Of a DNA stretch of 64,000 nucleotides, positions 1 to 64,000 are shown piece after piece. The notes beneath the pieces were generated by a model that worked only from the letters and a program-made list of their open reading frames with translations, was not told the DNA's origin and did not search any database. Numbering within the stretch: position 1 is the first letter of the stretch; the number at the start of each line of letters is the position of its first letter. Both the position numbers and the translations under genes were made by a program. This stretch comes from Fimicolochytrium jonesii. Its lineage: Eukaryota. Location: the NCBI RefSeq assembly GCF_025526975.1, contig NW_026515685.1, forward strand, positions 248,001 to 312,000. Reading direction: 5' to 3'.

Positions 1-1030
1 CTTTCTGTTTCGTAGGACATGCAAAGTTCCGCACGGTGTCCAATTTCGAGGGTGCGATGGCCATCGTATCCTCTCCCAGGACATGGCTGCAGAATTCAAG
101 CTCTTTCTGCATCCATTTGCACTTCGACGGCTTAACTTAAAGTTTGTGCTCGGCGAGAACAGCCAAAACGCTGTCCACATGAGCGATATGCTCCTCGGCC
201 GTTTCCGAGAAGATTAAGATATCATCCAGGTAAGATATGACATACACAACGCACATCTTCCCCAATATCTTATTGGTTAACCGTTGGAACGTTGCTGGCG
301 CATTCGTCAACCCAAATGGCATAACTTACTCAAAATGACCAAACCGTGTCCGAAACGCTGTTTTGTCCCTATCAGCCTTGCAAACCAAAAGGCGGTGATA
401 CGCATCTTTGATATCCAACAAAGACTTGCACTTCTTTTCACGTAACCGATCCCGCATCTCTGCAAGATTTGGTAACGGCGTACAATCTTTTATCGTTGCT
501 TTATTCAGTGTCGGGGATATCTCATCTTCACTTGTATTTCATATTCCATGTCTTTACTTCTACTTGATCCGAGACCCGGGCTGGCCACCCGAGCTCTCGG
601 TGATACATTACATAAGGCGCCAAGCCTCACTGAAGCCACGCAAGCCCCACTGGCAGCCCATATATAAGGCTGTCAGTCAAGCGGCCGCTGCGAAGAGCTT
701 CTTACTTTTTTCTTCACGACAATATACCGCTCTCAGCTCTCTCGGAAGGGCCCAATATCGTCTACGTTTCCTCTGACGTTACATTCAGCCCACGATAGTC
801 GATGCACATACGGAGACTGCCATCCTTTTTCTTAGCAAATAACACTGCCGCGCCCCACGGACTCTGCGAGTGCTGAATCCAACCGCGCTCGAGCATGAGG
901 GTAACCTTCTCATTTAGCTCTTTGAGTTTGGCTTCGCTCATATGTCGTAAGGGATTAAAGACTGGTTTCGTACCAGGCTCCAGCTCGATACAAAAGTTAT
1001 CCTCTCCCCTATCGGGCGGCAACTCTCGTG
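1..1030 (-). pseudogene. Reverse transcriptase part of pol, inactivated
   Basis: RT motifs are continuous once 509-783 plus one TSD copy is removed (DYRGLN|KATIKDCTPLPNL...LDIKDAYH). In-frame TAA before VMPFG (~326-328), a second TAA after HKL (137-139), and a frameshift near 1030 relative to the protease ORF. Confidence 0.88.
509..783. mobile_element. Solo LTR (275 bp) of a different element, inserted in the RT
   Basis: Starts TGT and ends ACA. Flanked by a 5-bp direct repeat TTCAG (504-508, 784-788). Internal TATATAA near 661. Removing it restores the RT frame. Confidence 0.88.
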
Positions 1031-2062
1031 CTCGACAAACAAACTATCCACGCACTTCTCCAACGTTGGATATAGAAGGTGATCCGATGGCACGCTTAAA
1101 TCAACCTTCTGGCCTGTAACTTCGCTCATTTGAACCTCTGGCTCTGGTTCGGCGCGATTGCGCTCATCTGCGGGGACATAAGCTGGTGACGCATTCACTG
1201 CAGCTTCTATGTCCATAGCGTACGCTATGTAACACTTCCCATACACCTTTTTTCGAGATAAGCGAGTGACCTTCTGATAAGTTACAACCCCTGCACTCGG
1301 GTCTTCTCGTTCAGGCATCGCCGCCTTGAATCGTTTAGACTTCTTTCTGGTGTCAAAGGACCGCAGATCGGCCGCATTACAGGACGACTGGGATTCCCAT
1401 TTCCTAGTTACTGGTCTGGCACCCAGGGTATGTTCAACTTCATTTGCACGGAATCGTAGAACAGGAATCTCATCCTCTATGTGCTCGAAACGATTATTGT
1501 CAAGCATATAGATCCATGGCAATCCGAGAATAACATCTACCCGCAGAGGAGCAACCACAAATGGAAGCTGTTCTCTGGAATAGTGTCGTCCATCTCCCCA
1601 CAACTGTAGATTGCCACAAAATACCTTGTTGGCGTTGAATGTATGGCCGTCGTCGCCCCAGGCGACATCAATGGGCATTTTAGGGTTATAGGTTTGGAAA
1701 GCATGTTTCGACACCCATCCCTGATGTACCATCAGTGTTGTACATCCCGTATCGATCAGAATACGACAAAACTTGCCATTCAACTTGCCATGAACTACAA
1801 ATGCACATCGTGCGATCAACGCATCGGGTTGAAATTGCAGTGCTTCAGGCCTAGTCTTCAAAACGGTTTCAGTGTCATCTGGCCGGCACAGACGCGCCCC
1901 CGCAGCAGACGTATTGCCACAATCAACCAGTATACCATCAGCGGACTCAGGGCGTATAGCCTCAAATTCCTCTTCGATGGACACCATTGCACAATGAGAC
2001 GAATAAACGGTGTCTTTATTAAACGTCTCTACTGAAAACCCTTTTTCTGACCAGCGTCCCAA
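938..2062 (-). CDS. Pol N-terminal part with retropepsin-type aspartic protease
   Basis: [10 protein letters not shown] active site and DVILGLPWI motif; lies in the -1 frame relative to gag. Confidence 0.85.
1996..2041 (-). promoter_or_regulatory. -1 programmed ribosomal frameshift signal between gag and pol
   Basis: Slippery heptamer G GGT TTT in the gag frame (2041-2035), a 5-nt spacer, then the stem-loop GAGACG(TTT)AATAAA-GACACCG-TTTATT CGTCTC (2029-1996). Confidence 0.8.
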
Positions 2063-3297
2063 CGCGGCTTATCCTTAGCCTCGTCGGACTTCTTATCCTT
2101 CTTCTTTTTAGGACAATCTTGCGCACGATGACCCATCTCGCCACAATCGAAACACTTCATGTTGGAGAAGTCAGGGCGTGCGTAAGGTTTAGCAGCTTCC
2201 GCCTTCTTAGCTTTCCCCCCCTTCTTGCCCGCAGTACCTGCGGCAGAAGAGACATTAGCACGTTTAGGCGCACTACTACCAGAAGCAACCGCTTTATCGT
2301 TCGCGTCGGTTCCCTTATTGGCGAGACAAGGTACAGCAAACGAACTAAGCGCACGATCCATCAAACGAATCAATGGAAATGCGAGCAAAGGGTGTTGGTC
2401 CCTATAATCGACCATCGTATGCAATAACGACTGGGCGATCTCATAGCCTACGGTATTGGTCTTATCACGAGTAAGACCACGAAGGAACAGGTTATTCAAA
2501 TCGTCAGGAGTGATAACCTCCAGGTTGCGCTGTGCCTCAGCAACGATACGTTTGAACTCCATCACATACGAATCCATCGACCTATGAAAGGACATTCGGT
2601 GCAGGGTATTGAGCGCGTTGGTTTTCGCTTTCGTAGGATAAAAGGCGAACTTGAAAGCCGTTTCAAAATCCTCCTTCCGCATGTCAAGCCTGCATGCGGT
2701 GTCGAACCAGGTACGTGCGTCGCCTTCAAGCGAGCTCGAGACCTTCTGCATGTACTTAAAGCGGTCAATCGGACGACCAAAAGTAACCATGAAGTCGGTA
2801 TGTTTCTGCAAAAACGTGTCGACAAAAGCGGCCTCACGCTGTTTGCCATTGAACGGATGCTGCGAGATCCATGTACCATAGTGTCTACGCTGCTCGATAT
2901 AGAATGGATCCACCAACCCATCCTGCAGCACATCACGGCGCATTGCGGAGTCACGCTCCAACGTAGCTCGCAAACGATCCTGTTGAGCCTGATGTTCCTC
3001 GGCATGTTGATCGCAAACTTCTGCTTGAGCGGCAGCCGCAGCAGCCTTCATTCGGGCATCAAGCTCCTTGACGGAGATCGTCAACATAGCCATAGCGGGC
3101 GGGTGAGCAGGAGGAGGTCCACCGACCTGGATGCCCTCCAATGGAGCAGGGCCCGTCGTTCGAGGAGGAAGGCGAACTTCAACACGAGGTTGGTCCACTG
3201 AAGTCTCCGGCTCCTCAACGATCTCAGTAATAACAGCCGTGCCTCCAGGAGTAGTTTCCTCACTCCCGGTAACTATACTACCCGTTGATGTACTCAT
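2029..3297 (-). CDS. Retrotransposon Gag
   Basis: 422-aa ORF with the capsid-like segment LEGDARTWF...YVMEFKRI...FLRGL and the zinc knuckle CFDCGEMGHRAQDC. Confidence 0.92.
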   Translation of the reverse strand: MSTSTGSIVTGSEETTPGGTAVITEIVEEPETSVDQPRVEVRLPPRTTGPAPLEGIQVGGPPPAHPPAMAMLTISVKELDARMKAAAAAAQAEVCDQHAEEHQAQQDRLRATLERDSAMRRDVLQDGLVDPFYIEQRRHYGTWISQHPFNGKQREAAFVDTFLQKHTDFMVTFGRPIDRFKYMQKVSSSLEGDARTWFDTACRLDMRKEDFETAFKFAFYPTKAKTNALNTLHRMSFHRSMDSYVMEFKRIVAEAQRNLEVITPDDLNNLFLRGLTRDKTNTVGYEIAQSLLHTMVDYRDQHPLLAFPLIRLMDRALSSFAVPCLANKGTDANDKAVASGSSAPKRANVSSAAGTAGKKGGKAKKAEAAKPYARPDFSNMKCFDCGEMGHRAQDCPKKKKDKKSDEAKDKPRWDAGQKKGFQ

Positions 3298-3314
3298 GAC
3301 AACCTTCTGGCCAG

Positions 3315-5646
3315 TGTAATCTCGTTTTCAGGTCAGATAACCTCAAACAGCGATGAATACGTCCAGAATGCGGACAGAAGTACTCCGTTGATGTTGCATA
3401 GCTCAGTACCTCGAGCAAATACACACAAACAACTACGTTTTCGAATCAGGTATATGCCTTATGCAATAACCAAAATTCGGGCATAGATTTTCCCTCTTTT
3501 TGAGCGAAAAATCCCCAAAATCCACCGTGTCCGATGTCGGCGGGTTTTGGCTGCGTTGATACTGAACCGAATCTGAAGCTATCAGTTTAAAGAGGCCTTT
3601 GAGAGGATTAAGAAGAACCCTAACGGCTAAGCTCTGTCCCAAAACTGAAAGACTTTTTCTATCCGCCCGTTTTCGCTTAAGTATCGAATTAACGACGAAG
3701 GCGTTGACAGATAACTAGTTTTGCAGTGATTCAAAAATCCCAAAACGTTCAGGTAAATTCAAGGTAATTCTCCAGATCAGGAAGAACCTTCTTGGGGGTC
3801 GTTTTGGTCAAAACTGTGATAGTTTTGCTATCCGGAGGTTATGGTGGCGACGATTTAGCGCGTTTTTCGATATCTCCGTATCCGTAGGTCGAATCGCTTT
3901 CAAACTTTCACAAGTTTTCAAGCTCAGTGTGCTCTACGAGGTTTCCGAGTTTGAAGGGGATCGAATTACTGGGGTAGATTTCCGATCCGCAAACGGGTTA
4001 CTAATTGGCTACTAGTGAACACGCGTTTATGTCGACTACGTGTCGACCGTTGAACGAGTACTCTCAAGGGGTTGATATACCGAAAGAGTAAGATGTGGAT
4101 GGCAAACTTCGAGTTACAGAGGTTTGTTTAACCATCCAGGTGCGAAAAGCGAGGTGGTTGCGACGTGTCGGTCGTTCCACTAGGTAAATAACCTAGAGGT
4201 CGGCGCTTTTCGACTATAGCGCACTAGGGGCTTCAGGAGTTGCGATGGACGTTGTCCTGGACGTCCTGAAGGCTATTTGAATCGTCTAGAAGTGTTGTAT
4301 TGACGTCCTGTGACGATTGGTACGTCCGCGATTTCCACTCCAAATGTTCTCCGAACCACTCCCGATGGTGTCCGAACCACTCTTCATGTCAACAGCTGGG
4401 TCGTCCTCTCTACCTTCAGCTGATTCACCGATTGAACTCAGAAGGCAAAGAAGTGCAGGGGTGACACGACCCTGAGCTCAAATGGAGCAAACAACAGCTT
4501 TCCCATGCATTATAAGGACCTCCTTGATTCCATTGGCTGAACATAAGGTTTTCAATGTGCTCTGTGTCTCCCCATAGCACATTGCTTTTACAAACATCGT
4601 GGGTCCTTTCTCACATCGGCCCCAAAGCTTCGGGACTCCCAGGGCTTCTAACAGACTGCTGGGATCGTGCAGGTAAATTCAAGGTAATTCTCCAGATCAG
4701 GAAGAACCTTCTCGGGGGTCGTTTTGGTCAAAACTGTGATAGTTTTGCTATCCGGAGGTTATGGTGGCGACGATTTAGCGCGTTTTTCGATATCTCCGTA
4801 TCCGAAGGTCGAATCGCTTTCAAACTTTCACAAGTTTTCAAGCTCAGTGTGCTCTACGAGGTTTCCGAGTTTGAAGGGGATCGAATTACTGGGGTAGATT
4901 TCCGATCCGCAAACGGGTTACTAATTGGCTACTAGTGAACACGCGTTTATGTCGACTACGTGTCGACCGTTGAACGAGTACTCTCAAGGGGTTGATATAC
5001 CGAAAGAGTAAGATGTGGATGGCAAACTTCGAGTTACAGAGGTTTGTTTAACCATCCAGGTGCGAAAAGCGAGGTGGTTGCGACGTGTCGGTCGTTCCAC
5101 TAGGTAAATAACCTAGAGGTCGGCGCTTTTCGACTATAGCGCACTAGGGGCTTCAGGAGTTGCGATGGACGTTGTCCTGGACGTCCTGAAGGCTATTTGA
5201 ATCGTCTAGAAGTGTTGTATTGACGTCCTGTGACGATTGGTACGTCCGCGATTTCCACTCCAAATGTTCTCCGAACCACTCCCGATGGTGTCCGAACCAC
5301 TCTTCATGTCAACAGCTGGGTCGTCCTCTCTACCTTCAGCTGATTCACCGATTGAACTCAGAAGGCAAAGAAGTGCAGTGGTGACACGACCCTGAGCTCA
5401 AATGGAGCAAACAACAGCTTTCCCATGCATTATAAGGACCTCCTTGATTCCATTGGCTGAACATAAGGTTTTCAATGTGCTCTGTGTCTCCCCATAGCAC
5501 ATTGCTTTTACAAACATCGTGGGTCCTTTCTCACATCGGCCCCAAAGCTTCGGGACTCCCAGGGCTTCTAACAGACTGCTGGGATCGTACAGTCTGCAAC
5601 AGGGATCGTAAATGGGATGACTTGTGAAGTGAACGAGGTTCGGACA
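3315..5646 (-). repeat. Probable 5' LTR (boundaries tentative)
   Basis: Non-coding stretch upstream of gag. On the minus strand it begins TGT (5646) and ends ATTACA (3315), followed by C-TGG (PBS-like) and the gag ATG 18 nt later. The 3' LTR lies outside the window, so the ends cannot be confirmed. Confidence 0.5.
3750..5589. repeat. Head-to-tail tandem duplication, 2 x 920 bp
   Basis: 3750-4669 and 4670-5589 align at a constant offset of 920, with about 3 internal substitutions seen (3793/4713, 3885/4805, 4459/5379). Confidence 0.97.
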
Positions 5647-5805
5647 TAGTTTACCTGCAGCTATCCTCGCTTGCTGTCCTCATCTCGGGAATGAAAACAC
5701 CCCCATGGAAAGAGACTGCAGGGCCCCCAAGACCCCTTGCTGTTTGGAAGTACTTGGGGTTCATTGGTTGGATTGGGCTTATATTGAGAACCAAGTTATG
5801 TGTAG

Positions 5806-6871
5806 GGGTTGAAGGTCGTTCGGACTTTGTATCGCCAAATGTGCGATACTTGTCCGACTCGCCAAACTCACGCGTCGTCAATAGTGCAAATTGGGCAGCA
5901 GCTCGCACATTTTGGCATTTCGAAATGTTTTACACCACCCTGGGCGTTTCCGAAGACAGCTTCCAGTTTTCGGGTCCATTTTGGGTTGAGCAGGCGAAAC
6001 CGGGGCGACAGTTCAACGGCGGAGGACGACAGCAATCTCCAACTCGCAACGCTTCTCAAATACCACCCTTGGCTGAAGGAAATAGATCTCCCAATATTCG
6101 CGAACCCGGTCGGTTGGTGTGCCGAAGGGGCAACTCTCGCTCTGAGTCTCAGCACATTACCTACCGAGGAGGACAAGGTCAGTCAGTCACACATTTGACC
6201 CGCCCAGCTTTTGTATTGATGGTCTTAATTTACAAATAAACGGCGAAGCCGGTCGAGATCTTATGCTGGGCATGGAGTTTTCAATCGTTCATCGAACCCA
6301 GAACCCTTGTGCCACCGGAACATCAGCCACCATGCACGACCTGCAAAGGTGTGATGGGCGGGATCAGTGCGCGACACCCTTGCACCTCCTTGTGGATCGA
6401 AGACAAGGGCAGTTTGACTCGCTTCCGAAGCTTATACCTTTGGGCAACATCGAGAATGCGATCAATCGCGGACTTGAACGACTGGGCTCAGAGCTGGTCG
6501 AGTTATCAAACCCCTTCACCAACGAGCACAGTCAGGGAGAACTGAGTCAGCTCCGAATGCGGGAGATGCGCCCGGCATTCAAAAATATCATCGCCATTTT
6601 TGGCGAGTATCAGCGAAAAGACCGACGTTATGTGCTGGCGCTGGATGCAAAGTATGGCCTGGTGCAGCTTCACCTTCCGACCGGCGCTTGTTCAGTTGTC
6701 TCCGCATCGGTTGAATTGGACGATATCGTGGACACTCTTGCATCACGAAGCGCAACGTACATCGGCACTACAAACACCGAAGCTTCGGTTGAAGAGAAAT
6801 GGGCATCAAAGATGGACAACACGGATATATTTGAAAGTGATATGTTTAGCGACGAGGTCGTCGATTTGTGA
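5806..6871 (+). other. Possible hypothetical or decayed gene fragment (possibly transposon-derived)
   Basis: Overlapping ORFs 5809-6198 and 6263-6871 with splice-like signals (TGTAG at 5801-5805, GTCAGT near 6178). Cys pairs (CDTC, CTTC) occur in different frames. No family recognised. Confidence 0.25.
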
Positions 6872-7448
6872 TGAATTTCGTCCTTTTGTGTCAAGCTTTT
6901 GGAGTACGTCTGGATTGTGGCCAGAACGAGCTGGTCTTTGTTGCACAGCTGATAGAGGTGCAGGTGGACAGTGTCTGCCTTGTAATGAACAAGACTCGGC
7001 GCCACTTTGTTAAGCCATTGCGGGGACGCCTCAAGTCAAGGTGTGCCTTGGCAGCTTGCCTGGCTGCAGCAAGCTGCGAATGGTAGGCATATTGGAGCAA
7101 GGGACAATGGCTTCAACCGACCTTATTGATTTGATGTAGGAGGGATTTGAGTGAGTGATTGATGCCTGTGACAAATTTGAGAGAGACTATCTACATGTGC
7201 GTGCTATGTATAATGCTGGTACTAATACAATATTTGAAGCTCCGATGGTCGTGTGGATTTGAGGATGTGTGCACCGTATCCAGGATATGTACGGAACACG
7301 TATGGTGACGATGATAGAGCACGCAACCGAGGAGTTCCAGCTCGAGGAAGCTCGATGACTGCGCGATGTGTGGATAGCAAATAGTTCGCTATAAAACTTG
7401 TTGTGAGTGTTACGTAGCCGGGTGCAATGTTGGGGTGATCGTGTCCCC

Positions 7449-10007
7449 TCAGAACTCCTCGGCAGGCCCATCCTCCATCTTCCTTCCCCACCTCTCGCGC
7501 TCCCTCCTCTCTCTCCGCGCCCGTTTCGCCCTCCACGCTCTCCTCACGGCGTCCCTGATTCGTTCCAAACTTTCCTCGACATTCGCGTTCGCCAGCCCAG
7601 CGAGTTGTGCTGTTTGCGAGGGTGTGAAGGTGAAATTATGGGTTGCGCACCATTCGGTGCGTTGCGGGTCGAGGGTCGCGGAGTAGGTTGGGTTGCGAAG
7701 AAGGGGGAGGTAGATCAGGGTGAAATCATGGGATAGTGGTGGTGGCGCGTGGGATTGGTCAGAAGGCGCTTGCCGGTGTGTTTCTGGCGACCGAGTGTTG
7801 ATATGCGCCGCGTCCTTAATGGTAGAAAAGATCCGACATCTGGCCTCCGCATCATCTGTCACCTCCTTCCCCTTTGCATCACCAGTCTCAGGCAGCGGTA
7901 ACGGGGGAAAGACAACCCCCCTCTCCTTCGCATACTTCTCCGCCTTCCTCAGCCAAGGGTCCACACCCACATCCATGCTCGCATCGACAGCTATGACGAG
8001 GTCGACCTGTCGTTCCTGACGGAGGAGGGGCGCGAACGGAATGTTGTTCTCGAAGCCGGCGTCCATGAGCGCTAATGTAGGAGCATTTAGGATGGCGAGG
8101 TCGTCGTCTGTGTCGTCGGGCTTCGTAGGGATGTCGCTGGTGAGAGAGTGGCTGTTGGAGTGCTTCATTAAGGATGGATTGCGAGACACGGATTCCGGCC
8201 GGCGGAGGTGGTATAACGGGTTCGGGAACGTCGCGGGGGAGATGGGGTGCACCTGCGAGATGTCCTCCAGTAGGGGCAGTATCCTTTGTTGCAATGTTTT
8301 GGGCAATACATCCTGGAACTCATTCCAAATCGCAGCCACGGACGCCGTGAACGCCGATCCAAAAGTTCCCAACAGCAGTCCCAGACTAATCTCAGGCAGC
8401 CGTTCGACACTCTCCCCTTTCTCGAACTGTCGTCCAAAGCTCCATGTGGGGACCCATGCGCTGAACAGGCGTTGTTGGCTCGGAAGCATTTTCTGAAATC
8501 CGACTTCGAACGGGGTGAATTCCCACCATTGGTATTTCGCTTCCTTTTTGCCAACCTCGTGGGAGACGGCGGTATAGATGGGGAGAGGCAGGTCTTCGTA
8601 GGTCATGGCCCAGCGTTGGTCGGAGAGTTTGCCGAAGTTTCGTTGCGGGCCGTGATGTATGTTCCCGGCTGCTCTGCTATCGTCGTTCGCGTAACGTTGC
8701 TGCTTCTGGTTCTCCTTACCGTTTTCCGAAATGGCGCGGGCCACCTGCGGCAGGAACACTCGTGCGGAGAGTAAAGTCCCGTAGAGATCGACAGTGGAGA
8801 AGCTCCTGTCCCCGAAATATTTCTGCGCCATCCCCATAAGCACCTGCGGTCCGTCCGGGCTGTTAATCGCATTGACGAGGTCGCGAACGCTGAGGTAGTT
8901 GTCGGACAACTGCTTCTGCAGACGATCGCGGAGAGCGTCCCAGTCGCGACCGACGGAGTACAGACTCGACATGGCCCATGTGGATCCGGACACGCCGGCG
9001 ATGTAGGTTGTCCCGCGGAGGAGGCCGACACGGTCGAAGGTTTCGAAGGTCGCGAGGGAGGCGATCATAGCGCGACAGCCGCCGCCGCTGGAGGCGATGC
9101 CGATGACAGGGACGTCGCGTGGGTCGACCTCTTCGTTGAGGAAGGCTGAGACGGCCCTGGCGACGCGTTCACGGCGTTCGGCGAGGAACTGTGTCTCGGC
9201 TTCAGTGAGGGCTTCCCCGACCCGCACTGTTGCGTCCCACTCTATTTCCGGGTAGGCGTCCTTATCCTTGATTGCATGCTGCAAGCTCTCGATGGTAGTT
9301 CCCTCGACTAGCTTCTCCAGAGAGTTCTGTACAACATCCGACCAAAGCGTCGCAACCTGGTCGGTGAACTCTGTCCCCGACGGTATCTTGTCCGACAGCA
9401 ACCGCAGTTTGGCCAGCGAGCCTGCTAGGTCATCGATCTGCTTGCCAATCTCAGTGGCGGATGGTACGCGGTCTGTGATGGATTTCTCGAACGTTTGGGT
9501 GGTATCGTTCAGGAGTTGGGCGGATTGTTCGGCGAGGTCCTGCACGGCGCGCACGGAGGACAGATTGAGGAACTTCTTGGAGAAATCTTCCAGGGCTGAG
9601 GCTGTCGATGGGTTGGTCAAGTCGATATCATCTGCTTTCGTTTCAGGCGGTGGCGGCGGCTGCGGGGAATTCTTTGGTGCATCTTTCGAAGCATGTTCCC
9701 TCGCCTGCTCGCTAAACCGTCGGACCTTCTCCTCCCAGGATCCACTTCCCTGCTCTGTGTTCAACGCTCTTGGCCTCTTCCAAGCAAGCATGGCCACCCC
9801 GCCAAACAAGGTCAGCAGCACTGCGTTCCGCCCATGCGCTCCCCTTGTGCCCGCCGCGTTGTTTCTCAAGAGGTTGTAGCATCGGCACTGCTGATATCGA
9901 TGCGTTCTCTTCGTCGTTGTGGCTGCAGCGTTCGAAATTCTTTGCGTTTCGATCCTTCCGCTGGCTTTGAGGGAGGGACGAAGCGCGGGGGCTGGCGCGC
10001 GGAGCAT
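7449..10007 (-). CDS. Lysophospholipase / cytosolic phospholipase A2-family (PLAc domain) protein
   Basis: SGGGCRAM oxyanion loop, GVSGSTW nucleophile, PLPIYTAV, WWEFTPFEVG and LMDAG catalytic Asp. First ATG at 10007 gives an Arg-rich N-terminus followed by a hydrophobic segment. No introns apparent. Confidence 0.92.
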   Translation of the reverse strand: MLRAPAPALRPSLKASGRIETQRISNAAATTTKRTHRYQQCRCYNLLRNNAAGTRGAHGRNAVLLTLFGGVAMLAWKRPRALNTEQGSGSWEEKVRRFSEQAREHASKDAPKNSPQPPPPPETKADDIDLTNPSTASALEDFSKKFLNLSSVRAVQDLAEQSAQLLNDTTQTFEKSITDRVPSATEIGKQIDDLAGSLAKLRLLSDKIPSGTEFTDQVATLWSDVVQNSLEKLVEGTTIESLQHAIKDKDAYPEIEWDATVRVGEALTEAETQFLAERRERVARAVSAFLNEEVDPRDVPVIGIASSGGGCRAMIASLATFETFDRVGLLRGTTYIAGVSGSTWAMSSLYSVGRDWDALRDRLQKQLSDNYLSVRDLVNAINSPDGPQVLMGMAQKYFGDRSFSTVDLYGTLLSARVFLPQVARAISENGKENQKQQRYANDDSRAAGNIHHGPQRNFGKLSDQRWAMTYEDLPLPIYTAVSHEVGKKEAKYQWWEFTPFEVGFQKMLPSQQRLFSAWVPTWSFGRQFEKGESVERLPEISLGLLLGTFGSAFTASVAAIWNEFQDVLPKTLQQRILPLLEDISQVHPISPATFPNPLYHLRRPESVSRNPSLMKHSNSHSLTSDIPTKPDDTDDDLAILNAPTLALMDAGFENNIPFAPLLRQERQVDLVIAVDASMDVGVDPWLRKAEKYAKERGVVFPPLPLPETGDAKGKEVTDDAEARCRIFSTIKDAAHINTRSPETHRQAPSDQSHAPPPLSHDFTLIYLPLLRNPTYSATLDPQRTEWCATHNFTFTPSQTAQLAGLANANVEESLERIRDAVRRAWRAKRARRERRERERWGRKMEDGPAEEF

Positions 10008-10905
10008 TCTTTGCGAAAGTTGAGCGCGGGTAGCAGTTGGGAAGGAGACGGTTCGGCCTTCGAGGCGCTTTCCTGCTGTATCTCCCCGGGCAGCGCTCCA
10101 AGCCTCAGTCGTCACGTAGTATTCCTGTAGCTATGCGTTTTTTCGCAGTTCGCTTGTCGTTGCTAGACACAACACTTGGAGGTCGCCTCTGGAGATCACT
10201 CTCCACTGCTTGCGTATGAGGATGTACCAGAGACGAGAAGAAGCACTTCGGAGAACCGGCAACGACCGTCTATACTATTGTATATGTGCCGCGACAGGGT
10301 TCGACGAGCTGTATGTGGGGCGATGATGCTGCGTTGGAGGCCTTGCTGTCAACGTGAGTTCGAAAGAAGTCGAAGGTTATGCCCGCAGGAGCGTGCGAGA
10401 GAAGGCACGACGTCACCTCTTTGCTCAGCACAGCATTTCGACGAACACGCGAGGTTTGAGCTTCGGAGTCTCCAGATCCCGACAAGTGCCACGGGGCACA
10501 GAGGATGGATAACTACATAAATATACAGTGAACATGAACCCAATCTCCATTGGAGAAGCAGCAGTGCCGATGGTGGGGTAGACGGGTCGAACGTAGAGGT
10601 TGTGTGGCACGCAAGGGTGAAGGAGTGGAGAGGACGGGTTCACCGTCTCCGCATGGTTCACTTACTGGATCCAGACCCAGATCCAAAGCAATGGACAGCA
10701 TTTGACGTTGAAGATGATTGTGTTCAGTTTGTGAGGCGCTAACCTTCAGGTTGCGGAAGACCTCCGTCTATGCCTACTCTACCTAGCACACGGCCCCACA
10801 GCGACACGTCTCATGCGTTCAAGCTCATCTTTGCTTGCACCTCGCAGACCATAGTGGTCCTGCTATCCAAATCCGCAACCTACCCTCCCATCTCCCGTCC
10901 CGACA

Positions 10906-11529
10906 TCAGGGCAAAGGCTCCACAACATCCCCATACAGATTTGCCCTCGCAGTCGTCCACATCCCATCCTTCACCCACGTCTTTAACCTCCACACCCTCC
11001 GGTTCTCCCCTTCGTCTCCGTCCCCTGCATCCCCTCCCACATCCCCCGGCACGAAATACTCCCCGATCTTCACCCCACTACACCGCGTCGTATAGATCGT
11101 CCACCCACTGCCCTCCCCTCCCTCTCCAACCACCCCATTGGCATCGACAACCCCGGGCACCGACACCACAACGTCACTACACTCATCCAGTAGCACCGTC
11201 CCAGCAGCCCCGTTGCGCACGGTCACGCGGACGTCGTGGCAATGGATGACGTCGACAGTGGTAAGCACGCGTGCGAAATCGACGGCAGTACCGTTGGAGC
11301 AGCGTTCGAGGGTAATTTGGGTGGCCGTGTGGGTGGGGAGATCGAACGTGGTTGAAGTGCAGTGGGAGATGAAGTAGGGCGATGGTGGCGGTGGTTTTGC
11401 TGGCGTTGATTGTGAGGGAGGTTGTTGTTGTTCGGTGGACAGCGTGTTGAGGGATTCTGGTGTGATAGCTTGCCCGTCTAAGCCGTTGTAGACACGGCGC
11501 TGTGGCCGGGAGTTGAGCAGGGCGAACAT
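10906..11529 (-). CDS. Stand-alone C-CAP/cofactor C-like beta-helix protein
   Basis: Repeating ITLERC / VDVIHCHDVRV / TVLLDECSDVVV / IYTTRCSGVKI pattern resembles the CAP C-terminal domain. Confidence 0.6.
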   Translation of the reverse strand: MFALLNSRPQRRVYNGLDGQAITPESLNTLSTEQQQPPSQSTPAKPPPPSPYFISHCTSTTFDLPTHTATQITLERCSNGTAVDFARVLTTVDVIHCHDVRVTVRNGAAGTVLLDECSDVVVSVPGVVDANGVVGEGGEGSGWTIYTTRCSGVKIGEYFVPGDVGGDAGDGDEGENRRVWRLKTWVKDGMWTTARANLYGDVVEPLP

Positions 11530-12040
11530 TGTCCGTAGTCAGGGGTTATGCGGGCAGAGTTGGGACGACCTCCGGAGTTGGGAAGTACAGAATTCCTAGA
11601 ATGAGATGGTCGACCGCATGTCCGCCTGTTAGCTGCTTTGCATTCCGACCCACTTTCAGCGTCGCTCACGGCCCAAGTTCACTCAAACATCAAGCAAACA
11701 GGCCCAAGGCGACTTCCCAACTGTCGCCCAACTGGTAGATGTAGATATGTATACAGTACATTAGAATGGCCATAAATGGACAAGAAAACACCATTAAAAA
11801 CCAAGACAAAGGGAAGCTTTCTATGTGCATAATTGGGATGCCGGCGCACGAACTTCAAATGCGTACATGTTTCCCCTTTGAACGCGTTGTCACTTTATCT
11901 GTATCGCCCCCGTCTCTGTCTCCGGAGATATGTACAGGCCGAGATTGACGGAGGCCAGAGTCGAAAAAGTGGTTTCTCGCCTCGCCTGAAAGCCGGGTGC
12001 CATTCAGTACTGAGTTCACTCTTCCCGTCTTCGCGCAGTC

Positions 12041-14175
12041 TCACGTCTTCATCCCTTTACTCCCCATGCGCTCATCATGATATGCCCTCAGCGTAGCCCC
12101 ACTCCCAACACTCATAAACGGGTCTTCCGCGTCCGTTTCGACGTTCTCATACATCTCCAGCACGTAGTCGCCCGACGCGAGTGCGACGGCGTCGCAGCCG
12201 TCCGGGTAAATCATCCCGAAGCCGGAGAGCTTCTTCCACATCTGGAAGTGGAACATGACGGATTCGTAGTATCGGATGCGGACGGTGGGTGTGTCCTCGG
12301 TGGACGACGGTGGTAGTAATTGAGGATCATCTTCAGCCGCAGCCGTCGCAGCAAGCCCGACCGCATCATTAACACGCTCCTCAAAAATGCCCGTCCCAAA
12401 TGGCTTCCTGAACGGAAACCTCAATAGCCTCACCACCTCCTCATTCGGATTCCCCACAGGGGCAAACGGGTCCGCATGCACCTCAGTGGGATCAAAATCC
12501 GGGAACCGGGTATCGATCTCCACCTGCTCCACCCACATGCCCGCGTCCTCCCATGGGAAGCCTTTATGCGCGCAATACTGGTGGTTTCGGTCGACCCACG
12601 CCATGCAGGTGTCGGAGCCCGGGTGGGCGGCCTCGATTGGCTGGATGATGGAGACGTTGCGGGTGCGGGTCGGGAAGCGGTGGAAGGGAGAGGTGGGGTG
12701 GGTGTCTTTGACGTCGGTGTCGTGGAGTTGCTGGTCTTCCAAGGCGTCGCGGATGGAGCGCATACGGTCGCGGCAGAGGGCGCGGGTGGTGGAGTTGTTT
12801 TCCCGCATCTCGCAGCCCATGAGCACGCCGCGGTCAATACGTACCAGCTGGACGGACCAGTCGGCGGTTTGCATGGGGAGGACAGTGAGGCGGTGGCCGG
12901 AGTGGAGGACGGCGGTCGTCGTACAGCCTTCGTCGAGGGCGTGCCAGCCGGACTTGCGGAAGAATGAGATGGCGGTGTCCATTGACATGAACTCCGCGCA
13001 GATGCGCCAAGCGGAATCTACTTGCGGGTTGTTGTGGTGGTTGAAGGCGGTGAATTGCCCGCGCGTGTATATTGAGCCGAGATCGCCAAAGGAGAGCGTG
13101 TACACGTCTGTTTGGTCTTGAATCAAGGGGGCGTCTAGCAGGCCCGCCACGTCGCCCCAGAGGGTATCTAGATCACCCCACGCCCAGCTCTTGCAGCGTT
13201 CGGAATTGACCCACGGTGCGAACAGGTTGCCATAGAGCCCGCGCAAGTGAACTATGGATTGAGTCAAGATACAGAAAGTCAGTCAGGGCAGAAGCAACGA
13301 GAATGAGCCGCAAACGAATGCAAACCGCTTCACGGTCGGGGCCTCGGCGGCCAGTAAGACATACCCAAATTAGATCCCTTGCCATCATGCACCAGCCTGA
13401 TTGCCTCCTTAAGCTCCGCGCATTTCCACGACTCCCTTCTCTCTCCATACAACCGACACAAGCTGTCGCCCAAGAACCCATTCCACCCCATTGCCCGCCA
13501 CTCCGGCTCCACCTCTCCAATATCAATGGCGTGCACATTCTCCGGCCACGTCGGCTGGCCGCCATACAGATCTGCTATCGCGCGCAGGCCCATATGTGGT
13601 GCCAGAAAGAAATACATCTCCACCGTTGGTTCATCATCGTGGAGGTCGCTCCCGCTCTCGTGTGCATGCCCATTCTTTGTCTTTCCTCTCCCATGCTTCA
13701 GGTGTACCTGGGCACCAAAGGAGTCCAGCGCGGCTTTGATGTAATTGGGGAGGTTCCCGTTCTCCCACACGGTGACGAGACACGTCGTCGCAGGGGCCTT
13801 ACGTTTTGCCGTCGTTACTAGCGCGTGTTTACGATCTGTATCGGCCTTCTTGCCCCGCCCTGCGCGGCCGAGACCCGTCATACCAGGAAGCGCCGGCGTC
13901 GCGTTCCTCTTGAACCAGCTCGATGGTTGTGCCTGGGTTTCTTTACGTGCTTCGAGGGCATCCCATAATGCAAACCGATCTGACACGCCTGATACGGCCC
14001 ATGTTGTGTATGTGAAGTAGAGGGCGACGAGTAGGAGGGAGGAGGTGACAAAGAGACGGAAACCGTTAACGCCGCGGAGATGGCATGGAATGTGGCGGAA
14101 ATGAGCGAATCGCGCTGGGTTGAGAGCACGATAGCCTGCTGCCCGTCCGCTGGTGAAGAGGCGAAGGACCGTCAT
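12041..14175 (-). CDS. Type II membrane protein, DUF6625-like putative glycosyltransferase; 2 exons (14175-13365, 13251-12041)
   Basis: N-terminal TM helix; W-x4-LPNY, LRGLYGNLF, WAWGDLDTLWG (DxD-like) and RGQFT motifs. Intron 13364-13252 has GTATGT, a CTGAC branch point and CATAG, and joins the two ORFs in frame. Confidence 0.7.
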
Positions 14176-15871
14176 GGGAGAGCGGCGACGGTGGGTGGGT
14201 GATGTGGGTGTGTGAATAGGTGGTGGGTGGTGGCGATCAGTACGTACGATACTGGTGCGGACTGCAGGATACGTATATACAAGTGCGGGAAGAGGAGTCG
14301 CCCAGCCGCGGAGGGCTGAACGTTGACGTACGGTGGGAGACTGGACGGTGCTAGGGAATGGGTCAGTGATGAGACGTGCAGCGCAATGTGGGCTGCCAAG
14401 ATGAGCGAAGGGGATACAGGAGCCCAGCGTTAAAGACTGCGCACCTCACGCGTCACGAAAGAAAGCTCCTGTGTAATTTCGCGTGGCAGGAGTTCGAGAG
14501 AGGGAGAGAGAAGAGCAGCTCCCGGCCTGCAGGGTCAACGTTTCAACGTGCTGCCACTGCACATGCACTCTCTCCGTCTCTTTCCGCCGGGACACGGACT
14601 TCATGCACACGTTGATGCGCAGCCACCGGCGCTCGAAAGAAGTCTTTGCAGATCGCTCAACCGGCCGGGGCCAGCCTTAAGAGACGTTCGGACGCACCCA
14701 AGCTTGTTATCTATCGCTTCATGTGAATCGACGAGATTTCAACGAATATGCATGCCATGCATGGCATGTCGGTAACGGAGACCGGCGCCGCTGCTCCAGC
14801 GGCAAACCTTATCGATGGCGCGCCGCATTGCGCGGGATAGCCGATTAACCCCTGTCCCTCGTCTCAAAAATCACAGATTGGAGTTCAGAGTAGCATGAGC
14901 GAATTGGCTCATCTCGTTGGGAGAAGCAGGAGAGACTGAGGGGGATTGCGACCCTGGGATGGCCGGAACGAAGCTTGGATCTCTTGGGTTTAAAGGACGC
15001 GAGGGTGGGATCACGTGGCTCATAATTGAACAATTGGTTGGGGGGGTCTTTCAGTTCACTTTCAATTGCCACTTTGCGTACGTAACCTGTAGTTCCTTTC
15101 ACTTTCTTCATAGTTTCCCACGCCGTACATCAAGAACACCACTCCCTCCCGCCCCTATGTATTCTATACGTACTGCTGATGCAATTTGCGCCAATAAACT
15201 GCTATTCCATATCAACATCGTTGTCGTCGTCTGGGAGGGAGTGCCGGTAACCCAAAAGGTCTTGAAGCTGCGTCACTGGGAGGACGCGAAATGGGCGCCT
15301 TCGTCTCGTCTGAGAGTCGATGTGCCTCATACTTATAGCGCCAGGCCTTCGTGGGGTAGAATCTCTCGCACGGGATTGAAACGGAGCTTATTGTGAGTCT
15401 CGCCGTCTGGCGTACATGTACGGCATGTGCCCCCACCGAAGCGACCATAGTTTGGCCACATATTGTTCATGTGTGCCATGCGTACTGTATGTCCGACAGG
15501 TGTTTTGCGTCCTGTCGACTAGCATTTGCGAGAGTTACTGATGCTGGGCCTGGGCACAGGGTGGTGACGAACTAGGAATGTCCATTTCAACTCGTTACCC
15601 AGTGCGCCAGGCGTACATGAACACGACCGGTGTATGCTCAAGGGATTTGGGGACTTTTTGAACATCGCCAACTGCTATACAGTATTCCTGAGATGGATTA
15701 CCGGCCGCCTGCGACAAACTGGGAGGCTTTGGCTAACCGCTTAAGCATAAAATTGTAAATAACGCACTGTCGTTACAAGATGATATGTACATACGATGCA
15801 GCCTTTGAGAGAGGGTCTGCGGCATACGTGGAGGCTCACAAACTAAGCACGTATGCCGAGGTCCACACAGG

Positions 15872-17209
15872 CTATGCCTTACTGTATGCCGGGAGCTGGT
15901 CCGTGGAGCACTCTTCATAAGTTGCAGGAGGAGGCGGCCGAGCGGCCGCGGTCGTCGTTCGAAAAAGCTGGAACCGCCTCCATCCATGAATCGCCAGCGG
16001 AATCCATCCAACAACCAGCACGATCGGGATGCAGACCGTGAGCGCCGTCCGGCCTGCCGGCGTGATGTACCCAAGTTGCTCGACGGGAACGAGGACAGCC
16101 AGCGGGATGAGCAGGCCAAGCCATATTGCACTGGAAGCGGCGACAGGAATGCTAGGAGCGATCGACCGTGTAAGCCGCAGCTCCCATCGAAGCCATTTGA
16201 CGCGATCTATGGAAACGTCGATGACCCAGGCAGTGTTGATGAGGACGGCCAAGAACAGGGGGAGCGTGGCAGAGGCAAGTCCGATCCACGGCTTGACGGT
16301 GAAGTCGCGAGACAAGAGAATGACGGACGTGTCGTGCGTATCGTAGTACCCAACAAACGTCGAGTTTGGGAGATGGGCGTTGAAAAACACCTGAGCGGCA
16401 TTTAAATCCCGCTTGAAGTCCATGCTCAATTCCGCCGTGGTTTTCCGCCTCCATCGGTCGTTGAATTCAACATGCATCTCGACAGCGTAGCAGAGGTTGC
16501 ATTGCATGGTACACTGCTGGTGGGCGGTTTCCGAACAGCAGTAACAGTTGCATTCGTATGAACTGCATGATGTTGTGCATGATTGCGACGATCCGGTCCC
16601 CGAGCATGAGGTAGTGCAGCTCTGGCACGTCGAGCAGCAAGTCGCACAACAGTAATCGCCGTTGTCGCATGTTGCCGCGGGGCCGGAGAGTGGGCAGAGA
16701 GCAGCGTTTGTGCTGTTTGCGGTGCACTTTGTTGGGTCGAGGGCTTGCGCTGCGTTCTGCATAGCGTCGCAGCGAGTGCCGAAGAAGGAATTTGAGCAGG
16801 TGTCGTCGCAGCTGCGCTCGCAGCAGTAGCGAGAGGCAATGTCGATTTCGTCGACCGTCATGTTAGCAGCGTCAAAGCGGCTGCGGCGGATCTCCGGATA
16901 GTTTACGACAAAGAACGTCACTAAAAATATTACGAGCGCTGCAGCCGTCAATACCGACCGACAGAAGAGGGCTGCGGAACACATTGCTTGCGATGAGTGG
17001 TGCTTGCTTGTGTGTGTGAGAGTTGTGATCGGATAGTCGCTTGAGGGATCTGCTTGAGCGGGAGTGCTTGAAAAGTATAGTCTCCCTTTTATAACGCTGG
17101 ACATCAACATCGGCACCGAAGCCTCCGAATGATCCCACTTCTCAAAATCCAAATCGCCCAGGCTACTACTGCTGCTGCTTTCTTCGCAGAGAAAGCGCGA
17201 CTGCTCCAT
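15872..17209 (-). CDS. Multi-pass membrane protein with a Cys-rich extracellular loop, unknown function
   Basis: 445-aa ORF with a TM helix, a Cys-dense segment (CCATCCSTCQSC...CNCYCC), three further hydrophobic helices and C-terminal PPPATYEE / LPAY motifs. Confidence 0.8.
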   Translation of the reverse strand: MEQSRFLCEESSSSSSLGDLDFEKWDHSEASVPMLMSSVIKGRLYFSSTPAQADPSSDYPITTLTHTSKHHSSQAMCSAALFCRSVLTAAALVIFLVTFFVVNYPEIRRSRFDAANMTVDEIDIASRYCCERSCDDTCSNSFFGTRCDAMQNAAQALDPTKCTANSTNAALCPLSGPAATCDNGDYCCATCCSTCQSCTTSCSGTGSSQSCTTSCSSYECNCYCCSETAHQQCTMQCNLCYAVEMHVEFNDRWRRKTTAELSMDFKRDLNAAQVFFNAHLPNSTFVGYYDTHDTSVILLSRDFTVKPWIGLASATLPLFLAVLINTAWVIDVSIDRVKWLRWELRLTRSIAPSIPVAASSAIWLGLLIPLAVLVPVEQLGYITPAGRTALTVCIPIVLVVGWIPLAIHGWRRFQLFRTTTAAARPPPPATYEECSTDQLPAYSKA

Positions 17210-19579
17210 ATTTTAGCTTGCCCATGGTGCTAGAGCCAAGTCTCCAATGGCCGTTTCCATGCTGCTCACGGATCGCTAGTATTCTCCTGCCCGCTCACTT
17301 GGCGTTCATGGATTCAGTCAAGCCTCTGTCGCGCCTCGTCCCCGCTTGCTTACGTACAGCGCGTTTGCGAAAAGCCACTCCTTGACGCTTAACTCTCGAT
17401 CTCGCAAGCCACGTGCGAGCAGGCTGCTTTCTGTAAAAGGACAGCACAAGCGGCGACGGGAGCGCTTCACACCCTCAAATCTATAACATGTCTTTCAGAC
17501 AACGATAACCCAAAAAGCATGGACGGGCTCAACCTTCTTGTAGTACCCACGAATGAGCGTCGGCAAAGCTTGTACAAAGATTGTGGAAGTTAATGCAAAC
17601 CGGACAGATGATGACCATGCTTGTTGAAGAACATACCTGTAAGGACAGAATGCTTGACACTTCCAAACAAACCTTTCGAAATGTAAGTGCCTACATACAC
17701 CAGGATATATGGGTCTCGTTGCACACCATAGGCCCGTGCGACATACATGCACTGCGGGATGTGTTTGCCGTGTCAACCCATTCCGGATACGCTCGTCAGC
17801 CATCCCCAATTCAAAGGCTCGATCACGTAACGCATGAAGGCGGACAAGTCATGGGACGGTGGGATATTCGAAACTATAATACGACAGCCCACTTCTTATT
17901 CTATCATTGTATCCAGTCTCAGGACGGAGGATCTTGTCGCGGGGATTCTTGGATACACTCGAGGAAGAGCGTAGCGATAATGTGTTGTTCTGTACAGGAT
18001 TGGATCCTAGGCGGATCGGAAGCCTATACGGAGGCGGATGGGAATCTGGCATGAAGATCAGTACACCGGTGGACTTTTGGAAAGGATGTTATCCGATTTT
18101 GCCTTGGCAGGACGGAGGTCCGCAGTCTTTCTTATACTCCTTGCGAACACCATGCAATGCAATCTTGCGAGGTGAATTTGGACTCAGAACGGGCGAAAAC
18201 GCGTCGAGACTTGGAACGCGTTGATTACGTAGCCTGTCAATTGCGGAGTCACGCACCAAACCCGACAAGACCAACGCGAAGTCCGTCTTGCATTCAACCC
18301 GAATCTGGAAGCATTTTGAACGACACGAGTGCCCAGGATGGTACGGTCCTTGGGTGGACATCGATATGAGTATGAACAAGAAGCAGGCATGAGTGGTATA
18401 GCACACTTGGGGAGTCAAAACCATTCCGCAATGTCGTACGTCCAATAGGGGGCCAAAATCATTTTCGTTTGACCAAAGCCTTTGCCACCTGTTCTATGGC
18501 GGGGTTATCCAGACTTCTTCCTATTTACGACGGTCGACGCCGGAAGTAACAGAAGTACAGATGCAGCCTATGTACATAGAGACCATCCCTAACCGACATT
18601 TTGCATGTTGCTAGATATGGGTAAAAATCTTACGCCCATAGATTTACATCAACTCCAAATGACGCAGAGGAGGTGATGTAAAACAGCTTCGCTCTGATTT
18701 GCGTTCCTAATCTGTGTGCACTTCCCACACTCCAGGAACCCTGCGCTTCGCGCTCGAGGGATCTAAGAACCTTTCGACCCCCACTTTCCAATGGTGTCTC
18801 AATGTAGACGAGTCAGCTATGTGCTTCATCTTCGTTGTCGAGATCAAGATAGGTTTACACCTCACACTTTTTCAGAGAAGGTAGGATTTCCGTGAATCTA
18901 CGTACTGGCACATAAAATCTCTCCATGGAGTGATCCACGTTCTGTTCGACTGCTCTCTTCGAAAGACAGGTCTTGGCGATACTTGTCAACCAGCCGGGCC
19001 TCCGCTGTGGTCAGCGCAAACCGAAGTTCACGAAGACGTCTTTGGCGCAGCTATTCTTGACTTTCTCCCTCTGGGCAATGATATTGAAAGTAGGTCCCGT
19101 CCGTGAGGCGACATCGTGGTCTGCCAGAGAGACTTCGGTTGGTACCCTTTCGTAATATGTATCGCAATATCAGTCTTCAACTAAGCCGGAGGGGGGTTGG
19201 GTCCTTGAGCGAATGTCCCATTTCTGCTGACGGAAGGCGTGAGTGACGTCGTCATGTACAGTATGTAATTCTCAAGGAGACGCGGTCGCTCAGTCCCTCG
19301 GTCTGTCTGAGACTTCCTCCTTCGTGGGAACTTTTCTCAGGGAAGGCACAGTACATGTAGACCCGCAACGTCTGGACGGCCCCAAACGAACTGCCGCAAT
19401 CCTATCCTCCCCTCAACACCACTGCGCAGCTACATGCTAGGAACTGTTGGAAACATGACCGTCTCCACCATAAGCCATAGCGACGCAGGTATGGGCCAGA
19501 ACAGAACCGCGAACAGAATGCAAAACGTATTCGCCAGAAACTGACTACCGGCGTTCGTTTCCACCTCATAGGAGGCAAA

Positions 19580-21031
19580 ATGCGTATCTTCCTTACTCAA
19601 AGCGCCTACGGCCTCCATGCCTCGTCCGGCGGTTACCGCGCCAACCTCGCTTTCTGCCGTGCAATGGTCGCTGCTGGCCACACCGTTCTAATGCTCGCGC
19701 TCCCATATCGCAAGGACCTCAAGCTACTGAAAGACGTTGTTCACGTCGGCTCTCGACCATTTGGTACCTCCATCAGTACAGGGGACACCGCGGAACAGCA
19801 ACGAAAACAGCACCATATCGATGTGTTCAAATTCAATTACCTAGAATTGGAGGTCGTGGGCCTTGAAGCGGAGCAGTACGCTGACGTGTTTGATTCGAAG
19901 GAGACTGAGGACGTTGAGAGATACAGTACGTGGTTGGAGGGCGGAAATGACGACGATCATGGGGAAGCGAATAGCGGCGATGTGGATGACGAGAAGTGCA
20001 TTTACCAAGCCCGGCAAAAATTCGTGTACGAGCTCATTGAGGAGTTTCAGCCGACGCATCTTGTAATGAACGAACGCGGAAGTCTGAAAATCGCAATGGA
20101 CAAGCGCATGCCTCTGCCGCAGTGCGTGAGAGTCTTTGTCGCGCACGATGTAAACAACCTGCCGTTCGGACCCTACGCGGTTGCTGGTGAAACTAAGGCT
20201 CAGCATCAACGTCTCAAGGACGTTGATGCCCTCTGGGCCGTTAGCAAAGCCGTGCAGGCCTACTTTACGCACTTCGGCGGCATAACCCACGGCAAAGCCC
20301 TTCACAACCACCCCGTTATCTATGCCGATAACCCTGAGGACCTCACCTTCTACGACAACTTCGACAAGACCTACGTCACATTTATCAACCCCGGCCCGCT
20401 CAAAGGATTCCAGATCGCGCACTCGATCATCCGTCTAATGCCCGACATCGAGTTCCTGGTGGTCAAATCATGGTCAATGGTGGACCACGTCGTGGAGGAG
20501 TACGAAGCACTGCCAAACGCAACAGTCGTTCCCTCAACCAAACGTATCGACGATCTCTTCGCACAGACAAAACTCCTCGTCGTGCCCTCGGTCTGCTACG
20601 AAGCCTTCGGTCTCGTGGTCGTCGAGGCACTGCTACGTGGAATCCCCGTCGTCTCATCCGACGCTGGCGGGTTACCGGAAGCCCATCTCGGCGTACCATG
20701 GGTCGTGCCTGTCACTCCAATGTCGGGAGAGAAGGAAACGGATGTGGAGGTGATGAGCAGGCTGGGCGAGTGGAAGATCCCGTTCAATGACCCCGACCCC
20801 TGGCTGCATATCATACATGCGGCGCTGCATGATCACGAACTGTATGAACGCGTCCGCGTGCAGGGACGTGAGACTGCACTGGAGTATCTGCGCTCCCTTG
20901 ATACTGGAATTTATGAGCGGTGGCTTTTGGAGCTTGCACGGCGTAAGATTTATGGGCCAGGAGAGAATGGAAGTAAGGGACGGGTGAATGGGGTCGCGGA
21001 TGGAGAAGCTGCGGGTGCGGCGGGGCGTTGA
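19580..21031 (+). CDS. GT-B fold glycosyltransferase, family 4
   Basis: 483-aa intronless ORF with N-terminal MRIFLTQ...SGGYRAN, INPGPLKG, and EAFGLVVVEALLRGIPVVSSDAGGLPEA (EX7E motif). Confidence 0.92.
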   Translation: MRIFLTQSAYGLHASSGGYRANLAFCRAMVAAGHTVLMLALPYRKDLKLLKDVVHVGSRPFGTSISTGDTAEQQRKQHHIDVFKFNYLELEVVGLEAEQYADVFDSKETEDVERYSTWLEGGNDDDHGEANSGDVDDEKCIYQARQKFVYELIEEFQPTHLVMNERGSLKIAMDKRMPLPQCVRVFVAHDVNNLPFGPYAVAGETKAQHQRLKDVDALWAVSKAVQAYFTHFGGITHGKALHNHPVIYADNPEDLTFYDNFDKTYVTFINPGPLKGFQIAHSIIRLMPDIEFLVVKSWSMVDHVVEEYEALPNATVVPSTKRIDDLFAQTKLLVVPSVCYEAFGLVVVEALLRGIPVVSSDAGGLPEAHLGVPWVVPVTPMSGEKETDVEVMSRLGEWKIPFNDPDPWLHIIHAALHDHELYERVRVQGRETALEYLRSLDTGIYERWLLELARRKIYGPGENGSKGRVNGVADGEAAGAAGR

Positions 21032-21229
21032 ACGCAACAAGGGGGAAAGACATGAACCCAAGGCAATTGCGAAGCCTGTTCAGTGAGGCTGTGGAGAACC
21101 TTGTGCGTCAGCGTGATGGACTCATGTTTGGCCGAACGACCCGAGCCTTATGCCTCTCCGCTCAATGGCGAGGACCTCGAAATCCCGCAATCCGCTGCAG
21201 TCGGTTTTGCCATTGGGTATGTTGTATGC

Positions 21230-22360
21230 GGGTACCGTACGTTTGCTGCCCTCCCCACTGAAAGAATTCTGACCGAGATACATGTGCAATTTCTTGAAAA
21301 GTCTTGTATACATGCAAAATTGGGCAGTCCTATTATATAACATTTGCAATCCGATGAGTCTAGATGTCTGACTTACACTATGGAAATGAGTCGTCTATGT
21401 ACAATTGCGTACGCCGAAGAGGTCAGGAATGTCCATTCGGAGGATGTCGTTAGGCGGATGCAGGTCCGTGGAGGGTACATTGATAGACGATGAAAGCGCT
21501 AAAGCTCACCAACTGGGAATCCCGCTATTCAAAATATGTCAACCGCTGTTGTTTACGCCTCCAAATCGCGAGAGGTGAGACCATATTGTTGGCCCATTTC
21601 CCCTGCACTCACCCGGAAATCCCGTACGGTTTCCTTACAATATGCCCTTGCCTTCTCCTTATGAGCCCTACCATCCTCCTTGAAGCCGATGGAAGGTGCG
21701 TCCAACTGACTACAGAAATAGTCGCACCATCCTTGCGCTCTCCTTGAAGCCGGAGCACATCTTCGGAATTGACCATGTGAAGACGAAACGATGGCGTCCC
21801 CTGATTACTGACACACGCGTTGCTGCTCACGCGTCAAGGGTTCCCAAGCTCCGACGTTCCCGACTGCAAGGGAGCACCACCCTTACCGCGTGAAACGGTT
21901 CCCCGGAATAGCCATATTTGGCACCTCCGGTTGGACACGGGCTCTTTATCACGCCTCAGAGGATACGCTGAACTTCATGGCAACTTTTGAGGACCCCGCG
22001 CCATATCTAGGAACAAGCAGCGGCGTCTAGGCTTTTCAGGAGAAAGGGATCACGTATGGAAATCAACGCTTCCGAAAGCCACTGTTACCTGAAGAGGACG
22101 AGTCTCCGCAGGACTTGATCGATGATCGACGACTGGCCAACGAAGCGGACACGCCTGCATACCTCAAGATGATACTCTTTCGGAGCCCTAATGTTTTCGA
22201 TGAGTTCACCTTGTCGTCACGGTATAGAAGGCCATCGATGATAGAGATGCCGATCGAATTGGGGTGTCCTGGAATACGATTTGAGGGTCAAGTCTGTTGC
22301 AGCTTGACGGACTTTAGAAAGGAAGAAACCAAAGAAGAACCCGGGACTCACATAGAATAG
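21230..22360 (+). pseudogene. Possible decayed F-box-type gene
   Basis: FAALPTERILTEI...FL resembles an F-box start. It is followed by short, stop-interrupted, protein-like ORFs in changing frames. Confidence 0.25.
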
Positions 22361-22531
22361 AATAGAATGGAATAGACAGGATAGGATACAGATAGAACGT
22401 AGAAGTACTTTGCAATGAAAAGAGGCAAATCATCACGCGCTTCCTTCTATTGAGTTTCTCAATCGCCTTCTGCTTTCTCAAGTTTCGCGTCCGTGTCTCT
22501 ATAGAAACATGATCTTTCCCACGCACTCTAA

Positions 22532-23860
22532 TCAATCTGTGCCTCTGCATTCTTTGGACAAGACTGCATTCAAGTCACAGAGTCTATCTATTTCTTGCCG
22601 CAGTTTTCGTATGTCCTTTCGACGATCAGCCCGATTGTCAAATATGCGTTTGAGTCTAGCCTCTTCGATCTTCCGCTCCCTTGCGTCGGTCAACGAGCGC
22701 AACCCTCTCTTATCGTCCCTATATTGCTTTGTCTCGATGGTGTACTCCTCCGCCTGCTCCTTCAATTCTTTCAGTAGCCGCTCGATTTCCTTGTAATTCT
22801 CTTCCATTTTGACCAGGTCCTCAACTTGACGGAGTAGATCGTCGGTGTCGCGCATGCTTTCCTTGTTCCCTTCATTGATTCGTTCATACCGAAGCTCAGT
22901 GTCATAGACGCCATTTTTGATGTTGTCTTCGTATTGACGGGTTTGGGCTATCTCATCGTCGGTCAGCGGTAGCGCCGACCATGAGGAATCTTGCGTATCG
23001 AAAATCCAGCGACCCGGCCGACAACCGTTGCGCATTTTGGTCCAGTCGGGGACCGAAACAGTGATCAGAATCCGGCCGTCCCCTATGTGCTCGGCAGAGT
23101 GCTTACTGATCCAGCCGGGATCGTCCCCTTTTGTGTCGGTCAACACCTGACATTTCATAGTGTTCAAGTTCAATACGCACACTTGTGCTTTATCACCACG
23201 GGCATCGAGATAACCAATAGAGCCGATGAGGATGAGTGTGTCATGGCCGAGAAGCGTTGCCGTATGGCCATCGGTTGGTGGAAAGTCATTCGTATGGTAC
23301 TGAAGCAGTTCGATGGTTCCGTCCGGCTTCACGACGGTGACATCACTATAGATGAAGTAGTCAAAATCACAAAACTCCTCATGGTACCCTCCGATGAAGA
23401 GCTTTGTGCCTTGAGGCAAGGTGCCGATGCAGGAAGTCTCTACGTCCTGCTCCAGGACGGTCCTACTCCTGCCATATCGATGGAAGCTCCACACCGGATG
23501 CCGCCAAGTATCCTCGTAGTGTCCGCCTAGATGATGTTTTTGCGCATGGTAGCCCATCCAGCCGTTCTTGATCATCTCGATATGAAACGGGGTGGTAATA
23601 CGTTCAGGGCTTTCTTTGATGGCGTTGTGCTTTGCGAGACAATGTTGCCGAAAGATATCCCGGGTGACACGTTTGTCCCACTTCCGTCGGTAGTAGATCT
23701 GAACCAGCTTTGGCGGTGTGTAGGAGGAACAGCTAACCTGTTCTGGCAACTCATCCGGGAACCTCGGATACTCTTCGACGATGACCTTTTTCGGACGCTC
23801 CGGCGGTTCGTAGTCGTCCGCAAGGACGGCGAACATGTTTCCGCGCTTGTGTCTAGTCAT
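22532..23860 (-). CDS. Kelch-like beta-propeller-fragment protein with a C-terminal coiled coil
   Basis: WSFHRYGRS, FIGGYHEE.CDFDYFIYSDV, FPPTDGHTATLLG, IGSIGY and PGWISKHSA motifs; charged heptad-like tail. First ATG at 23860; intronless. Confidence 0.75.
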   Translation of the reverse strand: MTRHKRGNMFAVLADDYEPPERPKKVIVEEYPRFPDELPEQVSCSSYTPPKLVQIYYRRKWDKRVTRDIFRQHCLAKHNAIKESPERITTPFHIEMIKNGWMGYHAQKHHLGGHYEDTWRHPVWSFHRYGRSRTVLEQDVETSCIGTLPQGTKLFIGGYHEEFCDFDYFIYSDVTVVKPDGTIELLQYHTNDFPPTDGHTATLLGHDTLILIGSIGYLDARGDKAQVCVLNLNTMKCQVLTDTKGDDPGWISKHSAEHIGDGRILITVSVPDWTKMRNGCRPGRWIFDTQDSSWSALPLTDDEIAQTRQYEDNIKNGVYDTELRYERINEGNKESMRDTDDLLRQVEDLVKMEENYKEIERLLKELKEQAEEYTIETKQYRDDKRGLRSLTDARERKIEEARLKRIFDNRADRRKDIRKLRQEIDRLCDLNAVLSKECRGTD

Positions 23861-24171
23861 CGTTGCGGTCGTCGGTGCTGCGAGAGGGACGAACAAACGG
23901 AGTTAAAAAAGGGTGGCAAGTTCATAGACGCGCACGAACGCTAGGATCATGAATTCGCCCACTTGACTTGCGGACAGCTTCAAGGTCTCCTGGATAAAGC
24001 ATCGTGCGGTGTGCAATTGGACCTTAGGACGACAGACGGAGAGACAGGCGTCTTCAAGTGTTGTGCACTTACTGACAGCATCGGACGACTACGTCGGCCC
24101 AACCTCCAGGTCACCGTTCATCCAAATGCTCGAATCCGGATCACCACCCGAATTATAACGGTCGCCACCAG

Positions 24172-24281
24172 GGGGGAGGAGGGAGGGAGGCGCGGGGAGG
24201 GGAGGGGAGGGAGGTGGGGGGAAGGGAAGAGGGGGAGGGGGGGGGGGGGGGGGAGGGAGGGGGGGGAGGCAGGGGAGGGGG
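24172..24281 (+). repeat. G/A polypurine low-complexity tract
   Basis: About 110 nt of almost only G and A with many G-runs, between the Kelch-like gene promoter and the 3' end of the lyase gene. Confidence 0.9.
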
Positions 24282-24806
24282 TGGACAGCTTGAAAAGACC
24301 CGGTGGACATGATCCGCTGTGTCCAGCCATCTTCAGCATAAAGGATGCTTGCATGACTGCGGAGGGTCGTCGTGATATGGATGTCCGTGTGTACGGGGCA
24401 GGGTCCCGTCTGGTCTTTCATGGCGCTATTCAGCGGGCCAATTCGCAGATCCTATTTGGTTACTCGGACCCGGACAAAATCTTGTTCAGTCGGTCAGAGG
24501 GGTCGGAAGTAAGGGTCTTGAATTCCGACGCCGGTGCCTAAGGGTCAACCATCAGCCACTTCGCGATGGCAAAGTGAGCACTGATAAGTTACAAGTCCTC
24601 GGGAGAAATGAAGAGCCAGGAACGAATTTGAAACCTCATGATTCGGGTACTCATGTACTCATGTACTCATGTGTATGCGTACGTGACTCTGTTGAATTGC
24701 AGATTTCATATACAGAGTAGTCGCGGGGAGAAGGGGAAATGTTCTCTCAACAAGTCTTGTAGTCTACACTTGACAGCTACACAAGGGTAACGAGATCTCT
24801 ACAAGT

Positions 24807-26253
24807 CTACAATTGGCGGCTACACTTGTTGACACAGGCCATGAACTGGGTCTTCGCGGCGGTGCAGTCACCAGTGGGCGGAGTGGTGGGGGGAACGGTG
24901 GGGGGTATGGTGGTGTTGCCGGAAGTCCCACCCTGCAGATGGTTAGGGTCGTAAGGGGTGATCTGGTAGCCGTCGGTCAACAAGTCGTCGAGGCTAAAAA
25001 CGCGTTCAGAAGAAATATTGAGAAACGTCAGCCAGCGGAGTTGCGGAAAATGAAAATGAAATACAAAGCTCGTGATGCACTCACCGGTCCGCGAGCATCC
25101 AGCCGTCATGGTAAATGACGCCGGCGGGTTTGATCGTATCCTTGCGGTAAAGACCAGCCTTGAGATCTAAAAGTCCAGGTGTCGGGAGGAAGAACGTTTT
25201 TGCCAATTGTCTCGAGCTTGTTCCGAAAGGCGGATGAAGCAGCTCTTACAGTTGGTCTCTCCGCGGTACATGTTGGGCGCCTTGATGCCGTCGACCACTT
25301 TGGCCCCGTTCACCCAGAGGCTTGTGCTCGCTTGGTTCTTCTCAGGAGACCATCTTCAAGTAACGAGATCGAAGGATCAGCCACGCTATGTGAGACACCG
25401 CCTACGCGCGTGTTTCGACATACTTGAAATGGGCGATGAAGTCATACCAAATCCCTCGTTTGAGAGGAGTGTTCCAGGCATTGACCTGCGCGAAGACAAC
25501 GGATGACCGTGAGTGAAAGGGCATTCGCCATCGCTACAACATGTCCGCACACGCAAACGTCACGTACCTGAGTGCCAGGCCAGGGACCATCCATCTCATT
25601 TCCGACGAGCCATTCGAACTGAAAAGCCGAAGCGATGTAAATGCCCGAACCCTGGCTTATCACAATGCGGTTGCCCGACGCTCATACATACTTTTTCTCC
25701 CTAGGAATGAGGAAATTAGTTTTCCAACGCACGGATGAACCGATGGCGGCAGGAGATCAATGACTCACGTTCAATGCCAACCCAACCGGGACGGCACTGT
25801 AGCGCGAATGCCACTGCGCCAGGACCTCCCAGGTACCGGCCGGCGACGGAAAATTCTCGTCAAAGCGAACGCTCCAACGATAAAACTCTTCCTCGCCTTT
25901 GTTGATGATCACTTTTGAACCAGAGTTAATGTTACTTCGGAAGCTCAGAATGTAAAGACAATTGCCAAAAAAAAGGCTTCTGACCGCTTACCATCCTCGC
26001 GAGACAACTCATTGCGATTGCCACTGCTGGTTTTGTACTTATCACCTTGACGAGTCTCTACACGCAGAGCGTATTTTCCTTGACGCAAAGGACTTGTGAC
26101 GATTTGGAACCGTTCAGGACCGCCGGGGTTCTCCTTAACGCCCCATTGGTTGATATCGCTCGTTTCGAAGTCGCCACGCCACAAGATTTTGGCGAAGGCG
26201 GGCTGGAGGCTGGCGAAAGCGCCCAAAAGGGAAACTGCGAGCGAAATCTTCAT
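24807..26253 (-). CDS. Secreted polysaccharide lyase-like protein (Polysacc_lyase / heparin lyase I-like fold), about 8 exons
   Basis: Signal peptide MKISLAVSLL. Spliced product reads WRGDFETSD...GKYALRV...SGNRNEL...FYRWSVRFD...LAQWH...RGIWYDFIAHFKWS...LWVNG...NYLKAGLYR...IYHDG, then a Pro/Thr linker and a Cys tail. Canonical GT-AG introns. Confidence 0.85.
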
Positions 26254-29200
26254 GGTGGCGGGACCCTGTTGCTGAATTGACCGTTGCCGTTGGATGATGT
26301 GCAGAGAGGGACATGCCTCGCCAACCGCACTATTTATGGTGTTCCAACTTTCAAGAGAAACACGGCAGGCCTTGACCCTCTCGACGCATACAAAGAGAAG
26401 AACACCACCGGCAGCATACATTCCTGCAGATGCATTCGCTCCAGAGATTCTTCCGCGACCGCATGACGAAACACCGCGATTAGACGGATACTTCCTCCCC
26501 CACGGATCCATTCATAACCGCCTGACATTGCACAGAGCTTGGACGGATTGAATACGCTGTAGCAACCGTTGAGAAAAGTTCAGCGATACTTACGGCGTGG
26601 TGGCGGTTGTGGCGAACTGCGGGCGGAACGCGGATGCATTGATGTCGAACGGTCGGGATACTTTCCCCCCGACCGATCGAGTGGCCACTACATCAGCGCC
26701 TGGGCCGACAGGTGCCGACAGCTGCTTGGAGTCCTCTATTCCACGAGGGAGATTCTGCCCGCGATGGCAACTGCCTTTCTGCTGAACATGCCCCACTCTG
26801 ATACAGAGCGGTGTATCTAATTAGGCACAGATGCCGGCGGCGGAAACAGATCCCGAGCTTTCTGCGGTGTGATCAGGATTTGCTGGTGAGGAGGGCCATC
26901 ATCATTACACAGCGCCCTCTATTAGATCAACATAACCAGTTGGGGAGAAAAGTCAGGGTGGGGTTGACGGGATGGAAATTGACGGGTAGCTGTTAATTAA
27001 GTGGACCAATGAGAACGCTTGAGAACGCGGTCCGCGGAGTTGGGCGCGCGCTCGTCACCAGGATGTCAATCCTTTTTCTCATACTCCGTCCCCATAATTC
27101 AAATTAACACGCAAATTAAAGCGACCGCCAGTCTGCCGTCTGCGAAGCATCCTCACAGTGATTCCTCACAAGCTCGGAGGAGGCGGATATGGGTCGCCGC
27201 GGAGCCGTTACCGTCGGGTGTATGTCCCCAACCGAACACCGCGGAGACGGTCAGCCTTCAGATGTTTGACGAGGTTCGACAGCTTGGCCGCAGCCCTTCG
27301 ATTTCATCCACCCCGTATCCAAAATGCCAAGTCTTCATACGGAAAACCGGAGTCTCCGGTGCGTTGTGACTTCCGAGTGTGGGGTTGCCCTACCGGATTT
27401 AGGCGTCGGCATGGCACCACCTCTCCACAACGCTTTGCAATGCAAATTATCTATTATATACAATACCGAGCAGAGCCTCCCTCTATGCCTGTATGGATGT
27501 TCGGGCGACAAACACGGGGACGACTGCAAATGGCTTGTCGTCTGTGCTTGGCCGGTGCTGCACTGCTGCTCAGTGCTCAGTGCTCAGGCGCCCCGTAATC
27601 CAACTTGTGTAATAGTCCCAAAGGGCATGTGGCCTCCGGAAGAATGGACGTTGCATGTTGCGGAAGAGCGGCGCAGATGTCGATGGCATCTGTCGATCTG
27701 ACCAATGGGTTGGAAGTCAAATATCTAACGGCCATATGGGAGCCGATGAAAATGCTGGCTAGTCTCTTCTTTCGTCATTAAGCACAAGGATCCGTACAGA
27801 CATTCACTACGACCCCAGGGAGAGGACATAGTAAATATCTCCACGTTTTGGACAAGGCCCCTTCCCATCAGCGATATGCCGCGCGACTATCACACACCTT
27901 TGTAAAAAGAGATGGGAATTGCAGCCAGTGTTCCTGGGGCTTTCGCCGAGTCCGTCTGAGGAATTGAGTTCTAGCGCACAGGCGAACTCCAAAGAATCGG
28001 TCGCCTGAAAATCTTCTCGGAATCTTCTCAATGGCGGATTCGCGGCAACGAGCGAGTAGCGTAGCCTCACCCAAGATTAATTCATTCCAATCGGAAGAGA
28101 ACCCCCTGTTCCTTCTCGCGACAACTCGAAAGTTTTTCCTGTCGTACTTGTTGCCGCGGGAAAGGTTGATGTCTATGCATAACAGCGCCTGTAACAAATA
28201 CCGAACAGAGGAGTCGTGGTGATCCGAAAACGTTTTGAGTTGGTCTCTCGCATGCTTACGTTGTCACGAGAGCGTATGGGTCCATCCGCAAGTTCAGTTT
28301 GTCCGACGTTGCAAGCATGGCCGGTAAGATGGTCAGCATCTACAGTAACAGTCGGGCCTGGGGAATTGTTATTAAGTTTCTTCGAGCAGGTCCCCTTACG
28401 TGGTCGTTTGGCCTTTGTCGTTCTGCTTTTGTTCTCGCTCACACGCTGTACCGGAACCCCTGCCCTGTGCTTCAACTGCCGGAGACGCCGAATGTTTCTC
28501 CCTCTTCGACTTCTGTCACCCCTCATGCGTAGGCAAGCCGAAGGAGCCGCCACGAGCTTACGATTGTTTCGCCACTCCAATTCCAATCCAATGCGGTATC
28601 GTCGCGCAGGGATAGCGCTGCACTACTTTTGAGCACGCAGCTTCCGCGAGTCGGCCGGTGACCGGTTGGCGCCGTTTCCAGCTCCTTCTGGCTTCCTCGC
28701 ATCGTGGCCTAGGCGTGTGTTTGAAGGGTACTAGAGCCCTCGATCCGCGGAATTGCATTGTGGAGTCCGCGAAACCCCAAGTCCGCCGCGCACGTAATGA
28801 CGGCTACCTGTCACTTTCGAGACCCACTCCGCACTCGTACATATCTTGCCAAGCAGCTTAGTATGAACATGCAAGAGCGCGAGGGGTCGACTCTGGAGTC
28901 ATCATACGTAGTCTAGATGGGTGCACAATCCTCAAAGGTTCCCGCTGGCAGCACAGATACACCCGCACGGGTACATAAAGCATGGCCGTCGATGGGAGGA
29001 CGGGCTGCACAGTGACCAGCAGTCTGAAATATATATGTACATACACCAGCAAACTCAATATAATGAACACCATGAATGTCTATTGATGAAAGGTTGCTCA
29101 TCGTCTACGTATGAATTGCACATAGGAGGCACTCAATTATATTTACAAACTAAGAGTACATATGGGGAATGTCACCCATCGGCGTCGAGGTTGGGTGTGA

Positions 29201-29320
29201 AAAATCATGTGAATATATGGACGCATTGCGTGTATGTCCTCGCGAAGGTTTTAGCCAGAAACCAGCCCAGCCAACCTCCCCGCCTCCCTTCCTACATCAC
29301 TACATGGATCGAACATGCTT

Positions 29321-31467
29321 CTACTGCATCCCATTACAATCCCCCCCAACATTCCCCTCCTCCGTGACCGTCTTCACATCCTGCGTCCCCACACCCTGCA
29401 CATGTCTCGAAATCCCACCCAACCGACTCCAGGTTTCCAGCCCAACCAACGCCAACGTCGCGCCCGCGGCCAGCGCAACGCATTTTGCCGAAGTCATCAG
29501 CGGGTGCTCGTCACTCGCGGCCGCGGCCAGTGCCGCAAAGCACACAGCGACAGCCATCCTTGCGACGGTGCGCACGCGTTTGGACAGCCGCGAGGCGTGC
29601 AGCGACCTGTGGGTGAGGGAGATGACGGTCATGCAGGACAGCGTCACCGCCAGCGATCCAAAGAAGGTGCGGTACGTTGTTGTTGAAAAGTTGTGGCCGC
29701 CCCCAGGTGCATCGGCGTGATGATCACCCGCACCGTCGTCGGTGGCGCGCACCATCACCTCGACGCTGACACCCGCGAGGACGACGGCGCCAAACATGGG
29801 GATGTGGGATAGATTCCACGTGATCCCCGTCCAAGCGTGCCTGCGCATCGCATGAATCTCCTGCCGGGATCCGTCGACGTCGAAGTAGATCCAGGCGAGG
29901 TTGAGGGCGAGGATGAGTGCCAGGACCGCTTTGACGTACGAGAGGTCCGGGGTGGCTGAGAAGGATGTGTAGAAGAGGGCGACCATGACTTCACCCAGCA
30001 CGATGATGAGGAACAAGCCGTTGCGTTCCGAGAGGTGCTCGATACTGACAGCGAGGCGATGCACGGGCCGCGGGATCCAGGGGATGTATCGTGAGGCGAG
30101 GAGGATGCACGGGTTGAGGAGGTAGTCGAAGGCGATCCCTGCCCACCAGAGGGAGTATTTGTGCTCTTTTGAGAAGATGGAGCTGATGAAGAAGACGGCG
30201 CTGACGAAGGAGGGGAGGGCGGATTGGACGAGGGAGGCGCGGAATTGAGGGAAGAGGGGATAGTAGGAGAGGTAGGTTAGGGCGAACGAGAAGCGGATCA
30301 GGAGGTAGAAGACGATGAAGATGGTGTGGGTTGAGGAAATGGCTTCTGTGCAGTTGATGCCGAGTCCGACGACTAGGGCCATGATCTGAGGATTGCAGAG
30401 CCGTTAAAGGATGTGGGCATATCCATGCCGGTAGCCGGCGGTGTGTCCATGCGCTGGATTACGTACCCAAACAATGAACCCCTTCTGTGCCACATCGTCG
30501 CTCGCAAAGACATTGTAGTACATCACCATGTCCACCCACGGTCTGTGTTCCGCCAGAAGTGTCAGATTGAGTCAGTCCGAGTTACAAAGGCGGTGTCCCT
30601 CAACGCGGAAAACGTTCCCGTCACGCACCTGATGCTCATGAGGAACAGAATCGAAAACTGCGGGAGATCCAGCGGGGACTCGGTGCCAATGTAGGCGCTT
30701 CCCAATATGGCTACGATCCCCGCAAACAACAAATCAAACAACAGCTCCAGCCACGTCGTCGTCCTTTCCTCCGCCTCTCTAATCAACGTCGTGTGTCGAA
30801 TGAGGTACTGGCGGATCCTCGGCTTCTTCCAAAAGATCTGACTCAGCTGCTCATCATCGCCGTTTGGCTCCTCCGTCGGCATGATTTCCATATCGATGGG
30901 TCCATACTGTTTGATGGACGGGTGGACCATGGTCGCGGTGGAGGAGGATCCATTGGTTAGTGTGCGTGTGAAGCGGAGAAGGTCGCTTTTGTGAGACTCG
31001 AGTTCACCGCTGATCTGCTCTGCGCGCTGACGGGCCAGTTCCTTTTCGTCTTCGGCGTCGCGGGCGGTTTTCTGCAGCTCGAGGACTTTTGTTTTGAGCG
31101 CTGCGATGTGCTGGGGGCTGCCCATGACACAAAACTCGGTTTCGGAGCCATTGGAATCGATGCTTTTGTTGCAGGGAGGCAGTTCGTCGGGGTTGTCGAC
31201 GATTTGGAACTGCTTGGAGCCGGAGCGGAAGAAGCGAGTGCAGGTTTGGTGAGGAACTGCACCAGAGGGAGGTGCCAACGTCGACGCAGGTGGGGTGGTG
31301 CCTTCCTCGTTTATGGAGACCGAGCGCCGAAGCACGGACGCTTGTCGGAAACGCTGCCTCTGCTCGTCGTCGTGGTGATGGTGGTGAGCCACCGGGTGGT
31401 GCCCAGGGGGGATGTTAAACTCGGGAATGTCGACGGCGAGGTGTTCATGGTCCACCATTGCAGCCAT
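29321..31467 (-). CDS. Low temperature requirement protein A (LtrA)-family membrane protein; 3 exons (31467-30629, 30542-30467, 30385-29321)
   Basis: TTWLELLFDLLFA, EHLSERNGLFLIIVLGE and WIYFD signatures; both introns have GT-AG ends and preserve the frame. Confidence 0.9.
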
Positions 31468-31983
31468 TTTGAGGAGTTCCTCGTTGCTGCCGAAGCGCGG
31501 TGTGTAGCTACGGGAGATACTACCGTCCCTCCTGCCCTATATAGTAAGCGCTCTGTGTGTGCTCACAAGAGGCTTCGACGAGAGGCTTTGACGCCTGGTC
31601 CTCTGAGTGCGAAAGTGGACAGCGAAGCGTGGCGGAAGTGGTCAGAACTTGAATATGGAGATCGGCGCCTCGGAGGGGAGTCGCGCCCGGTTCTCCACTG
31701 CAATATGGAAACCCCCCGCCGATCGCCCCGGGATCGCCCTGTCGACACTGGACAGTCGGACATGTCGAGACATAATATGCATGTGCATACAGTCCTATCG
31801 TTACTTATAGTATGCAACAAGGCGATCCCGTACGCCGGACGCCATCTGACATACACGCACTCCTGCGCACTCTGCTGTAGATGTAGATGAAAGACTAGAT
31901 TTACGGGAGAGGGCATGATGGCACTGAGATTGATGTAGCGCATTCTAGGGAGCGTGCACAACTCAACCAAGACTACTGGGTAA

Positions 31984-32795
31984 GGGTGCAGTTTAGTGGG
32001 TTTTCCGCGCGTAGCCCACCGGATCCCAGAACCCACCAAACTACACTCAAAAAAGAACCCGCCAAACTACACTCAAAGAAAAACCCAACAAACTACACAC
32101 AACCACAGCGGGGGTTCCCCCCGCACCCCCACCAGGGCTTTCCCCCCTGGACCCCCCTCTGCACGCTGCTCATTTGACGGGGTGTATTAGTATAAATAGT
32201 ACGTATATATTACAAAAAAACCCCACTCAAGGGGGCTGCCGCCCCCCTGAACCCCCCGCCTTCTCCATTTCATCACTCGTCCAACGGGTCTGCAGTTATT
32301 TCAACATCCTCCTCCAACGGGCTGTAAACCATCACCAAGCCTGTGCGCCCACTATACCCCCGTGTCATAGCATCAAGTGATAGGTGGATCATCATAGCAC
32401 AAGTGCTGATGACGAGAGTTGGCTAGTCCTAAGCGGGCCTCTATCTTCTGTTCTTCCGAAATATCCACGTTCTCCCGCTCAATTGCTTCAGTGAATGCCT
32501 GGTCGTAGTCTTCTTCGGCCATTTCCAATTCAAATTCCTCACGATCTTGGGACCAAGGGTACTCCTCTGCAGCGCATAGGGTGGGGCTGGAAAACTGCTC
32601 CATGCTTGGCGTGATTTTGGGTTTGGAATTGCACCGGCTAGGGTGATTTTGGGTTTGGAATTGCGAGATGGGGGGTCAAACACGCGCGCAAGCAGTGTAG
32701 TTTGGTGGGCTGTGGACGCGCGCAGTAGAAGCAGTGTAGTTTGGTGGGTTCTGGATCGGGTGGGTTACGGGGGCAAAACCCACTAAACTGCACCC
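31984..32795. mobile_element. Non-autonomous TIR DNA transposon / MITE-like element, 812 bp (PIF/Harbinger-like ends)
   Basis: Perfect 21-bp TIR GGGTGCAGTTTAGTGGGTTTT (31984-32004 and 32775-32795), extending imperfectly to about 64 bp. Subterminal CAAACTACAC repeats at both ends. Flanks are TAA and TAG. Confidence 0.9.
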
Positions 32796-33697
32796 TAGCC
32801 GACTACTGTACTGTACGTACCTTCTGCCTCATCCACTAGCCTTTGCGTCGAGGAAATTGCAAATTCAGAGCTTCGCTGCTCTCAGAAGTATAGCTCTCAT
32901 TCAATCTCTGCTTCAGTCGCGGCCGAAAAGCTGGTTTTCGCCTCCTCGTACCCTGGGGCGTCCAGCTTATTGCACAGACAAGCCATCTTGTTTTCCAAGA
33001 TATCTACCCTGCGCTTCAGTAGCAATTCCTCAGCTGCTTTCTTCTCCAGCAAACCAGCATTGGGCGCCGCCGTAAAGTCCCGGAGTTGCTGTGCGAGATT
33101 GGTTTGGTTGACCTCAACGCGCTGTTTCTCGTTGATGAGGAAGCTGACCATCGGACAACCATCGGAAACCATCTGAGCCTGGGACGATTGTGAAGCTTTG
33201 GACTGTGTCAAGATTGATTACGTGACTCGCTGGTGACGCCCGCAGAAACTCATAGTGCAAAGTTCGATAGATGAGTCTTAAGCTCACTCGTAAAATTCTT
33301 TGCTATTCGACTGCCGGCTCTGCTTAGCGCTAGTGCATGATCGCGCGTGTTCTCCAGTTCCCTCCTTCGGACTCCGCCTGTTCAAACTCCGCAACCCACC
33401 GTTCTATTTCCTGTTCCCACAACCCCCGCCGAAACCTAAACATGGGCACTACATAGACTTGAGCTTATTTTGCTCGCTCGTTATAGAAGGGGGCCTAGAT
33501 AGAAGCGGACTCTTATAAAGTCAGGGTGTCGTTGTCCACTCCGACCGCAATTCACTCACCCCCGGCGAGTGATAGAAAGACCGACAGCTCAGCAATATAT
33601 ATATCACGGACTTGAAGAGGCCCCATAATCGCACGCAACGCAGGTCACAAGGATACCCGCAGCAGATTTCCAACCCGCCTCACAACCAGCACGAAAA

Positions 33698-35128
33698 ATG
33701 CACCCGCGGCTACCCCCACTACGCATCAACTCCGACGCCGATATCCCCGCATACCTCTCAGCGCTCGTGTCGCTCCGTCGCCAATTTCGTCTGGATGGTC
33801 GGGAAGATAAACGGAGACTGCGGCCTGTGGATTGCCGGCGGCGGGTGCTGAGTGTCCCGGATGATACGGATTCTGGGTATGGTGAGGCCGAGGAGGAGGA
33901 TGAGGTGGAAGGTGCGGCCAGCGAGGAGCATGTGGTGGACGATGGGGTTGTGCTCGAGGACGAGCGGGACGACGACGAAGGAGACGACGAGGAGGACACC
34001 GAAACAACGGTATCCGACCTCGCCCTCTACACCCCCGCCCTCACAAACTGGCTCTACCGCCGCACCGAAGACCTCGAACTCCTCTCCTCCCCCGCCGCTT
34101 CCGCCGCCCTCGACATCACCGCCGCCGTCCTCTCCTCCCTCTCCAACCCCCCCTCAACCCTCATCGAACAACCCAGTCCCACCACCACCGAATCCCAAAC
34201 TCATACGGAATCATATACCTTTTCCACCCACACGTTGACTTTGACGGAGCCCTCGGCCTCGCACACCGGCAACGACGTCGAGATCGGGAATCAGGTCTGG
34301 AACGCCGGGATCCTGCTCGCGCGGGTGTTCGATACCCGTCTGGACGCCCTACCCTTTGACTTCCGCACCAAGCGACATGTGTTGGAGGTTGGCTGTGGGA
34401 CCGCCGTCGCGAGCATCTGCGCGGCAAAGGCGCTGGAGCGAGCGGATGAAAACGGCAACCCGGCGGTGGTGATCACCGCCACCGACTACCACGCCTCGAT
34501 CCTCAGCACCGCTCGCTCGAACGTCCTCCAAAACGGCGTCGCCAACACCGTCCGTGTCCGCGGTCTGGACTGGAACCACTTGGGGCCTGAAACGAGACGT
34601 GACTTGCTCTTCGATTCCGCTGGGACCGACAGCTGTGATGACACGGCGCCAGTGCGCGAATACCCACCGATCGACGCCATCATCGCCTCCGACGTCGTGT
34701 ACGACCCGCACCATGCCGTGCTGCTGCCGAGGGTCCTGCGGGAGGTGGTGGATACGTCTGCCTCCGATCCCGATCCCAATCCATTCATCCCAGCCCACCA
34801 AGACAAAGCGCATGTCATCATCCTCAACCGCATCCGCCCGCAATTCATCGACAGCATCGTCGCGTTTGAGCGGAATATGGCGAGGGAGGGGTTTGTCTGT
34901 ATCAACACTACCGCTCCCACAACCACCACCAAAGAGAGTGATACCGCGGACGAGACGAACGCACAGGGATACCAACAACAGGGCCAGTGGGTGGAAGACG
35001 TGATTGGGGCCGCGGACTGGAAGGGCGAGAGGCGCCGGTATCGCTTTTACGTGTTTACGTATGAGAGGAAACGTGCTGCATCAGCATCGGCGACATCGCC
35101 GTCGTTTAGTGATATGGCGTTGAGATGA
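33698..35128 (+). CDS. Seven-beta-strand protein-lysine methyltransferase (Methyltransf_16, Efm2/METTL21-like)
   Basis: IGNQVWNAGILLA, VLEVGCGT (motif I), ITATDY, LDW and DAIIASDVVYD. Confidence 0.9.
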   Translation: MHPRLPPLRINSDADIPAYLSALVSLRRQFRLDGREDKRRLRPVDCRRRVLSVPDDTDSGYGEAEEEDEVEGAASEEHVVDDGVVLEDERDDDEGDDEEDTETTVSDLALYTPALTNWLYRRTEDLELLSSPAASAALDITAAVLSSLSNPPSTLIEQPSPTTTESQTHTESYTFSTHTLTLTEPSASHTGNDVEIGNQVWNAGILLARVFDTRLDALPFDFRTKRHVLEVGCGTAVASICAAKALERADENGNPAVVITATDYHASILSTARSNVLQNGVANTVRVRGLDWNHLGPETRRDLLFDSAGTDSCDDTAPVREYPPIDAIIASDVVYDPHHAVLLPRVLREVVDTSASDPDPNPFIPAHQDKAHVIILNRIRPQFIDSIVAFERNMAREGFVCINTTAPTTTTKESDTADETNAQGYQQQGQWVEDVIGAADWKGERRRYRFYVFTYERKRAASASATSPSFSDMALR

Positions 35129-35605
35129 GATGGGCGGAGTTGGGGTGGATTTTCCGGATTGGGGATACTGAAGGACGTGATTTGGGGTTATTCAGGATGT
35201 GGTGACGGTGGTATTGGGACGTTGGCGTAACTTCTTCGTCGTGGTGCATAGGAACTAGATAGATGGGTTCCTCGCAGTCACTCTTGGCGAGGAGGCGTAC
35301 AGAGAAACATTAGGTAGCCGGTCTAGACATTTCATTACAGTACATTCTTTAGCGACATATTATTCAGAACGTCGATCGCAAACCGATTATGGGCAGGTAC
35401 ATTGTCTATGACAGAGTCTGAGCCAAATAAAGTAAGGTTCTCACGGCATAGAACGCGATGGACAACAAGAGAAGAAAGGGAAATAGATACAAGTAAGGGG
35501 GATACGTCTAATCAGAGGCGGGAAGACACCAGGGGTACGCCGTGACGAGAGTCTAAGGGAACAGAACTATGTAAGGTAGAAATGCCCGGCTCAACGGAAG
35601 GGGAT

Positions 35606-36728
35606 TTACAAAGCGACGAGAGAACCGATCATCATAGTCACGAGTCCCGCGCCAAAGACCTGGAGGCTGCTAGCAGAGCTGGTGCTGTTGGAGCCAGAGC
35701 CACCGGCGGCGCCTGCGCTGCCTGAGGATGCGGGGGGGGAACCACCATTGCCGGCGGTCGCGGTCGCACCTGGGGCGGGAGCGGTACTGCTGGTGGTGGG
35801 TCCGGTAGGCGCAGCACCCGAGATGGTGTGGTTGGCGCCCGAGGGGCCGTTCTCACCGCAGGCACGACGGAGACGGATGTTGGAGATCTTGTAGACAGAG
35901 TTGAAGGACTTCCAGTTGATGAAGGTCACGTCCTTCAAGTGGACAAAGTCAAAGGCCGGGCCGGCTTGAGTTGGTCCAGCAAGGGAGTAGAATGGCACAA
36001 CCACCTATGATGAGAAGAGTCAGAACCGGAGCTGGGTGCCTTGCAGTAGAAGAGTGATGAGGGGACTTACCGTCTGCTTGGTGGTGCCATCGGGCGTCAC
36101 GAATTGTGTCAGAGGGAGGTACTTGCTGTCGTACTGTGAGGTCTCCCCACCAAGACGCTCGTGGCAGTCGGCCGACTTCTGGGTCAATCCAATGTCGAAA
36201 GATCCTCCCACGGGAGCAATGATGTCAAAGGAGAGAGAGTTGAAACCGGAAAGGTCGAAACATGCACCAGCATCCTATGGTGGAAACATGAAAAGCTTGA
36301 ATCAGCAAAGGGTCGTAGAAGTCAATCGTGGGAAACGACCCAAAATCGAGCTAATCTTCGTAGAGTTTTGAGATGCTCGATGACGGCCGTCGGCATTTTT
36401 TACTTACAAATTTGAAGAAGAAGTAACTTGCGCCGGAAACTGGGGTGACCTCCACGTCCTTGTTAGCAACGCTGACGTTGAACTTCAAGGTGCCGTCGGT
36501 TCCATAGTCACCACCAAGAAGGTTGACCTGTCTGGGGTCTTTCTCGCCTTGGATTGGGAGCATAGACCGGTTGTAAACATGGAAGTCGTCGACCAGAATG
36601 TCGGGCCCGCAGTTGATGGTTGGAATAACTGTGTGGTGGAAGATACCATCCAAACCGGGGGAGGACTGGGCCAATGCCGAAGCGGCGAAGGCGGTTGCGA
36701 CGATCGAAGCGGTGATGAAGGAGTGCAT
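35606..36728 (-). CDS. Secreted, probably GPI-anchored cell-surface protein; 3 exons (36728-36408, 36274-36071, 36004-35606)
   Basis: Signal peptide MHSFITASIVATAFAASALA, a globular domain with Cys, a Ser/Thr/Gly stalk and a hydrophobic C-terminus. GTAAGT...TAG introns are in frame; TATAAAA about 125 nt upstream. Confidence 0.85.
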
Positions 36729-38626
36729 CTTTGAGCTGTTTACGAAGAATCGGGGCTGCCTTGGAATCCGTGAAGTGGAAAGTGGAAAGATCGGAAGATT
36801 CTGAAACAGATGCGTGGGAAGCTTGACAGGAGAAGAGCACTGCTTTTATAAACGGATCGTTGCTCGCTCACACAACGGTCCCCCTTTATTGTTTCCTACC
36901 GCATGCCTCCAAGCGAACATGCATCGACCCCTCGAGACACCTGGGGGTGACAGGGGGTGAACTGGGAACTCGGTGCAGACCACGGAACTTTGCACAAGGG
37001 GGAAACGGAGGAGATTTTAGGGGAAATTGTTGTTGTGCACGGTATCACAAGGCTCATAACGCCGCAACAAATACTAAGGCCGGTGACCCACTGGCCGCAC
37101 ACCACGGGCACAACTTCCATTTGCCCACAGCGGCCCAACCCGCGGACTTTAGGTTTTGCGTTCTAAGTTAGCGGCAGTGCTGCGGCACGGCAGCCAAGAA
37201 CGCCCAAATCATATAGCAAATGCTACGTTTTTCTCACTGTTCAATCACCGCCGCATCTGTCCTTCTGACTTCCGGGCCGCCCCGGCCATCTTCACTTGGA
37301 GTCCCCTTTTCGGCAAGTCCGCACGAAAGAAAGCTCGTCGTCATCCCTTCCTTGAAGGAGAAGCGTCCGTGAACGGCCAGGCTCCCAGCACCGCCTTGTT
37401 GTAATCGGAGCGGGGCGTGATGAGGATGCTGCGCTTGGCTACGGCGATGTCGCGCGCGTTTCAGGTGACTTGTGCACAGGCAGGCAAATTTTGCAAGCCA
37501 GAATTTTGACAAATTTTTCCTGCCTGCGCAACGGTAATCAAATTAACCCTTGTCCGAGATCCCCGGACGCCCAAAATCAAACGCGACTTGAACGCGTCCG
37601 AGTGTTGCGCTGAGCCCATGTCCCCTTTATCAGCTGGATTTTGCACTCGGGAATACACAGGAGTTGCCGGTGACGCCATGCGCTTCACTCGAGGAAGTCG
37701 TCAAGCCGAACAGAACGGTGTGGGGAGTATGCGGCGTTTTCGAAGGGGAGATCCAGGAATGGGCTGAAGGTGATGTGGGGGAGGATCCCCACTCTCGTCA
37801 ACCTCCTCCAAGCATCGTTCACTCCTCCCTCAACCCATGGCAAAACGCTTCTGCGCGGCTCGCACGCGTATCACCAAACTCGCACCCTACGACCTTGCCG
37901 ACCTCCGCACCACAATGTTATCTCTACTGAAGGAGATTGCCCAATTGGATCTTCAAACCCAGGCATATACGGTCTTGGGTGTTAGGGGAACTTGCCAGTG
38001 GGGTAATGAACGACACGTTCTTTCTGGATGCCTCGCGCAAACGGTTGGGTGGGCGAGATGGGAGAGCATTGAAGTAGGGGAAAGGGGCATACCACCGAGA
38101 CGGATGGGACGGGCTGGAGAATCGGGCAAGCGGTGGATAAGGCACAGGGTCAGTGTTGCCTTGCTGCGTCTGCGCCTGTTGAGTACGGAGATGACCTGTA
38201 GGCCGCGGGGTGGGAAGGTCCGGGCGACGCAGAGGCGACAGTGCTTAAACCCTGACAGGGACGGGGAGTCCTTGCCAACGAATGTTATAGCCAGAACTGC
38301 CTAATCAGACTTTATTAGTACTGACAACGGTGGCAGACGGTGGCTTCATCTTTGCCGCGGGGGTCGACAACGGAAAATCGGCCACAAAACCGCATTGATG
38401 GCGGCATCTGCGGTGGGAGTGTTAGATGATTGCATGTTGGACGCGAGCAGATTCAACGACGGGCGCGAGGGGGCGTGAACGAGAAGTAGGGCATCTCGGG
38501 TCTAACCAGCGCGAAGGAACCGGAACCTAATACGGCCCCAATAACTGCGAGCCCGGATGGAAGGAACGCAAAAACTTAGGAGGGAAAAGGACAAACTGGA
38601 TGAATCAAATGAACGCACCTGGAAAG

Positions 38627-40913
38627 TTATCGCCAAGCTTTCTGGAAGGTTTCAATGTCGTTCTTGATTGCCATGGTGAAACCATGAGGAACGTGGGGAC
38701 GACGAGCTGCGTTGATTGCTTGATCGAGAGTGATAGGATTACCATTGCGCGTCATCCAGGACACCCACGTCCTGCAGCTTCTCACCTTCTCTTTGTGTTT
38801 CACTTACCAGGCATCCCGGCGGACCCATCCGATGCAATTGCTATCAACCCTGAAACCAGGAGCTTTGAGTTCAGACCAATTGTGCGCATGTACGACGGCT
38901 GTCGGGCCATCTGGGACCGGAAAGTGGAGAAGGGGCTTGCTCTTGACGTCGGGTTGAAAGTCGGAGTTTGGGCAAACGCGTCTTTACGTAAGCACGTGAG
39001 ACGCGTTTTCTCACCCCCGTAACCTCTCGCCGGTCTCGCGCTCATATACCCAAAAGATCCTCGTAGACGGTACTACAAGCGCATGAAGGTCAGCGATAAT
39101 GACGGCGATGACAGTGATGTGCCCCCACTGTGACCCCGCTGCATTGCGAAAGTCTGTGGTGGGGAGCTCAAGGCCACCCCCGGGGCCATCCCAGAACGCT
39201 TGAGCGTAATTGTAGCCGTTGTCGGGTGCACCCGATACACCGTCATCAGAAGCTAAGCGAAACGACAACACGTGGGATGGAGCAGCGCAAGCCGTCGGTG
39301 TTACCATCACAGACGTGCGACGCTTTCGTAGTGGCCAGCATTTCCTTCGACAAGAGCTTCGACTGAAAGTACTACAAGTGCAAGTGTCACCCATCGGGGT
39401 CGAGGGGGATGGGCGGCTTTTGGTATATGAACCTCTCGACAAGGTCACCGGTCGTGCGCTCCGTCTTCCGCGTTGTTGGTGGACGCCCTCAACATCCCCG
39501 GGAAACTCGCCCACGCGGCCGTGTTCACAAACCACCTCACTCGGGGTCTGATGGACGGAAACTGGAAAAGACCGGGACGAAGCACGCCGGCTTCCCCTAA
39601 CAGACAGCGAAGCCTATCAGGTGATATCATTTGTTCATTACCCAGAGCCGAGCAGTGAAGCATCTGGTCGGAACGCGTCAGTTTCGCGTTGTCCGTTGCT
39701 GTTTCCTCAAAACCGGCCGGACACCCTTCCATACACCTTGCCATAAGCGACGCTTTCGGACACTTCCATATGTGAAACCCATAGGTTCCACTTGGCATCA
39801 GCGAACCACTCGGTCTGTATCCGTGCAGGAAAAAGGGTAATGTGCGCGATCTTCGAGCGCTTCGGGACCCCAAGCGCCGTCAGCGTCGGACCGGACGCTG
39901 AGTTTTGTCCGAAGTTTTCCACCTTTTGGACTTGGTGCGCGGTTTTGGACTTTTGAATTCGTTCGCACATCCTGCACCGCCGCATCACAACATGCGTTCA
40001 GAATGCCTACGTCCCTTTCACTTGATGAGTTTGATCCCACAGCCTCGGGATCCCTGCCCAAGCATGGATCACAAACTTGCCCAGTGGATTGCCGAATCCC
40101 CACATTCCCTGTGGTTTCCATTGGCAAACGAGTCCCCCAATTGCGAACCATGCCTCCCACTAGCTGCAAGTTGGAACCCAAGATGCGTTGGTGTCTGATG
40201 TACTGCTCCAAGAGAAATGGTTGTAAGCAAGCCATGAACGGGTGAGTGAAGCCCGGCATCATCCTGTGGAGAGTGCCATTCCAGTGCTTTCACTTGGGCC
40301 GCAAGACGTGGAGGACAGAGTCGCACAGTGACCCTGCAAATTCGCCGATGCCAGACAGACATATCAGCTTGAGGGCGTCGTCAGTCTGATATGAGCCGAT
40401 GCGCTTGTCCGCGGTATTGTATCCGCCCGTCGTGGTGGGATGAGCTGGACGCATCATCGCCGCATCCATCCTGCTTTGGGTTATCCTCTGGCGGTGATTC
40501 GTGGGTATATGAGAACACATCGGAAGTTGATATACCAAAACCGGAGGAGGCAAAATGTGTTGTGTTTTCCGTCACTGCCATCAGTCCAAGTATATATCCC
40601 AGTCAATGTGCACATAGCCGTTGCGTCTCACTCTCAAAGTACGCTATTACGGGAAGTGGTGGACATCTATGTGTAGGGATCGTTGCCGTCGCATTCTTTT
40701 GACGGATATCGACTTTGTCACTCTCTTCGCGGCCAATTCTTCATCTTCTACGAAGCACCTTCGAATGGGTGTAACAACATCTGCGTGGACGAGTCCTCTG
40801 ATGCCGCGTAACCCAACATCAAGCGTTCTTTCCTCGGCATCCACGGAGTGGTCATTTCGGGATCGGTTTGCATGCGACCATCCACCGTACCATGTAGTTA
40901 CGGATTCCTTCAA
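38627..40913 (-). pseudogene. Probable decayed multi-exon gene of unknown family
   Basis: Protein-like segments in alternating minus-strand frames separated by stops (e.g. LICLSGIGEFAGSLCDSVLHVLRPK*KHWNGTLHRMMPG); GTAAGT donor at 38807. Confidence 0.25.
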
Positions 40914-42158
40914 TCAGGCGACATATGCACATGCCATCTCACGAGCCTCAGACAGAGAGCTGTCCAGCGAGGCACCTGGCACCTGGCACCTTCTGCCGCT
41001 ATGGGATCCTACATGACAGACGGCGGCGGGTTTTTCCGGGCAATGAAGGAGTTATACGGATCCCCAGACTGGACACAGACGCTGCAGCTGCTCTTGCCAA
41101 AGAGCCTCAAACCACAATGCACAGATTAATTCACCTCCCAAACACGCATTGCTCTGAGAATCTCTCCCCGCTCACTTATCCTGTATTATACTTTGGTCCT
41201 GTATGCATCGAGAGGAAGTGGGACCAGAGTTCTCATTGGATGGTCTTTTTGGAACATTCCAGCCCTGACGGGGTTCGGAAGCCTCTCCCCCTCGCCCAAC
41301 TCAACGGCCCCCCCCCAAGTCGCGATTACGTCAGCAAATGAAATTGACAGGCGCGCCTAATGTTAGGTCTGTCTTTTCACGGGGCTCTCTGACGGTGTTT
41401 CACCTCCAGCGGCACGGGGCCGCCCATCCAAATCGCATCGGGAGAAAAGGCAAGTCCCCTCTTGCATCAAATGAGGACATGCACAACAACCCCCCCTGAA
41501 ACAAAGTGGTGTTGCTGAGGAGAGTTCATAACGGGGGAACGACCAATGCCCAGCCCATCCTCGGAGTCACAAATGCCCCGAGGTGAGGTAATTGGAGAAG
41601 CTATATGTATGTACCATGGACTGGGGGAAAACACGGAGGGAGGGAAAGGCAAAAGCTCAGACGCCCTTCATCATCTCATTCATCATTCATTCGGCAGGCA
41701 ACCTGACACACGCACGGCACGGCATGCCCCTCCTCTCTAACTCGCACAGTGTCTATAATTGCTTGGGGGTTCGTAGTAGTATGGGGATGGGAAGACAGGT
41801 GCGTGGGAAAGGTGGGTGTGGTGGGTCAGATTTGTTCCGTGTCAGGAAGTAGACTTGTGCGTCGTTTCGGATTGCACTGTGTTCGCCACTCCCTCCTCTC
41901 CGCCCGCCTCCCCCAGCGCCATCCCATATAAACGCCGCCCCCCTTCTCGCAGCCGCCCCAACCCCCCCCCTCCACCACCTAACCGTCTCGCTGCTCATTC
42001 CCATACGCCGCTCTCATTCACAACTTGCGCTTCCGCCCTTGGTCTCCTGGGAAAAAAAGTCGAATATACATACAGACGCTTCTTCCTCTCCCTCTCGCCC
42101 CTCCTTCTCATTGCTGTAACCTCCTCGCTCAACGACAACAACAACAACAAGCAACAAG

Positions 42159-43432
42159 ATGCTGTTCAAAAACCTGATCGTCGTCGCTATCGGCGCGGCA
42201 GTCTCATGTTCCGCCCTCACCCCGCCCATTCAGTCGCGGGAACTGTCCCTCATCGAGGAACGATCTTTGGAGGCTCGTGAACGTATGTACTTTGGTGGTG
42301 TCCGTTGGGTCGATGCAGCGTAGTTCAAAAAGCTGATTTTCATTTCCTTTCTCATTCCACAGCACATGCTGGTCATCAACATCGTCCTGCCGCTCCAGCA
42401 CGTGCCGCTCCAGCGCGAGGTGCTGCTAAGGCCGCCGCTCCGGCCAGGGCTGCTCGCCCGGGTGCAAACAGAGCCAGGAAAGGTGCTGCTGCCGGTGCTG
42501 CCGGTGCCGCCGCTCCTGCCAAAGCCGCGCCCGCGGGTGCAAGGAAAGCCAGGAAAGGTGCTGCCGCCGCAGCACCCGCCGCAGCACCCGCCGCGGGAGC
42601 TGCCCCCGCTCAGGGAGCTGCAGCCAAGAAGGGTGGTCGTCTCGGTGGTGCCGCCGCCGGCGCACAAAAGCGAGCAGGAGCTAAGGCTCAGAAAGGCCGG
42701 AAGGGTCGTGGAGCCGCCGCTGGAGGAGCCGCCGCCGGAGGAGCCGCTGCTGGAACGGGAGCCGCCACCGGAGCAGCCCCCGCCGCATCACCCGTCGCCG
42801 CACCCCCCGCCGCACGACAAGGCCCCATCAATGCCGCGCTCGGCGGAAACCGTGCCAGCGCAGCTGCCATTGGCGGCAATGCCTTCTGCCAGCAATTCAA
42901 CGGCCTTGCCATCACGAACGGCCAGCCCGTCCCCGCCGGCGGTTGCGCAACCACCATCCAAGGCGCCCTCCCCGAAGCCGTCAACATGCCGTCCACCATG
43001 ATCGTCTCCCCCGCGAACGGCGCCACCATCCGCCGAGGCCAAAACATCCCCGTCGTCGTCAACACCGCAAACCTCGTCACGGGCTTCTCCTCCAACCCCT
43101 CCACCGCTCTCTACACCACCCCGCAAACCCTCTCCGCCCAAGGAACCGTCCAAGGCCACCAGCACTTTGTCTTCCAAAAGATCGCGGGAGCCGGTGCCCA
43201 ACGCCCAAGCGTCCCCGACGCCCGCACGTTCGCCTTCTTCCAGGGCCTCAACTCCGCCGCCGACGCCAACGGAAACCTGCGCGCAACCATCCCCGCTGCG
43301 AGCGTCGCCGCGGCCGGACCGGGCATGTACAGGCTGTGCACCATGGCCGCGTCAAACTCCCACCAACCCCTCGTCATGCCCGTTGCCCAGCGTGGAGCGC
43401 AGGACGACTGTGTTCGTATCAATGTCGTGTAA
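42159..43432 (+). CDS. Secreted protein with an Ala/Lys/Arg-rich repeat region and a conserved fungal C-terminal domain of unknown function; 2 exons (42159-42282, 42363-43432)
   Basis: Signal peptide MLFKNLIVVAIGAAVSCSA; intron GTATGT...CAG in frame. C-terminal ITNGQ...MPSTMIVSPANG...PQTL...GHQH...NSHQPLVMPVAQRGAQDDCVR matches a widespread fungal family I recall being mislabelled 'ribosomal protein S17'. Confidence 0.85.
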
Positions 43433-44097
43433 AAACGTTTCCCCTCCAACATTTTGGTTCCGGTCTGTCTGTAGATATCTCCCCACTTTTCCCACCTTTA
43501 GACTCATCCATTTGTAAATGTCTGCCCCGAGGCTAGCTTCCCCTTAGATTGGTTTTTGTACATTTCGCGCGCCCTACCCCGACCCGGTCTATTGTACATC
43601 CCTGCTGGACGTAGGTTGGACACACACATACTCACTGTTGTATATGAAAAGAATAAACGTTTGATCCGAAGACTTTTTTGGGTGGATGTTCTAATGGTGT
43701 GAAGGGAAGTTCTCAGGGGAAAGCAGGGCGATTTGTATACGGAAATACCCGACCATGACAAGAAATGCGGTAATTGGAAAGACAACAAAAACTATGAATA
43801 AACAGCACGCCCCAAACTTTGGATCTTTTTTCCTCCGCTCTTGTTATCTACCTCTTCTCATCCCCGCTCATTTTTTTCTCGTCTTCGCTCCCGATGCAGA
43901 TGCACTGATACCCATCCCGCGTCGCCTGATTTCGTTTCATTCCCATTTACATCCCCCTCGAACTTGTGGTGGTTGGTCGTCCCGCTCTAACGCTACTCAC
44001 ACTTCCTAACCACGCTACCTCTATCAACCGCAGGCCGAACGAAGTTCGCGCGGGGGGCGCAAACCTACGTAGAAACTATCTATCTCCTCACTGCCCC

Positions 44098-45338
44098 TCA
44101 CATCTCCCTCTCCCAGATAGCGCGCAAATCCACAGCCCCACATTTCGGTCCCATCTGAGCATTTCGCGAAGGCGCGGTCTCGCCGGCGCCACCGCCGCTC
44201 AACCCCTCATCCCCATCATCACAGGCGCTGAAATCCAGATCCAGGTCAAGGTCCAGATCGTACGGCATCTGCTGTGCGGTCTGCTGCGGATGAGCGGCGG
44301 GCATCGGCGCAGGAGACATCGCGTAGCCGGGGAACCGCGGCTGGCGATACGCATTCGGGAGACGCATATCGCCGCCCGCCCGGTCGATGTGCAGTCCTCC
44401 CCCGACGCTCAACGCCGCCATCCGCGCCGCCAACGCCTCGTACTCATACACCCCGAGCGCCTTGATCAGCTCGCCGCGGATCGAGGGACGCGGGCGCGGG
44501 CGGGCCATCGACGGGCGGGTGGTGTACGCGGTGGGGTGCCGGGGGAAGGAGGGGGGGAAGAGCATGGCGGCGGGCGCGGCGGACCCGTGCAGGAAGCGGC
44601 AGGCCGGCCCGCGGTTGCAGATGCCTTGCAGCCAGTAGCGGCAGACGGAGTGGGTGGAGGTGGACGCGGGTGGGTGGCGCGGGGGCTTTGAGGGGTTGCC
44701 GTTTCCGTTGCCGGTACTGTTACTGTTGGTGCTGTTGGTACCGTGACGATGCGAGGCGGTTCCGTGATGAGGATGATTATGCGGGGTGCCCGCCGCGACT
44801 TTCCAGGCGTGGCTTCCCCATTCGTAACCCTTTTTGGGCTTGGTGTAGGCGAGCGGGGCGTAGACCGGTTGTGGGCGGGGATACTCTGTGATCGACGATG
44901 CGGTCGGCGGCGTGGGCGTGGGTGTGGGTGTCCTGATGCGTTGTTGGAGGGTGTGGGACAGAAAACAGGCGTCGCCGGATCTGCACCGGTGAGGAATGTA
45001 CGACTCGTCGTCAGTAAACGAAAAAACCAGATATGATATTTCACGGATGCATCGCCAACTCCCATATCCGTCCAAAAAAAAAAAAACACCAAAAACGGTT
45101 TCCCTCACCGACAAGCCCCCCTCTGCCAAAACCGACACCTCACCCCCTCCCCCTCCCTCGCTGCGTCCGTACCCCCGCAGGGCCCACAGCAACACCCGAC
45201 CTCATCCTCGGCCTCGAACGGCGGAAACGGCGCCGTCGGCGGGTACGTCTGCGCGGCCTTCATGCGCGCGTACGCGATGTACGCGGCGGCGCGGGCGGCC
45301 GCTGTTTCGTACGGCGTGTCGTAGGTGGGGTGGGACAT
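44098..45338 (-). CDS. Protein with two CCCH zinc fingers (putative RNA-binding); 2 exons (45338-45109, 44980-44098)
   Basis: Splicing out 45108-44981 (GTGAGG...GCAG) creates CRFWQRGACRSGDACFLSH; the second finger is CRYWLQGICNRGPACRFLH. Confidence 0.85.
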
Positions 45339-46833
45339 CTGGCTATTTTTTCTCGGTTCGTTGAGAAGGAGTGGGATGGGGTTGGTTGGGGGATGTGCAG
45401 TGATGAGGATGGGATGGCTATGGTCAGATTGTCCTTTTGGCTTATCTAGATATACAAGGCGGAATGAAATTTCCCCACTTTCCCAAAAAAAAAAAATAGA
45501 GGTCCCGGCCCTAGATCTATCGTTTCCTGGGTGGGGGTTGTGTGCTGCCCGTTGCTGTTTTCCTTGCACGGACGCACTCTCTGCTGCAACAAATATATAT
45601 ACTCGACAGTGGACTACGAGCTTGCGCTAGGACGCATATAGATTCACCTCCGGACGACACGAAGCGAGAGAGATGCATCTGCACACACATATTAGGGAGG
45701 CGCAAAAGGCCGATTCAGCCAATTCTAGTATCTTGGGGGGCGCGGGGAACGAAAAAGGGCAAGTTAACGGTTATGAGTGCGAAATGATGTGCAAGAAAGG
45801 TAAAGGGCAGGGACAGCAGCGGGGGGCGTTTTCCAGCAACAATAAACGAATTAATGGGGGGATGGGGCTAGCTGTAATCAATGCCTGAGACGGTTACATC
45901 TTGGTTAAGTCCGGGAAGGAACGCCTCCCGTTCAGGTAAAGGTAATAAACTCGCCCCCCCGCTCGAAGGGTTCGTCCAATTTCTGGCCGTGGGTTGTCTG
46001 ATTTTTACACCGAATGATAAAAGGCAAAACGCAAGAGAGGGGCAAAACGTCATTCGGCATCATATCATGTTTTGGGGAGGGGGGGGGGGGGGGGGGGGGG
46101 GCGAAGGATGGATGGGAGGTGTGTGTGTGGGATCATATCATATACCCTGCATAAGCCTTTTGCGCAAGTTGTTTTCCGCCCGTTTGAGACGCTTGCACGG
46201 GTTTCGCTTAGCATTGTTCTGGCTCGGTTTCCCCATCCCAGGTGCAACAACCAACGTGTGAACGCACATATGCCGGCTGCATATCGCATACCTTGCTTCC
46301 AAAACGACATCGACGGGTCTTATCACGCATACATGCACATGACGGCTTCGATGTATTTCCCCCTTCGCAGATAATAATATTGGTGCCCGGGGCCGAGCGA
46401 GAGATGATTGAATCGGCGTTGGGAAACTGGGAATTTGACAGGCGTCGTTTGTTTACGTCCGCCGTCGGGCTGTGGCGCAGTAGGGGTTGCCCGTCATTGG
46501 TGCTAGGTCGGGAACGATTGGGCCATGCTTACGTAGGGCGCGTTGTGCTCGAGACCCACTGACTGGCGCTCCATAGTAGATAGCCTTTGTGCACCGTCAT
46601 TGTTGCGCGCAGAGGATCAACCATCAAACGTTCAAAAGCCTCGTCCTGCCCGAACGACTCAACGAACGTCCCCCACCCACCAACGGGGGCCCGTCGTCGT
46701 CGTCGTCGTTTCATTGTCGTCATCGTAAGGAAGTGCGCCGCGGCAGTCATGAGCAGCACCTCTCGAGTTTAAGCGTGAAATACCCAATATTACGCAAAGT
46801 TTTAAGAAAATCAGCCCGGAACACTTCACGACA

Positions 46834-48094
46834 ATGCGATGGCCAACACAACACCCCCTCTTAGCGGGCATTAGGCCACTCCCCACCGCCCTCCTCCTCA
46901 CCCTCCTCACCACCCCCACCCTCGCTCAACGCGCCGCCTCCCTCCCCTCCGACCTCACCCTCCCCGCCGGCCTCCAAGCCTGCACCTGGCCACCACAACC
47001 AAACCACCCTTACATCCTCCTATCCCGCTCACCTTCCTCCTCCACCTCCTTATGTCTCGCTAGTACTGGAAGTGGTGGTGTGGCCCTGAGTAGTTGTAAT
47101 GGAGGGGAGGCGGCGCAGAGACTGACGTTTAGTTTAGTGGGTGGGACGACCGATCAGTACAGGATTGGGGTGGAGAGCGGGGGCCAGGGAAGTTGTGTGG
47201 CGAGTGGGAATAGGTTTGTGGGGACTGGGTCGCCGGTGCAGGTTGCGGCTCATTGTGGGGATGCGGCTGTCGCGAGTAGGTGGAGAATTGGGGCGAATGT
47301 CGAGGAGAATGGTGAGTTTGAATGAGACGGAGCGTGAGAGAGGGTCGACCAGTGCCCAACCCTCCTCATCGCGAGGCGGAGCGAGCAGGGTAACTCTTTC
47401 CCCCAACCGTTGAACACCCAACTCACATCCACCCCACCTCTCCCTCCCTCCCACAGGCATCTCAGGCCAACTCATAAACCTCGACACCACCCCCACCTCC
47501 TGCCTAACCCTCGGCAACGTCGCGGCGCGCAAAACAGCCATCAGCGGCGACTACGCGGCGCTCGCGCCGTGTGCGGGGATCTCGGCGACGAGGGAGCAGT
47601 ATATCGCGCTGCTGTCTACAGATTGTGGTGGTGCGGCGCCGGGTGTGACTGGTCCAGCGCAGGCGTCGATCTCGAATGCACCGCCGGCAGTAACATCTAC
47701 ACCCGTCGCATCGCAAACCACGATACCCACCACATCCGTATCGGTATCGATCTTGGCATCCACAGCAATAGCATCACCACCCACCCCCGTCAAACTCCCA
47801 CCCAACACCAACACCACAACCCCACAATACACAAACACCACCGACCCCCACATCCCCGGCCAACCCGCAAACACCCGCTTCCCACCCATCCTCACACCCC
47901 CGCTGACCCTCCCCTGCGACCCGCTAACGATCCTCCCCATCCGCGACCTCGCACGTATGTTGAAGGTTGCAGGCGCGTGTCTGGTCGCGCCTGTGGGTGT
48001 TGTCGGGGTGGGGTTTGCCGCGGTGGCGGGGTGGAGGTTGTTGGGGGAGGGGAGGGGGATGCGGGCGCTCAGGCTCGGAAAAGGCGAGGCTTGA
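46834..48094 (+). CDS. Secreted or membrane-anchored ricin B-lectin-like protein; 2 exons (46834-47311, 47457-48094)
   Basis: Signal peptide and three CL/CV-x(n)-C repeats (CLAS...LSSCNGGEAAQR; CVAS...AHCGD...RW; CLTL...LAPC), then a Thr/Pro stalk and a hydrophobic C-terminus. GTGAGT...CAG intron is in frame. Confidence 0.7.
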
Positions 48095-48693
48095 AAGGGG
48101 TTGTGAAGAGGTCTTGAAATGACAATAGATAGAATAATATTTGTAGATGTTTAGGGAGAGGTGCACGGCGCTTTTGGAGTGCGCTAGAGGCATCCATGGC
48201 TCGTACGCAGAGCGGGTTGGGATACCGCATTTCGTATATATAGCAGTGTCTAATTTGATACGGCGTAGGGAAAGAATCTAAGATGTATCTGGAAGTCTAT
48301 CTATTACTGCATCTATGGGTACTGGAAGAAAAGGGGTACCCGCCCCCGAAGTTTTCTTGCTATTTGTATCCTACGAGACGGGATTACGCCGATTATTCTG
48401 CTCTACATATACGTTACGCCCCCATGACGCTGTAATCGTTTCATATGGGTTGATTATAACCTCCAAAGCCACTTTCAAGACACGTCCAAGGAAGTGTCCG
48501 ACAACGTATCGATGAAAAGACATCCCCGATCGCGGCAACATCCCCATCCCCAGTCGCACAACGTCCTTGATACCACTCACGATGGCATCGGTTCCTGACC
48601 TTGAAACGTTTCCGACGATGACAGCCCTTCTTCAGCGCCCCGCGAGGCAGCAGCGAGCCACTCGAGCTACTCTCCAACCGTCGACCCATCCCC

Positions 48694-49494
48694 TCAATAC
48701 AGGCTCATCCCCAGCCCGGTCCCTCTGAGGTAATCCAAATCCGCGACGACATGCCCCAAATCATCCTCATAAAGCGTATAAAACGGCGCCTCGTTCAACA
48801 CCGCATCCACGTCCGCCCTCCCACTCCTCGCCGCCATATCGATCCACCACAAGCTTATCCGCGCCTCGCCATCCAGCAGCCACACGATGTTCCGCCGCCG
48901 CATCTGCGCGTCGTTGTACGCAACCGTCGAGTTGAGTTGGCAGAAGCCGAGGTTGTACGGGAAGGCTTGCGCTGAGTAGGTGGGGTACTCTTTACTATGG
49001 AACACGAGCCCTACGGCGTTCGCGGATGGGCTGGCGAATAGGTGGGCGTGGAAGAGATCGAATCGCGATAATGTGATCACGTTCCGTGTCGCTGGGGGGA
49101 TGGCGTCAAACAAGGCTGTGAAATAGGCCTGCAGTCCCGATTGCTCTGTGAATGGGATCACCGGGCGGGTGTCTTTGACGAGATCGCAGCGGGTGTTGGC
49201 GAAGGTTGGGAAGGGGAACGCGGTGTGGGGGGAGAGGAGGGTGGAGAGGTTTTGGGAGAGGGTTGCGGTGTGGAGGGTTGGGAGATGACGACGGGCGAGG
49301 GTGGAAGCGGGAGGGAGGGGGAGGCGGGTGGCGAATTTGTTTTTGAGCGGAGGGGAGTGCAGGAGGGTTTGGAGGAAGGCGGTGCCGGGGAAGGTGGGTG
49401 ATGGAGATGGAGAGATGGGAGCCGGGGCGGCGGGTGTGCTGAGGAGGAGTGCCGCGAGGAGGACGAAGAGGAGGGTGGGTGTTGGCGAGCGCAT
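48694..49494 (-). CDS. Secreted protein of unknown function with a conserved domain
   Basis: ATG at 49494 followed by the signal peptide LLFVLLAALLLSTPA; globular part RFDLFHAHLF...GLVFHSKEYP...FPYNLGFCQ...RNIVWL...LYEDDLG. Confidence 0.8.
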   Translation of the reverse strand: MRSPTPTLLFVLLAALLLSTPAAPAPISPSPSPTFPGTAFLQTLLHSPPLKNKFATRLPLPPASTLARRHLPTLHTATLSQNLSTLLSPHTAFPFPTFANTRCDLVKDTRPVIPFTEQSGLQAYFTALFDAIPPATRNVITLSRFDLFHAHLFASPSANAVGLVFHSKEYPTYSAQAFPYNLGFCQLNSTVAYNDAQMRRRNIVWLLDGEARISLWWIDMAARSGRADVDAVLNEAPFYTLYEDDLGHVVADLDYLRGTGLGMSLY

Positions 49495-52400
49495 TGTGGG
49501 CGCTGGTGAGCGAGTGAAGTTGACGGAACGGGAGCCCTTTGAGGATGGAGGGTGTGGGGTTTGGGGGCGGTCGCTGGCTGCTCTGCCTTTGAAAGACGAG
49601 AGCTCCAGTGATCGAAAGACGGTGGTGAACACCTGAGTGAACACCGAGGAGGACGACGCCGCGGGGAAGAGGCTTCTCGCGCGTTACATAAGCACTCCCA
49701 CCGACGGCTCCGACCCCTCTCTGCTCCCCCTTCTTTTTCCCACCTACCCCTTCTTCTTCCCACCAGCAGAGAGACCGTAACCGCGCCACTCCCATTCTCC
49801 GTTTATGGGATGCACTCTGAACTACCTCTGCCTCCAACTTGAACGTAGTTTCACTTGTGGGAATAGGTCTAGCGAATCGCGGGGCATACGCAACCACTTA
49901 ACCAAAACGTCTAGTTTCATTGATCAGTAGTGACTAAAAGGCAAGGCTCCATGACCTGAGGCGTGGACTTGCAGCTTGCGAAACATCAATGGGCTAGGCG
50001 GGTGAGCGTGAAAGTTAAAGGGGAGGCGCCGGGATGGCGCCGATGATCCTTTTGCCGACGCTCGCTTTTCTTTTTCGAATTTGAAAGTGCCAACCTTGAC
50101 ACTAGCGAATACCACGGCGCAATGTCGCGAAAGGATGACGATATGAGAAGAACGAGAAGAAAGGATGGGCATTCGACGCCATGCACGGAAGCAGGGAACC
50201 TTGAGAATATCCCGTGTCCGTTTTGAGAGCAGGCATTGCATTCTCGAAGCGGACGTATGGGATATATATCCACAGAATGAGGTTAGCGGCTACATATGGG
50301 TTCACCGATGGGTGCTCAGGCGGAAGCGGAAACGGGGATGTTCAGCTCTTTCCTTGGGGTGGGTGACTTGGGAAATTCAAACGTTTATAGGCATGCGAGC
50401 CACCAACAATCGGACGGACAACGAGGAGCGCCCGTAGTCAGGCAATCAAAGAGATGGTAGCTGCTGCCACCCGTTTTTCCACCTTCAGCCTCATGATTCG
50501 CATACGATGACACGGTCAACGCGTCGATAGGTGTTGGCGCTGGAGAGCCGGCAAGGGGCCTGCCTTGCTTCCTTCCAAACCGACGTAGGTACAACCCGCG
50601 AACTCCGCTAACATGGAACTCTCAGCGGCGAAACAAGCGTCCCCAGGCGCGCGGACAGCCTTCATGAGATTCATCGTAGAAGTGATCTAGAAGCCAATGG
50701 AGGACCGGTTTACGCGGAAGCCAATATATCAGGTCGTCTCAAGGACCTTTGTTGTAACTCAAGTACCGCCGCAAGCATAAAGGAGTTCGCAGGGGCATCC
50801 CACGGAAGGAGTTCGCATCGATCACGGTTTTTCTCACTCCGGGAGCAAAGAGAGCTTGGTAGGCGAATCGATCACCTCCGCCACGACGTGGGACATACAC
50901 CCGTATCTCCTCGTCGGGGACCACACCCACACAAGTGGAAAGTGCGGGATTCTGTAGGTCTGCCGCACGACGTGAAGGAAGCTCAGAACCCGACACCGTC
51001 ACGGCACCACCTACCTACCTCAGTATCGGAAGTACCCCGGCGCATCCCACCACTTGTAGATTCCCCCGGCAGCTCTTGCTGCAGCATCCGACGTCAACGT
51101 TCCGCAAGATGAGGAGCTTGAACAGATTGAAGTGATGAGAGAACCCTCGACGAGTGACGGGGGAAAGAGAGTGAAAGCTATACTGAACAATTAAATCGTC
51201 CCGGGACGCACGCACACAAAATAAAAGGCGATTTGCTGCGGTGCCACTCGCCCGTCTCCTGGGTGGAGTGAGGACAGGAACGTCACCGGATGGTTCGCGC
51301 CGTCTTGAAATAGACGTGAGGACAGGAACACCGACGACTATGTAGACGCAGGGCTCGACGAGTCGTGGCATGCAATCGGACCCGACAGACGCTGTGAAAT
51401 CGATTCATCATACGCGAGCGAGTCGTGGCGGCGGGAGACCTCAGGCTTTTCCCGCGGCGTCGCTCGAACCGGGCAGGCAGATGTCACGCCCTCTGTCACG
51501 TCGCCTCATGGGGAAAACGGCTTGGACCGCTGATGAATACCGCGTCGCCCTGGTCCTCCTATCGCAAATCGGGCCGCTGCCCTCACTACTCTCGGCAAAG
51601 TTTCCTCCCCTGATATCAATGGGGTCCAGTGACATGAACCATGAACAACTGTCAGCGCGTCTCGGGTTGGGCGCCGCTCGCTACATACTGTAGATAAGCC
51701 CCCCTTGCAGCATCATAGCCAAGGGGTCACTCGGGACATTACCGTCAGCGGCATCATGACCAGCCACGATAATGCTAGATGATGCCTACTACTTAGTCCA
51801 TGCACAGGTTGACCTGGATCTTCACCCGTTTCACGCCCCCGGCCAATCACCAAGACGCCTCCAATTTGGAATCGTTGAGCCGCTTTGCTCCTGCGGCGGA
51901 GGTCGTTGATCGTTGGTGGCTTCAATGGCCCAGCGGGCGCGAGACTAATATCCGTTGTAACTCCGGTGTGAATTTGCACTGCACGGCCATCTTTGATTAT
52001 CGCCCATCCATCCAGTCCTTTTCCATACTGTAAATGCAGCGAGCCGCTACTGTGACGATATGGCATAACCCATGAAAAAGAGGACATCTTGATAAGGTTG
52101 CTGACATGGAATATTGAAGCCGGAGGTGTTGTATCGAAAATGGATTCGACGGCGTGAAGTGGTGTACGGGTTACACGAAGGTGGAAATCAAGCTTCAGGA
52201 AGTTTGATGTTCATGCACGCTTGGCGCCCACTGTCAGCGTCTTCCTTGCCTCCCACTAAAAGCTGAGGAACAGCGATATTGTGCAATGTGCAATGTGTGC
52301 ATTCGGCGTCCCCACTGTCCTACAGTACGTCGGCCCAGCTGTACGATGCTAGGATATTGCAGCAACTCCGGGCCCATCCGAGCCCTTTGTAGCTGCAGCC

Positions 52401-54464
52401 TGAGATGCGATGCACCGTAGACCAATAATGTGATCCATCGCACGGGCCAACCCACGGCATGGCCAAATGGCGATCGCAGAATGACGGCGAAGTCGCAGAG
52501 TCCAGAGTCCAGACCTCCTTGGTGTTGATGCCGCTGAGGCGCCTGATCGTCCTCCAAAAGCCACGCTTGGCGTTGTCCCCTTTGCGTTTTCCTTCGTACT
52601 CCGCGGCTTACATAAACGCACGCGTGCGACCCTGGCACATATTTGACAGGTGGCACAGTCACACAAAAAATCCAGAAGAAAAAGTGAGAAAAAACGGACA
52701 GCGCAAAGGAAAGGCAAAAGGGAAAGAGACGCCCTCTGTCCGATCGACGTCCGAAACCCATGAACGGATGATATCGTCGCCGATGCGAGTAACGTAGCCT
52801 CGGTGAGCATATTTGTCGTACGTACCACCGGTCAGGAACTAGTAGCTGAGCCTCCCTGAATCGGTTACAAAAAGAGGGTACATACAACTCCAACTCATTT
52901 CCGAGATCCGACAAAAGTTGATGATCATGATGGCTCGATGATGGGGTGGGTGAATCGGGGTGAAAAGCCGTTCTCCAGGAGGGTGAAAAATGCCAACAGG
53001 GGTGACTGTTGTCGACTCGGACGGCGTACGCCAAAGCCACAACCAGGGAGTGTGGAGGATTGTTTGATGCAAACGGCGTAGCACAGCGCCCGGGGCGGAT
53101 GAATCACGACTGAAATCACGAAGACCAGTGAGAGCAGCTCGAGCTCAAGGCCCACCAGATAACAATTTTTGCCGGTGAGCAAATCCGCGTTGTGATTGGG
53201 GCCTTGGATTTGTAAGGAAAAAAAGGAGGGGCGAGGACCTTGGGCCGTCTGACTGTCTCACATCATCGCGGGGATGATGTGATGGAGGGTTGCTCAATTT
53301 GGACAGCCTCCCCTTTTTTTTTTGACACTTGCTGGTGGTCGGCTGTTGGTGCCTTTCCCACCTACGCGCGCATGCTAATTCTCACGGTGGCCCATGTCAT
53401 CTCTTTCCCTTCTTGCCACTCCTGCGTGCGTATGTACATGCATACATACTGTATACAGCAGCAGGCTAATCGTCGAACCGATGTCCGCGGGCTGTGGGAC
53501 AGTGGGGAGGGGCGGCGGCCGTAATTTGTCAGGCGAACAGCAAAACAACGCGCACGCTGCACGCGCTAAATGCAATATGACTTGGCTACGGGGCTTCTCC
53601 TCGCTCATCTGCCCGTAATGAAACCTCTGATACCTCCATGGCACGTACGGAGTTGGCCGAAGGGCGAAATTTCTCCTACTGATCGAATCACAGATGTCAC
53701 TCCCCCGTCGTTCAGGGCTCCTCCTTCCGACTCGCGGCTGTGATTGATTGACAGGCGCAAAATGGGAAAAATGCAAAAGTTTGCGGGGCCGCCTCCAGTC
53801 ATCACTCCCAGGGTTCTGTTTTGTCTACCCACCCAACCCAAACAACCCAACCCCAAACCCCGCCCGACAACCTTCCGCCGGTCTCCGGGAGCAAGGGGTC
53901 GGAAGAAGCATGTGCGACGGCTGTTCATTGCTGCTTGGTGGGACTGGTAGTGTGCCATCCATAGGTCGGACACATACAGTGCAACATGGGTAATACATTT
54001 TGGCTTCGGAGCCGTCGGGACACAATCCCAAATGATCCATTTTCAGCAGCCTGCATGGCATGGGGTTTGTCCCCGCAAAATCTCACAACGTCCGCATCCG
54101 CAAACCCCCACCGACACCACACTCACCACCCCTCACTTTTACACGCGCATTTTCGCGAAGGCCATGTCGCGTTTGCTTGTTTGGCCTTTGGCCACCCTCC
54201 CTTTCCCTTTCCCTTTCTTGCTCCCCGTCTGCGCAAAGCGTGTCAGCCCTCGGACTCGCTCCACGATACTGATGACGGGCTGATTCAGAAGGGTTGGGGC
54301 TGACGCGGAAATTTCACGCTAAACGTTGGTCTGCTCGCTTTGAGCGGTATCAAAACGTATATAAAGCTTTCGGCCGCTTCCCGTGCCCCCGCCGGGCCTG
54401 ACAGCGAACGTCAGCCGTCCCCTCTGCAACAGAATCCCAACAGCATAACCGAAGCAGCACTCCG

Positions 54465-55694
54465 ATGGCTGTTTCGGCGTGGCCTCAACTCGCTGCCGCC
54501 GCCGCCGCAGGTGCATCAATACAGCCAACGTCGGCGCAAAAGGGTATGTGTGCTCACCATCGATGGAGCAGAAACCCTGTCCCAGCCCTTGCGGCGGCCG
54601 CCGATGCTCCAAAGCAACATCAGCAGCCCCATCAGCAGCAACAGCAACAGCGACAGCAGGACTCTAGCACGACAACCCCAGTATCCGCTCAACTAGTCTC
54701 CCAGTTCGTATGCCTAGTCGTACATCGAACATGGCCGCACCGGCCAGGGATGAGCACCCCAGGCCGGCCACACCCCTCCTTCCTCTCCTTTGTCTCGCGC
54801 ATTCAACGAACCTCCGGCGTCTCCTCCATCGTCCTCTTCCTCTCCCTTCTCTACATCGTCCGCTTCCGCCGCGCATCCTCCCCAACCATCAGTAGCAACA
54901 GCGGCGTCCCCGACTCGATATCTGCGCTCGACGGTAACAGTTTCGGAAACCAGGCCGCATTATCCGAAGCGAGACTCGTCACAGCCGCCGTCATCCTCGC
55001 CCAAAAGTTCACCGACGATAATCGCTTCACCAACAAAACGTGGGCCGAGCTCACCGGCTTTGCGCTGGCGGACATCAACAAAATGGAGACGGACTTCCTC
55101 GCTAAGATAGACTTCAAGCTGCATGTCGGTGAGGAGGAGTTTCGGTCGTGGGTGCGGTACTGCAAGGCATGGGCGAGCCAGCTGGGCGTCTCGCTGGAAG
55201 AGGATCCGAACTCTACATCCCCGTCAAAGGCTTCCCCGCAAACAACGTCCACGATTCCATCCACCATCCCCGCAAACCTTCCGCCACTTCCAACTGCGAG
55301 GTCATCACAGCAACAGCAACAGCACGCCACGATGGTCGGCTATTACCGCAAACGCAAAGTGGAGCAACCTGACCCTCTCGCTTTCCACCCGGACTTCGTC
55401 CCGCGCAAGATCCCCCGCACCCCATCGGCCGACATTCCCCACATGCATCAACACGCCCACCATCAAACCCGTCGAGCAGCTTGGTCCGCCAGCAACACGG
55501 GCATCAACAACTCCGGCGGCCTACCCAACAACTTCGCATACCCGATGCCCACGATGCTCATACCCGGCTCTCAACAAACACCACAAGCACAACAATACAT
55601 CCAAATGCCCGCATACAACATCAACAGCAATCACCCGCTCGCGCTCCATCCCGTATACCCCATGCCGCTGCAGTGTTACCTCCCGCCGTACTAG
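54465..55694 (+). CDS. Pho85-type (PCL / Clg1-like) cyclin
   Basis: Cyclin box LFLSLLYIVRF...RLVTAAVILAQKFTDDNRFTNKTWAELTGFALADINKMETDFLAKIDFKLHV; TATATAAA at about 54358. Confidence 0.92.
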   Translation: MAVSAWPQLAAAAAAGASIQPTSAQKGMCAHHRWSRNPVPALAAAADAPKQHQQPHQQQQQQRQQDSSTTTPVSAQLVSQFVCLVVHRTWPHRPGMSTPGRPHPSFLSFVSRIQRTSGVSSIVLFLSLLYIVRFRRASSPTISSNSGVPDSISALDGNSFGNQAALSEARLVTAAVILAQKFTDDNRFTNKTWAELTGFALADINKMETDFLAKIDFKLHVGEEEFRSWVRYCKAWASQLGVSLEEDPNSTSPSKASPQTTSTIPSTIPANLPPLPTARSSQQQQQHATMVGYYRKRKVEQPDPLAFHPDFVPRKIPRTPSADIPHMHQHAHHQTRRAAWSASNTGINNSGGLPNNFAYPMPTMLIPGSQQTPQAQQYIQMPAYNINSNHPLALHPVYPMPLQCYLPPY

Positions 55695-57634
55695 GCGAGT
55701 GACATTCCATCGCAGCACACAGACGCTTTTTTGCCTGCACGCCGCTCTATACCAGTATCATCGTCTGTTCCGGAGATGGGCATTTCAACCGATTTTGTTT
55801 TCACGTTACCCCCCAAGTTATGACTTCTAAACACCGCCCCACCCCCGCCTTTTCACTTTGTGTACCATATTTTTGTTTGATTCTCCTTGTATATGCTCTA
55901 GAGTAAATTAAATTTTGAACGATCGACGGGGTATTCCCCAAACAACAACTGCTTGCTGCCCATATAGCGACGTCGCTTTCGACGGATGTTTCCGACCGGA
56001 AAAAAAGCCTCGTTGCGCAATGCGGAGTTTGAGGGACTAAGCGCCGTTTAAATACGAGTCACGTGAGGTTTATCAAGCGCAACACATTTTTCTCAGCCGT
56101 GCCGCCGCCGCCGCCGCACACAATCCAAACAACTTCCAACTGTCCACGTTGGGAATCGATGGGCCTCGCCGATAGGAAATTTGCACATCATCCCATTACT
56201 ACGAGCTCCTAAATGACAGTGAGATTGGGAGCGCTGCGTCATCACCCATGATGCGAAACTGAACGCCGGGCAGCGATCGTTGTCGGCGCAAGGTGTTGCG
56301 GGCGCAACGAGACAGCACTCGCAACATCTGACAATTGATGGTCGTTAGCCTATCTGCGAAATGTCCGTGGGCGATATACTGTACGGCCGTACAGTAGATA
56401 GCACCTTTCGTAGGCCTTCCGTGTTGGTGCATACAGTACAGCAGGATAGTAGCACGATGTAGCCGGATAGGACTGTACGCCGCCACGCATCGTGGTGTCG
56501 TATTGGGGGGCTGGAACCGGTTGGTTATCCTCGCACATGGAACGCATTGCCCCACCACAACTCTTCGCGCTGCTTCATCGCATGTCCGACACGTGCAACG
56601 TCCTCAATGTAATTTCCCTCCTTCCGCTTGTGTTTTGTACGCTCGTGATACGGTCGCCAACACTGTGCTGTGTGGACACTGTGGTTGCGTGCAGTGTGCG
56701 CTGTCACCCGCTTTGCGCTCCTGTTGGTTGGGAGGCTGGACCAGCCCGGCGTCGTTGGCGTATGTGCAGTACAGTACAGTACTGTATGTGCAGTATCCGA
56801 GTCGGGCTGTTTTGCGCTCTCGTCCCATGTCAAGGGTCTTCGTTCGGCGTCAAGGCGGGAGGTTCCACAAATCACACACCACCAAGTCCCGCCCTCCATG
56901 GCCAGGACACGAGATGGCGGTCGCGGACTCGGGGAAATTCGGGTGGGGCACCCTTGGCACAATACCTCACCGCGGTTCCAGGCTCGTATAGCGGGTGAAA
57001 ATGTGACATGAACCCCTGCGAGATGTCATTTTACGACCCAAAGTGGAGCCGTTTTGTGCGCCTCCTGGTGATTGCCTGGTTTTGGGTTTGCCTTGATCCA
57101 TATCGAACTGCCAATCTTCCTCGAGTCCAGAGAGAAACCAAGCGGACCGAGCTGTGATTCACTGGCGCCCTGAACTAGTCTGAAGACGCGTAAAATTGAT
57201 ATTATCCCCCTCTGTTGAAGGCCCAAGAGCATGCAAAGGCCTTGCAGCAGCGGAGTTGTTGGTAGCGTCGAACGATGTTGAACGTATCCTTTCCGACCGG
57301 TTGGGAAAACAAGTCAACACCGACATCATCAGGCAACGTCGTTGATGTTGGCACGGATTTCTACGCGGTGCGTTTCCTCTCAGGATCTCTTGGGATGTCC
57401 GTCCGCTTCCCTTAGATCCATCGTTCAGATCGCGGCTGTACAGCAGATTTCCCCTTGCGGTTGTATTTGCAGTCGACATCCCAAGTGTGCGAAATCCTTT
57501 GCAGTAAGATGTAACACATCAGCACATTTACAGATCCGGTCTTTGTGATTTGCACGGCTTGCGTAGCCCTCAAGGGACGGTGAAAATGGGAGCACATATA
57601 AAGGCATCGATGCCCTGCTGCACCTCTCGCTGGG

Positions 57635-57908
57635 CCGGTACATTCCGTTCGCTGCGTTCAGACGAACTAATCCCCTAGCCTGCGCTTGTATCCGATCGGT
57701 TGCATACGTGAAGGATAGTCGGTCCATCCTGAAAGCGGTCGTCATTCCGTTCTGCTCCAGCGCTTGCCGGCACATTCCGTCGCTGTGTTCATAAGACGCA
57801 ATCCATTAGCCCTGGGCTCGCATTCGATCGGGTCCGTGCTTGTAGAAGTAAAATCCGTCCAAAGTCCAAGCGCCGTTCATAGTTCATCCCGCCCAGCGCT
57901 TGCCGGCA
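57635..57908 (+). repeat. Degenerate tandem duplication, about 132-136 bp unit, in the promoter/5' UTR of the BTB-like gene
   Basis: Units start CCGGTACATTCCGT (57635) and CCGGCACATTCCGT (57767); they share TAGCCTG, CGATCGG and a terminal CCAGCGCTTGCCGGCA (57757 and 57893). Confidence 0.75.
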
Positions 57909-57940
57909 TTTGCATTTGCGATACACCCTAAGAGGAAGCC

Positions 57941-58990
57941 ATGTCAGCATTTGATTTTTATCCACCAGGCACCGGCGATGCCAAATTCATGTCGCTAAAC
58001 GGTCTTCCCAACCTCATCGGATGCCCGAATCCGCAAACTCTGATGTACGGCCAGCAGCCGGCACAATCCATGCTGTATCCGCCACCGGCGCTGTACACAA
58101 ACTATCCTTGGACCCACCATACGTTGCAGCCGCCAGTCCTGACGTTCTTCCCCACATCGGCACCGACATCCGCTCCATCCCCATGGCCCGAAGCGCCGAG
58201 TGATGTCGAAATCGAACAGTTGCTAATATCGTCGCCCCCGCCCCCGCCAGTCAATCCGGCGCAAGGTCTCCCGGAGTCATACGTGAGGGATAAGTTACGC
58301 AGTCTTGGAACGCAGCTATGGGGCGATGTATCGTCCTGCGATTGCTGGGTATTCGTCGAAACCCGCCGATCGAGCCATGATGCCGGTCCCAGTGCCTCGG
58401 CAAATAGACCTCCGACGAAGAAGCCGACACACTTTTCGATGACAGCTGATGGCCTGAACCCGCCGATGCCGCGACCGAAAAAGCCGGCTGAAGATTTCGT
58501 CAGCGTTCATGGGAAGTTGTATCGGGTGGTGCCGTCTGCACAGAGGAAAGTGGAAGAAGAGCAGCAGCGGCAGATGCGCCCATTGACGTTGCCGACTATC
58601 TTGCCCGTGCATTCGATCTTCTTGACGACGTTCTCGCCGGTTCTAGGGAAGCTTGTTCACGATGAGCAAAGGGCCAAGCAGGCGAAGTCACTACCGGCAC
58701 CTACCAGTGGCATGTATCAGCAGTCAGTGCCAACATCAGGTTACGCCGTGACAGAGGACGGCTTTCAGCCACCCCACACGATAACCGTGCAGCCGCCCAG
58801 CCCGGATGCATTTGCGATCCTGCTTCATTGGATATATACGGGCAACGTGGATGCCATGCAGGCGTTCCTAACGAACAGCGAGGGTGCTGTGCTGGCTGTG
58901 TTGGCGAATATGGAGTGGATCGGGTTGAGAGACTCGGAGCTTGCTGCACTGTGTGAGAGTGTGCAGAGGAGCATGGAACTTGAATTGTGA
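57941..58990 (+). CDS. BTB/POZ-like domain protein
   Basis: 349-aa ORF with CDCWVFV, LPVHSIFLTTFSPVLGKL and ITVQPPSPDAFAILLHWIYTG, a split BTB-like signature. Confidence 0.75.
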   Translation: MSAFDFYPPGTGDAKFMSLNGLPNLIGCPNPQTLMYGQQPAQSMLYPPPALYTNYPWTHHTLQPPVLTFFPTSAPTSAPSPWPEAPSDVEIEQLLISSPPPPPVNPAQGLPESYVRDKLRSLGTQLWGDVSSCDCWVFVETRRSSHDAGPSASANRPPTKKPTHFSMTADGLNPPMPRPKKPAEDFVSVHGKLYRVVPSAQRKVEEEQQRQMRPLTLPTILPVHSIFLTTFSPVLGKLVHDEQRAKQAKSLPAPTSGMYQQSVPTSGYAVTEDGFQPPHTITVQPPSPDAFAILLHWIYTGNVDAMQAFLTNSEGAVLAVLANMEWIGLRDSELAALCESVQRSMELEL

Positions 58991-61900
58991 GGGGGTCGGG
59001 GGTTGCTGTGCGGGAAGCGGTGCTATGGCAGCGAGTGACAGTATTTCGGCAAGGGTCCAAGGGACGCGCAAGGCACTTATTGCAAGCGGAACTCAAGGGA
59101 CCGAGATGCAACAAGCAACAAGCAACAAAGCACAAACGACAATGTTCTTCACCATAACCATAAGTCCTCTTCGTTTACGACTTACTACGCTAGTAAGGGA
59201 CATAGACTTGGAGGTGAATAAGTCTGTACCGGTCGCGGATCGACCGGCAATCAAAGAAGGAAGTCCGGTTCATGTTCACTGGACGGTGGTAAAAATGCGA
59301 GCGCCGGTAAAAACTTGAAGCCGAATCGACATTCAACGTTTGCCATCCGGTACCTTTTTCTACCAAGAACGTCTAGTCGAAATCAGAAGCTTGTTGCAGG
59401 CTAGCTCGGGGTGCACGGGTGCGTCCCTAAGACGACGGTGTCCGTTCTACACCGAACCATTGTTCGCCGACGACTCGCAGTCTGTTTTACGGTTGAGCTT
59501 GAGAGGAAGGCGGAGTTCTGCGGAAATGCGGTTATTTTTTACCGTTGGGTCGGAGAGATGTGTTCGCTGGGGCTTTCTTTCGACAGGGGATTGACGGCAC
59601 GTTCTGGAAAAGGTGACAGAACGCGGGATGCATTTTCTTCGCCATACGACTTTGAATCGCCCGTGCGATGCCCATCCGATATCAAGGTTCCGGGGGTTGG
59701 AAGACCCAGAACACCTGCTTGTCGGCTCGCCAGGCCTTTGATAATCGAATGTGCGCAGGCACGAGGAAAGGCAAAGCCATCATTCCTCTCTGCCTGGTCG
59801 GCTCAATGGGGACACTTTTCCCGGAATGTATGGCATCCATAACTCGGTGTTTCGAGCATATGCATGTCCCGGCAACGACCATCGCCATTTGTTGCTCCAC
59901 TCCTATTCGCCTCGAGTAGCCCACTAGGCTCCCATACCCAGGGACGCTCGCCATTGGCCGTCATTTCGAGTAGTCTACGTCAAACAAACCCACCGCCTGC
60001 GTTGACTATCCCGCGCAATCATTCAGTGGCAAGTTGAAGAGTATTGGGGGATACAAAGGGCTGGAGGCTGGGGGAGAGGGAACCGGGACCACCCGCAGGA
60101 GCATGATTCAGCCTTCTTACGGACCGAAGGATACGTGTGTTTGTACATGTCTGCGGCGGGGTTTGCTAGTATTCGATTTTTGTACTGTACGCATATACAA
60201 CTTTCATCCAATAAGAGCAAAACTTTTGGGAGACGCAAACGAAAGGACATCCATGAGTAGAACGACGTGAAAACGGCGGCAACCCTGATGCACGGAGGCA
60301 GCTGTAAGCCGTTGCGCTAGTAGGCCTTTGTTAACCGAGCGATGATACTTACAATATCAGAGAAGATGAACGGACCAGTCTGGAAGCTCATGTTGGATTT
60401 TGGCAAGTAGCCCTGGTTTCCGATATGAAACGAAACCTTCTAAGGCGTGACATTCAGAATACAACATTAATTATAGATTGCGCGGCGAAGAAGCCTTGAT
60501 CGTAAGAGTCCAATCGCATCCTTCCCCCATCAAAGTACCCGAACAGAATAAATCATGTAAATCTTCAGAATGAATCATGTAAATCGTCAGGGAAGCGATT
60601 ACAGGTTCAACTGTCTGCGCAGGTCTGGTACAACGAGTTTCAGGAGTAATCCTCCAAGCAGGGTCGCTCAAACCGAGCGTAAGACCAAACCTCTGCAATC
60701 TCCGGACATTCATTGCTCCAGCAGTTTGGACCGCTGGTTTCGACTCCTTGTTCCGACTCCGATGTAGCAATGAGCGAACATGACATCCTTGTGGTCAGGG
60801 GCAGACATGTAGGCAACCAGCTTTGTCCGGTGACAAACACCGACTCCGGTGGGGCGCAGTGAGGCATTGGGTGAAGCGGACGGGCGGCTGCCCAACAACG
60901 GCGTAGAGTTACTCTGCATGGAACAAAAACCCTCCTAAAAGACCGAGGGAGATGTTGCGGATCGTTGGAAAAACTAGCAGCGCACTTGCAAGACATGCGC
61001 GATCTGGTAATTGCGCCGAGGATCCACAAGGAGAAGCAAATGCACGTCATCCAGCGAACACGGGACGGTCGGGTGGATGGAGCAGAGTGGACATTGTCAA
61101 CGCATGAGGTGGCGCACGCTGTTTGGTCGGGCCGTGGTCAACATCGCAGAAAATCATCGCTTTGGGCGACAGCGGATGGCGGATTCCGCTTGCGACGACA
61201 GGTTTCCGCAATCAGAACTTTGAGCTTCGAGAACGATGTCATACATCTTCCAGGTGATGGCCTATGTCCCTGACTGCATTCGGGAACACCCTTCTCTGAT
61301 AGGCATGGGCATCCTGATTCGAGGGAAGAGGTAGAATGGACCGCGAGGAGTCGCAATGCATCCACGCCTGCGCGCGGCTCATTCTGCCTCATCCACCCTC
61401 CTCTATGCGATCCACTCCTCCTCCGGACCCAGTCCTGTTTTGCTGGTGACAGCCTTACAATTAGCTAGCTGCCAATGAAGTGGAGTAAACTCTGTTTCCC
61501 GGGCGAAACACAGCTCACACTTGTCCGCGGATATCAAAGCTCTCGTGAAACAGTCTCTCTCTACTTCAAGCTGGATCTGATACGTCTCGAGCAGACGTCC
61601 GGCTCCTCCCAATGCAGCCTCTTCTCCCAGTTCCCCCGAAAGTCTGCGGGTAAGTAGTTAGCAATTTGATAATGTACCCATCGGGAATCTGCTTTTTAAA
61701 CTGATTCTCAACGCATTGTGCGGTCCGTCGCAGAACGTTAGGTTTTCCTCCAACTTCCAGGAGTCGGAGGACGATGGACATTGATTGGAGACTCCATGAC
61801 TTGCGACGCGTTTTCCATTCGCAGCGAATGCGGCGATGTCCAGATCGATCAGATCCGCCAGCGGCATTGCATCCACACACAGACGTATCAATAGCTACTG

Positions 61901-62672
61901 GCATGCGTCAGTCCCCGATGTGGATAGCCCGCCTCGTGGAAGTAGCGCGATATCTTTCCAAAGATGGACTTACCAGTCCGTCGTCTTGCCCGTGATACCG
62001 ATCTTCGTGGCATGTTCGGGACCATCGGCGAGTCAAGCGAGGGGAGGACCTCGCAGTCTGCGACGCTGCCAACCTCCCAGCGTCGCCAGCGTCGCCAAAT
62101 CATACTGTCCCAGTCAGCAACAGCCAAACCTTCTCCCTTTCTCTGTGTTCTCTTCAACTTTTCGTTTTATGTATTGTACAGTACAAACAGTTGTGGCACA
62201 GAAGTGACGAAAATGAAACTCAACGCGCACAAAATAGCTTTTTATACGTACATTGGACCATATTGAACACAGATGAGCCTGATGATGGACCTCCCAAGGC
62301 TCCCATCGAACCTCCACCGTCACTGTGAGCGGCTAATTCCTTCGCATTCCACAGGGCTTCTTCTGTTTTTTTTTTCATGTTGAAGGGATATTGAAGGGAT
62401 TTGCGGCGAGCTCTTCCAGCGAGGGCTTCCATGGAAGAAAGAGGGAGGAGGTATGGGGGCAAGGGGCGAGAATGAATTGGCAGACTCATCAACGCGGTGA
62501 CGGCGGGATGAAGGCTGCAACGATCAATGCAAGCGTGAGCGGGAAATGAAGCACAAGGAGAAGATCGGTGTCAGCTTTACGAAATTGGAGACTCACCCGA
62601 GCTTACGAACAACCCACCGCTTGGTCGCCAAGGGAGGAGGGTACGCTCGACGGTCGTCTGATCCGGTTCGTC

Positions 62673-62679
62673 TATAAAA
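62673..62679 (+). promoter_or_regulatory. TATA box upstream of the hairpin cluster
   Basis: TATAAAA followed about 25-35 nt later by a pyrimidine-rich stretch typical of a start region; no credible ORF downstream. Confidence 0.6.
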
Positions 62680-62749
62680 GACGGGGTCTGGAGCTCATCC
62701 CCACCACTTTTCTTCATCCGAGTCCCCCAACTCACATCGTTCAGCAAGC

Positions 62750-62850
62750 GCGATTACTGTTCTTTCGCATTCAGGTTCTGTCTTGCACATCAAAAGACAA
62801 TACGCAGTGGTGTGCGCAACACATAACTTGGAGCGGAGAATAGTAATTGC
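62750..62850 (+). ncRNA. Pre-miRNA-like hairpin 1 (conserved 3' arm 62824-62847)
   Basis: GCGATTACTGTTCTTTCGCATTCAGGTTCTGTCTTGCACATCA pairs with TGGTGTGCGCAACACATAACTTGGAGCGGAGAATAGTAATTGC, using G-U pairs on the plus strand. Confidence 0.7.
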
Positions 62851-62905
62851 TGTCGTCGGCAACATCAGTTTCCGCTTTTTCTGAACCTGTCAACCGCCCA
62901 GCTTC

Positions 62906-63034
62906 CCAGATACCACATCATCACTGTTCCTTCATTTCTGAGTTTGGTCCTGACGAGCTTTTGCATACGGCTTTCATTCGGCCTGTTGCCCATACGTCAG
63001 CACCTAACTTGGAATGGAGAATGGTAATGTCTGG
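62906..63034 (+). ncRNA. Pre-miRNA-like hairpin 2 (conserved 3' arm 63005-63028)
   Basis: CATCACTGTTCCTTCATTTCTGAGTTTGGTCCTGACG pairs with CGTCAGCACCTAACTTGGAATGGAGAATGGTAATG; basal CCAGA/TCTGG helix. Confidence 0.7.
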
Positions 63035-63094
63035 TCTTGATACATTGGCAAGGCCTTGACATCTTTACGGTCGTCTTTTCGATTTTTATTTTGT

Positions 63095-63222
63095 GTCGAG
63101 GTTCCGGTTACTGGTCTTTTCATTTCCGGGTTTTGCCTTGACGCTTCATGCGGCCCCATGTCGGGCCGGAGATGGCGATAATGCATAACTTGGAATGGAG
63201 AACAGTAATCAAGACTTCCGAC
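63095..63222 (+). ncRNA. Pre-miRNA-like hairpin 3 (conserved 3' arm 63186-63209)
   Basis: GGTTACTGGTCTTTTCATTTCCGGGTTTTGCCTTGACGCT pairs with GGCGATAATGCATAACTTGGAATGGAGAACAGTAATC; apical CGGCCC/GGGCCG helix and basal GTCGAGGTT/GACTTCCGAC helix. Confidence 0.7.
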
Positions 63223-63444
63223 GTTCTTTGGAATGTGACCATTTGCCTCGGTTACCCATCACTGGCAACCGATTAGCATCTCAAATTCAGTATGAATGAC
63301 ATCCAAACCATCCACGATCATTGAAGTCTGGCTTTCCTCAGTACCATCTCATTCGCATTCCAAAAACTTGTATTTCCAACAGCGTAATGGTATGCACCAC
63401 AACAGTCTCCCTCCCCCGCGAGAATGGTATATACACATAATCAA

Positions 63445-63624
63445 AAGGCACCACCGGGAATCCCGAGTCCTTTATCACAACAAAGAACCGCAAGCGCTGA
63501 TAATACCGTTCGGAGCAAAACTGGAGCCCCCGTCACTCCTCTCTCCTGAAGGCACCACCGGTAAACCGGGTCCTTATAGCAAACATAAACCGCAAGCACG
63601 ATATAACCCGACCGAACACAAACT
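63445..63624. repeat. Degenerate direct repeat, 2 x about 77 bp
   Basis: AAGGCACCACCGG...GTCCTT...AACCGCAAGC...AAACT at 63445-63522 and 63549-63624. Confidence 0.75.
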
Positions 63625-63651
63625 ACGGCCCCGTCAACGATTTTTTTTCCT

Positions 63652-64000
63652 TTAGGAAGGCGGCGCTAGTGGAGCCCAATCCTCACTGTCCGCGATTCCC
63701 TGCATGATTGCAGCGATGCTCTGTAGCGCTGAGTACGCTCCTGTTGAGGTGGAATATCAGTGACGAACGTACAAGTGAAGATACCGTTGCTGATCGAGCA
63801 ATACATACCCTGGCTTATGGTCAACTGGATTTTAAAAGGCCCCTCCCCGGGCTCCTCCGCATCTTCGTCATCCCCGCTCGCGGCACCCGACGACGACGCG
63901 GGCTCACCGTTGGCTCGAACGACGAGCGCGGTGAACTTCACGGGCTTAAGCACAATCCGTTCAGTCTGGGTAGCGTTCCCGCTGCTGAAGCCAGGAGCCG
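63652..64000 (-). CDS. 3' end of a gene entering from the right edge; C-terminus resembles the KA1-like tail of Gin4/Hsl1/BRSK-family kinases
   Basis: Intron 63808-63741 (GTATGT...CAG); spliced product LKPVKFTALVV...FKIQLTISQGAYSALQSIAAIMQGIADSEDWAPLAPPS*. The kinase domain itself is not visible. Confidence 0.55.

Follow-up and report, generated by a model that had tools for sequence, protein, structure and literature searches.

A candidate microRNA-like cluster of three paralogous hairpins in the chytrid Fimicolochytrium jonesii

Animal microRNA (miRNA) clusters whose members share a seed consist of tandem paralogous hairpins in which the mature arm is conserved while the passenger arm and the loop drift, and Drosha measures a basal stem of about 11 bp. 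Plant-type precursors have a long lower stem, and the long hairpins of plant miR159 and miR319 are cut from the loop side, one Dicer-family enzyme making both cuts. In fungi, PMC3547838 describes Neurospora milRNAs that derive from one hairpin arm and carry a 5' U, with milR-1 combining a TATA-like element with RNA polymerase III (Pol III), and PMC3759863 reports that milR-1 depends on Dicer for one step and that its size is set by exosome/QIP trimming. A re-analysis of fungal loci (Johnson et al. 2022; PMC9757828) gives 15 of 1727 reported loci as passing strict rules. Its 41 species belong to the Ascomycota, Basidiomycota, Glomeromycota and Microsporidia, no chytrid being covered, and the terms 'chytrid', 'cluster' and 'polycistron' do not occur in its main text. 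As regards the machinery, Table S2 of PMC6206976 lists six Argonautes, three Dicers and neither Drosha nor Pasha for S. punctatus, and records Drosha and Pasha as absent from the other three fungi too. Among the matches listed in PMC12663654, Powellomyces hirtus has three Dicers, two of them with PAZ, and a Dicer was detected in 11 of 13 chytridiomycete assemblies, Geranomyces variabilis being one of the two that gave none; the Dicer table of that paper does not include F. jonesii. Our literature search, covering titles and abstract openings with subscription journals thinly represented, gave among the hits listed no study of chytrid miRNAs and no occurrence of a 16-letter piece of the motif described below.

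Fimicolochytrium jonesii is a chytrid of the Spizellomycetales, family Powellomycetaceae. A lysophospholipase encoded in the window described below agrees with a protein of this species over 570 of 570 residues, save for two gaps. We analysed a 64-kb window of its genome, to which all coordinates refer, and describe in it a unit of three plus-strand hairpins that we consider probably to be a miRNA-like small-RNA gene cluster, at a probability of about 0.62. The region of the cluster holds no credible gene. To its left, the nearest long frame stops at 58990; this intronless frame of 349 codons (57941–58990) has no Pfam match, and a TATAAA and a duplicated leader lie upstream of it. To its right is a convergent gene for an 806-aa Ser/Thr protein kinase (Pfam Pkinase, E 1.4e-69) that ends at 63652, outside the cluster; its last two exons occupy 63652–63998 on the minus strand, with an intron at 63741–63808 (protein P0067 matches 63998–63655), and 442 nt separate its stop codon from hairpin 3. 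Pfam itself returns only Pkinase for this protein, which may be of the Nim1/Gin4/BRSK group by its general likeness. Two diverged non-coding tandem duplications, with units of ∼135 nt and ∼104 nt, are found at 57630–57905 and 63445–63650, and none of eight folds of these duplications falls below z −0.4, i.e. they fold no better than shuffles. A retroelement region of Ty3 type takes up positions 1–5590; its minus-strand frames encode gag, zinc knuckle and protease, and ∼920 nt are directly repeated in tandem at roughly 3750–5590.

The original prediction held that no credible open reading frame covers the hairpins, and the plus-strand frames agree with it: those that start with ATG before 63290 are at most 42 codons long, and the first plus-strand ATG past 62700 is at 63014. 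None of 12 short frames between 60474 and 63998, three of which overlap the hairpins, matches Pfam at E 0.1. Between 58000 and 64000 no Rfam family reaches threshold, four weak matches up to E 10 being far below it and all lying off the hairpins. A tRNA scan returned nothing. Several other identities were considered and rejected. None of the four weak Rfam matches is to a snoRNA family, and the stems are continuous with no large pocket (boxes were sought by eye). The hairpin ends are not consistently GT...AG, as mirtrons would require, and a splice-motif scan gave one weak donor-like word. A spliced coding repeat or micro-exon array is contradicted by the lack of an ATG before 63014 and by a repeat spacing of 181 nt, which is not a multiple of 3.

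That spacing belongs to a 24-nt motif, predicted to start at 62824, 63005 and 63186, which we find exactly as written at 62824–62847, 63005–63028 and 63186–63209 on the plus strand, the copies lying 181 and 181 nt apart from start to start. A 17-nt degenerate core, with up to three mismatches allowed, matches four times in the window (three exact matches and one with three mismatches); shuffled sequences gave a mean of 0.40 matches, and four were reached in none of 100. Positions 1–9 are invariant, as had been stated, and so are columns 12–17 and 20–24, leaving only columns 10, 11, 18 and 19 to vary. All four differences are transitions, and G-U wobble could let one target base read each of them. 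The arrangement of variable columns is reminiscent of a seed, at a level that is not significant: four variable columns would miss positions 1–9 by chance with a probability of 0.13 and would avoid positions 2–8 plus 13–16 with a probability of 0.067; for the observed avoidance of both the 5' seed and positions 12–17 the chance is 0.07–0.22.

Between copies, the 3' arms are 88–92% identical and the 5' arms 70–74%; loops are 35–51% identical (32–42% when shuffled) and spacers 38–49% (41–47% when shuffled). Loops and spacers alike had been described as sharing no obvious similarity. This is correct for the spacers, which stand at shuffle level, but less so for the loops, where a slight likeness is seen: those of hairpins 2 and 3 are 51% identical versus 42% when shuffled, and a small inner helix is kept. 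Since this trace of likeness is retained, hairpins 2 and 3 are probably the younger pair. Of the 23 paired columns of the motif (positions 2–24), 4 differ between copies on the 3' side, compared with 11 on the 5' side. We note also that the 3' arms keep an even 181/181-nt spacing, possibly by chance, although the 5' arms are 167 and 187 nt apart and loops and spacers are of unequal lengths.

Hairpin 1 (62750–62850; z −5.61), hairpin 2 (62919–63029; z −3.77) and hairpin 3 (63106–63210; z −6.43) were each compared with 300 shuffles, none of which folded as well. Their 5' arms, the predicted passenger strands, lie at 62753–62778 (paired with 62824–62847), 62920–62945 and 63107–63133, and the 24-mers are the predicted guides. 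Hairpin 3 may be lengthened to 63098–63217 by an extra 6-bp helix after a 2×2 loop. In the ensemble, 21–23 of the 24 positions pair to their own 5' arm in an unbranched duplex, and in copy 1 the pairing probability is 0.0 at position 1, the 5' U, and at least 0.98 at positions 3–22.

The expectation that the region 62700–63250 folds better than shuffled sequence is borne out on the plus strand (z −6.12, with 0 of 100 shuffles as good); the minus strand gives z −1.81, and 2 of 100 shuffles equal it. Taken singly on the minus strand, hairpins 1, 2 and 3 have z values of −1.88, −3.76 and −2.88. The minus strand costs hairpin 1 15 kcal/mol and hairpin 3 17 kcal/mol, and only hairpin 2 is without strand information, its two folds being equal (z −3.77 versus −3.76). 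G-U pairs had been said to favor the plus-strand RNA, and the count is 16 G-U cells on the plus strand versus 3 on the minus. For all three hairpins on the plus strand, RNA energy parameters give a stronger z than DNA parameters. The shape of the hairpins alone is unexceptional: several of 4260 windows of 120 nt have stems that are equal or longer, and hairpin 2 is outside the top 40 windows ranked by energy per GC. The exceptional feature is that the three stems are paralogues in which one arm is conserved and its partner has changed in compensation.

Two further observations concern the flanks. The leader that follows the TATA box (62697–62723) is similar to the hairpin 2 5' arm, and its duplex with guide 2 has −20.1 kcal/mol; it is possibly a relic of another unit, or chance. 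A weak fold-back at 63342–63432, which on the minus strand would fall within the 3' region of the kinase gene, could be an eroded fourth hairpin, and the candidate tested at 63330–63445 has a z of only −1.14. Within this fold-back, 63420–63429 has the same 10 bases as guide 2 positions 13–22, without the seed.

Each 24-mer had been described as the 3' arm of an imperfect stem whose diverged 5' arm still pairs, and comparison of the hairpins shows that this divergence is compensated. In a common structure of 30 pairs, written from single folds of these same three sequences, 87 of 90 cells are paired; both bases have changed in 6 of the pairs and one base in 9, and 12 are invariant. Changes on both sides were as numerous in 1 of 500 shuffles, in a comparison of only three related sequences where relatedness alone can beat such shuffles, and slid registers pair 31–48%. 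RNAalifold recovers the same stem unprompted, with a covariation term of −4.3. Because three relatives can beat shuffles without any structure, two additional checks were made. The 5' arms prefer their own 3' arms in all three cases (−36.7, −34.1 and −32.7 kcal/mol, versus −20.4 to −30.6 kcal/mol for crossed arms), a preference that is weaker for the 24-mer duplex alone, where the 5' arm of hairpin 2 favors copy 3 over copy 2. In neutral simulations run to the observed divergence, with gaps counted as substitutions, so stable a duplex was kept in 0–6 of 3000 trials in each of six comparisons.

The three stems share a common anatomy. Twenty-four pairs run along the conserved arm and the next base, two bases being bulged out of the 5' strand; at the top of the arm the first U is unpaired and is followed by three pairs, a pyrimidine mismatch and at least three further pairs. 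Mismatches fall at +1 and −4 in each of the three hairpins, in the same register. Directly below position 24 there are 3, 1 and 1 pairs in hairpins 1, 2 and 3, and 45, 59 and 52 nt, respectively, separate the duplex strands. The feature is evidently real and under structural selection. From the gradient of identity, the cognate pairing, the compensation and the G-U bias we infer selection on the plus-strand RNA, acting on the structure of the two arms and on the sequence of one of them; this combination points to a small-RNA guide family, of which it is the signature.

Searches for further copies were made within and beyond the window. A covariance model scores the three hairpins at 102–112 bits and its best other match in the window at 13.3 bits. 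In metagenomes, a 20-letter degenerate core of the motif matched 10 loci, once each, and none of the 10 matches extends to the full 24-mer; in a viral collection the same core matched two loci, with local sequence the same as in loci L007 and L003. A three-hairpin covariance model scored at most 8.6 bits on these 12 loci, a blank that says little on conservation in collections that are mainly prokaryotic and viral. To our knowledge, the metagenome and viral collections contain few chytrid sequences. One metagenome match (L008:1–1654), probably a chance one, is on a terminally redundant contig corresponding to a circle of ∼1531 nt with a single 275-aa frame. Its product has a basic N-terminus and no Pfam match, and looks to us, presumably, capsid-like; a hammerhead-like core near the start of the contig was recognized by eye and has no Rfam match.

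The miRNA-like reading of the original prediction remains the best fit, and its structural case has become stronger because of the compensation, the cognate pairing and the conserved register of mismatches, while the reading itself is still one that we infer. A constraint limited to one strand, sharp edges 24 nt apart, an unpaired 5' U and the two A-U pairs next to it together suggest a released guide RNA. As the locus reads, one non-coding transcript from ∼62700, more likely made by Pol II, would carry all three hairpins and would yield, on cutting, a family of microRNA-like guides with a 5' U and a length of roughly 24 nt. The 5' end of the guide would be set at the conserved U mismatch by a Dicer-family enzyme, not Drosha, cutting from the loop side, and the 3-bp helix, pyrimidine mismatch and further helix retained above the U would position this first cut; a cut on the loop side is predicted because basal pairs are scant and the helix above the U is kept by compensation. 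With only one to three pairs directly below position 24, the 3' end would come either from another cleavage, at the base of the stem, or from trimming by an exonuclease. Argonaute would preferentially load the 3' arm on account of the weak pairing at the U-A-A end, and the three guides, identical at positions 1–9, 12–17 and 20–24, may repress a common set of RNAs in trans.

Within the 64-kb window we found no near-perfect complement of the guides outside the locus, the best duplex having −24.7 kcal/mol, and no strong complement in the Ty3 element (best −21.8 kcal/mol). A perfect complement of guide positions 1–8 is present at 55813–55820 on the plus strand, 118 nt past the stop codon of a gene with a cyclin domain; there is also some 3' pairing (−17 kcal/mol). 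It is not significant, as 37 of 630 permuted seeds (0.059) match in the same 15 downstream regions, and we treat this candidate site as only a lead.

The precursors had been called canonical-looking. This applies to the fold-back and the conserved arm but not to the rest of their geometry, where a basal stem is absent and 45–59 nt lie between the strands. Like a miRNA precursor, each hairpin is a fold-back with the predicted product in an unbranched duplex, and a conserved mature arm with a passenger that keeps the structure is seen among the three paralogues; the basal stem of ∼11 bp on which the animal Microprocessor relies is lacking. With animal same-seed clusters the locus shares tandem paralogues, an invariant 5' region of the arm, and a drifting passenger and loop; it differs from animal miRNAs in the missing basal stem and in its long apical extension. 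The likeness to miR159 and miR319 is that the first cut would be guided by conserved pairing above the duplex, although lineage and sequence are unrelated, the conserved block here is 24 nt rather than 21 nt, and no near-perfect target is seen in the window. Ichthyosporean Sphaeroforma miRNAs (PMC6206976) show the same likeness as the animal clusters and, like them, need Drosha and Pasha. Neurospora milR-1 to milR-4, as described, are alike in being fungal, intergenic stem-loops with a one-arm 5'-U product, a TATA-like element and no Drosha; they differ in being single hairpins on short Pol III transcripts that end in T runs (PMC3547838, PMC3759863), whereas here, by this comparison of descriptions, three paralogous hairpins follow one another and the unit has internal T runs. 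The locus agrees with the fungal catalog of PMC9757828 in being intergenic, without an Rfam match, and with an unbranched duplex in which most conservation resides, but the well-supported loci of that catalog usually have <20 nt between the duplex strands, as against 45–59 here. With the basal stem nearly absent and the strands this far apart, the hairpins fit neither the Drosha geometry nor that of typical short fungal hairpins. The locus resembles a miRNA family cluster in its workings, and its membership of that class is putative.

A TATAAAA on the plus strand had been placed at 62673 and is present there (62673–62679); we regard it as the likely promoter box of the cluster. TATAAA occurs 13 times on both strands of the window (128 kb). 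Of 13 gene starts picked by hand (two of the 13 picks not being at an ATG), 4 have it in the preceding 400 nt, so that TATAAA probably serves as a true promoter word in this DNA. General TATA-to-start spacing places the predicted transcription start zone at 62697–62703, 24–30 nt past the first T of the box. Runs of T are found at 62708 (T4), just past the predicted start, at 62876–62880 after hairpin 1 (T5, a possible Pol III stop), at 63076–63092 between hairpins 2 and 3 (T4/T5/T4), and, as T4, within hairpins 2 and 3; after hairpin 3 the first T4 run does not come before 63641. Neither hairpin 2 nor hairpin 3 has a separate TATAAA. Transcription by Pol II had been claimed from the TATA box. 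The box does not name the polymerase, since Neurospora milR-1 combines a TATA-like element with Pol III (PMC3547838), but Pol II stays the more likely enzyme because T4–T5 runs lie inside the unit, and the simpler reading is a putative Pol II read-through of the whole unit. A scan for sigma-70 promoters and terminators gave chance levels and has no bearing on a eukaryote. At 62240–62246 the minus strand has another TATAAAA, which faces away from the cluster into 60000–62200, where no credible gene was found.

The runs of T bear on a variant that we consider distinctly unlikely, in which the hairpins give imprecise siRNAs, or hairpin 1 is a short Pol III RNA and hairpins 2 and 3 are reached by read-through. 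Hairpin 1 would fit a milR-1-type Pol III gene with the T5 at 62876, and a transcript driven by the TATA box and ended by that run would be ∼175 nt long, the size reported for pri-milR-1 (PMC3547838); cutting of low precision is also common for fungal hairpin RNAs (PMC9757828). A Pol III transcript would, however, meet the T4 at 62708 just past its start, and further T4 runs in hairpins 2 and 3, and these two hairpins are as constrained as hairpin 1 while lacking a TATAAA; the sharp edges of conservation argue for precise ends. The orientation of the box speaks also to the idea that the hairpins are minus-strand cis-elements, for instance for localisation or stability, which the convergent kinase mRNA would carry in a long 3' UTR. 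The stop codon 442 nt away and the equally good minus-strand fold of hairpin 2 make this conceivable, yet such a UTR would need to be longer than 900 nt, the TATA box faces the other way, the minus-strand folds of hairpins 1 and 3 are weaker by 15 and 17 kcal/mol, and the region as a whole has z −1.81 on the minus strand against −6.12 on the plus strand; we regard it as highly improbable.

Two explanations dispense with both processing and the kinase mRNA. If the RNA were an unprocessed structured non-coding RNA whose hairpins are repeated protein sites (a scaffold, decoy or sponge) and whose conserved arm is recognized within the fold, this would account equally well for selection on structure and strand. 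Bulges and mismatches at the same places in all three hairpins would fit such sites, and the absent basal stem is awkward for known processing routes. A reader of the duplex should nonetheless constrain both strands, whereas of 23 columns the 5' strand has 11 that vary and the 3' strand 4; the conserved block stops sharply at 24 nt, the length of a small RNA, and the loops, the usual site of recognition, are the least conserved part, which makes this explanation unlikely. That the hairpins are functionless leftovers, either from a mobile element of fold-back type or from an inverted repeat triplicated in place, seems very unlikely. The window does hold other local non-coding duplications (57630–57905 and 63445–63650), a Ty3-type retroelement and imperfect stems this long elsewhere, but those duplications fold no better than shuffles, and leftovers leave it unexplained that spacers are at chance level while the arms are 88–92% identical and compensated. 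A DNA inverted repeat predicts no strand bias, against the G-U bias of 16 to 3, and the window has no fourth copy (13.3 versus 102–112 bits). We therefore retain the cluster of miRNA-like genes as the preferred reading.

A broader proposal, which we put forward tentatively and consider doubtful, is that chytrids have their own, independently evolved miRNA families, with polycistronic Pol II clusters, a dedicated Dicer paralogue that cuts from the loop side in place of Drosha, 24-nt guides sharing an invariant 5' seed, and repression of mRNAs at short sites in 3' UTRs; under such an animal-like chytrid system, the cyclin-domain gene 7 kb upstream would be the first target candidate. Whether fungi have true miRNA families, and how many times miRNAs have originated, are open questions in the field. 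If the miRNA-like reading of the cluster is true, the locus would give a fungal phylum that branched early and lacks Drosha a miRNA-like family of its own that is clearly defined, with a precursor geometry unlike that of animal or typical fungal hairpins, and it would offer a candidate class of endogenous substrates for the three Dicers and six Argonautes reported for S. punctatus.

Follow-up and report, generated by a model that had tools for sequence, protein, structure and literature searches.

The 64-kb stretch of DNA analysed here (the window) is eukaryotic and fungal, and belongs to the chytrid Fimicolochytrium jonesii (Spizellomycetales, Chytridiomycota). Its cyclin open reading frame (ORF; 54465-55694) has five matches besides itself at E<1e-30, all from Spizellomyces, Powellomyces or Geranomyces. 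Its lysophospholipase, translated across introns, is a 92% match to a protein annotated from F. jonesii. The last long ORF (57941-58990, +) is an orphan of 349 aa with coding-like codon use and a TATA box 344 nt upstream; it matches no Pfam family and has no homologue at E<1e-5 among 4,570 candidates. About 3.7 kb beyond it, in intergenic sequence, lies a cluster of three tandem hairpins (Table 1). Positions within the hairpins are counted from the first U of UAACUUGG (+1), found at 62824, 63005 and 63186 with a spacing of 181 nt both times.

No signal of a known noncoding RNA or of a coding origin was found for the cluster. Rfam 15 gave no family at or above the gathering threshold over the whole window, the best match within 62400-63700 having an E of 0.58 and 22 bits against the 60 needed. 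ARAGORN found neither tRNA nor tmRNA, and the codon score is positive in no frame of 62700-63299. No fourth copy of the hairpin exists within the 64 kb. The homologue search covered metagenome, viral and phage collections only. A 20-nt degenerate pattern retrieved 10 metagenome loci and a 19-nt pattern two viral loci, all of which we attribute to chance: in the metagenome loci the motif is single-copy and 0-14 of 22 bases pair upstream, against 19-21 in the window, and the contexts of the viral loci repeat those of two metagenome loci (L007 and L003). A covariance model built from the three hairpins gave no score for any of the 12 motif loci, and blastn against phage returned no match.

Other features of the window were recorded in passing. 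ORFs for a Ty3/gypsy retrotransposon gag (zinc knuckle) and aspartyl protease occupy 938-3297 (-), and an ORF with a domain of the LtrA family (bacterial low temperature requirement A) is present in this chytrid at 29321-30382 (-). A two-copy repeat of about 95 nt, with a spacing of 104, lies 3′ of the cluster at 63435-63634 (+); a weak small hairpin opens each copy (z -2.1 and -1.3), and a common strong fold is absent. An unrelated 12-bp hairpin occupies the linker between hairpins 2 and 3 (63047-63105); its z is stronger on the + strand (-3.0) than on the - strand (-0.3), in agreement with a + strand transcript crossing the linker.

Table 1. Features of the hairpin cluster and its upstream region. 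Star strands are predicted from a 21-nt guide with 2-nt 3′ overhangs.
Feature	Positions	Strand	Remarks
TATAAAA box, candidate Pol II promoter	62673..62679	+	from sequence; 77 nt upstream of hairpin 1; putative function
Hairpin 1	62750..62850	+	MFE -45.0, z -6.0, 0/200 shuffles as stable
Hairpin 1 predicted star	62758..62780	+	23 nt, two bulged bases
Hairpin 1 mismatch-3bp-mismatch element, 5′ arm	62778..62782	+	partner 62820-62824; upper mismatch in minority register
Hairpin 1 conserved 24-nt block	62824..62847	+	21-22/24 identical between copies; predicted guide 62824-62844, ends predicted
Hairpin 2	62919..63029	+	MFE -40.3, z -3.5, 1/200 shuffles as stable
Hairpin 2 predicted star	62925..62947	+	23 nt
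Hairpin 2 element, 5′ arm	62945..62949	+	partner 63001-63005; U-U, 3 bp, C-C; 3-bp pair probabilities 0.96-1.00
Hairpin 2 conserved block	63005..63028	+	predicted guide 63005-63025, ends predicted
Hairpin 3	63106..63210	+	MFE -49.9, z -5.2, 0/200 shuffles as stable
Hairpin 3 predicted star	63112..63135	+	24 nt, three extra bases
Hairpin 3 element, 5′ arm	63133..63137	+	partner 63182-63186; U-U, 3 bp, C-U; 3-bp pair probabilities 0.98-1.00
Hairpin 3 conserved block	63186..63209	+	predicted guide 63186-63206, ends predicted

Fold geometry and selection on RNA structure

The hairpins fold more strongly on the + strand (z -6.0, -3.5 and -5.2 for hairpins 1, 2 and 3) than on the - strand (-2.0, -2.8 and -3.3). 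When 8,520 segments of 110 nt were ranked by MFEI, hairpin 3 came first and hairpin 1 second; hairpin 2 fell outside the best 30. All three are stable fold-backs whose duplex contains neither a secondary stem nor a large loop, as in the fold criteria of PMC9757828.

A sequence-only reading of the locus had described, in each stem, a mismatch at the first U of the conserved motif, then three base pairs of differing sequence and a second pyrimidine mismatch toward the loop. The first mismatch was borne out in full: U+1 faces C62778, U62945 and U63133, all unpaired with a probability of 1.00, and the pair closing it at +2 has probabilities of 0.89, 0.66 and 0.73 in hairpins 1, 2 and 3. The three pairs (UGU/ACA, GGU/ACC, UGC/GCA) likewise hold, at sampled frequencies of 0.55, 0.96 and 0.97; in hairpin 1 the MFE register is slipped by 2 nt (p about 0.4) and the centroid coincides with the register as first read. 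The letters of the second mismatch are as described (C-C at 62782/62820, C-C at 62949/63001, C-U at 63137/63182). Thermodynamic folding aligns the mismatches, with the upper one as a 1x1 loop, in hairpins 2 and 3, but hairpin 1 more likely forms a 2x4 loop, the register as read lying 1.3 kcal/mol above the minimum. The full 1x1-3bp-1x1 geometry was sampled at 0.16, 0.62 and 0.59 in hairpins 1, 2 and 3, and the mismatch observation is thus confirmed for two hairpins and corresponds to a minority fold in the third. RNAalifold, run on a plain sequence alignment of the three copies, returned exactly the register in question. Folds of the remaining window show the same geometry in 52 out of 16,564 three-pair stacks; as the copies are paralogues, its recurrence represents retention under divergence and not three independent hits.

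Two small bulges had also been attributed to each 5′ arm. Two bulge columns are indeed homologous in all three copies, both able to slide within U runs; hairpin 3 departs from the description in having a third extra base and a poorly defined centre. The AU-to-GC change at +10/+11 of hairpin 1 is compensated, as claimed, by G62767 and C62768.

Three lines of evidence support the proposal that selection acts on RNA structure, within the limits of a comparison between three paralogues. First, in a core of 30 pairs, obtained from the 40 predicted ones by setting aside 8 at the apex and 2 at the base, 88 of 90 cells pair and six pairs have changed on both sides. This result was equalled in 0 of 500 shuffles, a control that does not amount to a probability, n being three paralogues. 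Half of the six double changes, at -1, -3 and -5, flank the invariant -2 pair. Second, a simulation of neutral decay, in which the observed number of substitutions was placed at random, retained 19.3-23.6 pairs on average, against the 29-30 of 30 observed; each of six comparisons had 0-39 runs out of 20,000 that attained the observed pairing. Third, G-U combinations outnumber A-C combinations 16 to 2 (binomial p 0.0013) in a register picked by RNA folding, an asymmetry that points to a single RNA strand and that decay at the DNA level would not yield.

Identity declines from the 3′ block (21-22 of 24 positions) to the opposite arm (16-19 of 27) and to the apex (9-20 of 45 columns), and the loops cannot be aligned among the three copies. 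A mature arm more conserved than the star, and a star more conserved than the loop, is the profile expected for a miRNA family; among the three paralogues it is accompanied by compensatory change. The same profile is stated for the fungal milR22 (PMC9757828). Together, these findings support the view that the cluster is a real, selected + strand RNA structure.

Predicted transcription and processing

A single TATA box precedes the three hairpins. Elsewhere on the + strand, four of eight TATAAA sequences are followed within 500 nt by a long ATG ORF, against a coverage of 7% (p 0.0014); on the - strand none of four is, giving 4/12 for both strands (p 0.012). Neither an A box nor a strict B box, the elements of a Pol III internal promoter, was found in 62500-63800. 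T5 runs are present in both linkers, which argues against a single Pol III transcript and sets the cluster apart from known fungal milRNA loci. From the one box, the lack of A and strict B boxes in this interval and the T5 runs, we infer one Pol II transcript. Hairpin 1 alone may be transcribed by Pol III, since abundant Neurospora milRNAs use this polymerase with TATA-like elements (PMC3547838).

The mismatches had been suggested to mark cleavage sites for an RNase III enzyme, and a specific register can now be predicted for such a cut. With n the last position before the cut on the counted strand, human DICER reads a C-C mismatch at n-3 through residue R1855 of its dsRBD (PMC10899750, PMC11487123, PMC13171623, PMC10685087). 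A C-G pair at n-1 and an R-Y pair at n direct the cut, and pairing at n-1 and n is required (PMC10899750, PMC11487123). We scored 12 registers, six in each direction (loop-to-base and base-to-loop). When positions are counted along the 3′ arm from the loop toward the base, a cut just before U+1 has in all three hairpins a mismatch at n-3 (C-C in two), a pyrimidine partner at n-2 and C-G at n-1; two hairpins have R-Y at n, and two have a weak pair at n-4. This is the sole register of the 12, and loop-to-base only, in which the GYM/mWCU-YCR positions are occupied in all three copies (hairpin 1 through its minority fold), a match that is post hoc and qualitative, given several motifs, 12 registers and three non-independent copies. 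Every other register has C-G at n-1 in at most one hairpin. The motif points to the base at which sequence conservation starts, the conserved U. Among background folds, a G-Y-mismatched C is found at 32 of 16,564 stacks, and at one when combined with the lower mismatch.

The animal-like placement is not reproduced: in both adjacent base-to-loop registers C-G at n-1 and C-C are each found in 0/3. The secondary YCR (G-C at n+2) was also considered and does not fit a cut at U+1. The available text of PMC12915624 and PMC13686912 holds nothing bearing on the register. The mismatch pattern resembles the signal that human DICER reads and would, by analogy, fix the start of the guide.

The shape of the precursors bears on the direction of cutting. 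The lower stem beneath +21 comprises only 3-6 contiguous bp, and the region above the predicted cut is paired and spans 43, 57 and 50 nt in hairpins 1, 2 and 3. Among plant precursors, those cut from base to loop depend on about 15 bp of stem beneath the duplex, and the short ones cut from loop to base have a structured top measuring about 42 nt (PMC3787264). With their short lower stems and tops of 43-57 nt, the hairpins are also compatible with cutting of the plant type that starts at the loop. The 5′ end of the guide would in that case be the end from which length is measured. By the rules of human DICER, the invariant G+20-C pair and the +22 mismatch of hairpin 2 both favour a 21-nt product (PMC11487123), and the 5′ U favours 22 nt (PMC13171623). 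The predicted 21-nt guides are identical at positions 1-9, 12-17 and 20-21, whereas 10-11 and 18-19 differ between them; the variation at 10-11 suggests seed-type recognition instead of slicing. A strand bias caused by the unpaired U, proposed in the sequence-only reading, is plausible as a prediction.

The proteomes of three other Spizellomycetales encode candidate enzymes. Spizellomyces punctatus, S. sp. palustris and Powellomyces hirtus have three Dicers each, with at least one dsRBD-bearing copy in every species, and S. punctatus and P. hirtus have a fully canonical Dicer, a class comprising 35 of 2,911 fungal Dicers (PMC12663654). In the same source Dicer was not detected in Geranomyces variabilis, whose genus is among the matches of the cyclin ORF, and Fimicolochytrium is absent from the supplement files examined (12/13).

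A search within the window gave no significant target for the predicted guide. The best whole-guide duplex, at 31641-31680 (-) within a - strand ORF, has an energy of -23.0 kcal/mol, in the range of eight shuffled guides (-19.5 to -25.3). Two 8-mer seed sites occur, against 1.6 expected. One perfect match to the predicted seed lies at 55813-55820 (+), 119 nt past the stop of the cyclin ORF, with G-U-rich extended pairing; it is not significant, being matched by 7-43% of null sites.

A candidate microRNA-like gene and its alternatives

The cluster behaves most like a polycistronic miRNA gene, of which we regard it as a candidate member. That it gives rise to small RNAs, by whatever processing, we consider quite probable. 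We hold more tentatively, as a possibility falling somewhat short of probable, that it is a loop-first, motif-marked polycistronic microRNA-like gene. The scheme starts from three stems with a conserved 3′ arm and covariation, at an intergenic site after a TATA box. A single Pol II transcript would begin at about 62700. The first cut would fall in the 3′ arm between -1 and U+1 and in the 5′ arm after an invariant G (62780, 62947, 63135), set by the GYM/mWCU-YCR-like element as read by an enzyme that faces the base from the loop side. The second would be placed about 21 nt from the first end, aided by the invariant G+20-C pair. Loading of the 3′ arm on Argonaute would be favoured by the unpaired 5′ U and by the bulges on the star side, and three guides with the common seed AACUUGG would result.

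Animal homo-seed polycistronic miRNA clusters and the Drosophila tandem hairpin RNA hp-CG4068 produce near-identical guides from one transcript. The tandem paralogous hairpins described here are alike in arrangement; they are fungal, their processing is predicted, and they are without the Drosha-type lower stem, which measures about 11 bp.

Known fungal milRNA loci (Neurospora milR-1 to -4; Johnson et al. 2022, PMC9757828) have in common with the cluster an intergenic hairpin, a favoured arm, a 5′ U and a TATA-like element, whereas the present locus consists of three tandem paralogues with one seed. Its 43, 57 and 50 nt between arms contrast with less than 20 nt in top-tier fungal milRNAs (PMC9757828). 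Short plant loop-to-base MIRNAs (MIR156, MIR160, MIR171b) resemble it in their structured top of about 42 nt, a lower stem of little extent, a bulged star longer than the guide, and two cuts presumed to be made by one Dicer (PMC3787264); the tops here are 43-57 nt long and the direction of cutting is a prediction. A conserved C-C mismatch also distinguishes the cluster from plant MIRNAs, in which such mismatches impair processing (PMC11317159).

New here is that an element read from loop to base matches, by analogy, the GYM/mWCU-YCR motif of human DICER (PMC10899750, PMC11487123, PMC13171623; Lee et al. 2023, as cited in these papers and in PMC10685087). The likeness extends to the mismatch at n-3, the pyrimidine at n-2, the C-G at n-1 and pairing at n-1 and n. 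Unlike in animal pre-miRNAs, the element is situated between the loop and the predicted cut, with U-C in hairpin 3, and its reading would presuppose an equivalent of R1855 in a fungal dsRBD.

Several observations count against the loop-first reading. Animal Dicer is the only enzyme for which the GYM/mWCU-YCR motif is known, and there its orientation on the hairpin is the opposite one; the upper 1x1 mismatch of hairpin 1 is a minority fold (0.16); the terminal regions are not uniform (43-57 nt); and the harm done by C-C in plants, the short distance between the arms of top-tier fungal milRNAs, the undetected Dicer of G. variabilis and the target search in the window, which gave none of significance, all weigh on the same side.

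The same microRNA-like cluster could be processed without a loop-first motif cut, which we think rather unlikely. Dicer would then act the usual way, or Argonaute and exonucleases would, as for some Neurospora milRNAs; the mismatches would serve loading or unwinding, and the guide would start at U+1 or one base earlier. The second-best register, in which Dicer faces the usual way and the product starts at -1, has a mismatch at n-3, G-C at n-1 and a weak pair at n-4 in all three hairpins, but it lacks C-C, the C-G polarity and R-Y in every copy (0/3 each) and its first base varies (A/C/A). G-C also works at n-1 (PMC11487123), a cut giving U+1 satisfies the two-pair rule from the usual (base) side as well, and at least four milRNA routes exist in Neurospora (PMC3547838); on the other hand, base-first measuring of the plant type would need a longer lower stem (PMC3787264).

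It is quite improbable, in our judgement, that the hairpins are a structured noncoding RNA or cis element that is never diced, with the conserved arm and mismatches forming a surface recognized by protein. All the structural evidence would fit such an element equally well. However, only about 24 nt of one arm, beginning with a U, are conserved; the opposite arm has drifted through G-U pairs and compensatory changes, and the loops cannot be aligned. It is not obvious why the binding of a stem by protein should constrain a single strand across two helical turns, and no Rfam family, tRNA or tmRNA matches.

Very improbable is a DNA-level relic, either a tandem triplication of a MITE-like inverted repeat or a short coding repeat (on either strand), folding by inheritance only: the exact 181-nt period, the second small tandem duplication just downstream and a similar octapeptide per copy in one - strand frame speak for it, but neutral decay would break 6-11 of 30 pairs, the 16:2 ratio indicates one RNA strand and no further copy lies in the window. 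The coding variant is rejected: a period of 181 nt cannot be divided by 3, and codon scores in 62700-63299 are positive in none of the frames.

The fungal survey of PMC9757828 covers mostly Dikarya, plus Glomeromycota and Microsporidia, and the word "chytrid" has no match in its main text. Six 15-nt spellings of the motif had no match in the literature searched, a scope that most subscription papers lie outside. Among the matches listed on chytrid small RNAs, chytrid RNAi and polycistronic milRNAs, in two cases the best 30 of 169 and the best 15 of 9,140, neither a report of chytrid miRNAs nor one of a tandem same-seed fungal cluster appeared.

Fungal milRNAs are mostly single, poorly conserved loci of Dikarya. 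A cluster of covarying duplicates with a shared seed, in an early-branching fungus with relatives that retain rare canonical Dicers, would bear on the question whether animals, plants and fungi acquired their miRNA pathways independently. The locus yields predictions exact to the base for the 5′ end, the length, the order of cuts and the dependence on the motif. In its strongest form, the loop-first reading would make it a true polycistronic microRNA family in Chytridiomycota, with a canonical Dicer that cuts in plant style, loop to base, and recognizes the GYM/mWCU-YCR motif of animals. We consider this form unlikely; if it is true, sequence-guided positioning of Dicer, and perhaps miRNA-type regulation, would be older than the split between animals and fungi.
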